Below, in pieces: positions 1 through 64,000 of a stretch of 64,000 nt of DNA. The DNA is taken from positions 173,678 through 237,677 of the forward strand of contig CASDOZ010000005.1 in assembly GCA_949282265.1 (NCBI GenBank), in the 5' to 3' direction. The position numbers and the translations under genes are program-made. A model generated the notes under the pieces. That model saw only the letters and a program-made list of their open reading frames with translations. It ran no database searches and was not told where the DNA came from. Positions within the stretch are counted from its first letter, which is position 1. Every line of letters begins with the position of its first letter. The stretch comes from an uncultured Bacteroidales bacterium (GTDB lineage: Bacteria > Bacteroidota > Bacteroidia > Bacteroidales > Paludibacteraceae).

Positions 1-294
1 GACAACCGCGACGGCGAATGGCCGCGGCTCGCATTCTCCAGCAGCAACCAGGCAAGTTCGACATTCTGGCTTGACAACTTGGCGTACCTGCGCATGAAAA
101 ACCTGATGTTCGGTTACACCATTCCGCCGAAAATCACGCGAAAGTTCTTTGTAAACAACCTCCGTATCTATTACAGCACGGAAAACCTGTTTACCATTAC
201 CAACTACAGAGGCCTTGACCCCGAAAAGACAGACCGCGGGGACATGTACCCGATGGTCAGCTCACATTCTTTCGGTATTATCGTAAAATTCTAA
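1..294 (+). CDS. susC: SusC-type TonB-dependent outer-membrane transporter, C-terminal fragment (5' end outside window)
   Basis: Frame 1 is open from base 1. The tail reads ...STFWLDNLAYLRMKNLMFGYTIP...YPMVSSHSFGIIVKF with a terminal aromatic residue typical of the SusC/RagA barrel. A susD-like gene follows 13 bp downstream. Confidence 0.85.
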   Translation, partial: DNRDGEWPRLAFSSSNQASSTFWLDNLAYLRMKNLMFGYTIPPKITRKFFVNNLRIYYSTENLFTITNYRGLDPEKTDRGDMYPMVSSHSFGIIVKF

Positions 295-307
295 ACGCTT
301 TATCAAT

Positions 308-2169
308 ATGAAAAACCTGCTTATAAAAACAATAGCCTGCACAACCATTCTGGTTGGCTGCATGGCGTGCCACGATGATTTGCTGAACCAGCCTACGCGG
401 GAACACCTGTCGTCATCCACTTTCTGGCAGACAACCGACGATGCCGAATACGCCCTGAACGGCGCCGTTGCCGATGTGCGCCACTTGTTCGACCGCGACT
501 ACTACCTGGATGCCATGGGCGAATATGTATATGTACGCGGTAACGTGCTGCAAGGCACAGCATCCAATTCCGACCCATCTACGGCCTTGAAAAACGGCGC
601 TGCATACGATGGTTTTTACGAGCTCAACCCTGCTGGATATGGTAACAGTTTCAGTAATATGTACAGATACTGCTATGGTGGGATTAATCGTTGCAATTAC
701 GTGATTGAAGGCGTACAAAACATGATTGGCCGTGAAACGAATCCGGATGACATTTCCGTGCTGGAAAGTTATGTCGGCGAAGCCAAGCTCTACCGCGCAC
801 TCATTTACCTGCGCCTAATCTCCTTGTGGGGCGACGTGCCCTACATTGACGAGCGCATCTACTACAAGGAGGAAGCGGACACGCTGTCCAGAAGACCCAT
901 TGAATACATCAAGGACAAAATGATCGAAGACCTCGAATATGCGTACCAGAAACTGCCCGATGCCGCCCCAAAATACGGACGCCTCGCCAAACCGGCCGCC
1001 CTGGCACTGCGGGGAAAAGTGAACCTGTACTGGGCAAGTTGGAACAAATTCGGATGGCCGGAACTGGATACGTTCACACCCAGCGCAGAAGAAGCCCAGA
1101 CAAAGTGATAGACGATTACGGGCTGGAACTGTTCCGCAATGGCGAACCCGGCACATGCGACCCGTTAGGCAAGGCCGAAAACCTGCCGAACTACTACTAT
1201 CTGTTCACTAACGTCGCCAACGGGGATAAAGAATTCATTATCGCATTTACACACGGAGGAGTCGGAACAGACCAGGGAGAACACCTGATGCGCGATTTGG
1301 CAGGGCGGACGCTCGAATACGGGCAATGCTGGGTAACACCGCGCTTTGAAGTTGCAAATCGGTACCAAGACCTGACCACAGGCGATTTCCGCGACTCGCT
1401 GATTGCCATGCCGCCGACCGTTGCCGATGCAAGGACAACGGAAAACTCCGCCATCAACCCGGAAAGCTACGACAACCGCGACTACCGGCTGAAATCATCC
1501 CTGCTGTGGGACTATGAAATGATCATGGGCATATACGACAAGGCGGAAACCGGCTGGTCGCCGTTCGTTTACAAAACATGGGGCGTAGAAAACTTTGAAA
1601 TAGACGGCGTGCTGTACAAGACCTACGAAACCGACGGCTGCATGACAGGTTATGTTTTCCGCAAGTTCGTGCGCAACTACGCCGGACAAGGACGCGACGA
1701 AGGCGATGTGGATTGGCCGGTCATCCGCTTGGCGGATGTTTACTTGATGTATGCCGAAGCCGTCAACTTTGCCAACCTGGCCTCCGAACGCGACTACGCC
1801 ATCCAACTGGTGAACAAAGTACGCCACCGCGGCAACCTGCCCGCCCTCAGCGCGGAGAAAACAGCCACGCAGGAAGCCTTCTTCGAAGCCATAGAGCAGG
1901 AACGCATTGTCGAGCTGCTGGCCGAAGGGCAACGCCCGTTCGACCTGAGACGCTGGCGGAAAATCGAAGAACGCTTCTGCCCGCCGGGCGACCCGGACGG
2001 CTACACCATCCGCGACACATGGGGAAACCCCACCAGCGGTTACAGCCACAGCGGCACATTCTTCCAGAACGCCACCAACCAGGTGTACGAACGCTGCTAC
2101 ATTTTCGCCATTCCGGAAAGCGAACGCAACCGGAACCCGAACCTGACACAGAATAAACCGTGGCTCTAA
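308..2169 (+). pseudogene. susD: SusD/RagB-family glycan-binding lipoprotein split by a frameshift near 1090-1105
   Basis: ORF 308-1108 has a lipoprotein signal (LVGCMAC) and a SusD N-terminal region. ORF 1039-2169 carries the RagB/SusD C-terminal region (...VIRLADVYLMYAEA...ERIVELLAEGQRPFDLRRW...). The two overlap in different frames and together make about one normal-length SusD. Confidence 0.8.
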
Positions 2170-2212
2170 AACAATACTGAACAATCATCGTTATAACCAA
2201 AAAACATACATT

Positions 2213-2644
2213 ATGAACACGAAGAAAATAATATACGGGCTTTGCCTCGTCCTGCTTCCCCTGTTATGCACAAGCTGCCTGTTCAGCGACTATCCCGTCG
2301 ATGAAGACGGGCTGCTGATAACGACCCGGGCGGAATGTTACGTCAGCAACTTCAAGCTGCTCGGCACCGACCTGCTGCCTGTCCACTTCAACGACGGCGA
2401 TGCCGTTATCGACACCGTGGAATGCAGCATACGTGTAAAAGTCAAATACGGCACAGACCTCCGGAACGTTTACCCGCAGTTCACGCTGGTAACCGATGCC
2501 AAGCTGTCGCCCAAGGTAACCGGATTCACCGACTTTTCGGACTACAAGGAGAACCCGCCGAAATACACCGTGATTTCCGGCAACCGCCAGGTACAGAAAA
2601 CATATACCATTTACATAACCGAACAGGAATACACCATTCAATAA
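2213..2644 (+). CDS. PUL-associated small lipoprotein, unknown function
   Basis: Signal peptide with lipobox (LLPLLCTSC). It lies immediately downstream of susD, the usual position of SusE/F-like surface proteins. No family was recognised. Confidence 0.65.
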   Translation: MNTKKIIYGLCLVLLPLLCTSCLFSDYPVDEDGLLITTRAECYVSNFKLLGTDLLPVHFNDGDAVIDTVECSIRVKVKYGTDLRNVYPQFTLVTDAKLSPKVTGFTDFSDYKENPPKYTVISGNRQVQKTYTIYITEQEYTIQ

Positions 2645-2656
2645 AAACAGGTAATC

Positions 2657-3661
2657 ATGAAAAAGAACATATTGTCATTTGCCGCATGCGCACTGTGCTG
2701 TATATCCATGTTGCTGTGCTCATGCCACAACGAAGAAGAAACGCCGGTTTTCCAGAACAAGTGCCTGAAACGCAGTTTGGGTCCCAACGTCTGGGGAAAT
2801 GAAATCGAATTTGCCTACGCCATGGCCATCCAGCCGGCCGCCGGCAACCTGGTCAATGCCAAAGTGGAGGCCAGCATCCCCGGGGCGGAGGGCACATGGC
2901 TGGAACACCGCTCCTACTACACGAAACTGGACGGCATCGACACGGCCATCGTGGTCGGCAATCCGTCCGTAACCGACGGCCCCATCACGCAAGTAGATTA
3001 CTGTGTGGACACATGCGCCGCCACCTTGCGCTACTACTACGTCATACCCGAAGAAGCCAAGGGCAAGCAGGTTACGTTCACGTTCTCCGCGCAGGCCACC
3101 AACGGCGAAACGGTTTCCATGAGCATGGGACCCTACGACATAGCCACCATGGACATGAAGCTCGACCTGAGCCTTTCCGCAGCCAACTGCTACATTTCCA
3201 TTGAGGACATGGCCGTTTACAACGCCGCCCAGGCCGCCGAACATCCGGAAAAGATAGACCTTGTCTACCTGTACAGGAACTACAACGTGGACACCGTCGC
3301 CTTCAACCATGCGTTTGTCGCGCCCGCCGCCGATGCGCAGAAATACCTGCCCGGCGTCACGCTGCCGGCCGGCGTGAACCGCGACACGCGGATCAGGGAC
3401 GTGGGCATCAAGGATGCGCACCTGGCACGGCTACACCTGAAAAACCCGCCCGAGGCGCAACCGGCCATCTATATTGACGACATAGACCTGCGCGACATGG
3501 ACATGTCGAACATGCCGAACTGGGCGCTCGACATTGCCACCAACGACGGCATGTTCATCGAAACCCAGGATGGGAAATACAAGGCCTATATCTACGCCAA
3601 CGAGATGAAGAAAGGCAGGGCCGGAGGAACCATCAGCATGAAACGCTACACCGTATTTTAA
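2657..3661 (+). CDS. PUL-associated lipoprotein, unknown function
   Basis: Lipoprotein signal (ISMLLCSC). It starts 13 bp after the previous gene and has coding-like composition. No family was recognised. Confidence 0.65.
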   Translation: MKKNILSFAACALCCISMLLCSCHNEEETPVFQNKCLKRSLGPNVWGNEIEFAYAMAIQPAAGNLVNAKVEASIPGAEGTWLEHRSYYTKLDGIDTAIVVGNPSVTDGPITQVDYCVDTCAATLRYYYVIPEEAKGKQVTFTFSAQATNGETVSMSMGPYDIATMDMKLDLSLSAANCYISIEDMAVYNAAQAAEHPEKIDLVYLYRNYNVDTVAFNHAFVAPAADAQKYLPGVTLPAGVNRDTRIRDVGIKDAHLARLHLKNPPEAQPAIYIDDIDLRDMDMSNMPNWALDIATNDGMFIETQDGKYKAYIYANEMKKGRAGGTISMKRYTVF

Positions 3662-3758
3662 ACATACTACCTGCATGGGGACGGACTCGGGAACGGTTCC
3701 GCCCCTATTTCCTATAAACACATATTAGCAAACATAACCCTTTAAAAACTTGTCCAAC

Positions 3759-5828
3759 ATGAATCTGTCAAACATCAAAGCCACCCTTATAGCAACCCTC
3801 TTGTCCATGGCCTGCCTATCGTGCCAGCCCGGCCGGAACGGCGGCAACAGCAAACCCGAATACCTGCACGCGCCGTTCGTGCACCCGGGCATGTTCCAGA
3901 GCCAGGCCGACCTGGACACCATGCGCCAAAACGTAGCCCGCGGCACTGAACCTTGGGCAACGGCCTGCAAACAACTGATAGCCGAAACGGACACCGCCAG
4001 ACAAATAAAGGCATACACCTGCGTATCCGTCGGGGCATACAACACCAACAGCATAGGGGGAAAAGAGTTTTCCGAAGACGCCAACGCGGCATACGCAAGC
4101 GCGCTCCTGTGGTACATAACCCAAGACCCCGCCTACGCGCGGCACGCCATCAGGATACTGGACGCATGGTCGGGCAAGCTGTGGAGTCTGGACGGGAACA
4201 ACGCCAAACTCAACATCGGCCTGTTCGGCCACAAATTCCTGAACGCCGCCGAAATACTGAAACACACCGGTTCCGGCTGGACGGAACAGAGCATGCAGCA
4301 GTTCGAGCGGATGCTGCGCACCGTGTTCTACCCCACCATCAAAGACTTCTTTGTCGAAGCCAACGGCAACTGGGACGCCTCCATGATGGCCACCATGATG
4401 TGCATGGGTGTGTTCCTGGACAACCACGACATGTTCAACCGCGCCGTGGAACGCTTCTACCGCGGCGAGGGCAACGCCGGCATCACCCGCTACATCTACC
4501 CCACCGGGCAATGCCAGGAAGCCACGCGCGACTGGGGACACGTGCAGTTGGGATTAGGCGAACTGTCCAAGGCCGCGCAGGTGGCCTGGACGCAGGGGCT
4601 GGACCTGTACGCCGCCGCCGGACACCGGCTCGCACGCGGATATGAATACACGGCGCAGTTCCTCGGCGGCGAAGAGATGCCCGCATTCGGCGACATATCC
4701 TACCGCGAACGCGGCATATCCGACATCTACACCTCCATCCATAACCATTACGCCAAGGTGAAAGGCATCCGGCTCCCGCATACCGGCGCGCTGATGGCCG
4801 CACACCCGGAGGCGGCCAAACCCCTGGGCACGCTGAGCGCCACGCGCGCATACGATAACATCGCTGGAAACGAACCAATCGGAAAGAACATACTGCCGCA
4901 GGAAGACAACATCCGGCCGGAAACGACCGGTGCATCGATGGCGGGCGGCAACAGCATACCCGCCGCGGAAAAGTTGGAAGTACTGCCTGGGGAAGACATT
5001 CAGGCGGCCATAGCCAAGGCCGGAAGCCGCTGGGTCGTGCTCAAGGAAGGGCTGCACGCCATCCGGCAGCCGCTCCGCCTGGAAAGCGGCACCAAGCTGT
5101 GCGGCGAGGGACGCAAAAGCATACTGATGTTGCAGCCGGACTGCCTCGGCCCCACCATCATCAACGCCACGGCCGACATGCACGACATCGTCTTGCAGAA
5201 CTTCGTCGTGGAGGGGGCAACCACGGCGGAAACCGGCTTCGACCCGAACTACGACCGCAGCCTGCGCCTGTGCTCGCACGCCCCGTCGCGCGAGGGCATC
5301 ATCCTGCAATCGGACTCCGTCCATAAAATGCACGGCATCACCCTGCGCAACATGACTGTGCGCAACTGCACGAAAAACGGCGTATATATTGCCGGCGCAA
5401 GGAACATCACCATAGCCCAATGCGACCTCGACAACAACGGCTCCAACGTCGTGCCCGGGCCATATTTCCACCACAACATGCACCTGAGCCACGTGGCGCA
5501 AGCCGACATAACCGGCAGCAGGTTCGACTCCTCCCTGTGGGGCGACGGGCTGCGCATCACCTTCGGCTCGGATGTGCGCATTGCCGGCAACGAGATGGCG
5601 CGCAACGCCCTGTCAGGCATCTACTGCGCGGAATCCGTCCGGATAGACATGTCGGGCAACCTCATGGAAGGCAACAATGTGGCCGGCATCTGCGTGGAGC
5701 AGCTCATGGACGCCTGCACGCAGATAAGCATCAGCGGCAACCGCATCCAGTACAACGGGCAGGCCGGCATCCGTTCCGTCGGGAACAACGGCATTGAGCG
5801 TCAGGACAACCGCGAATCCGGCAACTGA
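3759..5828 (+). CDS. Lipoprotein with an alginate-lyase-like (alpha/alpha-toroid) N-terminal domain and a right-handed parallel beta-helix C-terminal domain; candidate polysaccharide lyase
   Basis: First ATG at 3759 (the ORF opens at TTG 3750). Lipobox LSMACLSC. The N-terminal half resembles the alginate_lyase/heparinase-like fold (HPGMF..ADLD, NGNWDASMM, RDWGHVQ). The C-terminal half has repeated beta-helix turns (NCTKNGVYIAGARNITIAQCDLDNNG.., IAGNEMARNALSGIYC.., SGNRIQYNGQAGI). Confidence 0.7.
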   Translation: MNLSNIKATLIATLLSMACLSCQPGRNGGNSKPEYLHAPFVHPGMFQSQADLDTMRQNVARGTEPWATACKQLIAETDTARQIKAYTCVSVGAYNTNSIGGKEFSEDANAAYASALLWYITQDPAYARHAIRILDAWSGKLWSLDGNNAKLNIGLFGHKFLNAAEILKHTGSGWTEQSMQQFERMLRTVFYPTIKDFFVEANGNWDASMMATMMCMGVFLDNHDMFNRAVERFYRGEGNAGITRYIYPTGQCQEATRDWGHVQLGLGELSKAAQVAWTQGLDLYAAAGHRLARGYEYTAQFLGGEEMPAFGDISYRERGISDIYTSIHNHYAKVKGIRLPHTGALMAAHPEAAKPLGTLSATRAYDNIAGNEPIGKNILPQEDNIRPETTGASMAGGNSIPAAEKLEVLPGEDIQAAIAKAGSRWVVLKEGLHAIRQPLRLESGTKLCGEGRKSILMLQPDCLGPTIINATADMHDIVLQNFVVEGATTAETGFDPNYDRSLRLCSHAPSREGIILQSDSVHKMHGITLRNMTVRNCTKNGVYIAGARNITIAQCDLDNNGSNVVPGPYFHHNMHLSHVAQADITGSRFDSSLWGDGLRITFGSDVRIAGNEMARNALSGIYCAESVRIDMSGNLMEGNNVAGICVEQLMDACTQISISGNRIQYNGQAGIRSVGNNGIERQDNRESGN

Positions 5829-6649
5829 CCGGCAGGCTCTTCCGGCAAAGCCCCGTTTTCCCCTTCGGGCAATGATTCCATCCCGGCATCGGGCACAGCC
5901 GCGTCCGGCGCATCCTCCTGCGCAGCCGCGGCGCGTCCCTTGCGTTTGGCAAGGGTCACCTCGAAGTCGTGCAGGCGGTTGTTCAGCCGCCTGAACAGGT
6001 CGGCATAACGCTCCGGCCCGTACACCACGCACAGCGCGTTGAGCCGCCGCGCCAGCCCGCGGTAGCACGCCAGCAGCTCCTGCCGCGCTTTCAGCGAATC
6101 GCCCGTATGCCGCCACACGTTCTCCATGGCGCGCCGCTTGTCTGTTTCCATATACAGCCGGTGCACCCGCTCCAGCTCGTCCACCCAGGCCGTCAGCCCC
6201 AGCACCTCCACACGCGGCGCACGCGCCTCGCTGCGCATGTCCGCAATGAAATTCTCCATATAGCCGGCCTTGTCGGCCAACGGTTTGCGGTGCACGCCCT
6301 TGTAGGTGTTCACCACCGGCCGCAGCCCGCAGGCCGCCTCGCGCGCCTTTGCCTCATAGTGCCGGTAGCCCGTCCGTATGGTGCGCATAATGCCCATGAA
6401 CACGTCCGTGCGCTGCCTGTCCAGCCCGTCCAGCTGGGGCGTCAGCGCCGACCGCCCGACCACCACAATCACCTGTTCGTAGCGTTCCAGCGCGGCACAG
6501 AACGCCCCGAAGCTCTCCTCGCAATCCAGGTGCGCCGCGTCGGCCCCCTCTTGCCCGATGGCATCACGCACCTCGCAGCAAAAGGTCATGAACTCATTGT
6601 TGCGCAGCTCCCGCACCTGTCCCAACGGCCTGATCATTGTCTTTTCCAT
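5801..6649 (-). CDS. Orphan cytoplasmic protein, paralog A (282 aa, Pro/Glu/Ala-rich C-terminal tail)
   Basis: ATG at 6649 (MEKTMIRPLGQV...). The longer ORF to 6781 runs into non-coding-looking sequence. Clearly homologous to the product of 51576-52370 (shared blocks GAD, LTxQLxxLDRQR, TIR, ExLGL). No signal peptide or TM segment. Confidence 0.7.
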   Translation of the reverse strand: MEKTMIRPLGQVRELRNNEFMTFCCEVRDAIGQEGADAAHLDCEESFGAFCAALERYEQVIVVVGRSALTPQLDGLDRQRTDVFMGIMRTIRTGYRHYEAKAREAACGLRPVVNTYKGVHRKPLADKAGYMENFIADMRSEARAPRVEVLGLTAWVDELERVHRLYMETDKRRAMENVWRHTGDSLKARQELLACYRGLARRLNALCVVYGPERYADLFRRLNNRLHDFEVTLAKRKGRAAAAQEDAPDAAVPDAGMESLPEGENGALPEEPAGQLPDSRLS

Positions 6650-6802
6650 AATATAATTCGTTTGATTGGTTGTCCGCCTGTTTTTTCCGGCCGGCCTGCC
6701 CATCCGCCCGCCAATCCGTCCGCAGGCCTCCGGCCGGATGCCCGTACGTGGTTCCCGCCCATCCTGTGCCTGCGATGGCAAATATAGGCAAAAGAAAGTG
6801 AT

Positions 6803-7084
6803 ATTGCAAACAGGTAATAAATATACGACAGATTATCGAGCCATTTATTACCTAATGCAATTGATATTACCACAAATATAGAACTATCTATTACTTGACG
6901 TAACAAATAGTATAATAAACATAAAACTATTTATTACAATATGTAACAAATAGTTTCCTGAATATAGAATTATATATTACTGAATGTAATAGATTGTATT
7001 ACATATATAATCCTATTCATTACGACAGGTAATAGATAGTTTTACATATATGGATATATAAATTACTGAATGTAATAGATAGTT
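6803..7084. repeat. Tandem array of 7 units, period 42-44 bp, each with palindromic core ATTAC-N5-GTAAY followed by ARATWGT
   Basis: Cores start at 6803 (degenerate ATTGC-N6-GTAAT), 6847 (ATTAC-N5-GCAAT), 6889, 6933, 6976, 7019 and 7062. The block is very AT-rich and lies about 150-435 bp upstream of the minus-strand ATG at 6649. Confidence 0.85.
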
Positions 7085-7245
7085 CCATGAATCGGCTTAT
7101 AATAAATACGCTCTTGTGCAGACATCCTGCCCATGCAGCCATGCCCGCCATGCCATCCGGTGCAGGCTGCACCTGCCTGCCGCCATGCAGCCGCGGCTGG
7201 CGGACACCACCGCCTGCCAACCTGGCAAATAGACATAAGAAGTGG

Positions 7246-7977
7246 TTACAAGCGGTCTATAACGTAATGTTTGAACCATGAGGGAATGTACTCTATCCCA
7301 TCGGCAAGCGACATGCTCCCGGCGTTCACAGATGCCAGCAGCTTGGGTTCGGACGCGCTGTTGTCGAAAATGAACGCGCGGTCGGCCAGCCTCATGGCCT
7401 CGAGCAGCTGTTCCATGGAACGCCCATAACGTTCCGTGATTTTGTCTTCCGGCACAGAGTGCCCTCCCTGTTGCACCCGTGCGGCCACGCGCTCCTTGTT
7501 CAAGGCAGGGTTTTCCAGCGACACAAAATAGAGGTAAATGCGGTATCCCTTGCTTTTGGCAAGGCGGATATAGTCCACTTTGGAAGGATGGGACATGACG
7601 GTCTCAAAGGTGAACCGATCGCAACAGTCAAGCATTTTTTCCCGCAAATATGCCGAAAGGAAGGACGTAAAATAATCATTCACGGCAACCGGCAAGCACA
7701 AGACTGTTCCCTCAAACCGGCTTCCTGCCTTCAGGATGCCGCCATCAGCCTTGCCAAACAACGCCGATTGGGAAAACCGCGCCCAAAAATCATTCTGGTC
7801 AATAACGGGCAGATAGGTGGCAAAATCGAACCGCAACGTTTCATTGATGCCGCCTTTCAATTCGTCTGCGTTAATGTATTTGCCTAAATGGATACCCGCA
7901 TTCCTTACGATTGCAGTTATAGTCGATTTACCCGAGCCGTTGGGGCCAGCGAAAATGCGGAGGCGTTTGGTAGTCAT
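7246..7977 (-). CDS. Zeta-toxin / COG4185-type P-loop kinase (toxin candidate)
   Basis: Walker A motif FAGPNGSGKST at the N-terminus. ETVMSH and GGHSVPEDKITERY blocks are typical of the zeta-toxin/AAA_33 family. A small partner gene sits 3 nt upstream. Confidence 0.75.
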   Translation of the reverse strand: MTTKRLRIFAGPNGSGKSTITAIVRNAGIHLGKYINADELKGGINETLRFDFATYLPVIDQNDFWARFSQSALFGKADGGILKAGSRFEGTVLCLPVAVNDYFTSFLSAYLREKMLDCCDRFTFETVMSHPSKVDYIRLAKSKGYRIYLYFVSLENPALNKERVAARVQQGGHSVPEDKITERYGRSMEQLLEAMRLADRAFIFDNSASEPKLLASVNAGSMSLADGIEYIPSWFKHYVIDRL

Positions 7978-7980
7978 ACG

Positions 7981-8214
7981 CTATTTCAGTTTGAAAGTGC
8001 GTTGGCTCACTTTGTATTTGCTCTGCTTGACTTCCATGAGCAAGTTTGCACCGTTGTCGCTGACCCGGTATATTTTGTTGCCGCGCAAAACGGTGGCGAC
8101 CTCCCCGTTCGACAGCGTATTCCGGTAAGCATCCTTGCCCCACCGTTTCAGGCCATCCTGAATGCGTTGTTCTTCCGACTTATCCTTACAATTTGTCGTC
8201 TTTTTCTGTTCCAT
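7981..8214 (-). CDS. Small upstream partner of the zeta-like toxin (antitoxin candidate, 77 aa)
   Basis: 77-aa ORF ending 3 nt before the toxin ATG. A TATCTTTG -7 box lies about 40 nt upstream. No recognisable family. Confidence 0.45.
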   Translation of the reverse strand: MEQKKTTNCKDKSEEQRIQDGLKRWGKDAYRNTLSNGEVATVLRGNKIYRVSDNGANLLMEVKQSKYKVSQRTFKLK

Positions 8215-8253
8215 AGGGGAATATTTAGGAGTTGTTTACAGTTTTGCTGTTGG

Positions 8254-8261
8254 CAAAGATA
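8254..8261 (-). promoter_or_regulatory. Bacteroidetes -7 box (TATCTTTG on minus strand) for the TA pair
   Basis: Matches the TAnnTTTG consensus and lies about 40 nt upstream of the ATG at 8214. Confidence 0.4.
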
Positions 8262-8339
8262 CGGAAATAATACATAAGAACGAACAATCTGCAAGATTAT
8301 TTTGCCGGCACTTCCCCGTCCGGGAAATGCGGACATACG

Positions 8340-8379
8340 GAAGGAGATGCCCGGACCTGCTGTCCGGAACGCCTCCTTC
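8340..8379 (-). terminator. Compound hairpin downstream of the GH5 gene
   Basis: Outer stem GAAGGAG/CTCCTTC (8340-8346/8373-8379) and inner stem CCGGA/TCCGG (8351-8355/8363-8367). There is no strong U-run. Confidence 0.35.
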
Positions 8380-8430
8380 TCTATCAAGCACACAATTTTT
8401 TATACCGGCAACAACTGCCCGAAAACCTCT

Positions 8431-11400
8431 CTACTGTTTCAATATCCGGCATGCCGTCCGGGTGCTGCTGTTTTCATTTTCGCAGAGCAGGACATACAGT
8501 CCGGCCGCATAGCTGCTGAAGTCTATTTCACACTTGGGCATGTCGTTCACTGTTTCGTATATCTTCTGTCCGTACACATTATACAAGCGTATGACATTCA
8601 TGCCATCAAAAGGCATCTCCACCTTCAAGAAGTCTGTCACTGGATTCGGATAGACGGACAAGGCGTCATGGTCCTGTCCGGCCGGTTTCAGTGCCGTATC
8701 GTCTTCCCAGCCTTCATGGAAGTTGGTGATATACTTCTCCATAATTTCCATGGTGGACTTTTCAGTGCAGTAGTCCTTGTCGGGCGACACGCTCAAGTGG
8801 TTGCTCTCGTAGAAGTATCCCCCGCACCAAATGGTTGCCGTGAGCTGGTGCTGTTTCAAGTATGAAAATACGGAGTCTATCAGCACCATGTAGCGTTCAT
8901 CGGATTGCTTCGCGCCGTTGTAAGGCACGCCGAACTCACCCAGGATGCCGCGCTTGTTGTTTTCCTCCAACCAGTTGGTAAATGGGTCGAGGCGTTCGGC
9001 ATACACATCGAAGTTATTGCCGATTTCGGTGTCGTAGTCGTTCGTGTAGGTTCCGCTGTTGTTGCTGTCGAAATAGCAGTGCGCCTGGTAAATGATGTTG
9101 TTGCCTATGGGGTCGGTCAGGGTTTCCAATCCTGCGGCATTGCCCGGCCATCCGGCCGCACCCGCATAGTTCTTGCCCTCCACAACGATGGCCGTCTTCT
9201 CATCCACCTTGCGGATTTCATCTATGACGTACTGGTAACATTCCCTCAGCCCGTCCAAGTCCACATCCTTAGGCTCGTTCATCAGGTCGTAACCATAAAT
9301 ATTGCTGAAGCCCTTGAACTCGGTAGCCAGCTTTACCCACACGTCGGCAAACTCTTTCTTGGTCACTCCCGTGCCTTCGGGCGTGGTTTTCCAGTTGGTC
9401 CAGTATCCGTTGGCATTCTTTGTCCGGTAGCGTCCATCAATGGTGAAGAGTGTGTCGTTGCGGGTATATTCGGCATAATCGTGCATGTCGAGCATCACCC
9501 ACATGCCGAGGCGTTCAGCTTCAGCCACAACTTCTTTCATAGCTTCAATGTCCGTCTGCACCAGCGGCCCGTTCACCTCGCTCTGGACACGTTTCCAGCG
9601 GAAGGGGAAACGGATGAGCTTCACGCCTTTCGCGTTGAAGTACCACAGGTCTTCCATTTTGGGCATGGCGTAGTTGGTTCCCAGTACGCCCGGCACTGTT
9701 CCACCTGATGCAGACGACAAGTTAACGCCCAAGAATGGCTGGCGGACATTCGGTAATGTGCCGTCGGCCTTGTCGAATATGGGTTCGCAAGGACCTTCTT
9801 CTTCCTCGCAGCCGTCAGCCACCAGGCCGATAGGTTCCCCTTTGTAGGCAAACACATTGTCAAGGTAGATTTCCATGCCCGGGTAGCCACCGACGCGCAA
9901 ACGCAACACGTAGGCATCCGACAAGTCTACCAAATCCTTGTAATGGCACAACGGAATGCTGAACGACACCCATTGGCCGCGCTGCATGGTGATATAAGGC
10001 ACCGCAGTCGGGCTGTCCACCTTGTTGCCGGCCTTATCGTGCATCCAGAATGTAACCGTGGCCGGCTTGTTGGTAAAGTCAAGCTCGCTCATCAAGTAAA
10101 CGCTTGCATGAAGGTAGTCCATGCCGCTCAAGTCCATGGATGTGCTGTTCTTGTGAATCTTGAAAGGATAGTCGTTCCATTCCGTCAAATGAATCGTTTG
10201 GTTGCCTTCTACAATTTCCACAAATTCGCGATCCTGGTTCTGGTTCTGGCCATAGTACATCAAATTGCCGTTCGCATCCACATCGGTCATGCCCAGTTCA
10301 CTATCCTGATAGCCTTCTTCTTCATACTGTTCGCAAAAAATGGACAATACGTTCGCGGCATCGAGCGTAAAGGTCGGAACGGTTTCGGGAGCACTCACCT
10401 CTACCGCCGTCTGGTACGCATAAATATTGTCCACATAGAACGTACCCGAGCCCTTGAACTGCATCATGATAATCCCGTTCAGTTTCAGGTTCGAGATGGT
10501 GGAAAATTCCACAATCGGCACTTCCATGCTTACCCATTGCCCCGCAATAGTCTGCGGCCAATTGAAGTTGGACAAGTATTTGAAATCCTTGCCGCCCCAG
10601 TCGGCGCTGTTCAGCCCGAACTCAAATTCGCCCGTGCCGGTTTCGCCTGTCCAATAAACGTCCATGTGTATGTAATTGCAAGTGGATATATTCCAAATGG
10701 AAATGTTTATGCCGCTTGTGCTGAGATTTTCCAACACCATGACACTGTCTTCCATATTGCTTGCATAAGGTTGCAGTTTGGCCACTGTGTTCCCTGCATA
10801 GGTTACAGCCAGCGGCTCGGCTTTGGTGGCACGCTTATAGGTGTCGCTGAATGCACTCACCACTTCTGCCTCATTGTGGGTCGGCACGGGAGCTACCGGT
10901 ATGTCCACTCCTTCCACATACTCTTCCTTGTCGCCCCATGCGTATATATTGTCGATATGATATGTTCCCTTTCCCGAGAAACGAATTGCCTGCAAGTTGT
11001 TTGCATCATTCAGACCGGCCTTCACAAATTCCACCATTGGCACATCAATGCTGTTCCATTGGCCGGCTTTCAATGTTGGCCAGTTGTAATCATTTAAAAA
11101 AGTCAGGCTACCGCCAAATGATACTCCTAAACCAAATGAGAATGTACCAGCTGTTTCAGCCCATATATCCATGTGAATATATCCCTTTGTCTGCCCAGTC
11201 CAATTAGACGTGTAACAAACATAGCTGTTGCCAGCGGTTGTTAAAATCTGGTCATCGGTCCCGCTAATGGTATTTACCGTAATTTTATTGTCTCCACCCC
11301 AGCCCTGCGGTTCAGGTCCTTTACCGACCGTTTCATAATGGTCGCTGAACAGCGAAACGACATCAGCCGCATCGTGTTGGGGCGTGGGTGCCGGTTCTGT

Positions 11401-11478
11401 CGGAGCTGCCGCATAAGCCACCTGGAACATCATGCCAGACAGCAAAACGAACAAACTTTTAAAACATGGTTTAGTCAT
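8431..11478 (-). CDS. Multidomain secreted GH5 glycoside hydrolase: signal peptide, three CBM-like modules, GH5 catalytic domain, T9SS C-terminal domain
   Basis: GH5 motifs RFPFRWKRVQ, DMHDY, YDLMNEPKD (acid/base) and GEFGVP (nucleophile). Three roughly 170-aa N-terminal repeats share V.S.FSD.Y...YIHMD.W...GQW.S...Y.DNIYA. The C-terminus (LSVYPNPVTDFLKV...YNVYGQKIY...GLYVLLCE) is typical of Por/T9SS sorting domains. Confidence 0.85.
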   Translation of the reverse strand: MTKPCFKSLFVLLSGMMFQVAYAAAPTEPAPTPQHDAADVVSLFSDHYETVGKGPEPQGWGGDNKITVNTISGTDDQILTTAGNSYVCYTSNWTGQTKGYIHMDIWAETAGTFSFGLGVSFGGSLTFLNDYNWPTLKAGQWNSIDVPMVEFVKAGLNDANNLQAIRFSGKGTYHIDNIYAWGDKEEYVEGVDIPVAPVPTHNEAEVVSAFSDTYKRATKAEPLAVTYAGNTVAKLQPYASNMEDSVMVLENLSTSGINISIWNISTCNYIHMDVYWTGETGTGEFEFGLNSADWGGKDFKYLSNFNWPQTIAGQWVSMEVPIVEFSTISNLKLNGIIMMQFKGSGTFYVDNIYAYQTAVEVSAPETVPTFTLDAANVLSIFCEQYEEEGYQDSELGMTDVDANGNLMYYGQNQNQDREFVEIVEGNQTIHLTEWNDYPFKIHKNSTSMDLSGMDYLHASVYLMSELDFTNKPATVTFWMHDKAGNKVDSPTAVPYITMQRGQWVSFSIPLCHYKDLVDLSDAYVLRLRVGGYPGMEIYLDNVFAYKGEPIGLVADGCEEEEGPCEPIFDKADGTLPNVRQPFLGVNLSSASGGTVPGVLGTNYAMPKMEDLWYFNAKGVKLIRFPFRWKRVQSEVNGPLVQTDIEAMKEVVAEAERLGMWVMLDMHDYAEYTRNDTLFTIDGRYRTKNANGYWTNWKTTPEGTGVTKKEFADVWVKLATEFKGFSNIYGYDLMNEPKDVDLDGLRECYQYVIDEIRKVDEKTAIVVEGKNYAGAAGWPGNAAGLETLTDPIGNNIIYQAHCYFDSNNSGTYTNDYDTEIGNNFDVYAERLDPFTNWLEENNKRGILGEFGVPYNGAKQSDERYMVLIDSVFSYLKQHQLTATIWCGGYFYESNHLSVSPDKDYCTEKSTMEIMEKYITNFHEGWEDDTALKPAGQDHDALSVYPNPVTDFLKVEMPFDGMNVIRLYNVYGQKIYETVNDMPKCEIDFSSYAAGLYVLLCENENSSTRTACRILKQ

Positions 11479-11517
11479 GATATATCAACTTTTAAGTTTA
11501 CTTCTTACAAAACACAA

Positions 11518-11554
11518 GGGACTGTGCCGCCACTTGCATCCTGGGCACAGTCCC
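11518..11554 (-). terminator. Intrinsic terminator after 11566-12417
   Basis: 11-bp stem GGGACTGTGCC/GGCACAGTCCC, followed on the minus strand by a T-rich tract. Confidence 0.6.
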
Positions 11555-11565
11555 CATTCATTCAC

Positions 11566-12417
11566 TTATTTTATCACTTTACTACTGGTTTTCTGTCCGT
11601 TGGCAAAATCAACAGAAACGACATACATGCCACTGGCGAGGTCTGCCACATTCAGAGTAACGGATGTCTGGTTCACAGAAACGGATTTCACTTCCTGTCC
11701 GGCAACGTTATATACGCGCAAGGATTTGATTACCTGCGGTGCCATGCAATACAGGTTCTGACCATTGATGTAGGTTTTAACATCAGATGCAAAAACATTA
11801 TCCAAAGCAGTACTTTCACGAACCACGCCACCCAGGCAGGTCGGCTCGCCGTTGAAGCAGATAAAGTTGGTTACATAAATTTCATCGGAATATACCAAGC
11901 CTTCACCTTCACCGCCAAAACGCAGATAGTGTGCAGCGTTTGGCCCCCAATCAACTAGAAAATCAGCTATTGGGTAGTCGATGGAATACCATTTTCCAGC
12001 TTCCATAACACCTTTTTCTATGAGCGGGAAATACTGTTCCTTCGTGTCTGGATAGTGACGGTGGAAACCAATTTGGAACATAGTCTCTTCATTGCAAAAT
12101 ACATCCACATGCACATACTCATAGCTTTTAATTTCGGCATTTCCGCCTAAAGCAATAGGCAACCATCCCAAATCTCTCAATACCAAAATGCCAGCCAGAC
12201 CATCGGCTGTTGCCGTATAGTCATATGTGGCCGTCTGTCCCCATACAGGAGCACTCATATCGGGATATGCTTCCCCATATTTTTCGCTGAAAAATGACAA
12301 TACATCTTCTGCCGGATAATCCAAATCAGGAGGAGCAACCGGAGGTACTTGTGCCGAAACCATTGTTGAGCCGCATACTACAGCAGCCATCAACATCCAT
12401 TTTGTAATCGTTTTCAT
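11566..12417 (-). CDS. Stand-alone CBM-like module protein with T9SS C-terminal domain
   Basis: Signal peptide, then one copy of the same module found three times in the neighbouring GH5 (VLSFFSEKYGE...YVHVDVF...GKWYSIDYP...), then a T9SS CTD (LRVYNVAGQEV...SGMYVVSVDF..KVIK). Confidence 0.75.
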   Translation of the reverse strand: MKTITKWMLMAAVVCGSTMVSAQVPPVAPPDLDYPAEDVLSFFSEKYGEAYPDMSAPVWGQTATYDYTATADGLAGILVLRDLGWLPIALGGNAEIKSYEYVHVDVFCNEETMFQIGFHRHYPDTKEQYFPLIEKGVMEAGKWYSIDYPIADFLVDWGPNAAHYLRFGGEGEGLVYSDEIYVTNFICFNGEPTCLGGVVRESTALDNVFASDVKTYINGQNLYCMAPQVIKSLRVYNVAGQEVKSVSVNQTSVTLNVADLASGMYVVSVDFANGQKTSSKVIK

Positions 12418-12485
12418 TTTACTAAAAATTAAATTGTTAATAAATAAAGTTGTTTGATATATTATCCATGCCTTGCGGCACGGGT

Positions 12486-13505
12486 TTATTCCGTTACAAG
12501 ATATTCAGTCAATATCGAAACTTGCGGCATGTCGGTCGTGTAATTATTTTTAGGCTGCACGCCCAATATGTAGTTGTTCCAACGTGCCCCGGCCGCCCAA
12601 TACGTCCCGTTCACGCCCTGTTCCTGCATATAGGCCAACATGTGCTCCAAGCAAACAGCCCAACGATTATCGGTCGCCGGTATGCCGTATTCACCGACAA
12701 ACCCCCGCAGGTTGTTCGCCTTCAACCATTGTACAAACGGCCGCAAACGCTCAATTCCAACGTAAGGATGTGCCTTCTCCTCATCATACGAGCGGCGATA
12801 TACACCCGAGGCATCTTCGTCAAAGTAGCAATGGGCTTCGAAAACCAGATTGTCAGCTGGGTCATACAAATATTTCAATTCATCGCTCACCAGCAACCAA
12901 CGCTCCGCCGAGCTCCAATGATTGCCGCCGACAATGATAGTCGTAACCGTATCCACCTTACGAATTTCCGAAATGCAGGCTTGGGCTATCTTTACCCACG
13001 GCGTATGTTCCAACATGTCGTGCGGTTCGTTCATCAACCCGTAACCGTATATGCAACTTTTATACTCCTGCAATTCGGCGGCAAGGCGTTTCCAGAAATC
13101 GCCCAATGCCTCCAAAGGCAATTCCGGCTCTCCCAGAATGTATGTCTGTTCACCGACTTTGCGGCGTCCATAATTATGCAAATCCAAGATTATTTTCAGG
13201 CCGCGCTCATCCGCCTCCTGCAACATTTGCCGCATCACGCCTACTTCCGCTTCCGTCAGAGGGCCGAAAGGTTCATGCTGGATACGCTCCCATTTAAACG
13301 GTACGCGCAACAACCGCAACTGTTTCGCTGCCCAATAATCCAAATCGGCCGTCGTCGGATAAAAATAGTCCTTATTAACCTCTCCGGGCATTTTAGAGCC
13401 GTGTCCAAACTCTGCACCCGCCAAATTGACACCGAATGGCAAACCACTCTGGGCAAAAACACTGCCTGCAAACAGGCACCACATCCACAAAAAAATCCTT
13501 TTCAT
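12486..13505 (-). CDS. GH5 endo-glycanase (cellulase-family), secreted
   Basis: Signal peptide MKRIFLWMWCLFAGSVFAQ. GH5 motifs RVPFKWERIQ, LDLHNY, YGLMNEPHD and GEYGIP. Confidence 0.85.
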   Translation of the reverse strand: MKRIFLWMWCLFAGSVFAQSGLPFGVNLAGAEFGHGSKMPGEVNKDYFYPTTADLDYWAAKQLRLLRVPFKWERIQHEPFGPLTEAEVGVMRQMLQEADERGLKIILDLHNYGRRKVGEQTYILGEPELPLEALGDFWKRLAAELQEYKSCIYGYGLMNEPHDMLEHTPWVKIAQACISEIRKVDTVTTIIVGGNHWSSAERWLLVSDELKYLYDPADNLVFEAHCYFDEDASGVYRRSYDEEKAHPYVGIERLRPFVQWLKANNLRGFVGEYGIPATDNRWAVCLEHMLAYMQEQGVNGTYWAAGARWNNYILGVQPKNNYTTDMPQVSILTEYLVTE

Positions 13506-13517
13506 AACATATTGCTT

Positions 13518-15626
13518 TTATTCATATACATATAACAACGTAGCCCCTTGAGCAATATCGGCATGGCGTATAATGCCATCCTGCACTTTACGACCGTTCA
13601 CATAAACCGCAACCAATTCAGTAGCATCGGGTGTTATTTTGCGAGTCCGCACAAGAATCTGTTTCCCATTTTCGCGTTCAATCGTGACTTCTGGAAAAGC
13701 AGAAGGCAGCACATAATAAAAATCCTGCCCAGCGTTCGGGAAAAATCCTATTGACGTAAACACATACCATGCTCCCATAGCCCCGCTGTCTTCATTCTCA
13801 GGATAACCGGTTTCCAAGGAAAAATGATTATTACGGATTTTGTCCACATATTTAGCTGTCAAATCCGGCCGACCGCAATGCGTAAAAATAAACGGCGACA
13901 AAAAACCTGGTTCATTGTCCAGTTCTATCAAATCATGGTCAAACCCGAAACACAAGCGGCGCACCATCTCGTCCTTGCCTCCACACAACTCAATCAATCG
14001 TTCGAACTGGTGCGGGACAAACAAGGTATAAACCCACGAATTACCTTCATAGAAATATTCCACCCACGAGCCATATCGTTTGGCAGGATCGATTTTTATC
14101 CATTCACCATCTTTTTTACGCGGTCCGACAAACCCCTTGAATCCATAACTTTCCAATTCTGGATTAAACAAGTTTACCCAACGGGTCGCACGTTCCGAAA
14201 GTTGCTTTTCCACTAAGGAATCGCCCATCAGGCCGGCAACAGTGGCCACACAAAAATCATTATAAGCATATTCCATCGTATAACTGCAACTCATTCGCTC
14301 TGCCGGTTCTGGTTCCCAGCCATAACGGATATAAGCTGGACTCCGCTGTTGAAAAGCGTCCGATTTCAACAATGCATAAGCCTTGGACTTGTCAAAACCA
14401 CCAACCCCTTTCACAAAAGCATCCGCTATAATATTATCAACATCGTCGCCACCTTGCTTCCAATCCCATTCCAGGGAACTTGTAAAAGTAGGCCGGCATT
14501 TACCGTTATGCTCAAAACGATCAACAAACGAACATATTACCCTGCCGACAAAACTCTCGTCCAACAAAACCATCAACGGGAATTTGGTCCGCCATGTATC
14601 CCACACACAATAATGATCATCGAAATGCGGCACCGTGTTTTCCCAATGCGGATTGTCGCCTGTGCGGTCACGCGGCATCACATAGCTGTGATACATAGCC
14701 GTATAGAACATGCGCTCTTCTTCAGCAGTACCACCCTTTACCGAAATTTTGGCAAAAACATCTTCCCACATGCCTTTGGCTTGGGCGCAAAGCGTATCAA
14801 ATGTATTCCCGGAAATTTCATTCGCCAGATACATCCGGGCATTGTCCACACTTTTGAACGAAATACCGACTTGCAGGCAAACCGTTCCCGGATTCTTCGG
14901 AAGAGCCAACCGGGCATACAATGCTTCCGGTATATTTTCGGAAACTGTAACTTCCTTTATAGGGCAATCCAAATACATAGCAAAATACACCTTATAAGGT
15001 GCATCATCGCCAAAACCTCCTGCATACTCACCCCAACCTGTAATATATCCGCTTTTTTCGTCATAGGCAATGCCGCCATCCAAAAAGCGCCCTCCCACAA
15101 TCGGAACTATATGTTGCGGAATATTATGTGCCACATCCAAAAGAATATTGGCGTCCTGGGTTTCTGGAAACGTAAAACGATAACTTGCGCAATGATGTGT
15201 CGGCGTTATTTCTGTTTTTATGCCATAACGTTCCAAATCGACTGAATAATAATACGGGTGTGCTATCTCGTTTGCTTTATCCGAATCATGTCCGGCCTCT
15301 TCGGCATCAAAACCGACCTGGGGCGAAAGCAATATCTGCCCGTATCGTCCCCAGCCGATTCCCGATACATGCAACTGGGCAAAGCCTCTGATAGGCTTAT
15401 CAGCTTTGTAACCGCCATGCGAACCATCCTGGGTTTGCGGCGATGGATTGACCGAACCATGAGGAATCTGAGGGCCGATAACACAATGGCTCATACCTTG
15501 CACCCCCATGAACATATCTACCATATCTGCTTTCGAGATTGTTTCGGAGGCATTTCCCGCAATAGCAGGGAACTGGCACAACACACAGCAAGCCAAACCC
15601 AAAAACAACTTTTTATATCTTACCAT
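13518..15626 (-). CDS. GH92-family alpha-mannosidase
   Basis: About 700 aa with GH92-like blocks (HPYYYSV, TMEYAYNDF, EGNSWVYTLFVPH, NEPGFLSPFIF). Start chosen at ATG 15626 (MVRYKKLFLGLACC..., signal peptide). The gene ends 12 bp before the GH5 gene. Confidence 0.8.
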   Translation of the reverse strand: MVRYKKLFLGLACCVLCQFPAIAGNASETISKADMVDMFMGVQGMSHCVIGPQIPHGSVNPSPQTQDGSHGGYKADKPIRGFAQLHVSGIGWGRYGQILLSPQVGFDAEEAGHDSDKANEIAHPYYYSVDLERYGIKTEITPTHHCASYRFTFPETQDANILLDVAHNIPQHIVPIVGGRFLDGGIAYDEKSGYITGWGEYAGGFGDDAPYKVYFAMYLDCPIKEVTVSENIPEALYARLALPKNPGTVCLQVGISFKSVDNARMYLANEISGNTFDTLCAQAKGMWEDVFAKISVKGGTAEEERMFYTAMYHSYVMPRDRTGDNPHWENTVPHFDDHYCVWDTWRTKFPLMVLLDESFVGRVICSFVDRFEHNGKCRPTFTSSLEWDWKQGGDDVDNIIADAFVKGVGGFDKSKAYALLKSDAFQQRSPAYIRYGWEPEPAERMSCSYTMEYAYNDFCVATVAGLMGDSLVEKQLSERATRWVNLFNPELESYGFKGFVGPRKKDGEWIKIDPAKRYGSWVEYFYEGNSWVYTLFVPHQFERLIELCGGKDEMVRRLCFGFDHDLIELDNEPGFLSPFIFTHCGRPDLTAKYVDKIRNNHFSLETGYPENEDSGAMGAWYVFTSIGFFPNAGQDFYYVLPSAFPEVTIERENGKQILVRTRKITPDATELVAVYVNGRKVQDGIIRHADIAQGATLLYVYE

Positions 15627-16030
15627 ATCCATTTGTTTATCCATTTTTCTGTCATCCAGATTTTTAAACACGAGGCAAATGTAATAGGTATTCCTACCAC
15701 GACTATATAAAAATATTGGATTTCAATACAAGAATACTACAACAATCGCCACGATAACGAAATGAACTATCATACGAATAAAAATATCTTATAACAAGAC
15801 CCTCCACAACTCCATTTCGACTTTTTATCCGAAAAGCATCCGGCTGGCTAACCACAACCGGGCTGGCCAAGCCAAAACATGGGAAACCGTTGGCGAAAAA
15901 CTATAAAAATCACTTATTACAATATTGTTGCACAAACAGAGAAGATTTTGCTATCCTGTTCCATATTATATGTATTCTTTTGCGGAACATTCAACAAATC
16001 GCAAGTTTAACAAGTAAAAAAATTTCTATC

Positions 16031-17389
16031 ATGAAAAAATTATTCGCTTTAAGTTTTGTGGCTTGCATTACATTCTTAAATGTACAAGCACAAGATCTTT
16101 ACATTCGTTTCAACATGGTTCCTGAAGGCTCTGGTTTGTTGACGGGAAGCCAAAGCGGTGAAGCCGGGACAGGAAAACCGATTACTTTTTCTAATAACGT
16201 ACCAACTGATGCTTATCTTATGGATACCCCTGCCACCGAGAGTGACATCTATTCAAAAACATTGACCCTGCCGGCTGGAAATTATGAATATCAAGTAGTA
16301 TTTGACGATGGAACTGGCACACAAGGAGAAAAAGGTGCCTGGACAGACGGACGGTCATTTAGCCTCTCTGAAGAAACAGCTATTGTGTTCAGGGCAAAAA
16401 TAACAGACGGTTTTGTAAAATTCCTATGCGACGCACAAGTCTTGAACTTCTGCTCTTATTCAGATGGTAAAAATCCATTATTGTTCACCCGCATAAGCGA
16501 TGAATATTCCCAGATTTACATCACTGACCCTAATTATAAAGGCACCTTGCAGGCAGTTATCTTCCCAGATAACAACGTGGCCTTCTTGGCAGATGTATTG
16601 CCAATAGGAAAAGGTAAATACAACATTCCTGGCGGTGCCAATGGAAAGGTCAGATGGCAGGTAAGTTACAATCGCCATACATTGACATGCGATAATGCAG
16701 TAAAACTGGTAACTTTATTGGACACAGACCTTATCGGCATTGGCGCAGAAGCCACATTGGGCAATGCGACCGATTTGGCAGCTGAACTGGGCACATTTTC
16801 CACTTCAACACCTCTCTTCGTAAGCGGAGGAACGACCAGTGTTTCCGCACGCATTGGCGTAGATGGCCCTGCCGGGGCAGAAAAAGCAAATGACCTGCTT
16901 AAAATAATGCCCAAAGATATTGCTGCTTACATGTGTTACACCATAACACAAAACGACGGGATAGTTCGTACAGACAGAATTGGACTGACAACAGATGATA
17001 TGGAAACGCCGGCATATGAAACAATATGGCAAACTGCCGAAGCAACAAATATCAGCACTGGTTTGGACAATGGCACATACAATCTGAATATCCATTATGA
17101 AACAATTTGCCACAACGACACTATATGTTCAAATGAATATACAACCACGTTCAGCATTGCAAACGGAGCTGCAACCGGACTGAACGATGCATTTATGGCA
17201 CCTCAAATTAAAGTCAATGCGCAAAATATACAAGCCCAATTTAATGGGAATGCAACAGTCTGCCTATTATCCATTACAGGCCAACTGATTGACCGGCAAG
17301 AAGCCACAAGCCAATACAACAAACAAGTCAGTCCAGGCATGTATATATTATCCATTGCTGGAGAAACGTATAAAATTATTGTCAAGTAA
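16031..17389 (+). CDS. Secreted protein of unknown function with T9SS C-terminal domain
   Basis: Start at ATG 16031 (MKKLFALSFVACITFLNVQAQ). The C-terminus VCLLSITGQLI...PGMYILSIAGETYKIIVK is T9SS-CTD-like. The body matches no family I recognise. Confidence 0.7.
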   Translation: MKKLFALSFVACITFLNVQAQDLYIRFNMVPEGSGLLTGSQSGEAGTGKPITFSNNVPTDAYLMDTPATESDIYSKTLTLPAGNYEYQVVFDDGTGTQGEKGAWTDGRSFSLSEETAIVFRAKITDGFVKFLCDAQVLNFCSYSDGKNPLLFTRISDEYSQIYITDPNYKGTLQAVIFPDNNVAFLADVLPIGKGKYNIPGGANGKVRWQVSYNRHTLTCDNAVKLVTLLDTDLIGIGAEATLGNATDLAAELGTFSTSTPLFVSGGTTSVSARIGVDGPAGAEKANDLLKIMPKDIAAYMCYTITQNDGIVRTDRIGLTTDDMETPAYETIWQTAEATNISTGLDNGTYNLNIHYETICHNDTICSNEYTTTFSIANGAATGLNDAFMAPQIKVNAQNIQAQFNGNATVCLLSITGQLIDRQEATSQYNKQVSPGMYILSIAGETYKIIVK

Positions 17390-17414
17390 AAAACATCACG
17401 TTTGACATGAGCAA

Positions 17415-17451
17415 AATAAAGGTTAGCAAAATTGGCTGACCTTTATTTTTT
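17415..17451 (+). terminator. Intrinsic terminator
   Basis: Stem AATAAAGGT(TAGC)/(GCTG)ACCTTTATT followed by TTTT. Confidence 0.65.
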
Positions 17452-17620
17452 AATTTAATAATGGATAGTACAAGCAACACAACCACAAAAAAGCCATTTC
17501 TGGATTTATCCCTCCACACACTAAAAACAGAGACAGATGCTTTAAAGCCATTTTCAGACAAAAACACAGTAGAAACGAAAGTTTAGGTGGAATTTAATTG
17601 ATATAACCGAAAAAAAAATG

Positions 17621-17628
17621 TACTTTTG
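17621..17628 (+). promoter_or_regulatory. -7 box TACTTTTG upstream of serC
   Basis: Matches the TAnnTTTG consensus and lies 39 nt upstream of the ATG at 17667. Confidence 0.5.
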
Positions 17629-17666
17629 CGCGCAAATTCACCAAAAACATATCAAATTAGTAGTAT

Positions 17667-18737
17667 ATGAAGAAGCATAATTTTAACGCAGGACCTTCCA
17701 TCCTGCCGCGCGAAGTGATTGAAAAGACAGCACAGGCCGTCCTCGATTTCCAAAACGACGGTTTGTCGATTCTTGAAATCAGCCACAGGGCAAAAAATTT
17801 CCAGCCGATTGTTGACGAAGCTGTCGCCTTGTTCAAGGAATTGCTCAACATTCCGGATGGCTATTCAGTTATTTTCTTGGGCGGAGGCGCGAGTATGCAA
17901 TTCTGCATGGTACCGTTCAACCTGCTTGAAAAGAAAGCCGCATACCTGAACACAGGTGTCTGGGCAAAGAAAGCCATGAAGGAAGCCAAAGGTTTCGGCG
18001 AAGTGGTTGAAGTAGCCTCATCGGCCGATGCCAACTACACATTCATCCCGAAAGACTTCACTATTCCTGCTGATGCAGATTATTTCCATATCACGACCAA
18101 CAACACGATATACGGCACGGAATTGCTGAAGGACTTGGATTCACCGGTTCCATTGGTAGCCGACATGTCATCCGACATTTTCTCGCGGCCGGTTGACGTA
18201 AGCAAATACGGCATCATATACGGCGGCGCACAGAAAAACCTGGCTCCGGCCGGCGTAACGTTCGCCATTGTCCGCAACGACATCCTGGGCAAGGTGAGCC
18301 GCCACATCCCGACCATGCTCGACTACCGGACACATATCGACAACGGCTCCATGTTCAACACACCGCCCGTATTGCCTATCTACACGGCATTGGAAACCCT
18401 GCGCTGGCTCAAAGCCAACGGCGGCGTGGAAGGAGCGGAAAAACGCAACATTGCCAAGGCCGAATTGCTTTACAACGCCATTGACAACAGCAAAATGTTC
18501 GTCGGGACAGCCCGCAAGGAAGACCGCTCGCGCATGAACATCTGCTTTGTCATGAAAGAAAAATACAAAGAACTTGAAAGCGAATTTATCACTTTCGCGA
18601 CAAGCAAAGGCATGGTCGGCATAAAGGGACATCGTTCCGTCGGCGGTTTCCGTGCGTCGTGCTACAACGCGTTGCCTATCGAAAGCGTGCAAGCCTTGAT
18701 TGACTGTATGCATGAATTTGAAAGCCTCCATGCTTAA
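17667..18737 (+). CDS. serC: Phosphoserine aminotransferase
   Basis: Full-length match to the SerC pattern ([14 protein letters not shown]..., ...[11 protein letters not shown]..., ...[15 protein letters not shown]...). Confidence 0.95.
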
Positions 18738-18762
18738 AACGAACCTATAAAATCAACCGAAT

Positions 18763-19680
18763 ATGAAAATTTTAGTTGCAACCGAAAAACCGTTCGCAAA
18801 AATTGCCGTGGACGGTATCCGCAAGGAAATCGAAGCCGCCGGTTTTGAACTGGCGTTGCTGGAAAAATATACGGACAAAAAGCAGTTGCTCGATGCAATT
18901 GCCGACGCCAACGCCGTCATCATCCGCTCCGACATTATCGACGCGGAAGTAATCAATGCAGCCAAAGCGCTGAAAATCATTGTGCGCGCCGGCGCTGGCT
19001 ATGACAACGTCGATTTGAAAGCCGCCACGGCCGCGGGCGTTTGTGTCATGAACACACCGGGGCAAAACTCCAACGCCGTAGCCGAACTGGTGTTCGGTTT
19101 GCTGGTGTTCGCCGTGCGCAATTTCTACAACGGCACTTCCGGCACGGAACTGAAAGGCAAACGCCTCGGCATACATGCCTACGGCAACGTTGGCCGCAAC
19201 GTGGCTCGCATAGCCAAAGGTTTCGGCATGGAAATTTCCGCATACGATGCCTATTGCCCGGCCGAAGTCATTGAAAAAGATGGCGTGAAAGCCCTTGGCT
19301 CCGTTGAAGAACTTTATGCCAACAACGACATCGTTTCGTTGCACATTCCGGCTACAGCCGAGACGAAAAACTCCATCAACCCTGCCTTGCTGGGACGTAT
19401 GCCCAAAGGTGCCATTTTGGTGAACACCGCACGCAAGGAAGTCATTGACGAGGCCGGCATGGAACAATTCATGGAAGAGCGCACCGACTTCAAATACATC
19501 ACCGACATCATGCCCGGCAACCATGCCGCCATGAGCGAGAAATTTGCAGGACGCTATTTCTCAACGCCGAAAAAGATGGGCGCCCAAACGGCCGAAGCCA
19601 ACATCAACGCCGGCATTGCCGCTGCAAAGCAAATTGTTGATTTTTTAGTGAACGGAAACGAAAAATTCAGGGTTAACTAA
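18763..19680 (+). CDS. serA: D-3-phosphoglycerate dehydrogenase (short form)
   Basis: 2-hydroxyacid dehydrogenase fold with NAD motif GIHAYGNVGRNVA. Adjacent to serC. Confidence 0.9.
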   Translation: MKILVATEKPFAKIAVDGIRKEIEAAGFELALLEKYTDKKQLLDAIADANAVIIRSDIIDAEVINAAKALKIIVRAGAGYDNVDLKAATAAGVCVMNTPGQNSNAVAELVFGLLVFAVRNFYNGTSGTELKGKRLGIHAYGNVGRNVARIAKGFGMEISAYDAYCPAEVIEKDGVKALGSVEELYANNDIVSLHIPATAETKNSINPALLGRMPKGAILVNTARKEVIDEAGMEQFMEERTDFKYITDIMPGNHAAMSEKFAGRYFSTPKKMGAQTAEANINAGIAAAKQIVDFLVNGNEKFRVN

Positions 19681-19700
19681 CCCCCATCAGTAAAAATATG

Positions 19701-19738
19701 AAAAACGTACGAAACTTCTTGTTATCGTACGTTTTTTT
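19701..19738 (+). terminator. Intrinsic terminator after serA
   Basis: 12-bp stem AAAAACGTACGA/TCGTACGTTTTT followed by a T-run. Confidence 0.7.
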
Positions 19739-19763
19739 ATTTGAGCATTTTTTCATTTTTCAT

Positions 19764-19771
19764 TACCTTTG
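19764..19771 (+). promoter_or_regulatory. -7 box TACCTTTG
   Basis: Matches TAnnTTTG and lies about 22 nt upstream of the ATG at 19793. Confidence 0.4.
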
Positions 19772-19792
19772 TTCGCTGGAATACGGAAAGAC

Positions 19793-20077
19793 ATGGAAAC
19801 TTTGATTAACATTATCGGTTACGCAGCAGGCGTATGTATGGCCATTTCGCAATTCCCGCAGGCATGGTTAGTTTACAAAACAGGCAAGACGGAAAGCATC
19901 TCGCTGCTGATGTTCTCTATTTTGACCGGCGGCGTGTTTTGTTGGTTCCTATACGGCATCCTGAGCCAAACCACAGTTATCTGGCTGACCAACGGGATAT
20001 GCCTGGTTCCATCGTTTTACGTACTCTATAAATGCATCAGCAACAAAATAAAGAAAGGCACTTCGAGTGTAAAATAG
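19793..20077 (+). CDS. SemiSWEET / PQ-loop small sugar transporter
   Basis: 94 aa with three TM helices and the PQ motif (AISQFPQAWLVYKTGKTESIS). Confidence 0.7.
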   Translation: METLINIIGYAAGVCMAISQFPQAWLVYKTGKTESISLLMFSILTGGVFCWFLYGILSQTTVIWLTNGICLVPSFYVLYKCISNKIKKGTSSVK

Positions 20078-20096
20078 AGCATATAGTTTTGGGGAA

Positions 20097-20525
20097 ATGA
20101 AAAAGATTTTGATTTTAAACGGGCCCAACTTGAATTTGTTGGGCAAACGCGAGCCGGAAATTTACGGGAACATCGGTTTTGAGGCATGTTTGCGGCAACT
20201 GCAAGAAGAATTTCGCCAACGTGCGGATATTTCGTATTTCCAGAGCAACCACGAAGGCGCACTGATAGACAAACTGCATGAAACAGGTTTCGAGTACGAC
20301 GGCATTGTACTGAATGCCGGCGCATACACGCACACATCCGTCGCTTTGGCGGATGCCATCAAGGCCATCACTGCACCCGTCATTGAAGTACATATCAGCA
20401 ATGTACATGCACGCGAAGATTTCCGCAGGCATTCATACCTGAGCCCTGTCTGCAAAGGAGTGATTTGCGGTTTCGGATTGGATTCCTACAAACTGGCCAT
20501 CATAGCCCTGCTCGGAGGGGAATAA
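20097..20525 (+). CDS. aroQ: Type II 3-dehydroquinate dehydratase
   Basis: MKKILILNGPNLNLLGKREPEIYG...FQSNHEG...NAGAYTHTSVA...EVHISN is the canonical AroQ pattern. Confidence 0.95.
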   Translation: MKKILILNGPNLNLLGKREPEIYGNIGFEACLRQLQEEFRQRADISYFQSNHEGALIDKLHETGFEYDGIVLNAGAYTHTSVALADAIKAITAPVIEVHISNVHAREDFRRHSYLSPVCKGVICGFGLDSYKLAIIALLGGE

Positions 20526-20602
20526 AAAAAATTAACATACCCGACATTAAACGTTGGCACGCATAGTCAGTCTATGTGCTTAATCAGGTATTAAAAAAGG
20601 TC

Positions 20603-23062
20603 ATGAAAAAGAATGTTTATCTAACCATTATGCTATGGTTGTCCGCCATCGCAGCATATTCCCAATATTCCATCAAAGGCGTATTGCTCGACGGGGCAAC
20701 CCGCTTACCTATCGATTTCGCGAATGTAACACTTTACAAACCGGATGACACGGTTCCACTCACTGGTAACAGCACCGATGAGAACGGAAAGTTCGAACTG
20801 AAAAACATTGCCAACGGTACATACAAAATAGTCTTTTCTTTTATCGGCTATACAGAAAAAGAACAGACATTCACCGTTGAAAACAAAGCCATCAATTTAG
20901 GTAAAATATATTTGGAAGAGGACAACAAAATGCTCCAAGAAGTGGAAGTCGTCGCCCAAGGAACCACCATGCGTTTTGAGCTGGACAGGAAAGTTTTCTC
21001 TGTTGACCAGAATATTGCTTCTGCCGGCGGTGCTGCCACGGATGTGCTGGAAAATATCCCATCGGTCGAAGTGGACAACGAAGGCAACATCTCGTTGCGC
21101 AACAACGAAAATGTCGAAGTCTGGATTAACGGCAAACCTTCCGGCCTGACGGCCGAAAACCGCGCACAGATACTGCAACAACTGCCCGCCGACAATATAG
21201 AAGAAATAGAGATTATCACCAATCCGTCGGCCAAATACAGCCCGGAAGGAACTGCCGGTGTCATTAACTTGGTTATGAAAAAGAACCGCAAAGGCGGATA
21301 CTACGGTAGTGCCAACGCAGGCATTCTATATCCATGGGGCGACATTCCCGGAGGCATGGCCGGCATCAATTTCAATTACAGCAAAGGAATTGTAGATACC
21401 TACATCAACGTCGGTTACCGGCAAATGCGGGCAGTCGGTAGCAGCATGAGCGACCGCTACAACTACAACGCAACCGACACCACACGCCTCTACCAGAGCG
21501 GCGAGAACAACCGCACCATGGGTGGAATTTTCACACGCGCCGGCGTGGATGTCCGTATCACAGACAACAGTTCCATCGGATTTTCAGGATTCGGCATGTT
21601 TGCCAACAAAAGCAACCAGGACAACAATATCCATTATTGGCTTTCAGAATTTCCAAGCGACACAGCCCTGCGTAACTATGAACGTTTGGAAACAGCAACC
21701 GGCCACCGGCCAAGTTACAATTTCTCGCTTGACTACAACATAGACTTTACCAAAGCGCATAATCTGTTCATAAGTGCATCGACGCGGAATTTCATGAACG
21801 ACAACACATCTATTTATACGCAAAACGATTTGGTCACGGGAGAACCGGAGTTAGAAAACAGCCAGGAACAATATAGTAACGGGCACAACAACACATGGGA
21901 ATTCAAAGCCGACTATACTTATAAAATCACGGAAGGAAGTCGGTTAGAAGCCGGTTGGCAAACCACGTTGCAAAATAATTTAAGTAATTCAGGAGCCACC
22001 GACCGCATGACCGGCGAAGAAATCGCCGCATACAAAGACAAGTTCGAATACAACGAACAACGTCATGCGGCATACATAACTTACGGGAATCGCTTTTTTG
22101 ACAAACTGAGCGCACAAGTCGGCTTGCGTACCGAATACATGATGCGGCAAACCGCGACTTTGGACGTACCCAACGAACCCAAAAGTTACCTGCAACTGTT
22201 TCCAAGCGCGTATTTGTCATACGTCCTGCCGCAAGAAGATGAAATACAGCTGAACTACACGCGACGCATCGACCGGCCGCGCGGACGCCAGATAAACCCG
22301 TTCCGGGATTTTTCCGATTCCACCAATATCTCGTATGGAAACGGGGACTTGCTGCCAGAATTTTCATCCGCGCTAGAATTGAATTACCTGAAAAACTGGG
22401 AGAGCGGACAAACCCTGTCCGGCGGACTGTTCTACCGCTTCACCGACGACGTGATACAGAATGTCCGCTACGTCAATGACATGGGCGTGATGGAAAACAC
22501 TTACATCAACGTTTCGCAATCGCAACGGTTAGGAGTCGAATTGGTTTCCAAGAACCGCCTGTTCAAAAACTTCCTGCAGCTGACCACATCGCTGAGCGGT
22601 TATTACAGTACAATGGATGCTGCTGAATACACATTCAATAATGCCGCCACTGTCTATATCGACGCCCAAAGGAATTTCGCGTGGCGGGCGCGCATAAACG
22701 CCATGATGATGTTCGGGAAAGATTTTTCAGGACAAATCACCGGCCGCTATTCCTCACCGCAATTAGTTATACAAGGCAAAACAACACACATGTATGCCAT
22801 TGATTTAGGATTGCGCAAAACCTTTTTTGACAAAAAGCTAGGTCTCAATTTCTCCGTTAGGGATATCTTGAATTCACGTAACCGCAGCAGCGAACGATGG
22901 GGCGACAACTTCTACCAGATTTCCGAAAACCGCTTTATGGGACGGCATCTGAACTTGATGCTGACCTATAATTTCGGAAACATGAAACCCAAACAAAGCA
23001 AACCAAACCGCGAAGCCTCCGATGCATACGGCGGAGATTCAGAAGCTAATTTTGAAGACTAA
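20603..23062 (+). CDS. TonB-dependent outer-membrane receptor with N-terminal carboxypeptidase-regulatory-like domain
   Basis: Signal peptide, then a CarbopepD_reg-like segment (SIKGVLLDGATRLPIDFANVTLY), a plug and a beta-barrel. Start chosen at MKKNVYL (20603). Confidence 0.8.
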   Translation: MKKNVYLTIMLWLSAIAAYSQYSIKGVLLDGATRLPIDFANVTLYKPDDTVPLTGNSTDENGKFELKNIANGTYKIVFSFIGYTEKEQTFTVENKAINLGKIYLEEDNKMLQEVEVVAQGTTMRFELDRKVFSVDQNIASAGGAATDVLENIPSVEVDNEGNISLRNNENVEVWINGKPSGLTAENRAQILQQLPADNIEEIEIITNPSAKYSPEGTAGVINLVMKKNRKGGYYGSANAGILYPWGDIPGGMAGINFNYSKGIVDTYINVGYRQMRAVGSSMSDRYNYNATDTTRLYQSGENNRTMGGIFTRAGVDVRITDNSSIGFSGFGMFANKSNQDNNIHYWLSEFPSDTALRNYERLETATGHRPSYNFSLDYNIDFTKAHNLFISASTRNFMNDNTSIYTQNDLVTGEPELENSQEQYSNGHNNTWEFKADYTYKITEGSRLEAGWQTTLQNNLSNSGATDRMTGEEIAAYKDKFEYNEQRHAAYITYGNRFFDKLSAQVGLRTEYMMRQTATLDVPNEPKSYLQLFPSAYLSYVLPQEDEIQLNYTRRIDRPRGRQINPFRDFSDSTNISYGNGDLLPEFSSALELNYLKNWESGQTLSGGLFYRFTDDVIQNVRYVNDMGVMENTYINVSQSQRLGVELVSKNRLFKNFLQLTTSLSGYYSTMDAAEYTFNNAATVYIDAQRNFAWRARINAMMMFGKDFSGQITGRYSSPQLVIQGKTTHMYAIDLGLRKTFFDKKLGLNFSVRDILNSRNRSSERWGDNFYQISENRFMGRHLNLMLTYNFGNMKPKQSKPNREASDAYGGDSEANFED

Positions 23063-23631
23063 TGTTGGAACAATACCGCATCATACTCGGCTCACAGTCG
23101 CCGCGCCGCAAAGAATTGCTGGCACTGCTTGACCTGCCGTTCACCTGCCAGGTTATCGACACGGAAGAAATCTACCCTGCTGAATTGCGCGGGGCGGAAA
23201 TTCCCGTATATTTAGCCAAACTGAAAGCTGCCGCATTCGAGCCGCTGCCGGATGACAAAACATTGCTAATCACTGCCGACACCATTGTCTGGCTCGATGG
23301 GCAAGTATTGGGCAAGCCGCACACACCGGCAGAAGCCAGAAACATGCTGCACCGCCTTTCCGGCAAGACACACCAGGTTTTTACAGGCGTCTGCCTGACA
23401 AGCCTGCGGAAGCAAAAAACGTTTTCGGTCTGCTCCGACGTTACTTTTGCCAGCCTGACCGATGAGGAAATCGACTATTACGTGGAAAAATACAACCCGC
23501 TCGACAAAGCCGGAGCTTACGGTATCCAGGAATGGATAGGCGGCATCGGCGTGGAAAAAATAAACGGTTCGTATTTCAACGTGATGGGATTGCCCGTACA
23601 AAAACTCTATCAAGAACTGAAACAATTCTAA
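23062..23631 (+). CDS. maf: Maf-family nucleoside-triphosphate pyrophosphatase
   Basis: ILGSQSPRRKELL...DTIV...GKP...AGAYGIQ motifs. The start overlaps the upstream stop (TAATG). Confidence 0.9.
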   Translation: MLEQYRIILGSQSPRRKELLALLDLPFTCQVIDTEEIYPAELRGAEIPVYLAKLKAAAFEPLPDDKTLLITADTIVWLDGQVLGKPHTPAEARNMLHRLSGKTHQVFTGVCLTSLRKQKTFSVCSDVTFASLTDEEIDYYVEKYNPLDKAGAYGIQEWIGGIGVEKINGSYFNVMGLPVQKLYQELKQF

Positions 23632-23729
23632 CAAAAACAAAAATCCTTGTTTTTACGAAATTTAACTACTTTTTGTCAGAAAAATACACAAAAACAAAAT
23701 CAATATGTAATTATATAAGGATTTTTTCT

Positions 23730-23737
23730 TACTTTTG
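23730..23737 (+). promoter_or_regulatory. -7 box TACTTTTG upstream of carA
   Basis: Matches TAnnTTTG and lies 45 nt upstream of the ATG at 23782. Confidence 0.5.
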
Positions 23738-23781
23738 CACCGTTTCTCAGAAACATTTTTTGACAATCAAATTCCTGACAG

Positions 23782-24858
23782 ATGATGCAGCAAAACAATC
23801 CGGCTTCGTTACGGCTCGAAAACGGAGCTATATTCCAAGGGAAATCATTCGGTTACGAGCGGTCGGTCGCTGGCGAAGTTGTTTTCAACACGGCCATGAC
23901 CGGCTATCCGGAAAGCCTCACCGACCCTTCCTACTCGGGACAAATCCTGGTTCTGACTTACCCGCTAATCGGGAATTACGGCGTCCCCATTGATCAAATC
24001 AAAAATGACATATCCATGTTTTATGAGTCGGAAAAAATTCACGTTCGCGGTGTAATTATTTCCGACTATTCATTTGAATACAGCCACTGGAACGCTGCCA
24101 AAAGCCTATCCGATTGGCTAAAAGAGCAGAAAATAGCTGGAATGTACGGCGTGGACACACGAGAGATAACCCGCATTTTGCGGGAACAAGGTTCCATGAA
24201 CGGTTGCCTGCAAATGGAAGCAGAAGCTCCCATCCCGTTCGATGACCCGAACGCGGCCAATCAAGTAGATGTCGTTTCCTGCAAGGAAATTATCCGCTAC
24301 GGGAACGGCAGCAAAAAAGTGCTTCTGGTCGATTGCGGCGTCAAGCACAACATTCTGCGCTGCCTGCTCAAACGCGATGTAACCATCCTGCGCGTTCCGT
24401 GGAACTACGATTTCAGCACGCTGCAATACGACGGGCTGTTCATTTCCAACGGGCCGGGAAATCCCGACTTCTGCGAGGAGACCGTTGCGCACATACGCGC
24501 GGCCATGAACGGCGACAAGCCCATTTTCGGCATTTGCATGGGCAACCAGCTCCTGGGCAAGGCCGGCGGCGCGAAAATCTACAAACTGAAATACGGCCAC
24601 CGCGGCCACAACCAGCCCGTGCGGATGCTCAACAGCAACCGCTGTTTCATAACAAGCCAAAACCACGGTTTCGCCGTCGATGACAAGACGCTCGGCAAGG
24701 ACTGGAAACCGCTGTTCGTGAACATGAACGACGGCACGAACGAAGGCATACGCCACAAAACGAAACCGTTCTTTTCCGCGCAGTTCCATCCGGAAGCATC
24801 CAGCGGGCCGACCGACACCGAATTTCTTTTCGATACTTTCGTAAAACTCATGTACTGA
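23782..24858 (+). CDS. carA: Carbamoyl-phosphate synthase small (glutaminase) subunit
   Basis: NTAMTGYPESLTDPSY, GICMGNQLL (catalytic Cys) and FSAQFHPE motifs. Confidence 0.95.
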   Translation: MMQQNNPASLRLENGAIFQGKSFGYERSVAGEVVFNTAMTGYPESLTDPSYSGQILVLTYPLIGNYGVPIDQIKNDISMFYESEKIHVRGVIISDYSFEYSHWNAAKSLSDWLKEQKIAGMYGVDTREITRILREQGSMNGCLQMEAEAPIPFDDPNAANQVDVVSCKEIIRYGNGSKKVLLVDCGVKHNILRCLLKRDVTILRVPWNYDFSTLQYDGLFISNGPGNPDFCEETVAHIRAAMNGDKPIFGICMGNQLLGKAGGAKIYKLKYGHRGHNQPVRMLNSNRCFITSQNHGFAVDDKTLGKDWKPLFVNMNDGTNEGIRHKTKPFFSAQFHPEASSGPTDTEFLFDTFVKLMY

Positions 24859-24930
24859 CAACCGACAACCCATAAACCGACTTTTATGTTACTACTGAAC
24901 GATAGTCCCGTCCCTGCCGCCGCAACGAAA

Positions 24931-27900
24931 ATGCCGGAAAAAGTGCTTTTGCTCGGCTCGGGCGCGCTGAAAATAGGCGAAGCCGGCGAGTTCGACTATT
25001 CCGGCTCACAAGCCCTGAAAGCCTTGAAGGAAGAAGGTATTTTCACCATACTGATAAACCCGAACATAGCTACCGTACAGACCTCCGAAGGCGTGGCCGA
25101 TAAAATATATTTCCTGCCCGTAACGCCGTTTTTCGTGGAAAAAGTCATCCGGAAGGAGCGGCCGGACGCCATCCTGCTGGCCTTCGGCGGACAAACCGCG
25201 CTGAACTGCGGCGTCGCGCTCTACCAGTCGGGCGTGCTGGAAAAATACAACGTGCGCGTGCTGGGAACGCCCGTACAAGCCATTATCGACACGGAAGACC
25301 GCGAATTGTTCGTGCGCAAGTTAGACGAAATACAGGTGAAAACCATCAAGAGCCAGGCCGTGGAAACCATGGAAGACGCACGGCGCGCAGCTGCCGGACT
25401 TGGCTACCCGGTCATCATACGCGCCGCATACGCGCTGGGCGGGCTAGGCTCCGGTTTTTGCGACAACGAGCAGGAACTGGACGCGCTTGCCGAGAAAGCC
25501 TTTGCGTTTTCGCCGCAAGTGCTGATTGAAAAAAGCCTGAAAGGCTGGAAAGAAATCGAATACGAAGTGGTGCGCGACCGTTTTGACAACTGCATCACGG
25601 TTTGCAACATGGAAAACTTCGATCCGCTCGGCATACACACGGGCGAGAGCATTGTGGTCGCGCCGTCGCAGACGCTCACCAACAACGAATACCACAAGTT
25701 GCGCGAACTGGCTATCCGCATTGTCCGACACATCGGCATTGTGGGCGAATGTAACGTGCAGTATGCCTTCGACCCCGACAGCGAGGATTACCGCGTCATC
25801 GAGGTCAACGCGCGACTGAGCCGCTCATCGGCGCTGGCAAGCAAGGCCACCGGCTACCCGCTGGCCTTCGTGGCCGCCAAACTTGGCTTGGGTTACGGCC
25901 TGTTCGACCTGAAAAACTCGGTAACGAAAGTAACTTCGGCATTTTTCGAGCCGGCACTCGACTACGTCGTCTGCAAAATACCGCGCTGGGACTTGGGCAA
26001 GTTCCGCGGCGTGGACCGCGAACTGGGTTCCAGCATGAAATCGGTCGGCGAAGTCATGGCCATAGGCCGCACATTCGAGGAAGCGCTCCAGAAAGGCATA
26101 CGCATGATTGAACAAGGTATGCACGGTTTTGTTGGCAACCGCGAGCTGGAAATCCCGGACATTGACAAAGCCCTGCGCGAACCGACTGACAAACGCATTT
26201 TCGTCATCAGCAAAGCCATGCGCGCCGGTTACAGCCTGGACCAGATACACGATTTGACCAAGATTGACCGCTGGTTCCTGCAACGGCTCATGCACATCGT
26301 GCACACCATGCAGGCTTTGGAACAACAGGCCGCCGGCACGCCGGACATGGATGCTGCCGGCATTGACCCGGAACTGATACGCACGGCCAAAAGACAAGGA
26401 TTCTCCGATTTCCAGATTGCGCGTGCGTTAGGATTCGAGCGGTTCACAACGCCCGAGGAAGCGACGCGCATCATACGCCAATGGCGGAAGGAACACGGCA
26501 TAACGCCCGTGGTGAAGCAAATCGACACGCTGGCCGCCGAATATCCGGCACAGACCAACTACCTGTATCTCACATACAGCGGCTCCGCCGATGACGTGCA
26601 TTACACCGGCGACCGCAAATCCATTATCGTGCTTGGCTCCGGCGCGTACCGTATCGGCTCGTCTGTCGAGTTCGACTGGTGCGGCGTGCAGGCACTGAGC
26701 ACCATCCGCCGCGAAGGCTACCGCTCGGTCATGATCAACTACAACCCCGAAACCGTCAGCACCGACTACGACATGTGCGACCGCCTCTATTTCGAGGAAC
26801 TGACATTTGAGCGCGTCATGGACATTATCGAGCTGGAAAACCCGCACGGTGTCATTGTATCGACCGGCGGCCAGATACCGAACAACCTGGCACTGCGGAT
26901 GGCCGGCTGCCATGTGAACATATTGGGGACGAGCGCCGCAAGCATCGACAACGCCGAAGACCGCGACAAGTTCTCCGCCATGCTCGACCGCATCGGCGTG
27001 GACCAGCCGGAATGGAGCGCACTCACGAACATGGACGACGTGAACGCCTTTATCCGCAAGGTCGGTTTCCCTGTGCTGGTGCGGCCATCATACGTGCTTT
27101 CCGGCGCGGCCATGAACGTCTGCTCCAACCAAGAAGAATTGGAGCGTTTCCTGCAATTAGCCGCCAACGTGTCCAAGAAACATCCCGTCGTCATCAGCCA
27201 GTTTATCGAGAACGCCAAGGAAGTGGAAATGGACGCCGTGGCGCAACACGGCGAAATCATCGCCTACGCCATCAGCGAACACATCGAATATGCGGGCGTC
27301 CATTCGGGAGATGCCACCATTCAGTTCCCGCCGCAAAAGCTGTATGTGGAAACCGTGCGCCGTATCAAGCGCATCAGCCGGCAGATTGCACGCGAGCTGG
27401 ACATTTCCGGCCCGTTCAACATACAATACCTGGCCCGCGAAAACGACATCAAGGTCATTGAATGCAACCTGCGTGCATCGCGCAGTTTCCCGTTCGTGAG
27501 CAAGGTGCTGAAAATAAACCTGATTGACCTGGCCACGAAAGTCATGCTCGGACTGCCGGTGGAAAAACCACATAAGAGCCTGTTCGATTTGGACTATGTA
27601 GGTGTCAAGGCCTCGCAATTCTCGTTCAACCGTTTGCAGAAGGCCGACCCCGTATTAGGCGTTGACATGGCCTCCACCGGCGAGGTGGGATGCATCGGCG
27701 ACGACTCCGCAGCCGCCATATTGACCGCCATGCTCTCCGTCGGGCATCGAATCCCAAAGCGCAACATCCTGCTCTCAACCGGAGCGGCCAAGCACAAAGC
27801 CGACATGCTCGGCGCGGCACGACTGCTCGCCAGGAAAGGCTACAAACTGTTCGCCACGGGCGGCACATCGCGTTTCCTGACCGACAACGGCGTGGAGAAC

Positions 27901-28161
27901 ACCTTGGTCTATTGGCCCAACGAAAGCGGGCAACCGCAAGCGTTGGACATGCTGCACCGCAAAGAAATCGACATGGTCGTAAACATACCCAAAGACCTGA
28001 CATCGGGAGAGTTGAGCAACGGCTACAAAATCCGGCGGGCAGCCATAGACCTGAACATTCCGCTCATCACGAACGCGCGGTTAGCCAGTGCATTTATCAA
28101 CGCTTTCTGCACGATTGACATGGAACAGATTGCCATCAAAAGTTGGGACGAATACAAATAA
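24931..28161 (+). CDS. carB: Carbamoyl-phosphate synthase large subunit
   Basis: Duplicated ATP-grasp halves and LGSGALKIGEAGEFDYSGSQA. Start chosen at MPEKVLLLGSG (24931); the ORF opens at 24886. Confidence 0.95.
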   Translation: MPEKVLLLGSGALKIGEAGEFDYSGSQALKALKEEGIFTILINPNIATVQTSEGVADKIYFLPVTPFFVEKVIRKERPDAILLAFGGQTALNCGVALYQSGVLEKYNVRVLGTPVQAIIDTEDRELFVRKLDEIQVKTIKSQAVETMEDARRAAAGLGYPVIIRAAYALGGLGSGFCDNEQELDALAEKAFAFSPQVLIEKSLKGWKEIEYEVVRDRFDNCITVCNMENFDPLGIHTGESIVVAPSQTLTNNEYHKLRELAIRIVRHIGIVGECNVQYAFDPDSEDYRVIEVNARLSRSSALASKATGYPLAFVAAKLGLGYGLFDLKNSVTKVTSAFFEPALDYVVCKIPRWDLGKFRGVDRELGSSMKSVGEVMAIGRTFEEALQKGIRMIEQGMHGFVGNRELEIPDIDKALREPTDKRIFVISKAMRAGYSLDQIHDLTKIDRWFLQRLMHIVHTMQALEQQAAGTPDMDAAGIDPELIRTAKRQGFSDFQIARALGFERFTTPEEATRIIRQWRKEHGITPVVKQIDTLAAEYPAQTNYLYLTYSGSADDVHYTGDRKSIIVLGSGAYRIGSSVEFDWCGVQALSTIRREGYRSVMINYNPETVSTDYDMCDRLYFEELTFERVMDIIELENPHGVIVSTGGQIPNNLALRMAGCHVNILGTSAASIDNAEDRDKFSAMLDRIGVDQPEWSALTNMDDVNAFIRKVGFPVLVRPSYVLSGAAMNVCSNQEELERFLQLAANVSKKHPVVISQFIENAKEVEMDAVAQHGEIIAYAISEHIEYAGVHSGDATIQFPPQKLYVETVRRIKRISRQIARELDISGPFNIQYLARENDIKVIECNLRASRSFPFVSKVLKINLIDLATKVMLGLPVEKPHKSLFDLDYVGVKASQFSFNRLQKADPVLGVDMASTGEVGCIGDDSAAAILTAMLSVGHRIPKRNILLSTGAAKHKADMLGAARLLARKGYKLFATGGTSRFLTDNGVENTLVYWPNESGQPQALDMLHRKEIDMVVNIPKDLTSGELSNGYKIRRAAIDLNIPLITNARLASAFINAFCTIDMEQIAIKSWDEYK

Positions 28162-28170
28162 ACGAATCGC

Positions 28171-30039
28171 ATGGAACCTTTGAAACACGAATGCGGCGTC
28201 GCCTTGGTGCGCCTGCGCAAACCGTTGGAGCATTACCGCCGGAAATACGGCACATGGACATACGGGCTGGACAAGCTCTATCTGCTTATGGAAAAGCAGC
28301 ACAACCGCGGGCAGGAAGGCGCGGGCGTGGCCTGCGTCAAACTGGATGCCGAGCCTGGCGAGGAATTCATGTTCCGCGAACGCGCCGAAGGCAGCAACGC
28401 CATTTCGGAAGTGTTCGCTGCCATAAGCAAAAACATTAAAACGGCGCGGCAGGACACGCCCGACGGCTTGCAACACATACCCTACGCCGGACAAATGTAC
28501 ATGGGACACTTACGTTACAGCACGACCGGCAAACTCGGCATCAGTTTCGTGCACCCATTCCTGCGGCGCGACAACTACCGCGCGAAAAACCTGACTTTGT
28601 GCGGCAACTTCAACCTGACCAACCTGCCGGAAGTGTTCCGCCACTTGGCCGACCACGGCCAACATCCGCGGCAACACGCCGACACGTTTATTCTGCTTGA
28701 GCAGCTCGGACACCGCCTCGACCGCGAGGTAGAACGTCTCTACAACGAACTGCACCAAACCGGCTTGGAAGGGCTGGAACTCACGCACGCCATCGAGCGC
28801 AAGATATGTATGGCCAACGTGTTGCGCGAAGCCGCACCCATGTGGGACGGCGGCTACGTGATTTGCGGTATGACCGGCAGCGGCGAGACATTCGCCATCA
28901 GGGATCCGTGGGGCATACGGCCGGCATTTTACTACACCGACGACAAAACCATGATACTGGCATCCGAACGGCCGGTCATACAAACCGCCATGAATGTGGA
29001 CAAGGAACAAGTAAACGAACTGCAACCCGGACAAGCCCTGTTCGTGAACGCTCAAGGCGATGTATGGACAGAACAAATCATCTGTCCACGGCAAATAGCA
29101 CCCTGCTCATTCGAGCGCATCTACTTTTCACGCGGCAGCGACTATGACATTTACCGCGAGCGGAAAAAACTCGGCGCGAACTTAGTGCCGCAAATCCTGC
29201 AAGCAATAGACTACGACCTGCAACATACCGTGTTCTCCTTTATCCCCAACACGGCCGAAGTGGCCTTTTACGGTATGCTTGATCGGCTGAACGCCTACCT
29301 GAACACGCAAAAAAGCGAAATGCTGGCAGGCAGATTGCATGAACTCGACCGGAAGCAGATAGAAGACATACTCGCGTTCTCCATCCGCTCCGAAAAAGTC
29401 GCGCTCAAAGACATTAAGTTGCGAACCTTCATCACACAAGACAGCACGCGCAACGACATGGCAGCGCACGTGTACGACATCACCTACGGCAGCCTGACGC
29501 CCTACGAGGACAACCTCGTCATTATAGACGACAGCATCGTGCGCGGCACGACACTCAAACAGAGCATCATCCAGATACTGGCACGCCTGCACCCGAAAAA
29601 ACTCATCATTGTTTCATCGGCACCGCAGATACGCTACCCCGACTTCTACGGCATCGACATGTCGCACATAGGCGAGTTCATCGCTTTCAAGGCCGTCATC
29701 GCGCTATTGGAAGAAGATGGCCGCTTCCAGCTTATCAACGATGTGTATGCGCGCTGCAAGGCGCAGGCCGGACTGCCCAAGGAACAGACGGCAAACTATG
29801 TGAAGCAACTGTACGAGCCTTATACGGACCGGCAGGTTTCCGGCAAGATTGCGCAACTGCTCCGTTCCGACAACGTCGATTTCCCGATTGAAATCATATT
29901 CCAGTCGGTGGAAGGGCTGCACGATGCCTGCCCCGGACATTGCGGCGACTGGTACTTCACCGGCAACTATCCCACCCCGGGCGGCAACAAAATGCTGAAC
30001 GATGCCTTTATCGCATATATGGAAAGCCGGCAGGAATAA
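28171..30039 (+). CDS. purF: Amidophosphoribosyltransferase, long form (class II glutamine amidotransferase plus PRTase)
   Basis: N-terminus MEPLKHE-CGVALV gives a Cys nucleophile after a short propeptide. Also contains the HLRYSTTG and PRTase VIIDDSIVRGTT motifs. Confidence 0.85.
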   Translation: MEPLKHECGVALVRLRKPLEHYRRKYGTWTYGLDKLYLLMEKQHNRGQEGAGVACVKLDAEPGEEFMFRERAEGSNAISEVFAAISKNIKTARQDTPDGLQHIPYAGQMYMGHLRYSTTGKLGISFVHPFLRRDNYRAKNLTLCGNFNLTNLPEVFRHLADHGQHPRQHADTFILLEQLGHRLDREVERLYNELHQTGLEGLELTHAIERKICMANVLREAAPMWDGGYVICGMTGSGETFAIRDPWGIRPAFYYTDDKTMILASERPVIQTAMNVDKEQVNELQPGQALFVNAQGDVWTEQIICPRQIAPCSFERIYFSRGSDYDIYRERKKLGANLVPQILQAIDYDLQHTVFSFIPNTAEVAFYGMLDRLNAYLNTQKSEMLAGRLHELDRKQIEDILAFSIRSEKVALKDIKLRTFITQDSTRNDMAAHVYDITYGSLTPYEDNLVIIDDSIVRGTTLKQSIIQILARLHPKKLIIVSSAPQIRYPDFYGIDMSHIGEFIAFKAVIALLEEDGRFQLINDVYARCKAQAGLPKEQTANYVKQLYEPYTDRQVSGKIAQLLRSDNVDFPIEIIFQSVEGLHDACPGHCGDWYFTGNYPTPGGNKMLNDAFIAYMESRQE

Positions 30040-30074
30040 AAAAAAGAACGGGAACAAATCAAGAAACTGTTTAC

Positions 30075-30971
30075 TTAACGCCACAGTGGTTCATTTTCCC
30101 AACCTTTCGGGAAACCCATTGCGTGCAGATTTATGCGGGAATATGCTTTGAATAAGTCTTTAAGGCGTTTATTAAAATCATTATCCGGATGAATACTGTT
30201 TAGAAGATATGCTATACAACACAACTGGGCATAGAGTTTAACAGGACGGATCAAGGAACAATCAACCCATTTGCCTCTCAATTTTAAAGCTGCAAGTTGA
30301 GGCATTTGAGGGAATCTTCTGTTCCATACACGAGCATGATGGGCAAGACAATTGCGCAACAGTACCACACATTTTATCCAACTTTCAAGTACTGTATGTT
30401 GCGGTAAATTAAATTCCCGCGCAATACGTTTTTTCACCTGATTATCGTTTAAATTACAATATATTTTGGATAATGTGCCAAAGGACGTCACCTCCAATGT
30501 TTTCCAAACAGGAGGTACATCCGGCGACGAATATTTCTGGAAATGATCTTGGATGAATTCTTCCCGCGAGCGTTGCACCTCTCTCTTAATAGTATTCAAA
30601 TTTTCAGTAAACCTGGCATTATCCAAGCAAAGGGAAGAATCCGAAAACCAGAAAGGGCCATGTGCAAGTGCAACGTGATGTATGACTTTTGAACGCAGAG
30701 CCACTTCTATTCCTTGGATGGCTGTAAACAAAAGGCTCCTCAATTGCTTATCAAAGTAATAAATGTACAAAGCATCTTCAAAATAGCTACCAGGCATATA
30801 CAAATGATGGCTATTTTGGAGTTCAAAATAACGCAAATAATTGGCAATACGGAAATAACTGATAATAGCCAATTCCCTCAAGGCAACGTTTTCATCATGA
30901 AACAACAATCCCCTGTCTTTTAATTGTTGTATGATCTGAGGATAATCAAGCGCACGTTTTAAATAATCCAT
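30075..30971 (-). CDS. Abi_2 (AbiD/AbiF-like) abortive-infection protein with HEPN-type motif
   Basis: Contains ISYFRIANYLRYFE and the RNCLAHHARVWNRRF (Rx4-6H, HEPN-like) block characteristic of the Abi_2 family. Start chosen at MDYLKRAL (30971), because the -7 box at 31041-31048 would lie inside the longer ORF. The gene is visibly more AT-rich than its neighbours. Confidence 0.75.
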   Translation of the reverse strand: MDYLKRALDYPQIIQQLKDRGLLFHDENVALRELAIISYFRIANYLRYFELQNSHHLYMPGSYFEDALYIYYFDKQLRSLLFTAIQGIEVALRSKVIHHVALAHGPFWFSDSSLCLDNARFTENLNTIKREVQRSREEFIQDHFQKYSSPDVPPVWKTLEVTSFGTLSKIYCNLNDNQVKKRIAREFNLPQHTVLESWIKCVVLLRNCLAHHARVWNRRFPQMPQLAALKLRGKWVDCSLIRPVKLYAQLCCIAYLLNSIHPDNDFNKRLKDLFKAYSRINLHAMGFPKGWENEPLWR

Positions 30972-31040
30972 ACCTACATAAAAACGAAGTTCCGCCCTGG
31001 TTCGCTGTTCAAATGGGAAGCGTGGCGGAATCTGTTGTTG

Positions 31041-31048
31041 CAAAAATA
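31041..31048 (-). promoter_or_regulatory. -7 box (TATTTTTG on minus strand) for the Abi gene
   Basis: Matches TAnnTTTG and lies 70 nt upstream of the ATG at 30971. It is embedded in the 7-bp hairpin CAAAAAT-ACAAC-ATTTTTG. Confidence 0.35.
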
Positions 31049-31103
31049 CAACATTTTTGTAAAACTACAAAATATCGGTAATTTTACAATATTTCTCTCC
31101 CTC

Positions 31104-31763
31104 CTACTCCTGCACCCGTTCCTGTTCGAAGCGCAGGATGCGTCCCGGATATTTCTCCGTCCAGGCCAGGTTGTGCGTGGCAATCAGGATGGTAGTGCCG
31201 GCAAGGCGGATGCTGTAGAGCAGATCCATCAGTTCGTTGCCGGTTTCGGGGTCGAGGTTGCCGGTCGGTTCGTCGGCAATGATGATTTCCGGCGAGTTGA
31301 GCAAGGACCGCGCAATGACGATACGCTGTTGCTCGCCGCCCGAAAGCTGATGCGGCATTTTGTATGCCTTGGTTTCCATGCCCACCTGTTTGAGCACATG
31401 TTCTATCTGCTCGTCCATGGCCCGTTTGTCTTTCCAGCCCGTGGCTTTCAGCACGAACAGCAGGTTTTCGCGCACCGTGCGGTCAATCAGCAACTGGAAA
31501 TCCTGGAATACGATACCGATTTTCCGGCGCAGATAGGGTATTTCGCGTTTCTTGATTTTACGCAAGTCATAGTTGAAAATACGCGCCTCGCCATGTTTGA
31601 TAGGCACTTCGGCATACAAGGATTTGAGCAGCGAACTCTTGCCGCTCCCCACCTTGCCCAGCAGATAGACAAATTCGCCCGAATCGATGGTCAGGCTGAT
31701 ATCGCGCAGCACAATCAGCTCCTGCTGGCATATCTCGACATTTTCATATTTAATCAGCGACAT
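31104..31763 (-). CDS. ftsE: FtsE-like ABC transporter ATP-binding protein
   Basis: Walker [10 protein letters not shown], signature LSGGEQQR and Walker [10 protein letters not shown]. Start at MSLIKYENV (31763). Confidence 0.85.
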
Positions 31764-31776
31764 GGCTATTCCGTTT

Positions 31777-32373
31777 TTATGGTTTGTGTCTTTTTTGGAG
31801 TTCGCGCCCCAGGTCGTCCAGGCGCAAGCCTTTGGAGGTGAGCAGCACGATAAGGTGGTAAACCAAGTCGGAGGCCTCGTAAACAAAGCCCTCCTGCGTG
31901 CCGTTGGTGGCCTCTATGACCGTTTCGACAGCCTCCTCGCCCACTTTTTGCGCCATGCGGTTCACGCCCTTGCGGAACAAAGACGTGGTGTAAGAACCCT
32001 CCGGCATTTCGGCGTGGCGTTTATCGATGAAGTCCTGCAAATAGCCTAAGAACGCCATGCCCGCCTCGTTTTTCTCGCCCCAGCACGTGTCCGCGCCCGT
32101 ATGGCATACCGGCCCCGCCGGATGCACCTTAATCAGCAAGGTGTCGTTGTCGCAGTCGTTCTGGATGGAAACCACGTGCAGGAAGTTGCCGCTTTCCTCG
32201 CCCTTGGTCCACAGGCGTTGCCGCGTGCGGCTGTAAAAAGTAACCTTGCCCGTTTCCTGGGTCTTCCGCAAGGCCTCCTCGTTCATAAAGCCCAGCATCA
32301 ATACTTTCGCGGTTACGGCATCCTGGATTATTGCAGGCACCAAACCGCCCATTTTGTCGAAATCAACAGTCAT
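31777..32373 (-). CDS. hisI: Bifunctional phosphoribosyl-AMP cyclohydrolase / phosphoribosyl-ATP pyrophosphatase
   Basis: LVPAIIQD...FYSRTRQRLWTKGEESGN...DCDNDTLL (HisI) followed by a HisE helical segment. Confidence 0.9.
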   Translation of the reverse strand: MTVDFDKMGGLVPAIIQDAVTAKVLMLGFMNEEALRKTQETGKVTFYSRTRQRLWTKGEESGNFLHVVSIQNDCDNDTLLIKVHPAGPVCHTGADTCWGEKNEAGMAFLGYLQDFIDKRHAEMPEGSYTTSLFRKGVNRMAQKVGEEAVETVIEATNGTQEGFVYEASDLVYHLIVLLTSKGLRLDDLGRELQKRHKP

Positions 32374-32762
32374 TTTATATCGTATGAAATTATAATCTGC
32401 AAATCATGGCATCCTGTTTTTCCGGCCGCCGGCCGACAGGCACCCGCGCCGCCCCTATTGCGAACAGCGTCGCAAAGATACAAGATAATTGTCAAACGGC
32501 AAGGCCGGAAGCAGGTTTTTTCCGCCAGCTCGATGCCCCTTTGTTCCCCTCGCGCATCCCCTCTCCGCCGTCATGCCAACCACCGAGCCAGCAATCTGAA
32601 AGCGCAATCTAGGACGATAGGGACGTTGTGTACAGCGTCTCCAATAATGCCAAACGACACAAACCGCCACCCCGATTGCATACAAACGAATGATGTAGCG
32701 GAAGTACAGGACACAATACAAGCACGCCACAGCCTTTTACCTCTGCGTTTTCCAGCTCCAAA

Positions 32763-34049
32763 CTATTTCAATTGACCGGCAGTTCGACGGATAAGTCCGA
32801 CAGTTGTATCGTCGTCAAAAACGGAATAAAGCCCCTGCGGTTCCTGCGCAGGATCCCCACAATAGACGTCGCCCGGCTGCCAAATGGTATGGACTGGCTT
32901 AGCCTCACCGCCCCACGCCCAAAAATTGACCCCCGCAAGCAACCCGCCGGATTTGTTCGAGTCAAGCAGCCGGTTGAAAATGCTGGCATAGTAGGCATCG
33001 CGCAATGTGGTTGGTGTTCCTCTCTCAAACCGCATCTCGTCGCGCGGAAAACCGAACTCCTCGATAACGACCGGTTTTTGAAGCCGCTTTCCCATCTCAA
33101 GGTGCAAGTCGATATAGTTTCCTGTTTCAGCCAAGGCATTGTCAAACCCTGCGGGCAAGTCATCGCGCGAAGCCCAGTTCCAGTTACACGGCCAAATATG
33201 GAGGTTAATATAAGAAATCTCGGGTATCGCATGAATACGCTCGGCAAGTTCCACGTTTCCCTCGCATCCGACCAGTCCTTCCGAACCCGTCGAAATCATG
33301 TGATTGGTATCTAGCGAACGGATTAGACGCGCTATTTCAGCAATCCACCCTGCAAAATCCTCATGATTGGCTCCGCCAAACGGACGGGGTTCATTGCAAA
33401 TCTGCCACGAGAAAATAGTAGGGTCATCAGCATATTTCAAACCCGAATAGCGGTTCGTGCGGCCGACAACGAAACGCACGTGGTCAGCAAAGAGCGCGCG
33501 TGCCTCACGGCTGGGAATGAAACGCGATACATAATCCACATAAGCGTCATAGCCGTCAACGGCTGGAATAGGTGCCCGCCCTTCCCCAGCCCATGCCAGA
33601 TACTGCGAATAGCCGCCCGACCACTCCCATGAGTTGGTCAGGTAAAGCACAGCCTTCATGCCGCGCTGTTGGAGCTGATAAAGAAAATAATCAAGCCCAT
33701 CAAGCAATTCATCGTTGTATTCGCCGGGGGCATACTGGAGTGTCGGCTCTATCTTGGAAGTAACGCCCGGTCCACCGTCGGCACCCACCAGCACGCGCAG
33801 GTTCGTAACTCCATATGCAGCTAATGTATCAAGTTCACGGGCAAGGCGTGCACGGTCGCCACCCTCGCCAGTCGAGGCAAGAATAGGACCGTACCAAAAA
33901 TTTGTTCCCAAAAAATAACAAGGTTCGCCATCAAGCACGAATTGTCCGTTTTCAACACGGACAAACGAATTATTGGCTGCTGGAGTATTACACCCGCAGG
34001 CAAATTTGAGGAACATTCCCATACAAATAAGTCGGAAAAAAGATTTCAT
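32763..34049 (-). CDS. GH5 endo-beta-1,4-mannanase-like lipoprotein
   Basis: Lipobox FACGC. FVRVENGQFVLDGEPCYFLGTNFWYG resembles Man5-type enzymes. WQICNEPR provides the acid/base residue and VVIEEFGFP the nucleophile. Confidence 0.75.
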   Translation of the reverse strand: MKSFFRLICMGMFLKFACGCNTPAANNSFVRVENGQFVLDGEPCYFLGTNFWYGPILASTGEGGDRARLARELDTLAAYGVTNLRVLVGADGGPGVTSKIEPTLQYAPGEYNDELLDGLDYFLYQLQQRGMKAVLYLTNSWEWSGGYSQYLAWAGEGRAPIPAVDGYDAYVDYVSRFIPSREARALFADHVRFVVGRTNRYSGLKYADDPTIFSWQICNEPRPFGGANHEDFAGWIAEIARLIRSLDTNHMISTGSEGLVGCEGNVELAERIHAIPEISYINLHIWPCNWNWASRDDLPAGFDNALAETGNYIDLHLEMGKRLQKPVVIEEFGFPRDEMRFERGTPTTLRDAYYASIFNRLLDSNKSGGLLAGVNFWAWGGEAKPVHTIWQPGDVYCGDPAQEPQGLYSVFDDDTTVGLIRRTAGQLK

Positions 34050-34341
34050 TTGTCAAAAAAAAAATTCAAGTCGCTGGCAAAGATAACGATAAATATTTAA
34101 CGAGTTATCGGACATGTGTAATCCAGGAAACATATTCTACACAACTCATGGGTACTTTTTCCTCCGCATCACAAAGTTCACCCTCTTGGAATGTTGCAAA
34201 TTCCGCAATAAAAAGCTGTAAACCCACAAGTCAAAAATATCCCATAAAGCAATAAAACACGCCAGTCGGGTAAAGTTTTTTTATACACCTACCCGACTGG
34301 CATAACAACACGGCAATTGTCTGCCGCAAAACAAACTGTTT

Positions 34342-35379
34342 TTAAATCAGTATGATATTGGCATGACGACATTCCTCGCGCATCTCGTCCGGCCAAATGC
34401 TCGCCTGGATTTCACCAATATGCGCCTTGCGCAGGAAAAACATGCACAAACGCGACTGTCCAATACCGCCACCAATGGACAAGGGGAGCGTACCTTCCAG
34501 CAGACGCTGATGGAAATACAACTTGGCACGTTCTTCCTTACCCGTCAGTTGCAGTTGCCGCAGCAACGATTCCTTATCGACACGGATACCCATGGAGGAA
34601 ATTTCCAATGGTATGTCCAGTACAGGATTCCAAAGCAGAATGTCGCCATTGAGTCCGGGCAACCCGTTTTCACCCACCGTGCTCCAATCATCATAATCAG
34701 GCGCACGGCCATCATGTTCCTTGCCATCACCGAGTTTGCAGCCTATGCCGATAATGAACACCGCACCATACTTTTTCGTGATTTCATACTCGCGCTCCTT
34801 GGGTGTTTTGTCAGGATAAGCTTGACGCAACTCCTCGGCATGTATAAAATGTATGTCGGATGGTAAACACGGGCGTATTTCGGGAAAACTTTCCGATACA
34901 AGGTATTCGGTTCGCAACAGAGTGGAATAAATTCGCTTGACCGTATTCCGCAGATATTTAATGGTGCGCTGGCTGCTGTTGATGGTGCGTTCCCAATCCC
35001 ACTGGTCCACATAAAGCGAGTGGATGTTGTCTAATTGTTCGTCCGCGCGGATGGCGTTCATGTCAGTGTAAAGGCCGTAACCTTCTTCTATCTGGTAGTC
35101 GGCCAACATGACGCGCTTCCACTTGGCCAGCGAATGGACAACTTCGGCCTTCCGGTCTGCCATGTCCCGAATCGGGAAACTCACCGCGCGTTCCACACCG
35201 TTCAAATCATCGTTCAGACCCGTTCCCTGCAACACAAACAAGGGCGCGGTAACACGTCTGAGGCGTAATTCAGCAGATAAATTGGCTTGGAAAAAATCCT
35301 TTATTTTGGTGATACCCAACTCTGTCTGCTGCAAATTCAGAACCGGTTTATAATTTTGCGGAATAATCAGTTTGCTCAT
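34342..35379 (-). CDS. asnA: Aspartate-ammonia ligase (asparagine synthetase A)
   Basis: Full-length AsnA pattern (RVTAPLFV...GLNDDLNG..., DWSTVGENGLPGLNGDILLWNP..., SIGGGIGQSRLCMF). Confidence 0.9.
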   Translation of the reverse strand: MSKLIIPQNYKPVLNLQQTELGITKIKDFFQANLSAELRLRRVTAPLFVLQGTGLNDDLNGVERAVSFPIRDMADRKAEVVHSLAKWKRVMLADYQIEEGYGLYTDMNAIRADEQLDNIHSLYVDQWDWERTINSSQRTIKYLRNTVKRIYSTLLRTEYLVSESFPEIRPCLPSDIHFIHAEELRQAYPDKTPKEREYEITKKYGAVFIIGIGCKLGDGKEHDGRAPDYDDWSTVGENGLPGLNGDILLWNPVLDIPLEISSMGIRVDKESLLRQLQLTGKEERAKLYFHQRLLEGTLPLSIGGGIGQSRLCMFFLRKAHIGEIQASIWPDEMREECRHANIILI

Positions 35380-35586
35380 AAATTAAATGGGATAACAATA
35401 ATTGTTTGCGTTTTTGTTTTTCAGGCGGCAAATGTACAAAAAAAACATTCATCTACAAACATTTTATAGCCAAAAACGTTTTTTTTCTTACTTTTTGCGA
35501 TTTCAAACAAGCATTTTCCAGAAATTGGTAGCACATTTTTGAGAAATCAGCATAAAAATGTTATTTTTGCCGCAAAAAGAACCCCC

Positions 35587-36342
35587 ATGCTTACCAAGAG
35601 AATCATTCCCTGTTTGGATATCAAGGACGGGCAAACCGTAAAAGGCATAAACTTCCTGAACATACAAAATGTGGGCGACCCCGTGGAGTTAGGCGCGCTT
35701 TACGCCGAAATGGGTGCCGACGAACTGGTGTTCCTCGACATAACAGCCACGCACGAAAAACGCAAGACCCTGTCGAAACTGGTTACCCGCATTGCGCGAC
35801 ATATCAATATACCGTTCACGGTGGGCGGCGGCATCAGTTCTGCTGAGGATGTGTCGTTGTTGCTGGATTGCGGCGCGGATAAAATCTCAGTCAATTCGGC
35901 AGCCGTACGCAGGCCGGAGCTGATTCAAGAGCTGGCCGGACGCTTCGGCAGCCAATGCGTCGTGCTGGCCATCGACACCAAATGCATTGATGGCGAATGG
36001 TATGTGTTCCTGAACGGCGGCCGCATCCCGACGGAGCTGAAAACCGTGGATTGGGCTAAACAAGCTGTGGCGCAAGGCGCAGGCGAAATCCTGCTCACGT
36101 CCATGAACAACGACGGCACCAAGGATGGTTTCGCATTAGACATTACGCGCGCCGTGTCGGAAGCAGTGAATGTGCCGGTTATTGCCAGCGGAGGCGCAGG
36201 CAATATGCAGCACTTCGCAGACGTGTTCCTGCAAGGCAAGGCAGATGCAGCCCTCGCGGCAAGCGTTTTCCACTACAAGGAAATCGGAATTCCCGAACTG
36301 AAACATTACCTGAAAGAAAGAAATATCGATGTACGCATCTGA
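35587..36342 (+). CDS. hisF: Imidazole glycerol phosphate synthase cyclase subunit
   Basis: [15 protein letters not shown]...[11 protein letters not shown]...TVGGGI...[14 protein letters not shown]. Confidence 0.95.
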
Positions 36343-36413
36343 CCGCAAGGAAAACAAGGCTGAAAACAGACCGTTTTTGCTAAATTTCGGTTTTACGTTC
36401 CAAAGAATTTAGC

Positions 36414-36421
36414 TACCTTTG
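36414..36421 (+). promoter_or_regulatory. -7 box TACCTTTG upstream of the pyrB leader
   Basis: Matches TAnnTTTG and lies 170 nt upstream of the pyrB ATG. Confidence 0.45.
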
Positions 36422-36436
36422 CCCCGTGAACAAGAT

Positions 36437-36529
36437 ATGAAACCACTCGTCCGTACATATTATCCATGGTTGCCGGAACACCGCTTGCACAGACGGGTAC
36501 ACGTTTCCGATAACAATACAGGCCAATAG
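36437..36529 (+). other. Candidate 30-codon leader ORF in the pyrBI 5' leader (MKPLVRTYYPWLPEHRLHRRVHVSDNNTGQ*)
   Basis: ATG at 36437. The stop TAG at 36527-36529 lies inside the 5' arm of the leader terminator hairpin. Hand-translated, with no homology support. Confidence 0.3.
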
Positions 36530-36559
36530 GGATTTCACATGTCCGTATTGGTTTTTTTT
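36523..36559 (+). terminator. Leader (attenuator-type) terminator upstream of pyrB
   Basis: Stem CCAATAgGGA (36523-36532) / TCCgTATTGG (36542-36551) with one mismatch, followed by eight Ts (36552-36559). It ends about 30 nt before the pyrB ATG. Confidence 0.5.
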
Positions 36560-36590
36560 GAATTATACAAATCACAATATACGCTAAGTT

Positions 36591-37490
36591 ATGAACCATT
36601 TAGTTTCCATTTCGGACTACTCCAAAGAAGAAATTTTGGATATTTTACGTGCAGCGGCGGGCTTCGAGGCGAACCCCAACCGTAAAACACTGGACGGCAA
36701 AGTCGTCGCAACCCTGTTCTTCGAACCATCAACGCGCACACGGCTGAGCTTTGAAACGGCAGCCAACCGTCTGGGAGCGCGGGTCATCGGATTCTCGGAT
36801 GCCGCCACCACCAGTTCGTCCAAAGGCGAGAGCCTGCACGACACCATCCAGATGGTGAGTAACTATGCCGACGTAATTGTGATGCGCCACTATCTGGAAG
36901 GCGCGGCACGCTATGCATCGGAAGTGAGCCGCGTACCCATTGTAAATGCGGGCGACGGTGCAAACCAGCATCCTTCGCAAACCCTGCTCGACCTGTATTC
37001 CATACAGAAAACGCAAGGCCGCCTGGACAACCTGCAAATCTACCTGATCGGTGACCTGAAATACGGACGCACGGTACATTCGCTCATACAAGCCATGTAC
37101 CACTTCAAACCGACATTCCATTTCATTGCGCCCGATGAACTGCGTATGCCTGACGAATACAAGCTGTTTTGCGACAAGCACGGCATACAGTACACCGAAA
37201 GCCGCGAATTGGAAGGCAACTTCAACGATGCCGATATTCTGTACATGACCCGCGTACAAAAGGAGCGTTTCCAGGATTTGGTGGAATACGAGCGTGTCAA
37301 GGATGTTTACACACTGCGCTACGACATGCTGGAAAGCACCAAGCCGAACCTGCGCATCCTACATCCGCTACCGCGCGTAAACGAAATAGCCTACGACGTG
37401 GACAAAAGCGAAAAAGCCTATTACTTCCAACAAGCGCAAAACGGGCTGTATGTCCGCCAGGCTATTATAAGCAAGGTACTAGGTTTGTAA
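36591..37490 (+). CDS. pyrB: Aspartate carbamoyltransferase catalytic subunit
   Basis: [17 protein letters not shown] and LHPLPR motifs. Confidence 0.95.
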
Positions 37491-37526
37491 CCGATTCGAT
37501 AAATGACATAAGTTTTGGAAACAGAT

Positions 37527-37988
37527 ATGGAAAAAGAACTGAAAGTAGCAGCATTGCGCAACGGCACGGTCATAGACCACCTGCCCTCCAACCAAGTGTT
37601 CAAGGTGGTTTCCATCCTGCAACTGGAAAACTGCAAGAACCAGATAACCATAGGAAACAACCTGGACAGCAAACGCATGGGAACCAAAGGTATCGTCAAG
37701 ATATCCGACCGTTTCCTGAAAGAAGACGAAGTCAATAAAATCGCCTTGATAGCACCGAACGCCAAGATAAACATCATCCGCAACTACGAGGTGGTGGAAA
37801 AATACGCCCTCACGTTGCCGGACGAAATCAGGGATGTCGTGCGGTGCATGAACCCCAAGTGCATCACCAACAACGAGCCGGTCGGCACGCGTTTCCATGT
37901 CATCACCGACGGCGACCAAGTGTTGCTAAAATGCCACTACTGCGAGCGGGAAGTGCTGCGCGAAAAAGCAAAAATCAACAACAACTAA
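37527..37988 (+). CDS. pyrI: Aspartate carbamoyltransferase regulatory subunit
   Basis: VAALRNGTVIDHL... with a C-terminal Zn site CMNPKCITN...CHYCE. First ATG at 37527 (the ORF opens at TTG 37515). Confidence 0.9.
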   Translation: MEKELKVAALRNGTVIDHLPSNQVFKVVSILQLENCKNQITIGNNLDSKRMGTKGIVKISDRFLKEDEVNKIALIAPNAKINIIRNYEVVEKYALTLPDEIRDVVRCMNPKCITNNEPVGTRFHVITDGDQVLLKCHYCEREVLREKAKINNN

Positions 37989-38004
37989 AAACAGACTGCC
38001 GACT

Positions 38005-38574
38005 ATGAAACAACAATGGAAACCAGGTACGCTCATTTATCCGCTGCCGGCCGTCATGGTTTCGTGCGGGGCAAGCCCAGAAGAATACAACATACTGACC
38101 GTGAGCTGGGTGGGCACCATCTGCACCAATCCTGCCATGTGCTACATTTCCGTGCGTCCCGAACGCCATTCCTACCCTATCCTGAAACGTACCGGCGAGT
38201 TCGTCCTGAACTTGACCAACGAAGAGCTGGCTTACGCCACCGACTGGTGCGGCGTCAAAAGCGGCAAGGACACGAACAAGTTCGAGGCCATGAAACTGAC
38301 CCCGCGCAAAGGCGAAAAAGTAGATGCGCCCATCATTGTGGAAGCACCGCTCAACATCGAGTGCAAGGTCAAACAAATCGTACCGCTCGGCAGCCACGAC
38401 ATGTTCATTGCCAAAGTGGTGAACGTACAGGCCGACAGCGCCTACATGGATCCGGAAACCGGCGTGTTCGACTTGGCAAAAGCCAAACTGATTGCCTACT
38501 CGCACGGGCATTATTACAAGCTCGGCGAAGAAATAGGCAAGTTCGGTTGGAGCGTCCGCAAAAAGAAAAAATAG
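38005..38574 (+). CDS. Flavin reductase-like FMN-binding protein
   Basis: Flavin_Reduct-type pattern (PLPAVMVSCG...NILTVSWVG...HDMFIAKV). Confidence 0.75.
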   Translation: MKQQWKPGTLIYPLPAVMVSCGASPEEYNILTVSWVGTICTNPAMCYISVRPERHSYPILKRTGEFVLNLTNEELAYATDWCGVKSGKDTNKFEAMKLTPRKGEKVDAPIIVEAPLNIECKVKQIVPLGSHDMFIAKVVNVQADSAYMDPETGVFDLAKAKLIAYSHGHYYKLGEEIGKFGWSVRKKKK

Positions 38575-38615
38575 ACAAACAGTATTCATATAATTTAATG
38601 TAATTCAACTTATTC

Positions 38616-39896
<1,281 letters not shown>

Positions 39897-39916
39897 AAAA
39901 ACAACTAACGCATGGA

Positions 39917-39958
39917 AATACGGGAGGAGATGTGCTTATCTCCTCCCGTATTCTTTTT
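39917..39958 (+). terminator. Intrinsic terminator after glyA
   Basis: 15-bp perfect stem AATACGGGAGGAGAT/ATCTCCTCCCGTATT with loop GTGCTT, followed by CTTTTT. Confidence 0.8.
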
Positions 39959-40068
39959 ACGCAACGAGGCAAATCAACAATCAACTTTCTTTTGTAGAAA
40001 AGGCTGGTTTATTGTTATAACAAATCATAAATTATCATAAAACAAACCTCCTGTTTGACAATATCCTT

Positions 40069-40076
40069 TACTTTTG
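40069..40076 (+). promoter_or_regulatory. -7 box TACTTTTG
   Basis: Matches TAnnTTTG and lies 43 nt upstream of the ATG at 40119. Confidence 0.45.
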
Positions 40077-40118
40077 TAAGCACATAACAATTATTTAATA
40101 ACATTTAATTTGAGTATC

Positions 40119-40994
40119 ATGAGAAAAATTACTTTATTTACCATGACCTGCATGTTGTCCGGCACTATGATATATGCAGCGAACTACAACACCACCAAAT
40201 CAACTACTGCCCCAGAAGAATTTCCAACCGGTTACTGCGAACCATCGAAACGCGTTAATGAAAGCTGCGGCGAAGTCAACATTGATAATGTACATACCCA
40301 TTCCATCCAATCACTTTCCATAAAAGTGAATGGAACAGAGGTTCTCTCGTTAGGTGAAACAAAAACAACATTCAACTACAAACCAAGTGAACAACAATTT
40401 TCCGTGGAGCAAGGCCAAGAAATCACATTTGATTTCCAAACTGGACACTGGGCAGAGAACGTTTGGATAGGTTGTGACTGGAATCGTGACGGTGACTTTG
40501 AAGAAATACATGTCATGTATAAAAACGGCATATCAGCAGAACGAGGAGCTTCTGGCAACATTATTGGCACATATACGCTGACCGTACCTGCAACTGCGGA
40601 GGCCGGCCTGTCCAGACTGCGCATCATTTCCGATGGAATTGTATGCTCGGAAAAATGGCTCACCGGTTATACCGGCAATAATGATCTTTCCATTCTGTGC
40701 GGCACATGTGGCCAGGGTATCATTGGTTACGCAGGTTCCATACATGACTTGGGCGTCAAGGTTATCAAGAGAACAACCGGACTGCAACAACCAGCATTAA
40801 ACAACATTGTTGTAAAAGGTGTTGCCAATGGAATCAGCATTGAATCTGCCGGACAAACCAACGTTAGCGTATTCTCAATAACCGGCTCCAATGTTTGCAA
40901 CCAAACAATAAACAACAACGGGATTATTGAAGTTCCAGCCGGCATATATGCCATCCGGGCAAACAACCAGATATTTAAGGTTATTGTAAAATAA
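40119..40994 (+). CDS. Secreted protein with possible GEVED-like domain and T9SS C-terminal domain
   Basis: Signal peptide. The CDWNRDGDFEE block resembles the GEVED domain (low certainty). The C-terminus VSVFSITGSNV...AGIYAIRANNQIFKVIVK is T9SS-CTD-like. Confidence 0.65.
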   Translation: MRKITLFTMTCMLSGTMIYAANYNTTKSTTAPEEFPTGYCEPSKRVNESCGEVNIDNVHTHSIQSLSIKVNGTEVLSLGETKTTFNYKPSEQQFSVEQGQEITFDFQTGHWAENVWIGCDWNRDGDFEEIHVMYKNGISAERGASGNIIGTYTLTVPATAEAGLSRLRIISDGIVCSEKWLTGYTGNNDLSILCGTCGQGIIGYAGSIHDLGVKVIKRTTGLQQPALNNIVVKGVANGISIESAGQTNVSVFSITGSNVCNQTINNNGIIEVPAGIYAIRANNQIFKVIVK

Positions 40995-41013
40995 ACAAAC
41001 CACAAGCTTTTAT

Positions 41014-41055
41014 AAAACGGTGGCCGCTCGTGATTTCGAGCGGCCACCGTTTTTT
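41014..41055. terminator. Bidirectional intrinsic terminator between convergent genes
   Basis: 17-bp stem AAAACGGTGGCCGCTCG/CGAGCGGCCACCGTTTT with loop TGATTT, flanked by A-runs and T-runs. Confidence 0.8.
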
Positions 41056-41096
41056 ATATATTCCTCTGTCAGCAACAGCAAAAGCAAAACAAAGCC

Positions 41097-42503
41097 TTAA
41101 AAATAACTTGTGCCATCAAAACAGTGCGTGCACACTTTTTCCTTCGGTAAGCCGATTGCCTTTACCAAATTTTCCACCGTGTTAAATTTAAGGGATGTCA
41201 GTTTGAAACGCTCCCGCATGTAATCAACAAGGCGAGCATACTCAGGTGTGGCCGGATCGGAGTATTTGTCTAGATTCTTGGTATGGTCGCCTTCCAGTTC
41301 CTGGATAATGCGGCGCGTCATTAATTCCAGTTCAGAATTACTCTGCGTAAAGCCAATAAAACGGCACGGATAAAACAAAGGCGGCGCGGAAATGCGCATA
41401 TGCACCTGGCTCGCCCCGTAACCGTAGAGAAACTCTACATTGTTACGCAACTGCGTACCGCGCACAATGGAATCATCACAAAAGACAACGCGCTTGCCAC
41501 GCAACAGGGTCTTGTTCGGAATCAGTTTCATTTTGGCCACCAGTTCGCGCATACTCTGCGTTGGCGGCGTAAAACTGCGCGGCCAAGTCGGCGTGTACTT
41601 GATCATGGCGCGCTTATACGGAATGCCGCGGCCGGCAGCATAACCCAAGGCGTAGCCGATACCCGAGTCAGGAATGGCCGCCACAAAATCGGCATCCGTT
41701 TCCATGTCGTTCTTACCGGCCTCGTAACCTCCGCGGTAGCGCACCTCATCCACGTTGATATTTTCATAATCCGTGACTGGATAGCCGTAATAAACCCACA
41801 AAAACGAGCATATCTGCATCTGGTCATTGGGCTTGCGCAACTGCTCGTAACCGTCGGCGGTCGCCTTGACAATCTCGCCGGGCCCCATGAAATACTCGGT
41901 TTCAAAGCCAAGGTTCGGGAAACCGCACGGCTCACTTGACAAGGCAACGGCGCCTGCCTTACGACCAATGATAATCGGCGTCCTGCCTAAACGGTCACGG
42001 GCAGCTATAATGCTGTCCTGTGTTAAAATAAGAAGCGAGCATGAACCTTGTATTTTTGAATACATATATTCGATGCCCGCTACAAATGTTTCCCGTTGGT
42101 TGATTAACAACGCTATCAGTTCTGTTTGGTTGGTCTTGCCGGAACTGAACTCGGCAAAATGGCAACCTTGATCCAGCAGTTCCTTCTCCAAATCGGCTAT
42201 GTTGTTGATAAAAGCTACCGTTACAATGGCGAAACGTCCCAAATGGGAGTTAATGACAATCGGCTGCGCGTCGGTGTCGCTGATAATGCCGATACCCGCG
42301 TTGCCGGAAAACTTGGACAAGTCCGGTTCAAACTTGCTTCTGAAATAAGCATTTTCCAGATTATGGATAGACCGCATGAAACGGCCGTCATCATACGTGG
42401 CCATACCGCCACGCCGAGTTCCCAAATGCGAATTATAGTCTGTTCCGTAGAACACATCCGCTACACAACTCTTTTTTGAAATAGTCCCAAAAAAACCACC
42501 CAT
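41097..42503 (-). CDS. Amidophosphoribosyltransferase-like protein (468 aa) lacking the N-terminal Cys nucleophile
   Basis: PRTase motif VVFCDDSIVRGTQL and a PurF-like fold. The N-terminus reads MGGFFGTISK, with Gly where class II amidotransferases have the catalytic Cys. No in-frame upstream extension supplies a Cys. Confidence 0.8.
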   Translation of the reverse strand: MGGFFGTISKKSCVADVFYGTDYNSHLGTRRGGMATYDDGRFMRSIHNLENAYFRSKFEPDLSKFSGNAGIGIISDTDAQPIVINSHLGRFAIVTVAFINNIADLEKELLDQGCHFAEFSSGKTNQTELIALLINQRETFVAGIEYMYSKIQGSCSLLILTQDSIIAARDRLGRTPIIIGRKAGAVALSSEPCGFPNLGFETEYFMGPGEIVKATADGYEQLRKPNDQMQICSFLWVYYGYPVTDYENINVDEVRYRGGYEAGKNDMETDADFVAAIPDSGIGYALGYAAGRGIPYKRAMIKYTPTWPRSFTPPTQSMRELVAKMKLIPNKTLLRGKRVVFCDDSIVRGTQLRNNVEFLYGYGASQVHMRISAPPLFYPCRFIGFTQSNSELELMTRRIIQELEGDHTKNLDKYSDPATPEYARLVDYMRERFKLTSLKFNTVENLVKAIGLPKEKVCTHCFDGTSYF

Positions 42504-42561
42504 ATTTTCAATATACAGTTAAAGTCTAAAATTGTCGAAAATCCCGTTGTGCATTTCCATT

Positions 42562-43866
42562 TCATATTCGGGAAATACGTGCACCGAGCCGGTTAAGCCT
42601 GCCATCTATGTTTTGGTAACCGCGGTCAATCTGATCTATGTTATGTATGATGCTCGTTCCGTTGGCACACAGGGCTGCAATCAGCAGGGCAATTCCGGCG
42701 CGGATGTCCGGCGAGCTCATGACTGCCGGCCGCAGACAGAAATTGTCGCCCAGACCAATGACCGTGGCACGGTGCGGGTCGCACAAAATGATTTGCGCTC
42801 CCATGTCAATCAGCTTGTCCACGAAGAAGAGGCGGCTCTCGAACATTTTCTGGTGAATCAGCACGCTGCCCTTGGCCTTCGTGGCCACCACAAGCATCAC
42901 GCTCAGCAGGTCGGGCGTCAGTCCCGGCCACGGTGCGTCGGCTATGGTCATGATGGAACCATCGATAAACGATTCGATGGTGTAATTGGTCTGCCGCGGC
43001 ACGATAATGTCATCATCGCGGTGCACCAGCTGCACGCCAAGACGTCGGAAGCTGTCCGGTATGATTCCCAGTTCATCGTAGGCCACATCCTTGATGGTAA
43101 TTTCCGAACTTGTCATGGCAGCCATGCCAATGAAACTGCCAATCTCAATCATGTCGGGCAAGATACGGTGCTCGCATCCGCCAAGACGTTCCACGCCTTC
43201 TATGGTCAGCAGGTTGGAGCCTATGCCCGATATGCGGGCGCCCATGCGGTTCAGCATGCGGCACAATTGCTGCACATAAGGCTCGCATGCCGCATTGTAT
43301 ATGGTAGTCGTGCCTTCGGCACAGACGGCCGCCATCAAGATATTGGCCGTACCCGTAACGGAAGCCTCGTCGAGCAACATGTACGTACCCCGCAGGTGCG
43401 GAGCCGTTATTTCATACAACTTGCGGTCGGGGTCAAACACAAACTCCGCACCCAGCTTCTGTATGCCTACGAAATGCGTGTCCAGGCGCCGGCGGCCTAT
43501 CTTGTCACCGCCCGGCTTGGGCAGAATAGCCCATCCCAGACGCCTGACTAACGGACCGACAATCATGACCGAACCGCGCAAAGAGGCGCTCTGCTTGTAA
43601 AACGCCTCCGTGTTCAGGTAGGCTTCGTTGAGCGTAGCGGCACAGAAACGATAAGTGCCAGCTGACAAACGTTCTACCTGCACACCCATATCGGCAAGCA
43701 ATTGGATCAGGTTGTTCACATCCAATATGTCGGGGATATTGGAGATGGTTACAGGGGCCGGGGTCAGCAACGTAGCGCAAATAACTTGCAACGCTTCGTT
43801 TTTTGCCCCTTGCGGCGTGATTTCGCCTTGTAAGCGATGCCCGCCATCTATCTTGAATGAAGCCAT
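42562..43866 (-). CDS. murA: UDP-N-acetylglucosamine 1-carboxyvinyltransferase
   Basis: GAKNEAL, LRGS..VGPL, KPGGDKIGRRRLDTH and the overall EPSP-synthase-like fold pattern. Confidence 0.95.
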   Translation of the reverse strand: MASFKIDGGHRLQGEITPQGAKNEALQVICATLLTPAPVTISNIPDILDVNNLIQLLADMGVQVERLSAGTYRFCAATLNEAYLNTEAFYKQSASLRGSVMIVGPLVRRLGWAILPKPGGDKIGRRRLDTHFVGIQKLGAEFVFDPDRKLYEITAPHLRGTYMLLDEASVTGTANILMAAVCAEGTTTIYNAACEPYVQQLCRMLNRMGARISGIGSNLLTIEGVERLGGCEHRILPDMIEIGSFIGMAAMTSSEITIKDVAYDELGIIPDSFRRLGVQLVHRDDDIIVPRQTNYTIESFIDGSIMTIADAPWPGLTPDLLSVMLVVATKAKGSVLIHQKMFESRLFFVDKLIDMGAQIILCDPHRATVIGLGDNFCLRPAVMSSPDIRAGIALLIAALCANGTSIIHNIDQIDRGYQNIDGRLNRLGARISRI

Positions 43867-43880
43867 AATCGTTTCAGAAA

Positions 43881-44489
43881 TTAACGCCTCCGCCTTTGAT
43901 TGTTGTTCGGACGGTTCGGCATGTTGGGTTTCTTATACAATATCTCACGGGACCCCAACAGCCTGAGGCGTTCCGGATTCAGACTGATCTTGCCATCCGA
44001 AAGTTCATACAGGTCTTCCAGGATTTTCTTGTCATCGACCACCTCCTTGTTCCAGAGCACAAAATTCTTTTTCATCTGGTTGGCTATGCTCAAGGCAATC
44101 TGCTCCTTCTGTTCGCCATCTTCCATTTCTATCACCTTGGCTATCATTTCTTCAACAGTTCTGCCATAATGGGGATATCTGATACGCGAACGCTTGTATG
44201 GTATCGGCTCCGGATGCGTATGGAAACTTTCCGGCTGCGGCTTTTCATAAGGGAAATCAATATCCAGCTTGAAATCGGACATGATGGCCAGGTGATCCCA
44301 CAGTTTGTGTTTGAAATCGTTCACATCACGCAAATAGGGGAACAGGTTTCCCATGGTATGAATGATGGTCCGGACACATCTCGCCCGTTCTTCACGGTCC
44401 TGTATGGTTACGGCGTGTGCCACCATTTTCTGGATATTGCGCCCGTATTCAGGCATAATCAGCTTGTCTTGCAATGTTGGGTAATCCAT
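43881..44489 (-). CDS. DUF4290-family protein (conserved upstream partner of murA in Bacteroidota)
   Basis: MDYPTLQDKLIMPEYGRNIQKMV... with a basic C-terminal tail. Start at ATG 44489. Confidence 0.75.
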   Translation of the reverse strand: MDYPTLQDKLIMPEYGRNIQKMVAHAVTIQDREERARCVRTIIHTMGNLFPYLRDVNDFKHKLWDHLAIMSDFKLDIDFPYEKPQPESFHTHPEPIPYKRSRIRYPHYGRTVEEMIAKVIEMEDGEQKEQIALSIANQMKKNFVLWNKEVVDDKKILEDLYELSDGKISLNPERLRLLGSREILYKKPNMPNRPNNNQRRRR

Positions 44490-44690
44490 TGTATTTGTAA
44501 ATGAAAGCACAAAAGTACTGATTTTAGTACATTCAGCAAAACTGAAAAAGCATTTACTTTTCAAAATTATGCATCATGCATGACAAAAAACGGCGTGCCG
44601 GAATGGTCAGAAAAGCTGTACGCAAAACCTGAAAAGCAACAAATTTCCAACTTTTTGTATCAATTTGCATCATATTCCATTGTTTTTAGT

Positions 44691-44698
44691 TACTTTTG
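44691..44698 (+). promoter_or_regulatory. -7 box TACTTTTG upstream of the SNF transporter
   Basis: Matches TAnnTTTG and lies about 94 nt upstream of the ATG at 44792. Confidence 0.45.
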
Positions 44699-44791
44699 CG
44701 CGCAAAATAGCCCCATAAAAAGAAAAACCGAAACAAAAGATTTCGGCAAAGGCAAACAAACAGAAACATACAACCCGTAAAAACAAATTAT

Positions 44792-46123
44792 ATGGCCCGT
44801 ACTAATTTCGGAAGCAAACTTGGCATCATTGCAGCGGCGGCCGGCTCCGCCGTAGGTTTAGGCAACATCTGGCGTTTCCCGTATGAACTCGGACAGCAGG
44901 GCGGCGGTGCATTCCTGCTGGTCTATATATTGTGTGTGTTGTTGTTGGGATTACCCATCATGCTGGCGGAACTGCTGATAGGACGCATGGGACAGCATAA
45001 CGTAACGGGTGCCTTCCGCAGCATCGGACATCCGCGCTGGCGGTTTATCGGCTATGCCGGCGTGCTGTGCTCGTTCCTGATTATGGGTTTCTATTGCGTC
45101 GTGGCCGGCTGGACCATTGAATATATCTGGCAGGCCATCACCAACCAGTTTGCCGACAAATCGACGGCCGACCTGGCGGCGGCATTCGCCGATTTCAGCA
45201 CGCGCCCCATACGCCCCATTATCTGGATGGTTTTGTTTGTGGGCATAACGTGTTATGTCGTACTCGCCGGCGTACAAAACGGCATTGAAAAAAGTGCGAA
45301 AATCCTGATGCCGGTCCTGTTCGTGCTGCTGCTCGTGCTCTGCCTGCGCTCACTGACCCTGCCCGGAGGTCTGGAAGGAGTGGCCTTCCTTTTTCAGCCC
45401 GATTTCAGCAAGATAACGCCGGAAGTGGTGTTGAGTGCCATGGGACAGGCATTTTTCTCGCTCAGCCTCGGCATGGGCTGCATGATTACCTACGGTTCCT
45501 ACATAGACAAGAAAAACAACCTGGAACACACAGCCTTGCAAGTTACCGGATTAGACACATTGGTAGCCGTTTTGGCCGCCATTGCGATTTTTCCGGCCGT
45601 GTTCGCGCTGGGCATCAATCCCGCACAAGGCCCCGAGCTGGTGTTCATCACCTTGCCGAACGTATTCGCGCACATTCCGGGAGGCTACATTTGGACCATC
45701 GCCTTTTTCGTGCTGCTGAGCATAGCCGCGCTCACCTCGACCATTTCGTTGCTGGAAGTCATCACGGCTTTTATGAACGAAGAATGGAAATTGCCGCGCC
45801 GGAAAGCGGCCATTATCGCCAGTTGCATCATTGCCGTGCTCGGCGTGCTCGCTTCGCTGTCGCTCGGCCTGCTGAAAGACTATACGATAGCAGGCATGAA
45901 CTTTTTCGACCTGCTCGACAACTTCACGGCCAAATTCCTGATGCCGATAGGCGGACTGGCCATTGCCGTTTTCTGCGGCTGGGTACTCGACAGGAAACGC
46001 ATGGAAGCGGAGCTGTCGAACGGGGGAAAACTCAAGCTAAAATACCTGAAAGCGTTTGCTTTCCTGCTGAAATACATTACGCCGCTGGCCATTCTGGCTA
46101 TCTTTATTGACCAGCTTATGTAA
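44792..46123 (+). CDS. Sodium-dependent transporter, neurotransmitter:sodium symporter (SNF) family
   Basis: GLGNIWRFPY motif, about 11-12 TM segments, 443 aa. Confidence 0.9.
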   Translation: MARTNFGSKLGIIAAAAGSAVGLGNIWRFPYELGQQGGGAFLLVYILCVLLLGLPIMLAELLIGRMGQHNVTGAFRSIGHPRWRFIGYAGVLCSFLIMGFYCVVAGWTIEYIWQAITNQFADKSTADLAAAFADFSTRPIRPIIWMVLFVGITCYVVLAGVQNGIEKSAKILMPVLFVLLLVLCLRSLTLPGGLEGVAFLFQPDFSKITPEVVLSAMGQAFFSLSLGMGCMITYGSYIDKKNNLEHTALQVTGLDTLVAVLAAIAIFPAVFALGINPAQGPELVFITLPNVFAHIPGGYIWTIAFFVLLSIAALTSTISLLEVITAFMNEEWKLPRRKAAIIASCIIAVLGVLASLSLGLLKDYTIAGMNFFDLLDNFTAKFLMPIGGLAIAVFCGWVLDRKRMEAELSNGGKLKLKYLKAFAFLLKYITPLAILAIFIDQLM

Positions 46124-46215
46124 AAAAGACGACAACGGTATTTTCCATGCGTTGGATGCCAAAGCGTATTGACAGTTTTTTCATATTTTGCATGCCTGCA
46201 ACTGGTATTTTTTGC

Positions 46216-46223
46216 TAAATTTG
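46216..46223 (+). promoter_or_regulatory. -7 box TAAATTTG, candidate promoter of the methylase-nuclease operon
   Basis: Matches TAnnTTTG. It would produce a roughly 330-nt 5' leader before the ATG at 46563. Confidence 0.35.
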
Positions 46224-46320
46224 CAGCGATAAATCATACAAAAATTTCATTTTCAAATTATAGACGACTAACAGAAAAAAGAATTTATAACGACATATTA
46301 ATTAAGCATTAGCTATTATT

Positions 46321-46517
46321 CGCATTCAAAACAAAAGCGTCGGAAACTCTTGGTTTGATATAAATCGGATAAAGCATCATTCACGGAAAGTGTCATTTCC
46401 GTTGCACAATGTAAAAGTTAATGCTCGCGCTCTGGTGCGAGTATTTTCAATTGTGCAACGGGGTTCTCCGACGCTCCTCGTGAATGCGGTGAAAAGGCTC
46501 GCACCTATTTTTATTTC
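46321..46517 (+). other. Nested-helix structured element (candidate cis-regulatory leader or ncRNA) upstream of the methyltransferase gene
   Basis: Four nested complementary pairs: CGCATTCA 46321-28 / TGAATGCG 46481-88; AGCGTCGGA 46336-44 / TCCGACGCT 46467-75; CCGTTGCACAAT 46399-410 / ATTGTGCAACGG 46450-61; CTCGC 46424-28 / GCGAG 46437-41. A competing pair GGTGCGAG 46434-41 / CTCGCACC 46498-505 is followed by TATTTTTATTT. Confidence 0.5.
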
Positions 46518-46562
46518 GATCTGTTGTGATTGATAGCACATGCACAAAAACTATCAATCATC

Positions 46563-47540
46563 ATGGCAAACGAAAACCTCCAAGCCGCCCGGAAAGCCAA
46601 AAAAGACGAGTTCTATACGCAGCTTGCCGACATTGAAAGCGAACTAAAACACTACAAAGAGCATTTCCAAGGCAAAACCGTGCTCTGCAATTGCGATGAC
46701 CCGCGTGTCAGCAATTTTTTCCACTATTTCTCCTACAACTTTGAACGTTTGGGGCTGAAAAAACTGATAACCACTTGTTACAAAAACCAAAACCGTGATC
46801 TGTTCTCGCAAAACGACAGCGAGCAGGCCATTTATCTGGAATATTATGGCGACAAGGACGGCGACCGTGTGCCCAATCCCGAAGAAATAGGCGTGAAAAG
46901 ACTGAAAGGCGACGGCGATTTCCGCAGCGCGGAATGCATAGAACTGCTCAAACAGGCCGACATTGTTGTTACCAACCCGCCGTTTTCACTATTCCGGGAA
47001 TATGTGGCGCAATTGATGGAATACAAAAAGAAGTTTCTGATTATCGGAAACGTCAATGCAATTACCTACAAAGAAACATTCAAACTCATCAAAGAAAATC
47101 AACTATGGATGGGGGCAAGCATTCACAGTGGCGACCGTGAATTTGGCATCCCTGACGATTATCCGCTTAATGCTGCCAGTTGCCGCATCGATGAAAACGG
47201 CAAGAAATATATTCGTGTTAAAGGAGTGCGATGGTTTACAAATCTGGATTACCCCGAACGCCACGAGAACCTGATCCTTTATAAAAACTACAATCCCGAT
47301 GAGTACCCGAAATACGACAACTACGATGCCATAAACGTGGACAAGACCGCCGACATTCCCATGGACTATGATGGCGCAATGGGCGTACCGATAACGTTTC
47401 TGGACAAATACAACCCGGAACAGTTTGAGATATTGGGAATAGATAGATATATAAAAGACAATCCACATTACGGTCATAGATTTAAAATCAACAATAAAGA
47501 AATTTACGCCCGCATTTTAATCCGTAAAATCAAAAAATAA
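46563..47540 (+). CDS. N6-adenine DNA methyltransferase, EcoRI-methylase-like family
   Basis: N-terminal KKDEFYT block and catalytic motif IV VVTNPPFSLF. Start at ATG 46563 (MANENLQ). AT-rich relative to flanking genes. Confidence 0.75.
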   Translation: MANENLQAARKAKKDEFYTQLADIESELKHYKEHFQGKTVLCNCDDPRVSNFFHYFSYNFERLGLKKLITTCYKNQNRDLFSQNDSEQAIYLEYYGDKDGDRVPNPEEIGVKRLKGDGDFRSAECIELLKQADIVVTNPPFSLFREYVAQLMEYKKKFLIIGNVNAITYKETFKLIKENQLWMGASIHSGDREFGIPDDYPLNAASCRIDENGKKYIRVKGVRWFTNLDYPERHENLILYKNYNPDEYPKYDNYDAINVDKTADIPMDYDGAMGVPITFLDKYNPEQFEILGIDRYIKDNPHYGHRFKINNKEIYARILIRKIKK

Positions 47541-47546
47541 ACAACC

Positions 47547-48629
47547 ATGCAAATAGAACTCAAGAAAATCACCGTTCGCGACCTGACGGCCGGTTATACG
47601 GACAATGCCGAGAACGGCGTATTCGGCTATGGCGGGAAATTGGACATCCGCCCGCCTTACCAACGTGAATTTATCTACAAGGAAAAACAGCGCAATGCTG
47701 TTATCGACACGGTCGTGCAGGACTTCCCGCTCAACGTCATGTATTGGGCAACACGTGAGGACGGCACGTTCGAGGTCATTGATGGCCAACAGCGCACCAT
47801 CAGCATTTGCCAATATGTCAATGGCGACTTTGCCTTCGACATGCGCTACTTCCACAACCTGCAAACCGATGAACAGGAACAAATTCTGGACTATGAACTG
47901 ATGGTTTACGTTTGCAGCGGTTCCGACAGCGAAAAGCTGCAATGGTTCAGAACCATCAACATTGCCGGGGAAAAACTTACCGAACAAGAATTGCGCAACG
48001 CCGTATATTCCGGCCCGTGGGTGAGCGATGCCAAACGCTATTTCAGCAAGAACGGTTGCGCGGCATACGGCATGGCAAGCAAATACATGAGCGGTTCCCC
48101 TATCCGCCAAGACTATCTGGAAACGGCCATCGACTGGCTCTCTGGCGGAAACATAGAAGTGTATATGGCCAACCACCAACACGATGCAAACGCCAATGAA
48201 CTATGGCTTTATTTTACATCTGTCATTAATTGGGTGAAAATACTTTTTCCAAAATACCGGCGCGAGATGCAGAGCGTCCAATGGGGATTCCTATACAACA
48301 AACTAAAATCCAAGCCATTTGATGCCAATTCTTTGGAACAGCAGGTAGCCAAACTAATGAGTGACGACGATGTAACAAAAAAATCAGGCATCTACGAATA
48401 TGTACTCACCGGCAACGAACGCGCCTTGAACATCCGCGCTTTTACGGACAACATGAAACGCGAAGCCTATGAACGGCAACAAGGAAAATGCCCGTTGTGC
48501 AACGGGCATTTTGAGCTTTCAGCCATGGAGGCCGACCACATAACGCCTTGGCATGCCGGCGGCAAAACCATAGCCGGGAACTGCCAAATGCTCTGCCGCG
48601 ACTGCAACCGCCGGAAATCGGGAAAATAA
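47547..48629 (+). CDS. DUF262 (ParB/GmrSD-N-like) domain fused to a C-terminal HNH nuclease
   Basis: DUF262 signatures RPPYQREFIY and VIDGQQRT. The C-terminal HNH reads CPLCNGHF...ADHITPWHAGG...NCQMLCRDCNRRKSGK. It starts 6 nt after the methylase stop. Confidence 0.75.
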   Translation: MQIELKKITVRDLTAGYTDNAENGVFGYGGKLDIRPPYQREFIYKEKQRNAVIDTVVQDFPLNVMYWATREDGTFEVIDGQQRTISICQYVNGDFAFDMRYFHNLQTDEQEQILDYELMVYVCSGSDSEKLQWFRTINIAGEKLTEQELRNAVYSGPWVSDAKRYFSKNGCAAYGMASKYMSGSPIRQDYLETAIDWLSGGNIEVYMANHQHDANANELWLYFTSVINWVKILFPKYRREMQSVQWGFLYNKLKSKPFDANSLEQQVAKLMSDDDVTKKSGIYEYVLTGNERALNIRAFTDNMKREAYERQQGKCPLCNGHFELSAMEADHITPWHAGGKTIAGNCQMLCRDCNRRKSGK

Positions 48630-48670
48630 GCGCGACCGCCTATAAGAAAGCGGTTTCCCCTGGCTGGAAA

Positions 48671-50014
48671 TCATTTGCAGAAACTGCAACTGTCGCACTT
48701 GCTGCCTTCGCCGCGCAGACGTTTCTCCACCAGCAGGCGGATGCGTTCTTTCAGCACATCGACGCGGATATTCTCAATGACATCGTGCACGAAGGCGAAC
48801 ATCAGCAGCAGCCTGGCTTCCTGCTCCGAAATGCCGCGTTGGCGCATGTAGAACAAAGCCGATTCGTCCAGCTGGCCGGTAGTGGCTCCGTGCGAGCACT
48901 TCACGTCATCGGCATAGATTTCCAACTGCGGCTTGGTGCGGATACGGGCGGTCGGCGACAGCAGGATATTGCGGTTGGTCTGGTAGGCAGCCGTTTTCTG
49001 AGCATCTGGTGCCACCTTGAGCAGGCCGTTGAACACGCCCATCGAATTTTCTTCCAGAATATATTTGAACAACTCGTTGCTGCGGCAACCGGGCCGGTTG
49101 TGCATAATGGCCGTCGTGTTGTCTATCAGCTGGTGGCGGCCGCCTACGGTCATGCCGCACAGCATTGTGTCGCAATCTTCGCCGTCCAGGTCAATCTGGA
49201 CCGTGTTGCGCGTAATGCCGTTGTGCAGGGTGATGATATTGGCCAACAGGTTGGAGCCGGCCTGTTGCTGCACGAGCAGCGAACAAATATTGCACATGTT
49301 TTCCGACGTGCTTTCCAGCTTGTAGTGTTCATAGTTGGCATGTGCCCCGAGGAAAACCTCCGTGGTGCGCGTCGAGCAGAAGCGCGCGCCTCCCATTGCG
49401 TGGTCGCACACCAGCAGCTTGGCGGACGCACCCTCTTCCAGCACAATCAGGTTGTGGCTGTTCGCCATAAGGTCGGCATCGGAACGCATGATGTTGACCA
49501 GCTGCACCGGCCGGTCGAGCGTTACACCGGCAGGCACGTACATGAAGAAGCCATCCTGCGCAAACGCGCCGTTAAACGCGACAAACGGGTCGTCCTTGCG
49601 CTCCGCGAGCCTGGACAGGTAGGGTTCCACCAGTTCGGGACGTTCTTCGGAAACCTGTTTGAGGCTGCCAATGATCACTCCGGCGGGCAACTGCTGGGCG
49701 GCTGTCCGTGCATCGGAATAGAACATGTCGTTCACGACAAAATACATGTAGGACTGTATGCCCGGCACATCGCAATGGAACACCTCATACGGATTGACCG
49801 GAAACGCCAGGCGGTTCAGGTTCAGGCCGTAGTCCACGGCAAACACATCACCGAAATCCGTATGGCGGTAGCTTTCCGTGCGGCGCGTCGGGAAACCGCT
49901 GCGGCAAAAACGTTCAAAGAACATGTCGCGGGCGGCATTGAGCGCCGGCGCAGCATTGTTTTTCAGCGTTTCCGCGTATTGTCCGTACAGGTCTATGTAA
50001 GTCTGCTCATTCAT
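48671..50014 (-). CDS. sufD: Fe-S cluster assembly protein SufD
   Basis: 447 aa with C-terminal [29 protein letters not shown]. Overlaps the sufC stop by 4 nt. Confidence 0.9.
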
Positions 50015-50772
50015 ACCGTTTCCTGCTTAATCCAGTCGTAGCCTTTTTCTTCCAGTTCGAGTGCCAGCTCCTTGGTGCCCGTCTTGACGATGCGCCCATC
50101 GTACAGGATATGCACGAAATCAGGAACAATATAATCCAGCAGGCGCTGGTAGTGCGTAATGACAATGCTTGCGTTGTCGGGCGTCTTCAGCTTGTTCACG
50201 CCGTTGGCCACGATACGCAACGCATCGATGTCGAGGCCGGAGTCCGTCTCGTCCAGGATGGACAGCTTCGGCTCGAGCATGGCCATTTGGAATATCTCGT
50301 TGCGTTTTTTCTCGCCGCCGGAAAAGCCCTCGTTCACCGAGCGGTTGGTCAGCTTGTTGTCCATTTCGACCAGTTCCTTTTTCTCGCGCATCAGCCGCAG
50401 GAAATCGGAAGCCGACAACGGCGGCAGGTTGTTGTGCTTGCGGTGTTCGTTCACGGCCGCCCGCATGAAATTGACCATGCTGACGCCGGGTATCTCCACC
50501 GGGTATTGAAAACTCAGGAATATGCCTTCGCGGGCACGCACCTCGGGCGGCATGTCCAGCAGGTTCTTGCCGTTGAACGTAACGCTTCCTTCCGTAACGG
50601 TGAAAGCCGGATGGCCGGTCAGCACCGACGACAAAGTCGATTTGCCGGCGCCGTTCGGGCCCATTATGGCATGTACCTCGCCCGCGTTCACGGTCAGGTT
50701 CACGCCCTTCAATATCTCCTTGCCGTTGATGGCGGCATGCAGGTTTCGTATTTCCAACATCATAGTTTTCAT
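50011..50772 (-). CDS. sufC: Fe-S cluster assembly ATPase SufC
   Basis: LEIRNLHA...GPNGAGKST...[11 protein letters not shown]...[14 protein letters not shown]. Start taken at ATG 50772 (the ORF opens at 50796). Confidence 0.92.
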
Positions 50773-51127
50773 GTACTTTTTACAATTCAGGCGCAAAAAT
50801 AATCATTTTTTTCCGAGCACGAAGCATTCCGATGTCCCTTTGTGATAATTCCGCCCGGCAATGCCGCCACGCCGCCACGGCAAAGCAGACAAAACGGGCG
50901 AGAAGCCACTCAAGGCCAGATGGCTCATGGGCACGCGGAAAGAAAGCGGCAGTAAATAAAGCAGCAAGAACCGGAAGCCCAGAACCAGAACAAAGGCACA
51001 GCGACCTAAGGCAGGAAATCCATAAGGGAAAGTCCAGACCGAAAAACCAAATAACGGAGAACATGGTTTATTTTGAACCTTTCAGACATTATATTTATTC
51101 ATAGCTTATTTGGATATACACAATTGT

Positions 51128-51379
51128 TATTTATCCATAAACAATATGATATTGCACATACGCAAGTAGTATTTATCTATAAACAATATCATATTGCGTG
51201 TACGCAAGTAGTATTTATCTATAAACAATATCCTATTGCGTGTACGCAAGTAGTATTTATCCGAAAACAATGTCCTATTGCGTGCACGCAAGCAGTATTT
51301 ATCTATAAACAATGTCATATTGTGCTTGCGCAAGCAGCATTTATCTGCAAACAATGTCCTATTGTGTCTGCGCAAGTAT
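51128..51379. repeat. Tandem array of six exact 42-bp-period units (plus degenerate flanking copies), each with two palindromes
   Basis: Units at 51128, 51170, 51212, 51254, 51296 and 51338. Consensus TATTTATCTATAAACAATRTCMTATTGCGTGYACGCAAGYAG. It contains TTTAT-CT-ATAAA and TTGCG-N4-CGCAA (the unit at 51254 carries the perfect 14-nt palindrome TTGCGTGCACGCAA). Degenerate echoes occur at about 51086-51127 and 51380-51440. Confidence 0.9.
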
Positions 51380-51575
51380 ATTTTATAGAAAAACAAAGCC
51401 AACTTATGCTTATATGCTTATAGTATATGCATAAACAATTTACTTTTTACATAATCCGGATATAATTTATTGTTTGCAGCTTAAATCATGCGTATATAAA
51501 ATTAAAATTCATATATTTGCAGGGAAAACATTATATGCCAAACAGGATTTGCCCATCCTTAACAACCAAACAGCC

Positions 51576-52370
51576 ATGAGAACTGTCACAAACATCCGAA
51601 AAATCGACTTGGGGCATTTGAACCTGAGCGAATACACCAACTTCATGAACCGCGTGCTGGCACTGGTAAACGCAAGCGGTGCAGACAAACTTGGCATTGC
51701 CACGGACGAACTCGCGGCCTTCCAGACCGATGTGGAACTGCTCAACAAACTGCTGAAACAGTCGCAGGCCAACGAGCTGACCATCCAGCTCAGGCAACTT
51801 GACCGGCAGCGCAAAAGCATGATGACCTACATAGCCGGCACCATCCGGAACAGCGCACAGCTACCCATGAAGTCCATGCGGCAGGCCGGACAAGCATTGA
51901 AACTGCCCTTGAAGCCCTACGTGGGCATCGCGCGGCAACCCGCGCAGCAACGGACGGCACAAATCAACAGCCTGCTCCGCGACCTGGGCGGCGACATGGC
52001 AACCCACATGGAAACGCTCGGGCTGTCCGACATGGCAGAGCACTTGCAGCAAACCAACGACTTGTATGCCACGATGACCGACCGGCGCACAGCCACCGAA
52101 GCCGCCAGCCGGCTCGAAAGCAGCCCATCGGCACGGCCGCGCATCAACCTCGAATATGACACGCTCGCACAGATAGCCTTCGCCACCAACCTGCTCCACC
52201 CCACGGCAGAAACGGCCGCCTTTGTGCGCGACCTGAACGCCACCATAGCCGAAACCAAAGCACGCTACAACCTGCGCAAGGCACAAGCCGCTACCGCGGA
52301 AGAACCGGACAGCAGGCCACAGGACAGCACACCAAACACCACCGAAACGGTGGAAACGGCAGAAATATAA
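51576..52370 (+). CDS. Orphan cytoplasmic protein, paralog B (264 aa, acidic/Thr/Pro-rich tail)
   Basis: ATG at 51576 (MRTVTNIRKIDLG...). Homologous to the product of 5801-6649. No signal peptide or TM segment. Confidence 0.7.
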   Translation: MRTVTNIRKIDLGHLNLSEYTNFMNRVLALVNASGADKLGIATDELAAFQTDVELLNKLLKQSQANELTIQLRQLDRQRKSMMTYIAGTIRNSAQLPMKSMRQAGQALKLPLKPYVGIARQPAQQRTAQINSLLRDLGGDMATHMETLGLSDMAEHLQQTNDLYATMTDRRTATEAASRLESSPSARPRINLEYDTLAQIAFATNLLHPTAETAAFVRDLNATIAETKARYNLRKAQAATAEEPDSRPQDSTPNTTETVETAEI

Positions 52371-52388
52371 GGAATGTATAAAAAAAAC

Positions 52389-52428
52389 AAAATCCGCGAG
52401 GACAGCATTTTGTCCTTGCGGATTTTTT
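52389..52428. terminator. Bidirectional intrinsic terminator between convergent genes
   Basis: Stem AAAATCCGCGAGGACA/TGTCCTTGCGGATTTT (one mismatch) with loop GCATTT, flanked by A-runs and T-runs. Confidence 0.75.
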
Positions 52429-52462
52429 ACATTTTGTTCGGCTGCAACGCCGGACTGGCTGG

Positions 52463-55400
52463 TTACAAGCAGATTTTACGGGTCGCCGCCTGGCCGGAAA
52501 GGGTCGTAGCGCGGACAATGTAAACTCCCTGGCCGGGCATCCGGATTTCCGTATCGGCACTTATGGTGCGGGCTGCCAGCAGACGGCCATCCGCGCCCCA
52601 TACTTCCACGCGCGTGCCTTCCTCAACGCCGCGCACCTTGATGTGCCCTGCCCCCGCAACTATTTCCAGACCGGCCGCCGTAAAAAAACTTTGCGGCAAG
52701 GCGGTTACATGCTGCAAATCGGGCAAAGCATCCGTATCCACGCCATATTCGGCAAAGGGGTCCCAGCCATCCGTTCCTTTTGTCCAGTTGGACAAGGTGA
52801 AATCAACGCCATCGGCCGTGCGCGGCTCGGTGAAAACAGTGGCCCAGGCCACACGTCCCGCAATGGGAGTGTCGCAATCATACTCACCGCAACGTGCACT
52901 CTCGCCGCTCAATCCGCTGTTCCAGCCTGCTGCGGCAATCAAGCTCTCTCCACGATAATCGCCAGCAACACCATTGTAAGCAGAAGTATCCACATAACAA
53001 GCGGCAAAGATGGCTTCTGCTGTATTGGCCGCCCACGGACGTCCCCACAAAGCAGGTTTAGAACCGTTGACTGAAGCAGTCTCTATCTCCGGTACAGCGG
53101 AAATAACGCTGCATTCATAGAAGAACATGCCGCGCGCGCCCGCATTTGTTTTCGGCGCGGTAATGTAAGCCACATCATCTTTGTCGTCCGCCGTGTTGAG
53201 CACAAGGTCGGTCTGGTAACAAGCCAGGTTCATTTCACCGAACAGGTAGTCGCACGCACCCATCAGCGCACCTTTGTAACATGCCACGCGGCCTTCTGCC
53301 CCGTAGAACGAATCCTGGCGGCCAATGACGCGGCAGTTGTTCAGGAAAGTGCGGTCGGCCGTCTTGGCCGTGGCGAATGCCGCCGCGCGCTCGCGGTACG
53401 AACGTTGCTGCACTTCCGTGTTGCCAACCGTAACAGGACGTGCGCCCTTGCTTCCATCGGCTTCATATACGACGTCGGCGGCCTCCTTGGCCGAAATATA
53501 CTGGTTGTAGGAATTTTCAAATATGATATTCTCCGCATAAAAATCCTTGCCTTCGATGACCACAGTCGCGTTCCAATAAGTCGTGCCGGAGCCACCGCCG
53601 TTCACGACACTTGCATAGCCGTTTTCCTTGTTCACCTGCAAGGTGCGCGCATCCCATTTGTAGTCGCTGCCCATACTGGCGTAGTTGTAGCCGTGGCCGT
53701 AATAGCTTGTAATGCGGACGGCGTTTTCGTCAATGTCCACGCCTGCGTTTTTAATGGCAATTGACGGCGTGGCCGATGCATTCACCATGCGGATGCTGTC
53801 CATATCGATGACCAGCATTTCCTCGTAGTTGCCCGGATCTATCATGATGGTAACGCTCTCGTTATTCGGCCGCTCCATCTTGCGGATAGCCGCAAGCGCA
53901 TCGTTGATGGTCTGGTAGTCCTTGTCCGCACCCACGGTAACCGTCGGGGCATAGGGCAACACTTCCACAAACTCTATGGAGGCTATATAAGTGGTCGTCG
54001 CGCCGCCTACCGTTATGTCGGCATAGCCTGCCGCACCCGAATACGACAAAGACAGGGTCTGATTTTTACCGTCAGGTTCCCGCAAGTACTGTTCCCCGTT
54101 GAAGGTTATGTCCCACGAATAGCCCACCGCGACTTTGATAATGCCCGGCCCCGAAACGGGTACGGAAATAGTCAGGTTGGCTGCCTGGCTGCCGTAACTG
54201 CTACCGTGGTATTTGAATTTGCCGCCTTCGGCAAGCGTATAAACCAACCCCGAACACGGGTTCTTGACATTGTTCGACGCATCGTAATTATTCGTGTCCT
54301 TGAAGTCCCAGCTCGTTATGGCGGTGGTGAAATCGATGGTTTTTGTAACCGCCGCACCATCCACGTGCAGGTTGGAAGTAAGCATTTGCGTGAATGCACC
54401 GCTGTTTTCCACCTTGACACTATACACGCCATCGCGCAGGGCAATCGCATCCGGACCGGTAAAGGTGTACACATAACCTTCCTCGTTCAAGTTGGTGAAT
54501 ATGAAGGTGGCCGCCGCCAAATCTTCCAGCGACGCGCCGGTCGGGTTGATGGTCACGGTGTAAACCGGCTTGGCCGTGAAAGGCAAGTCCAGCGTGCCAT
54601 CGGCTGTTGCCGAAAGCGTAGTTTTATCCAAATTATAATCATTCACGTTCAGGGCGGCTACGCCATATTCCACCCCGTTTTCCAACTGCAGGGAGAAAGT
54701 TCCGGCAGTACGGTCCAGTTCAATTTCCGGCATATAGGTCTTGTCGTCCGGTTTGCTGAACACGAATTCGACCTTGGCCAACTGTTCGGCCGGCAGTCCG
54801 CTGACATTGCCGGACACAGTGACCAAATCAACGCCGGTAATGGTAATATTATGTGTAAAGGATTCGATACCATCGGCCAGGGAGCACAAATCTTCCGTAA
54901 CCACATAGCCGTTGGCATTCAGCAAACCGACCTCATAATCGTAGCCGGCCGCCAGCTCGACGCTGTACGCGCCATCAGCCGGTGTTGCCGTGGCGCTCCA
55001 GCCGGTCGTCCGGTTGGTGAACTGCAACTGGTATCCTGCGGGGATATCGGTCGGTGCAGTTACCGTTCCGCTGACTGCAACCGGCTGCGCCGGATAACGG
55101 AGCACACGTGCTATCACCAATTTTTCGTTTATGCAATAGATTTTATGTTCACCGGCTTCGCTTACGTAGAATGTCAGTTTTTCCGCCTTGGCTGCGTTTG
55201 TAAATTCTCCCGTCTGGATTTTGCCGCCCGGCGATGCAAACTCGTAAGTGGCCGCACTCGTATTGGAGCCGACCCAGAACTCAACTTTGTCGTTCGGTTC
55301 ATAAGTGGATGCCAGGTACACGTTTGATGTACTGCTGGAATTGGAATAGAGATAACCTGTATATTCGTTTTTGGCAGCGTCTTTCAAAGATTTGTTGTCA

Positions 55401-55714
55401 TAGCGCGTCAGGGCTGTGTTCGTAGTCCGATAACGGTGATGCGCTTTTCCGCCATCATAAAAACGGATATTGCAGCTGTCGCTTGCCGTCCATGCCCCCA
55501 TTTGCACCCCCGATGTACCGGGAGTCTCATCCGGAAACCAGCTGTTGATTTCATCGACACTCAGCATGTTTTCATACGTTTGTGTATCCAACAGTTCCGC
55601 ACCGAAATCCCACACCTGCACTTTTGGAGCAGCAGTCGTCGTCGCGAATGTACCGAACATGGCTGCCGCCAGACACAGGCAAAAACGTGTTTTCAAGTAA
55701 ATCTGTGTTTTCAT
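52463..55714 (-). CDS. Large secreted CE8 pectin methylesterase-like protein with N-terminal beta-sandwich repeats and T9SS C-terminal domain
   Basis: CE8 motifs DPGNYEE (GxYxE), GRQDSFYG (QDTL-like), CDYLFG (DFIFG-like) and WGRPW. The C-terminus (VEVWGADGRLL...GVYIVRATT...) is T9SS-CTD-like. Start at ATG 55714 with a signal peptide. Confidence 0.8.
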   Translation of the reverse strand: MKTQIYLKTRFCLCLAAAMFGTFATTTAAPKVQVWDFGAELLDTQTYENMLSVDEINSWFPDETPGTSGVQMGAWTASDSCNIRFYDGGKAHHRYRTTNTALTRYDNKSLKDAAKNEYTGYLYSNSSSTSNVYLASTYEPNDKVEFWVGSNTSAATYEFASPGGKIQTGEFTNAAKAEKLTFYVSEAGEHKIYCINEKLVIARVLRYPAQPVAVSGTVTAPTDIPAGYQLQFTNRTTGWSATATPADGAYSVELAAGYDYEVGLLNANGYVVTEDLCSLADGIESFTHNITITGVDLVTVSGNVSGLPAEQLAKVEFVFSKPDDKTYMPEIELDRTAGTFSLQLENGVEYGVAALNVNDYNLDKTTLSATADGTLDLPFTAKPVYTVTINPTGASLEDLAAATFIFTNLNEEGYVYTFTGPDAIALRDGVYSVKVENSGAFTQMLTSNLHVDGAAVTKTIDFTTAITSWDFKDTNNYDASNNVKNPCSGLVYTLAEGGKFKYHGSSYGSQAANLTISVPVSGPGIIKVAVGYSWDITFNGEQYLREPDGKNQTLSLSYSGAAGYADITVGGATTTYIASIEFVEVLPYAPTVTVGADKDYQTINDALAAIRKMERPNNESVTIMIDPGNYEEMLVIDMDSIRMVNASATPSIAIKNAGVDIDENAVRITSYYGHGYNYASMGSDYKWDARTLQVNKENGYASVVNGGGSGTTYWNATVVIEGKDFYAENIIFENSYNQYISAKEAADVVYEADGSKGARPVTVGNTEVQQRSYRERAAAFATAKTADRTFLNNCRVIGRQDSFYGAEGRVACYKGALMGACDYLFGEMNLACYQTDLVLNTADDKDDVAYITAPKTNAGARGMFFYECSVISAVPEIETASVNGSKPALWGRPWAANTAEAIFAACYVDTSAYNGVAGDYRGESLIAAAGWNSGLSGESARCGEYDCDTPIAGRVAWATVFTEPRTADGVDFTLSNWTKGTDGWDPFAEYGVDTDALPDLQHVTALPQSFFTAAGLEIVAGAGHIKVRGVEEGTRVEVWGADGRLLAARTISADTEIRMPGQGVYIVRATTLSGQAATRKICL

Positions 55715-55741
55715 ATCATTGTGTATTATGTTTTTCGGGCG

Positions 55742-55749
55742 CAAAAGTA
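55742..55749 (-). promoter_or_regulatory. -7 box (TACTTTTG on minus strand) for the CE8 gene
   Basis: Matches TAnnTTTG and lies about 28 nt upstream of the ATG at 55714. Confidence 0.45.
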
Positions 55750-55848
55750 CGGACACACGTACAATGGCATGTGCAAAATTTGTCGGTTTAGAAGCAATTA
55801 TTTGCCATCCGTCGCATTAGTTGGCCCGGGCAAGGAATACATGCTGCA

Positions 55849-57093
55849 CTATCCCTGCTTGGGCTGCCAACGCATCACATTGGCAGGCGGACGCTTGTTG
55901 GCAAGCTCCAGTGCCATAAATTCCAAATAAGGTTCGGCATAGGCAAAGAAACGGTAATAGCCGCGGCACAGGAAATTCAAGCCCTCCTCGCCATTCACAT
56001 CGGCATCAATGCGGTTTTTCGGACATTCGCCGTTGCAGAGTTTCAAATATTTGCACTGCCTGCACTGCGTGGGCAACTTGTCGTGCTTGTCCTGCCCGAA
56101 ACGGATTTGTCCAGGATCCATCATCATTTCCATAAATGATTTCGTCTTGATATTCCCCAACTTGAATTCCGGGAACACAAAATGGTCGCAGGCATACACA
56201 TCGCCATTGAACTCCATGGCTGCCGCATGACCGCACGTAGGCGCGAACACGCACACACCAGGCATTGCGCCCACGTAATTCGCTAGCGCGGCATCAAAAA
56301 GCTGCACGTAATATTCACCCACATCCTGCCTGACCCATTCCTCGAAAATATCGATGTAAAATTGTCCGAACGCATCCGGGTTCACCGTCCACGGAGCCAA
56401 GTCGGCCGTAATGCGCTCCTCAGGCGGCAACAGCCGCAAATGGTCAGGCCGTTCATCGGAAAGACGCTCCACTATCGGCGAAAACTGCATGTAATGGCTG
56501 CCAATGTCTTTCATAAAATGATAGACATCAAGCGCATAACGTGCATTGTAGTCGTTTATCACCGAAAGCGTGTTGAACTCGACACCGTGTTTCTGCAACA
56601 GCTCTATGCCGCGCATCACCTGCCGGAACGTAGGCCTGCCGCCCTTGTTCTTGCGATAAACATCGTGGCAGTGCTCGGGCCCGTCAATCGAAATGCCTAT
56701 CAAAAAATTATTATCCTTGAAGAAACGGCACCACTCATCAGTCAGCAATGTCCCATTTGTCTGCAAGACATTTTCTATCTGCCTGCCGCGGCCATATTTT
56801 TGCTGGTACATCAAGGCTTTCCGGTAAAACGAAATGTCGCGCAACAGCGTTTCCCCGCCATGCCACGTGAAAAGCACATGCGGCGTCGGCTGGCACTGGA
56901 TATAATTCCGGACAAAATATTCCAACAACTCATCCGACATTTGATGATGCTTCCTGTTCGGATAAAGTTTGTCCTTCTCCAAATAATAACAATAAGCGCA
57001 ATTCAGGTTGCAGGCCGCGCCAGCCGGTTTAGCCATCAGGTAGAGCGGCATGGAAAGCGGTTCGATATAAAGTGTCTTGGACATGTGCGACAT
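55849..57093 (-). CDS. Anaerobic sulfatase-maturating enzyme-type radical SAM/SPASM protein
   Basis: CNLNCAYCYY (CxxxCxxC) near the N-terminus, FTWHGGETLL, and a C-terminal Cys-rich SPASM region (CRQCKYLKLCNGECPKNR). Confidence 0.85.
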   Translation of the reverse strand: MSHMSKTLYIEPLSMPLYLMAKPAGAACNLNCAYCYYLEKDKLYPNRKHHQMSDELLEYFVRNYIQCQPTPHVLFTWHGGETLLRDISFYRKALMYQQKYGRGRQIENVLQTNGTLLTDEWCRFFKDNNFLIGISIDGPEHCHDVYRKNKGGRPTFRQVMRGIELLQKHGVEFNTLSVINDYNARYALDVYHFMKDIGSHYMQFSPIVERLSDERPDHLRLLPPEERITADLAPWTVNPDAFGQFYIDIFEEWVRQDVGEYYVQLFDAALANYVGAMPGVCVFAPTCGHAAAMEFNGDVYACDHFVFPEFKLGNIKTKSFMEMMMDPGQIRFGQDKHDKLPTQCRQCKYLKLCNGECPKNRIDADVNGEEGLNFLCRGYYRFFAYAEPYLEFMALELANKRPPANVMRWQPKQG

Positions 57094-57203
57094 GGATTAT
57101 AGATAAATCGGTACAAAAATAGAGATATTCCGCAAAAACCGAAACGGGCGGCAACAAAAAAAGAAAACCGGCATCGAAAATCGAAGCCGGCTTTTCAAAC
57201 CTG

Positions 57204-57274
57204 TTGTCTCACGAGGATTCGAACCTCGACAGACAGTACCAAAAACTGTAGTGCTACCATTACACCATGAGACA
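57204..57274 (-). tRNA. tRNA-Gln (anticodon UUG)
   Basis: Hand-folded cloverleaf on the minus strand. Acceptor TGTCTCA/TGAGACA (U1:A72). D-arm GGTGTAATGGTAGCAC. Anticodon stem ACAGT/ACTGT with loop TTTTGGT. T-arm CGAGG-TTCGAAT-CCTCG. Discriminator A. CCA is not encoded. Confidence 0.85.
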
Positions 57275-57339
57275 AGCAGAATGTGATTCAAATCGGCTGC
57301 AAAAGTAGTATTTTTTTTCTGTTCATCAAAATAAAAATG

Positions 57340-57347
57340 TATTTTTG
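57340..57347 (+). promoter_or_regulatory. -7 box TATTTTTG
   Basis: Matches TAnnTTTG and lies 24 nt upstream of the ATG at 57371. Confidence 0.45.
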
Positions 57348-57370
57348 CACAATATTTTTTTCGAGACTCT

Positions 57371-57967
57371 ATGAGTGAAGCAAAATACCCTAAAAGCGTA
57401 TGCGTCTATTGTGGTTCAAGCTCGCAAGTGAACCGGCGTTTTTTCGACGAAGCAGAGAAATTAGGCAAACTGTTGGCACAAAACAATATAGAATTGATTT
57501 ACGGTGCCGGCGGCATAGGTATCATGAACGCGATAGCCGATGCCGTGCAACAGAACGGCGGCCATGTAACCGGCGTCATTCCCCGCTTCATGGTGGAAGC
57601 CGGCTGGCACAACGAGCATTTGGACAAGACCATTGTAACGGCCGACATGCATGAGCGCAAATCCACCATGGCTGAACTGTCGGATGCGGCAGTGGCACTG
57701 CCAGGAGGCATAGGCACGTTGGAAGAAATGCTGGAAATCCTTACTTGGAAACAACTTGGGCTGACCACGAAACCCATTGTCATTGTCAATATAGACGGCT
57801 ATTATGACCCATTGTTGGCCATGCTCAAACAAGCTGTGCAGGAAAAATTCATGCGCCCCGTGCACGAAAACATGTGGACGGTCGTAACCTGCGCAGACGA
57901 TGTGCTGGAAGCCATTCTGAATGCCCCGGAATGGGACAAAAACCAGAAAAAATTTGCCGCCATATAA
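57371..57967 (+). CDS. LOG-family (TIGR00730) nucleotide 5'-monophosphate nucleosidase
   Basis: VCVYCGSS..., GGGIGIM... and ALPGGIGTLEE (PGGxGTxxE) motifs. Confidence 0.85.
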   Translation: MSEAKYPKSVCVYCGSSSQVNRRFFDEAEKLGKLLAQNNIELIYGAGGIGIMNAIADAVQQNGGHVTGVIPRFMVEAGWHNEHLDKTIVTADMHERKSTMAELSDAAVALPGGIGTLEEMLEILTWKQLGLTTKPIVIVNIDGYYDPLLAMLKQAVQEKFMRPVHENMWTVVTCADDVLEAILNAPEWDKNQKKFAAI

Positions 57968-57976
57968 TTTACCGAT

Positions 57977-58714
57977 ATGATATTCCCAACCTTGACATAT
58001 ATACCGGCAATCACATTTACAAACGTGCAAACACATTCCGGCAGCGGTTTCTCCGGCATCCCCATACCATCGCTTCCCTCAACGGAGCTGTGGGTTAGCT
58101 GGTTGTTCGTCGGTTTGGCAATCCTATTGCTACTGACACATTTCATCGACAGTTACACCATTCCGGAATGTTTCAACATTTCATTCAAAGTCAAGGAGCG
58201 AAGTAGCATTTTCACAAAAACGACCCTGCAAAACCCATGGGCACAAAGTTTGTTCTTTGTGTTTCAATTAAGTATTCTTGCCTTGGGCGCCCAAGTCTTC
58301 CTGCAACAGGAAAACGCACCTTTCCAATTTATAGACACGCTCCGATGTTTATTGTTTATCGGTCTGTTTTTCCTGCTTAAATTTCTAGTTTTAAAACTAT
58401 TGGCTTTCGTATTTTTCAACAAAAGCTCCAATGCTGCACTATGGATAAAAACATATTTCCAGTGTATTGGGGCCTACTGTTTTATACTGTTCCCTGTACT
58501 ATTTTTGTATATATTTATACCTGAAAAATACACAATTATTCCAGTTATTCTACTAATTGCCAACACTTTGGCAGTCATTGTCATCCTGATAGTGAAACTT
58601 TTTCAGCTTTTTTTTCAAAAAACATTGGCTTTATTTTACTTATTGTTGTATCTTTGCACGCTCGAAATTTTTCCCGTTCTGGGGTTAATTTCTTTGTTAA
58701 AGATAAGTACATAA
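57977..58714 (+). CDS. Multi-pass membrane protein (DUF4271-like), conserved upstream of hemD in Bacteroidota
   Basis: About 6 hydrophobic helices. The position before hemD matches my recollection of the family's synteny. Confidence 0.6.
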   Translation: MIFPTLTYIPAITFTNVQTHSGSGFSGIPIPSLPSTELWVSWLFVGLAILLLLTHFIDSYTIPECFNISFKVKERSSIFTKTTLQNPWAQSLFFVFQLSILALGAQVFLQQENAPFQFIDTLRCLLFIGLFFLLKFLVLKLLAFVFFNKSSNAALWIKTYFQCIGAYCFILFPVLFLYIFIPEKYTIIPVILLIANTLAVIVILIVKLFQLFFQKTLALFYLLLYLCTLEIFPVLGLISLLKIST

Positions 58715-58740
58715 AATTCTACAAATAAAAGTCTTACGTT

Positions 58741-59499
58741 TTGAAAATAAAAAAAATCTTAGTATCGCAGCCGAAGCCGAGTTCCGAAAAATCTCCTTAC
58801 TTCGACATTATCGACAAGTACAACGTCAAAATAGACTTCCGTCCTTTTATCAAGGTAGAACCTATTTGCGCCAAAGAATTCCGTCAACAAAAAGTATCGA
58901 TACTGGACCACACGGCTATCGTTTTCAACGCGCGCCACGGTATTGACCATTTTTTCCGCCTGTGTGAAGAAATGCGCCTGACCGTTCCGGAAAGTATGAA
59001 GTATTTTTGTGTATCCGAGTCAATCGCACTTTACCTGCAAAAATACATACAGTATAGGAAACGCAAGGTCTTTTACGGGCCAAGCGGAAAAATGCCGGAT
59101 TTGGTACCTATCATGGCCAAACACAGCTGCGAAAAATACCTGATTGTTGTCTCAGACGTACACCAACAAGAAATGATGGATATGTTTCACCGACACAACA
59201 TCAACATTGACAGGGCTATCATGTATCGTACCGTAAGCAACGATTTTGCACAAGACGAACCATTTGACTATGATATGCTGGTGTTTTTCAGTCCCTCGGG
59301 AATAGCTTCGCTGTTAAAGAACTTCCCGAACTACGAACAAGGCGAAACTGTCATTGCATGTTTGGGAAATGCTACCGCACAGGCTGTCCGCGATGCCAAT
59401 CTGCGCTTGGACATAGAAGTACCTTCACCGCAATATCCATCCATGACCATGGCGCTGGATGCGTACATCAAGGAAAACCATAAAAAGGCACGCAAATAG
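58741..59499 (+). CDS. hemD: Uroporphyrinogen-III synthase
   Basis: KILVSQPKP...DHTAIVFNARHGIDHFF...FFSPSGI pattern. The annotated start is TTG at 58741. Confidence 0.8.
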   Translation: MKIKKILVSQPKPSSEKSPYFDIIDKYNVKIDFRPFIKVEPICAKEFRQQKVSILDHTAIVFNARHGIDHFFRLCEEMRLTVPESMKYFCVSESIALYLQKYIQYRKRKVFYGPSGKMPDLVPIMAKHSCEKYLIVVSDVHQQEMMDMFHRHNINIDRAIMYRTVSNDFAQDEPFDYDMLVFFSPSGIASLLKNFPNYEQGETVIACLGNATAQAVRDANLRLDIEVPSPQYPSMTMALDAYIKENHKKARK

Positions 59500-59562
59500 C
59501 ACTAAAAAACAAGGCATAACAGCCACAATCATACAGGACAATCTCAAAGGTGCAATTTTTGC

Positions 59563-59570
59563 TACTTTTG
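59563..59570 (+). promoter_or_regulatory. -7 box TACTTTTG upstream of rnpA
   Basis: Matches TAnnTTTG and lies 52 nt upstream of the ATG at 59622. Confidence 0.45.
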
Positions 59571-59621
59571 GGATTGTTTTTTTAAGCCGAAAATGTCATA
59601 AAAAAAGAAAGCATACACATA

Positions 59622-60044
59622 ATGCCGCAATTCAAGTTTCCAAAAGCCGAAAAGCTATGCAGCAGGGACAGCATCAAACAAGTTTTCACGCAAGGAAAAA
59701 CACTTATGTCCTATCCGTTGCAGTTCCGCTATTTGCCTGTGGACTCATCGGAAACGCGCATTATGGTGAGCGCTCCGAAAAAACGCTTCAAGCGGGCTGT
59801 CGTGCGCAACCGACTCAAACGGCTTATGCGCGAAGCCTACCGCCTGAACCGGCACAACCTGCACGGAGGACAAGCCAGGAATGAAGCTGGCATGAACATC
59901 GTGTGCTGCTACATCGGGCAGGCTGGAATTGATTTCGCTACGGTGGAACAGGCCATGGTCAAAGGATTGCAACACATAGCGCAACGCACACAGAGTGCGC
60001 AAACAGGAAAAGAAAATGGACAACATGGACAAGAAACCGAATAA
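59622..60044 (+). CDS. rnpA: Ribonuclease P protein component
   Basis: [17 protein letters not shown]... and [22 protein letters not shown] (the RNR motif). Confidence 0.85.
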
Positions 60045-60285
60045 GGAAAACTTTACGGCATGCCTGCAAAAAATCATACAGGCAATCGTACTCGCGCCGG
60101 TCTATTTTTACCGCTGGTGCATTTCACCGCTGCTACCTGCAAGCTGCCGTTACACGCCGACCTGTTCACAATACATGGTTGAAGCCGTACAAAAACACGG
60201 CATATTCAAAGGCGTATGGTTAGGTCTGAAACGGATTGCCCGTTGCCATCCCTGGGGCGGAAGCGGTTACGATCCCGTACCGTAA
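60016..60285 (+). CDS. yidD: Membrane protein insertion efficiency factor YidD
   Basis: [19 protein letters not shown]...[17 protein letters not shown]. Overlaps the rnpA 3' end. The start (60016 vs 59995 or 60025) is uncertain. Confidence 0.85.
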
Positions 60286-60321
60286 GACAAAAAAAGTAGA
60301 ACCGATTTACCGAAAAGACGT

Positions 60322-60996
60322 ATGAGAATAGACATTATCAGTGCAGTACCGGAACTTTTGGAAAGCCCGCTGAACCATTCCATTGTGAAACGGGCGCGCG
60401 ATAAGGGCATTGCCGAAATACATGTGCACAACCTGCGCGACTACACGCTTGACAAGCACAGGCGCGTGGACGATTATGCGTTCGGCTTCGGTGCTGGAAT
60501 GGTCCTGCAAATAGAGCCGGTGGACAGGGTGATTTCCAAACTCAAAAGCGAACGGGAATACGACGAAATCATCTATACGTCGCCCGACGGGGAACCTTTC
60601 ACGCAAAAAATGGCGAACAACTACTCGATGGCCGAAAATCTCATGATACTTTGCGGGCATTACAAAGGCATCGACCACCGGATTCGCGAACATCTCATCA
60701 CACGCGAAATCACCATCGGCGACTATGTGCTGACCGGCGGCGAACTGCCCGCGGCCATCATGACAGATGCCATCGTCCGGCTGATTCCGGGTGCCATCAG
60801 CGACGAGACGTCCGCCCTCTCCGATTCGTTCCAAGACAATCTGCTCGCACCGCCGGTTTATACGCGACCCGCGAAATACAAAGGTTGGAAAGTGCCGGAC
60901 ATCCTGCTGTCCGGACACCAGGCAAAAATAGAAGAATGGCTGCACCAACAATCCATAGAACGGACACAGCGGCTCCGGCCGGATTTACTGAAATGA
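60322..60996 (+). CDS. trmD: tRNA (guanine37-N1)-methyltransferase
   Basis: [13 protein letters not shown]..., [11 protein letters not shown] and [14 protein letters not shown] motifs. Confidence 0.95.
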
Positions 60997-60997
60997 C

Positions 60998-61297
60998 ATG
61001 CAGGGACACATAGCGACATACATGATTGCGGCATACTTCGCCTGTATCAACCTGTACGGCTGTTGCCTGTTCGGCTACGACAAATATGCCGCCACACATG
61101 CACGACGGCGAATCAAGGAAAGCCGGCTGCATCTGACGGAAGCATTGGGCAGCGTGTTTGCCATTGTTCCGATGATGTATCTAATCCGGCACAAGAACAA
61201 AAAACCGCGCTACTACGTTCCGACTTATTTGATTCTGGCCGGTTGGTTGTGCCTGATTGGCTGGGCATCGTTCACATATTGGCATAAAACAATTTAA
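60998..61297 (+). CDS. DUF1294-family small membrane protein
   Basis: YDKYAATHARRRIKESRLH...RHKNKKPRY pattern with two hydrophobic segments. Confidence 0.7.
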   Translation: MQGHIATYMIAAYFACINLYGCCLFGYDKYAATHARRRIKESRLHLTEALGSVFAIVPMMYLIRHKNKKPRYYVPTYLILAGWLCLIGWASFTYWHKTI

Positions 61298-61315
61298 CAA
61301 TAAACATATAACGTT

Positions 61316-62287
61316 ATGGACACAAAAATTCGAGTAGGAATCGTCGGGGGTGCTGGATATACGGCCGGTGAGCTGCTGCGCATCCTTATCCATCATCCGA
61401 ATGCGGAAATCACATTCGTAAACAGCAGCAGCAATGCCGGAAACCCGATTGCGGACATACACGAAGGCTTGATCGGCGAAACCGAACTGCAATTCACATC
61501 GGAACTGCCGCTCAACGACATAGACGTGCTGTTCCTGTGTTCCGCCCACGGCGACAGCCGGAAATTCTTAGAAGCGCATCAAATTCCGGCAAACGTAAAA
61601 ACCATCGACCTCGCACAGGATTTCCGGGACGAAAGCGACGGATTTGTGTACGGACTGCCTGAGTTGAACCGGAAACGCATCCAGACTTCCAGCAAGATAG
61701 CCAATCCGGGGTGCTTCGCGACAGCCATTCAGATTGCACTGCTGCCCCTTGCCTCTGCCGGCCTGTTGAAAGATGACGTGCACGTCAATGCCATCACCGG
61801 CTCGACCGGCGCAGGCGTCAAGCCAAGTGCGACAAGCCATTTCAGCTGGCGGAACAACAATATTTCCATCTACAAGGCTTTCGAACACCAGCATTTAAAA
61901 GAAATCGGGCAATCCATCCGGCAACTGCAAGCGGACTTCGCCCACAACATCAATTTCATTCCGGTGCGCGGCGATTTCACACGCGGCATTTTCGTAACCG
62001 CCTACACCAAATGCGACCTGCAAGACGAAGAAGCGCGGCAACTGTACAAGAATTTCTACGCTGATGCCGCTTTCACGTTCGTGGCACACCGAAATCCCGA
62101 CTTGAAACAAGTCGTGAACACAAACAAGGCTATCGTTTATACAGAAAAGCACGGCGACAAGCTGCTCCTTGTTTCCATGATTGATAACCTGCTGAAAGGC
62201 GCATCGGGACAAGCCGTGCAAAACATGAATTTGATTTTCGGATTGGACGAGAAGGCCGGTCTGAACTTGAAAGCCGGCGGGTTTTAA
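61316..62287 (+). CDS. argC: N-acetyl-gamma-glutamyl-phosphate reductase
   Basis: VGIVGGAGYTAGELLRIL..HP, NPGCFATA (catalytic Cys) and DNLLKGASGQAVQNMNL. Confidence 0.93.
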   Translation: MDTKIRVGIVGGAGYTAGELLRILIHHPNAEITFVNSSSNAGNPIADIHEGLIGETELQFTSELPLNDIDVLFLCSAHGDSRKFLEAHQIPANVKTIDLAQDFRDESDGFVYGLPELNRKRIQTSSKIANPGCFATAIQIALLPLASAGLLKDDVHVNAITGSTGAGVKPSATSHFSWRNNNISIYKAFEHQHLKEIGQSIRQLQADFAHNINFIPVRGDFTRGIFVTAYTKCDLQDEEARQLYKNFYADAAFTFVAHRNPDLKQVVNTNKAIVYTEKHGDKLLLVSMIDNLLKGASGQAVQNMNLIFGLDEKAGLNLKAGGF

Positions 62288-62829
62288 CCACGGTAATCCT
62301 GCTGATATTGGTTTTGCAAGCGTTTCCGCGCTGCAAAAATCCGGCTTTTGACCGTCCCGACCGGAAGAGCCAACTCTTGGGCGATTTCTTCATATTTAAA
62401 CCCTTCCAAATGCATACGGAAGGGTTTTTCATATTCTTCCGGCAAAGCCGCTATGCTTCTGGATATTTCTTTTTCCGCCAAAATACCATCACCGCCCAAG
62501 GGCATTTCACGAAGATATTCCATCCCATCGCGATCTTCGGGAGTATCCAAAATGGACTGTTCCTGCAAAACGCGGCGGTAGTTGTTGATAAACAAATTTT
62601 TCATAATGGTCGTCACCCAACCCTTGAAATTCACATCTTGTGTAAATTTTTCCTGATTGTCCAACACTTTCAGAAAGGTTTCCTGCAACAAATCTTCTGC
62701 ATCCGACTTGTTCAGCGTAAGCGAAAATGCGAAATTGTACATATATTCTTTCAATTTCAACAATTCCTGTTCTATGCGGGTGTTTTCCATGATGTTATTT
62801 TTTGCACACACGTCCTCCAAACCAGACAT
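62284..62829 (-). CDS. ECF-type RNA polymerase sigma-70 factor
   Basis: Region 2 (DAEDLLQETFLKVL...FKGWVTTIMKNLFINNYRR) and region 4 (LPEEYEKPFRMHLEGFKYEEIAQELALPVGTVKSRIFAARKRL). The ATG at 62829 overlaps the upstream stop (TGATG). Confidence 0.85.
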   Translation of the reverse strand: MSGLEDVCAKNNIMENTRIEQELLKLKEYMYNFAFSLTLNKSDAEDLLQETFLKVLDNQEKFTQDVNFKGWVTTIMKNLFINNYRRVLQEQSILDTPEDRDGMEYLREMPLGGDGILAEKEISRSIAALPEEYEKPFRMHLEGFKYEEIAQELALPVGTVKSRIFAARKRLQNQYQQDYRG

Positions 62830-63635
62830 CAAAAGTTCAATGCCACGGAAAGGCCAGCAACCGGGAAGCAGGATGAGCCGACCGATTCCGTTGACAAGTA
62901 AGGAGACACCTCCAAATTTATCGAAGAAGACATTTTACGGATATCCTGTTCGTACATGTTTTTCACTTTGGCAACACGTACTCCATCCACAATAGCGCAT
63001 ATATCTACCGTCAGCAACGCGATGGAACCCGCCATCGTCATTATCAAGCCAAACACAGCTTGCGCCTGGTTACGGTTGTAGTTCCCATCAATGTAATAAA
63101 ATGACGTGCCGAAAACCCCTATCCCGACGCTCATGACGACGCTGCTGCCAATTGCGCCACCTAAATAAGCAAAACCACGCCCCACTTCACCGCAAATCAT
63201 TTGACCCAAGCCTGGAATAAGCCATGAACAAACACCGCCCACCGCCGGAACATACCGGTCGCCGGGCTGATAAATATAGGCCGAAGGCACATAAAGATTT
63301 TTATATTCGTTATAGCGCATCCCGGGATAGACCTTGCCTGTTGTCCCGTAATCCGTACTTATCTGGGCACTGGAACTATCGTATGAAGAAACCGATTCCT
63401 GATCGAAAACCTCATTGGTACCATTCTCATATTTCACGAACAGCACATCGTTTTTCAGAATAACATAGAGAGGGCCATCCGGATTATCATAACGCTTATA
63501 CTTGATTTCTGTCGGATTCACTTCCAGTATTTTTGCCAGAATTTCATCGCCATTGCGTTTGGTAATCACATCTTGCGCTTGTATGCAAACCATACTTGCA
63601 AATGCTGCAACCAAAAACATAAAACTCTTTTTCAT
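62829..63635 (-). CDS. Signal-peptide-bearing membrane protein of unknown function, translationally coupled to the ECF sigma gene
   Basis: MKKSFMFLVAAFASMVCIQAQ signal, a soluble N-terminal domain, then Gly-rich hydrophobic segments (GGVCSWLIPGLGQMICGEVGRGFAYLGG...). Confidence 0.65.
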   Translation of the reverse strand: MKKSFMFLVAAFASMVCIQAQDVITKRNGDEILAKILEVNPTEIKYKRYDNPDGPLYVILKNDVLFVKYENGTNEVFDQESVSSYDSSSAQISTDYGTTGKVYPGMRYNEYKNLYVPSAYIYQPGDRYVPAVGGVCSWLIPGLGQMICGEVGRGFAYLGGAIGSSVVMSVGIGVFGTSFYYIDGNYNRNQAQAVFGLIMTMAGSIALLTVDICAIVDGVRVAKVKNMYEQDIRKMSSSINLEVSPYLSTESVGSSCFPVAGLSVALNF

Positions 63636-63984
63636 TTTTGCCGATAATGCCGCCCGCTCCCTGCGCGGATAAATTCAAAAAACAAAATGCGTGAGAGCTG
63701 CAATTTAATGACGCATTCCATCTATCCTTTGCGTTTCACAATCAATCAACACAAACAAACGTGACTCATTAACAATACACAAGGCACCTTTGACCGATAA
63801 AATAAACACAAAGCCGTTGCAAAAATATGTAAAACGGACGACAAAATCAACAAGTACTTATAAAACAAAACAAAATAATCTACTTATAAACAAAATCAAC
63901 ATGGCTCCATTTTCTAACTTTCATAAATAAAATATGTTCTACCGCTTATTACAATCGCTTGCGTGCCATCTCATTTTTTATCGC

Positions 63985-63992
63985 TATCTTTG
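63985..63992 (+). promoter_or_regulatory. -7 box TATCTTTG pointing out of the window
   Basis: Matches TAnnTTTG at the right edge. The target gene is not visible. Confidence 0.3.
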
Positions 63993-64000
63993 CGGCAATA

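What the first reader, a model, noticed from the sequence alone, without database searches (positions are those of the whole stretch)
51576..52370. Paralogous orphan proteins, each paired with its own private repeat array: candidate protein/DNA-site specificity pairs
The products of 5801-6649 (minus strand) and 51576-52370 are clearly homologous but divergent. Aligned blocks include QEGADAAHL/ASGADKLGI, ALTPQLDGLDRQRTDVFMGIMRTIRTG/ELTIQLRQLDRQRKSMMTYIAGTIRNS and VEVLGLTAWVDELERVHRLY/METLGLSDMAEHLQQTNDLY. Both lack signal peptides and TM segments and appear predominantly helical. Both end in low-complexity acidic, Pro or Thr-rich tails. Each has an upstream array of equal geometry but with an unrelated palindrome. 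Co-variation of paralog and palindrome is what one expects if the protein, or a partner it recruits, recognises its own array (autoregulation, partition-like or chromatin-organising module). I cannot name the family with confidence. It may be one of the Bacteroidales-restricted DUFs.
Basis: partly seen in the sequence, partly recalled or inferred. Interest (0 to 1): 0.72.

Follow-up and report, generated by a model that had tools for sequence, protein, structure and literature searches.

The report
DUF6261 genes with private palindrome arrays
Two distantly related genes of an uncharacterised Bacteroidales family (DUF6261) each sit behind their own array of 42-43-bp repeats carrying a palindrome; this pairing holds across the family, and one N-terminal amino acid predicts a base of the palindrome, so the proteins probably read their own arrays with a simple recognition code.

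Summary
Both ORFs are Pfam DUF6261 (27% identical to each other). Each lies downstream of the only two long-period tandem arrays in the 64-kb window (42 bp x6; 43 bp x5-6).

In 30 of 35 distinct, assessable DUF6261 loci from other Bacteroidales, a 41-43-bp array of 2-9 palindrome-bearing units ends 30-260 bp before the start codon. No neighbouring gene is conserved.

The palindromes are not fully unrelated. Most are CTTGC-[variable inner bases]-GCAAG. The inner bases change symmetrically, even between 86-94% identical paralogues.

The residue just before a conserved N-terminal Leu tracks the first inner base: His-G 9/9, Ser-C 6/6, Asn-A 4/6. No permutation out of 10^6 reached the observed association. 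The link holds when predicted only from relatives under 35% identical, and in four blind checks. A residue three positions earlier tracks inner bases 2 and 3.

The fold is a new all-helical bundle, not HTH, RHH or ParB.

Duplex DNA read by a dimer (autoregulatory operator array) is favoured over a repeat RNA leader, but this is unproven. Nothing matching was found in the literature searched.

The parts
51128..51383 (+). Array B: six in-phase 42-bp units, consensus TATTTATCTATAAACAATATCATATTGCGTGTACGCAAGTAG. Degenerate units flank it at about 51086 and 51380-51447. The main palindrome is TTGC-GT|gt|AC-GCAA.
   Evidence: TRF period 42, 6.1 copies, 86% match; the repeat finder gives 6 copies at exact 42-bp spacing; phased print.
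51576..52370 (+). DUF6261 gene B (264 aa). The upstream TTG at 51474 is not supported by the family alignment.
   Evidence: Pfam PF19775 E 1.8e-33; alignments A1/A2; AF2 model pLDDT 89.4, all-alpha.
51603..51620 (+). Codons for I10-D11-L12-G13-H14-L15, the proposed recognition segment. H14 (51615-51617) is the residue at position -1 relative to the conserved Leu, and it pairs with the G that follows TTGC in array B.
   Evidence: Residue/base covariation; sequence read.
51512..51519 (+). Exact Bacteroidetes -7 promoter box TATATTTG, between array B and the start codon (64 nt before the ATG).
   Evidence: Motif scan; sequence. The consensus TAnnTTTG comes from established knowledge of Bacteroidetes promoters.
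52389..52426 (+). Strong intrinsic terminator (17-bp stem followed by a T run) directly after gene B. The gene is therefore monocistronic.
6874..7084 (-). Array A: 5-6 units of 43 bp (minus-strand consensus AACTATCTATTACATTCAGTAATATATAG...). The palindrome is (ACTAT)nTATTAC-N5-GTAATAn(ATAGT). Degenerate copies continue to about 6800.
   Evidence: TRF period 43; phased print. Conserved in orthologous loci L001 and L031, where the arms are kept and the N5 spacer varies.
5801..6649 (-). DUF6261 gene A (282 aa from the ATG at 6649). The family N-terminal register favours the ATG at 6637, giving MIRPLGQVRE-LRNNEF.
   Evidence: Pfam PF19775 E 3.1e-28; BLASTP to B; N-terminal register.
6779..6810 (-). 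Canonical Bacteroidetes promoter of gene A: -33 TTTG (6810-6807), a 20-nt spacer, then -7 TATATTTG (6786-6779). The last degenerate palindrome TATTACctgttTGCAATA overlaps the -33 element.
   Evidence: Sequence; invariant in three orthologous loci; motif scan.

Best explanation
DUF6261 proteins are a new family of sequence-specific nucleic-acid-binding proteins. Each binds, most likely as a dimer, to the palindromes in the array in front of its own gene.

A short basic N-terminal segment (consensus M-K-I-x-K-x-D-L-x-H-L-R-N) reads the inner base pairs of each half-site. The residue just before the conserved Leu specifies the first base after TTGC. The residue three positions earlier specifies the next two.

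The 41-43-bp period (four turns of B-DNA) would place successive dimers on one face of the duplex, so the large acidic helical-bundle bodies could interact cooperatively. Depending on the lineage, the array lies just upstream of the promoter or between promoter and gene, overlapping the -33 box in locus A. Occupancy would then feed back on the gene's own transcription by occlusion or roadblock.

Paralogues avoid cross-talk by symmetric changes in the inner palindrome bases matched by changes in the N-terminal residues.

Shown here: the conserved gene-array pairing, the palindrome architecture, and the residue-base covariation.

Inferred: physical binding, dimer state, DNA rather than RNA as the target, and autoregulation as the outcome.
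For: Gene-array pairing:
- 30 of 35 distinct assessable DUF6261 loci carry a 41-43-bp array upstream, with no conserved neighbouring gene.
- DUF6261 is the only recurrent, diverse family next to such arrays in a pattern-based metagenome scan: 12 of 48 adjacent ORFs.

Fast, symmetric change in the palindrome:
- L009 and L010 come from one MAG and their proteins are 86% identical, yet the sites are GCGGCAttTGCCGC versus GCGACCcgGGTCGC.
- L071 and L122 are 94% identical; 9 of 18 differences lie in residues 2-13, and the sites are CCGA..TCGG versus CTCA..TGAG.

Residue-base link:
- Residue -1 versus inner base 1: His-G 9/9, Ser-C 6/6, Asn-A 4/6, MI 1.28 bit, 0 of 10^6 permutations reach it.
- This is the best of 236 protein columns.
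- Ser is encoded by both AGY and TCG, so the link is at the amino-acid level.
- Residue -4: Asp goes with xGA (9/10) and Lys/Arg with xxC (6/6), p about 7e-4. This matches Asp-C and Arg/Lys-G contacts on the opposite strand.

Phylogeny control:
- The rule trained only on relatives under 35% identical predicts 21 of 27 loci. The majority-base baseline gets 12 of 27 and the nearest relative 11 of 28.
- Among distant pairs, the same residue gives the same base in 44 of 53; a different residue does so in 43 of 214.

Blind checks:
- P0016 (His) gives G, P0009 (Asn) gives A, P0008 (Ser) gives C.
- Prevotella nigrescens (Ser, Asp) gives CGA.

DNA rather than RNA:
- Mismatches show no G.U excess: GU 16 versus AC 22 among 1160 pairs.
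- Palindromy runs into a 0-2-nt centre in 10 of 17 sites, more than a hairpin needs (p 0.003).
- The period is 41-43 bp, about 4 x 10.5.
- In the window, canonical promoters lie between array and gene.
Against: - There is no known DNA-binding fold. Both AF2 models are all-alpha bundles with an extended N-terminus. Foldseek against PDB and BFVD gives nothing below E 0.05.
- Pfam finds no RHH or HTH in the N-terminal 60 aa, even at E 10.
- The proteins are mostly acidic (median pI 5.6-5.7). Only the N-terminal arm and, in many members, a C-terminal RKGRxxKK tail are basic. The window's A and B have acidic tails.
- In several termite-gut and other loci, an exact -7 box lies immediately upstream of the first repeat unit (L008, L010, L013, L014, L118) and none lies in the roughly 40-nt gap. 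There the array is probably transcribed, which would also suit an RNA target.
- Some arrays contain two compensated palindrome variants side by side (L018, L014).
- Arrays of the same architecture also occur without a DUF6261 gene: 29 of 38 well-flanked non-coding hits, some between convergent genes.
- The covariation rests on 28 pairs, and the permutation test itself ignores phylogeny.
- Array A (TTAC-N5-GTAA) does not fit the inner-base code.
Confidence: 0.5

Rival explanations
1. RNA version. The array is transcribed as a long 5' leader or a separate repeat RNA made of hairpins plus linkers. The DUF6261 protein binds the hairpins, with its N-terminal peptide reading the upper stem base pairs. 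The result would be translational or stability autoregulation, or a type III toxin-antitoxin-like pair in which the repeat RNA neutralises the protein.
For: - The anatomy resembles ToxI/ToxN: 2-9 direct repeats of about 40 nt directly upstream of one gene, ending in a partial unit and private to each protein (established knowledge of type III TA systems).
- Exact -7 boxes abut the first unit in L008, L010, L013, L014 and L118. There is none in the short AT-rich gap of about 35 loci.
- Linkers are A/C-rich on the sense strand in the largest subfamily.
- Compensated variants occur within one array.
- The residue-base covariation is equally compatible with reading a base pair in an RNA stem.
Against: - There is no G.U excess over A.C in 1160 stem pairs.
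- Palindromy extends into centres too short to form a loop.
- In the window's A and B, and in three orthologues of A, the canonical promoter lies downstream of the array.
- No terminator lies between array and gene in A or B.
- The fold is unlike ToxN/AbiQ. There is no PADLOC hit and no Rfam family.
- A/C-richness is not general across clades.
Confidence: 0.27
2. The arrays are cis-regulatory or structural DNA recognised by some other host factor, or by shape alone (hairpin or cruciform, curvature). DUF6261 would be merely the regulated cargo, for example a sensor-like helical-bundle protein, and the residue-base correlation would be a by-product of shared descent.
For: - The protein body is acidic and has no recognisable nucleic-acid-binding fold.
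- The weak best structural analogue is the McpS helical bimodular ligand-binding domain (probability 0.6-0.84, TM about 0.3).
- Arrays of the same architecture occur away from DUF6261 genes.
Against: - This would need a different factor for each of dozens of private palindromes.
- Residue -1 predicts the base across subfamilies under 35% identical far better than phylogeny does: 21 of 27 versus 11 of 28.
- The rule passed four blind checks.
- Differences between near-identical paralogues cluster in the N-terminal 13 residues exactly when the palindrome differs.
Confidence: 0.13
3. The arrays are selfish minisatellites or MITE-like repeats (as in BrickBuilt of Porphyromonas gingivalis or pneumococcal BOX elements) that tend to insert or expand next to DUF6261 genes. 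Alternatively, the pairs are remnants of plasmid iteron/Rep or centromere/partition modules.
For: - Near-identical array families appear in different genomic contexts, including orphan copies.
- Copy number varies between paralogues (5.5 versus 7.1 in L005 and L012).
- Assemblies often break at the arrays.
Against: - No terminal inverted repeats or transposase are associated.
- BrickBuilt has 23-nt bricks and is not tied to a gene family (PMC4596501).
- Position, orientation and distance to the start codon are conserved across proteins 20-30% identical.
- No ParA-type or Rep-type gene lies nearby.
- The loci are chromosomal, with several paralogues per genome.
- Only one hit in 72,556 plasmid records, on a 568-kb replicon.
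Confidence: 0.05

Closest known systems
Ribbon-helix-helix operator/centromere binders with repeat arrays (omega of pSM19035, ParG/parH of TP228, CopG, MetJ, Arc)
   Same: Small N-terminal reading elements contact bases. Dimers bind tandemly repeated sites placed upstream of their own gene or operon. Binding is cooperative and autoregulatory, and each system has private site sequences.
   Different: DUF6261 has no beta-strand in either AF2 model, no RHH Pfam hit and no Foldseek hit. It is 240-300 aa with a large acidic helical bundle. Its repeat period is 41-43 bp, not 7-8 bp heptads or octads. No ParA partner is present.
Palindrome repeat families bound by dimeric viral proteins (EBV oriP family of repeats with EBNA1; baculovirus hr regions with IE1)
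   Same: Arrays of regularly spaced units each carry a palindrome of about 18-28 bp read by a dimer, and act as an enhancer or maintenance element.
   Different: These are eukaryotic viral systems with unrelated folds and different periods (30 bp; about 70 bp). The comparison is from memory and was not tested here.
Type III toxin-antitoxin systems (ToxIN, CptIN, TenpIN, AbiQ/antiQ)
   Same: A tandem array of 34-45-nt direct repeats lies immediately upstream of a single protein gene, ends in a partial unit, and is specific to its protein.
   Different: The toxins are ToxN/AbiQ-fold endoribonucleases, whereas DUF6261 is an unrelated helical bundle. No terminator lies between array and gene in the window. 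There is no G.U signature. The promoter lies downstream of the array in the window loci. No PADLOC hit.
Plasmid iterons with Rep initiators
   Same: There are 4-7 direct repeats next to the gene of the protein that binds them. Protein and repeats co-evolve, and the system is autoregulatory.
   Different: Iterons are 17-22 bp at a spacing of about 22 bp and are not palindromic. Rep proteins are winged-helix. The DUF6261 loci are chromosomal and present in several copies per genome.
BrickBuilt MITE of Porphyromonas gingivalis (PMC4596501) and pneumococcal BOX elements
   Same: Both are intergenic minisatellites, found in a Bacteroidales member or other bacteria, that can affect neighbouring transcription.
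   Different: BrickBuilt has 23-nt bricks inside a MITE with terminal repeats. It is not tied to one gene family and has no matched protein specificity.
Modular one-residue-to-one-base codes (TALE repeat-variable diresidues, PUF/PPR proteins)
   Same: A simple mapping from an amino acid to a base (here His-G, Ser-C, Asn-A, small residue-T, Arg/Lys-G on the opposite strand).
   Different: Here a single short segment reads 2-3 positions of a half-site. This is not a repeat protein reading one base per repeat.

Membership tests
Pfam DUF6261 (PF19775) | Match to the family HMM above the gathering score (27 bits) | tested here: met
   B scores 116.1 bits and A 99.1 bits, each covering the full 154-position model. 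A profile search finds 6171 clusters at E<1e-3.
Ribbon-helix-helix DNA-binding proteins | N-terminal beta-strand followed by two helices; a match to RHH family models | tested here: not met
   DSSP shows no strand in either AF2 model; residues 1-11 are extended with a short turn. No Pfam hit for the N-terminal 60 aa at E<=10. No Foldseek hit. Monomer models cannot show a strand that forms only in a dimer.
Helix-turn-helix or ParB-type DNA binders | An HTH or ParB/Srx fold detectable by HMM or by structure | tested here: not met
   Pfam, NCBIfam and PDB sequence searches were negative. Foldseek against PDB and BFVD gave no match below E 0.05.
Type III toxin-antitoxin system | Tandem direct repeats directly upstream of the protein gene | tested here: met
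Type III toxin-antitoxin system | Toxin of the ToxN/AbiQ/CptN/TenpN endoribonuclease fold | tested here: not met
   The models are all-alpha bundles with no structural or HMM similarity. No hit in PADLOC.
Type III toxin-antitoxin system | Repeats co-transcribed with the toxin gene from an upstream promoter, with a terminator between them | tested here: inconclusive
   An upstream -7 box abuts the array in L008, L010, L013, L014 and L118. In window loci A and B, however, the canonical promoter lies downstream of the array and no terminator lies between. No transcript data are available.
Iteron/Rep replication module | Winged-helix Rep protein, non-palindromic iterons of 17-22 bp, plasmid location | tested here: not met
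   The fold is all-alpha, the units are 41-43 bp and palindromic, the context is chromosomal, and there is 1 hit in 72,556 plasmid records.
BrickBuilt/BOX-type minisatellite MITE | Short bricks (23 nt; boxB 45 bp) flanked by conserved terminal modules or inverted repeats, dispersed without a fixed gene partner | tested here: not met
   No flanking modules are shared between loci. The DUF6261 partner is fixed in 30 of 35 loci. BrickBuilt properties were taken from PMC4596501. Orphan arrays exist, so some dispersal is not excluded.
Curated RNA families (Rfam 15) | Match at the gathering threshold | tested here: not met
   The window yields only a tRNA. Seven loci searched at E<=1 yield only spurious sub-threshold miRNA or sRNA hits.

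The most novel reading that the evidence does not exclude
DUF6261 is a previously unrecognised, Bacteroidales-wide class of DNA-binding proteins with a new fold and a near one-residue-to-one-base recognition code. It has diversified into hundreds of mutually orthogonal protein/operator-array pairs, with several per genome. Each protein would assemble on four-turn-phased palindromes into a cooperative nucleoprotein array. Orphan arrays elsewhere in the chromosome would be further targets, forming a regulon or a chromosome-organising system. If so, the family is a natural toolbox of programmable, orthogonal repressor/operator pairs for gut Bacteroidales.
Probability: 0.35. Interest if true: 0.88.

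Novelty: new variant of a known kind. Interest (0 to 1): 0.8.

Why it matters
DUF6261 is large: 6171 clusters at 50% identity in a 1.84-billion-protein library. It is confined mainly to Bacteroidales of animal guts, and no function has been assigned in Pfam, NCBIfam or any paper found here.

This work gives the family a concrete, testable function: sequence-specific recognition of a private repeat array. It also points to the residues responsible and to a simple recognition code.

If confirmed, it would add a new nucleic-acid-binding fold and explain a recurrent class of 41-43-bp minisatellites. These repeats break metagenome assemblies and cause wrong gene calls: spurious ORFs across arrays, and a RefSeq start codon placed inside the array in Prevotella nigrescens.

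It would also offer many orthogonal protein/operator pairs for synthetic biology in Bacteroides-like hosts.

Tried and rejected
Searches that found nothing:
- NCBIfam, PHROGs and PADLOC gave no significant hit; PHROGs gave only weak matches (best E 0.007, unknown function).
- A PDB sequence profile search found nothing below E 0.15.
- Foldseek against PDB (two models) and BFVD returned only generic long-helix hits above E 0.05.
- Rfam searches at gathering and E-value thresholds found no family.
- Pfam on the N-terminal 60 aa, looking for RHH or HTH, found nothing.
- Literature searches for DUF6261, for 42-bp repeats in Bacteroides or Prevotella, and for type III TA in Bacteroidetes found nothing relevant.

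Ideas rejected:
- BrickBuilt was read and set aside: 23-nt bricks and no gene partner.
- A tyrosine-recombinase-like catalytic set (conserved Arg, Arg, Tyr) was considered and dropped, because the fold is an all-helical bundle with no integrase similarity.
- A sigma-54 promoter reading of the last repeat unit was considered and dropped, because the GG/GC elements are not conserved across loci.

Tests that were inconclusive or uninformative:
- The G.U versus A.C asymmetry test was meant to demonstrate a sense-strand RNA hairpin. It came out flat: 17 versus 20, then 16 versus 22.
- An orientation rule based on GCAAG[TC] failed because the motif is itself palindromic.
- The viral contigs protein scan found no relatives.
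- The viral DNA-pattern scan returned mostly coding 14-aa repeats.
- The listing of cluster members did not name the window's organism.
Full report
**1. The observation**

The two ORFs exist as described. B is 51576-52370 (+), 264 aa. A is 5801-6649 (-), 282 aa. Both are full-length matches to Pfam DUF6261 (PF19775; E 1.8e-33 and 3.1e-28). NCBIfam has no model for them.

Tandem Repeats Finder reports only two arrays with a period above 18 bp in the whole 64-kb window. One is at 51128-51383 (period 42, 6.1 copies, 86% match). The other is at 6874-7084 (period 43, about 5 copies). Each lies upstream of one of the two DUF6261 genes and in the same orientation.

- Unit B is TATTTATCTATAAACAATATCATATTGCGTGTACGCAAGTAG, with the palindrome TTGCGTgtACGCAA.
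- Unit A (minus strand) carries TATTAC-N5-GTAATA inside a longer dyad.

An HMM scan of all ORFs finds no third DUF6261 gene in the window.

**2. The pairing is a property of the family**

DUF6261 is large. A profile search of 1.84 billion representative proteins gives 6171 clusters at E<1e-3.

I fetched DNA around homologues that are only 20-27% identical to B. Sources were exact-protein look-ups, a GTDB genome scan and annotated records. Nearly all of them have a tandem array of period 41, 42 or 43 bp, with 2-9 copies, ending 33-260 bp (mostly 33-100) before the start codon.

Three further DUF6261 genes sat by chance on contigs retrieved for a different array. Each has its own 41-bp array with a different palindrome.

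The tally is 30 of 35 distinct loci with at least 250 bp of upstream sequence. The exceptions are:
- L015;
- two weak family members, L026 and L027;
- two human-gut scaffolds, L029 and L030. L029 still shows two degenerate copies 42 bp apart.

Elsewhere in about 136 kb of these loci, only two arrays of this period occur. No neighbouring gene is conserved, so the module is one gene plus one array.

Carriers include Prevotellaceae, Paludibacteraceae, Tannerella, Dysgonomonadaceae, Odoribacteraceae and a cultured Prevotella nigrescens. In P. nigrescens the RefSeq start codon lies inside the array. Assemblies frequently break at the array.

**3. Anatomy of the arrays**

A unit is a palindrome of about 14-22 bp plus a linker.

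- In most loci the palindrome is CTTGC-[3-4 variable bases]-[centre of 0-8]-[mirror]-GCAAG.
- A second clade has CTTTC...GAAAG.
- Window A has TTAC...GTAA.

So the palindromes are not fully unrelated. The outer half-site is shared and the inner positions are private.

Across 1160 arm pairs in gene-oriented arrays, 95% are Watson-Crick.

Arrays evolve much faster than the proteins, and the change is concentrated in the inner bases, symmetric on both arms. Two examples:
- L009 and L010 are paralogues in one MAG with 86% identical proteins. Their sites are CTTGCGGCAttTGCCGCAAG and CTTGCGACCcgGGTCGCAAG.
- L071 and L122 are 94% identical. Their sites are TTGCCGA..TCGGCAA and TTGCTCA..TGAGCAA.

Between orthologues of window A, the arms are conserved while the N5 spacer varies.

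**4. The protein**

Two AlphaFold2 models were made: B with 26 sequences (pLDDT 89.4), and P0007 with 17 sequences (pLDDT 87.8). Both are all-helical bundles with helices of 50 residues or more. Both have an extended N-terminal segment ending in a short turn.

Foldseek finds nothing below E 0.05 in PDB or BFVD. The recurrent weak analogue is the helical bimodular ligand-binding domain of McpS, with TM about 0.3.

There is no HTH, RHH or ParB signal by HMM, including for the N-terminal 60 residues alone. PADLOC gives no hit, and PHROGs gives only weak matches (best E 0.007) to families of unknown function.

The family is mostly acidic (median pI 5.6-5.7). The N-terminal approximately 12 residues are basic, and many members have a basic RKGRxxKK tail. 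A and B instead have acidic Pro/Thr tails.

**5. Evidence that the protein reads its own palindrome**

Pairs of close paralogues with different palindromes differ mainly in their first 13 residues: 9 of 18 differences in L071 versus L122. Pairs with identical N-termini have identical palindromes (L057/L100 at 90% identity; L005/L012 at 95%).

I anchored the N-termini on the conserved Leu of the motif ..D-L-x-H-L-R-N-E-E-H-F and compared 28 non-redundant (protein, palindrome) pairs. The residue just before that Leu tracks the first inner base:

| Residue at -1 | First inner base |
|---|---|
| His | G in 9 of 9 |
| Ser | C in 6 of 6 |
| Asn | A in 4, C in 2 |
| Arg | G in 2, A in 1 |
| Ala | G in 2, T in 1 |

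Mutual information is 1.28 bit, and none of 10^6 permutations reaches it. In a blind scan of all 236 alignment columns against three DNA positions, this column ranks first. Its p-value of about 3e-6 survives Bonferroni correction.

Ser is encoded by AGY in four loci and by TCG in one. The link is therefore at the amino-acid level and not a nucleotide echo.

Residue -4 tracks inner bases 2 and 3 (p about 7e-4). Asp goes with xGA (9 of 10) and Lys/Arg with xxC (6 of 6). This matches Asp-cytosine and Arg/Lys-guanine contacts on the opposite strand. Positions -1 and -4 share one face of a helical turn.

Phylogeny does not explain the association:
- A rule trained only on relatives under 35% identical in the protein body predicts 21 of 27 loci. 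The His and Ser classes are all correct.
- The majority base predicts 12 of 27 and the nearest relative 11 of 28.
- Among distant pairs, the same residue gives the same base in 44 of 53. A different residue does so in 43 of 214.

Four checks were made after the rule was formulated, and all held:
- P0016 (His) has TTGC-G.
- P0009 (Asn) has TTGC-A.
- P0008 (Ser) has TTTC-C.
- Prevotella nigrescens (Ser at -1, Asp at -4) has TTGC-CGA.

Window B has His14 with TTGC-G. Window A has Glu at -1 and a compact TTAC-N5-GTAA site, and lies outside the code.

**6. DNA or RNA?**

For duplex DNA read by a dimer:
- Mismatches in the arms show no G.U excess (16 versus 22 A.C).
- Palindromy continues into a centre of 0-2 nt in 10 of 17 even-length sites. 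A hairpin does not need this, and only 25% would be expected (p 0.003).
- The period is 41-43 bp, four helical turns.
- The code matches classical major-groove chemistry on both strands.
- In the window, canonical Bacteroidetes promoters lie between array and gene. B has TATATTTG at 51512. A has TTTG-N20-TATATTTG at 6810-6779, invariant in three orthologues, with the last degenerate palindrome over the -33 box.

For RNA:
- In L008, L010, L013, L014 and L118, an exact -7 box abuts the first unit.
- About 35 loci have no exact box in the short AT-rich gap, so there the array is probably a transcribed leader.
- The layout recalls type III toxin-antitoxin loci.

A DNA-bound array downstream of a promoter would act as a roadblock, so the DNA model accommodates both layouts. 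I rate DNA at about twice the RNA alternative, but the matter is open.

No terminator separates array and gene in A or B. B ends in a strong terminator at 52389-52426.

**7. Reverse association and orphan arrays**

I scanned metagenome contigs for three TTGC-N10-GCAA sites at 40-43-bp spacing. This returned 120 loci, 105 of them with a TRF period of 40-43.

Among 48 ORFs starting within 200 bp of such arrays, DUF6261 is the only recurrent and diverse family, with 12 ORFs. The next families are single loci sampled repeatedly.

Among non-coding arrays with more than 600 bp on both sides, 9 have a DUF6261 gene directly downstream and 29 do not. Those orphans occur in all gene orientations, including between convergent genes. 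Some belong to the same sequence family as DUF6261-linked arrays.

On contigs carrying both an orphan and a DUF6261 gene, the two palindromes differ. Orphans may be targets of other paralogues, remnants, or dispersed repeats. This is unexplained.

**8. Comparison with known systems and novelty**

Functionally the closest are dimeric binders with arrays of private sites upstream of their own genes: the RHH proteins omega, ParG and CopG; iteron/Rep; and, by analogy, EBNA1 with its family of repeats and baculovirus IE1 with hr regions. Type III toxin-antitoxin RNA arrays are also close in layout.

Membership in each was tested and failed on the defining fold. DUF6261 membership is met.

No paper in the searchable library mentions the family in this context. 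BrickBuilt (PMC4596501) is a different element.

I classify the finding as a new variant of a known kind: an autoregulatory site-specific binder with an operator array, carried by a new fold with an unusually simple recognition code and four-turn phasing.

**9. Verdict**

- Still unproven: physical binding, DNA versus RNA, and biological role.
- Confidence is 0.5 for the DNA-operator model and about 0.75-0.8 for sequence-specific recognition of the array by the protein in either form.
- Interest is 0.8.

Noticed in passing
L048 13110-13301; L052, L054, L058, L097, L103, L138, L146, L156, L157, L159 and others: Orphan arrays with the same 41-43-bp palindrome-plus-linker architecture occur without any DUF6261 gene, some between convergent genes. 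Two sequence families recur in unrelated contexts: GGCGTTTGCGGGTACTCCCGCAAGTCTCGCGGCAAATGCTTT and TGCTAAGTTGTGAGCAAGCCTCAAAATATTATTTTGGCATT. Their role is unknown; they could be extra targets, remnants or dispersed repeats.
   Followed up: partly
L028 2839-3792 (Prevotella nigrescens NZ_CP082843.1, K8O81_RS10460); window 51073-51423 and 51474; L005 3640-4020: Gene callers are misled by the arrays. The RefSeq CDS of the P. nigrescens DUF6261 gene starts inside the array, while the family register puts the start at about locus position 2977. Spurious repeat-encoded ORFs of 100-130 aa are also called across arrays, and B is called from an upstream TTG in many database entries (298 aa versus 264 aa).
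   Followed up: partly
window 6655-6700 (minus strand, 5' UTR of gene A): Window A carries a 44-nt GC-rich insertion (GCCTGCGGACGGATTGGCGGGCGGATGGGCAGGCCGGCCGG...) between its promoter and start codon. The orthologous loci L001 and L031 lack it.
   Followed up: no
window 7246-7977 (-) and 7981-8214 (-): A zeta-toxin-like P-loop kinase gene (Pfam Zeta_toxin, E 1.5e-8) is preceded by a 77-aa ORF with no Pfam hit. This is a possible epsilon/zeta-type toxin-antitoxin pair immediately upstream of array A, and it is conserved in L001 and L031.
   Followed up: no
L018 2119-2462; L014 761-954: Single arrays contain two fully compensated palindrome variants side by side: TTCTACC..GGTAGAA x3 next to TTCGCCC..GGGCGAA x5 in L018, and TTGCAGA..TCTGCAA next to TTGCACA..TGTGCAA in L014. 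These may be hybrids formed by recombination between the arrays of paralogues.
   Followed up: partly
L026 1096-1300: In a Saccharicrinis MAG, a 41-bp array of about 6 units lies downstream of a weak DUF6261-like gene (320-973) and upstream of an ion-transport gene. This is the opposite of the usual order.
   Followed up: no
L003 8247-8503; L009 408-731; L028 2189-2584; L027 3234-3667: Other long tandem repeats (123 bp x2.1, 118 bp x2.8, 120 bp x3.3, 167 bp x2.6) occur in intergenic DNA of the same termite-gut and oral Bacteroidales contigs. They are unrelated in sequence to the 42-bp arrays.
   Followed up: no
window 51606-51640 and equivalent positions in L002-L022: The conserved N-terminal motif L-R-N-E-E is encoded by CTTCGCAACGAAG, which is itself a palindrome (CTTCG-caa-CGAAG) and resembles the CGCAA arm of the upstream repeats. 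It may be a coincidence of codon choice or an additional site inside the coding region.
   Followed up: no
window 57204-57274 (-): A tRNA gene, the only Rfam gathering-threshold hit in the window.
   Followed up: no
window 52463-55756 (-), 8431-11478 (-), 3750-5828 (+): Both DUF6261 modules sit next to large polysaccharide-degrading enzymes: a pectinesterase, a GH5 cellulase with a T9SS sorting domain (Por_Secre_tail), and an alginate-lyase/beta-helix protein. No such neighbour is conserved in other loci, so this is probably incidental.
   Followed up: partly
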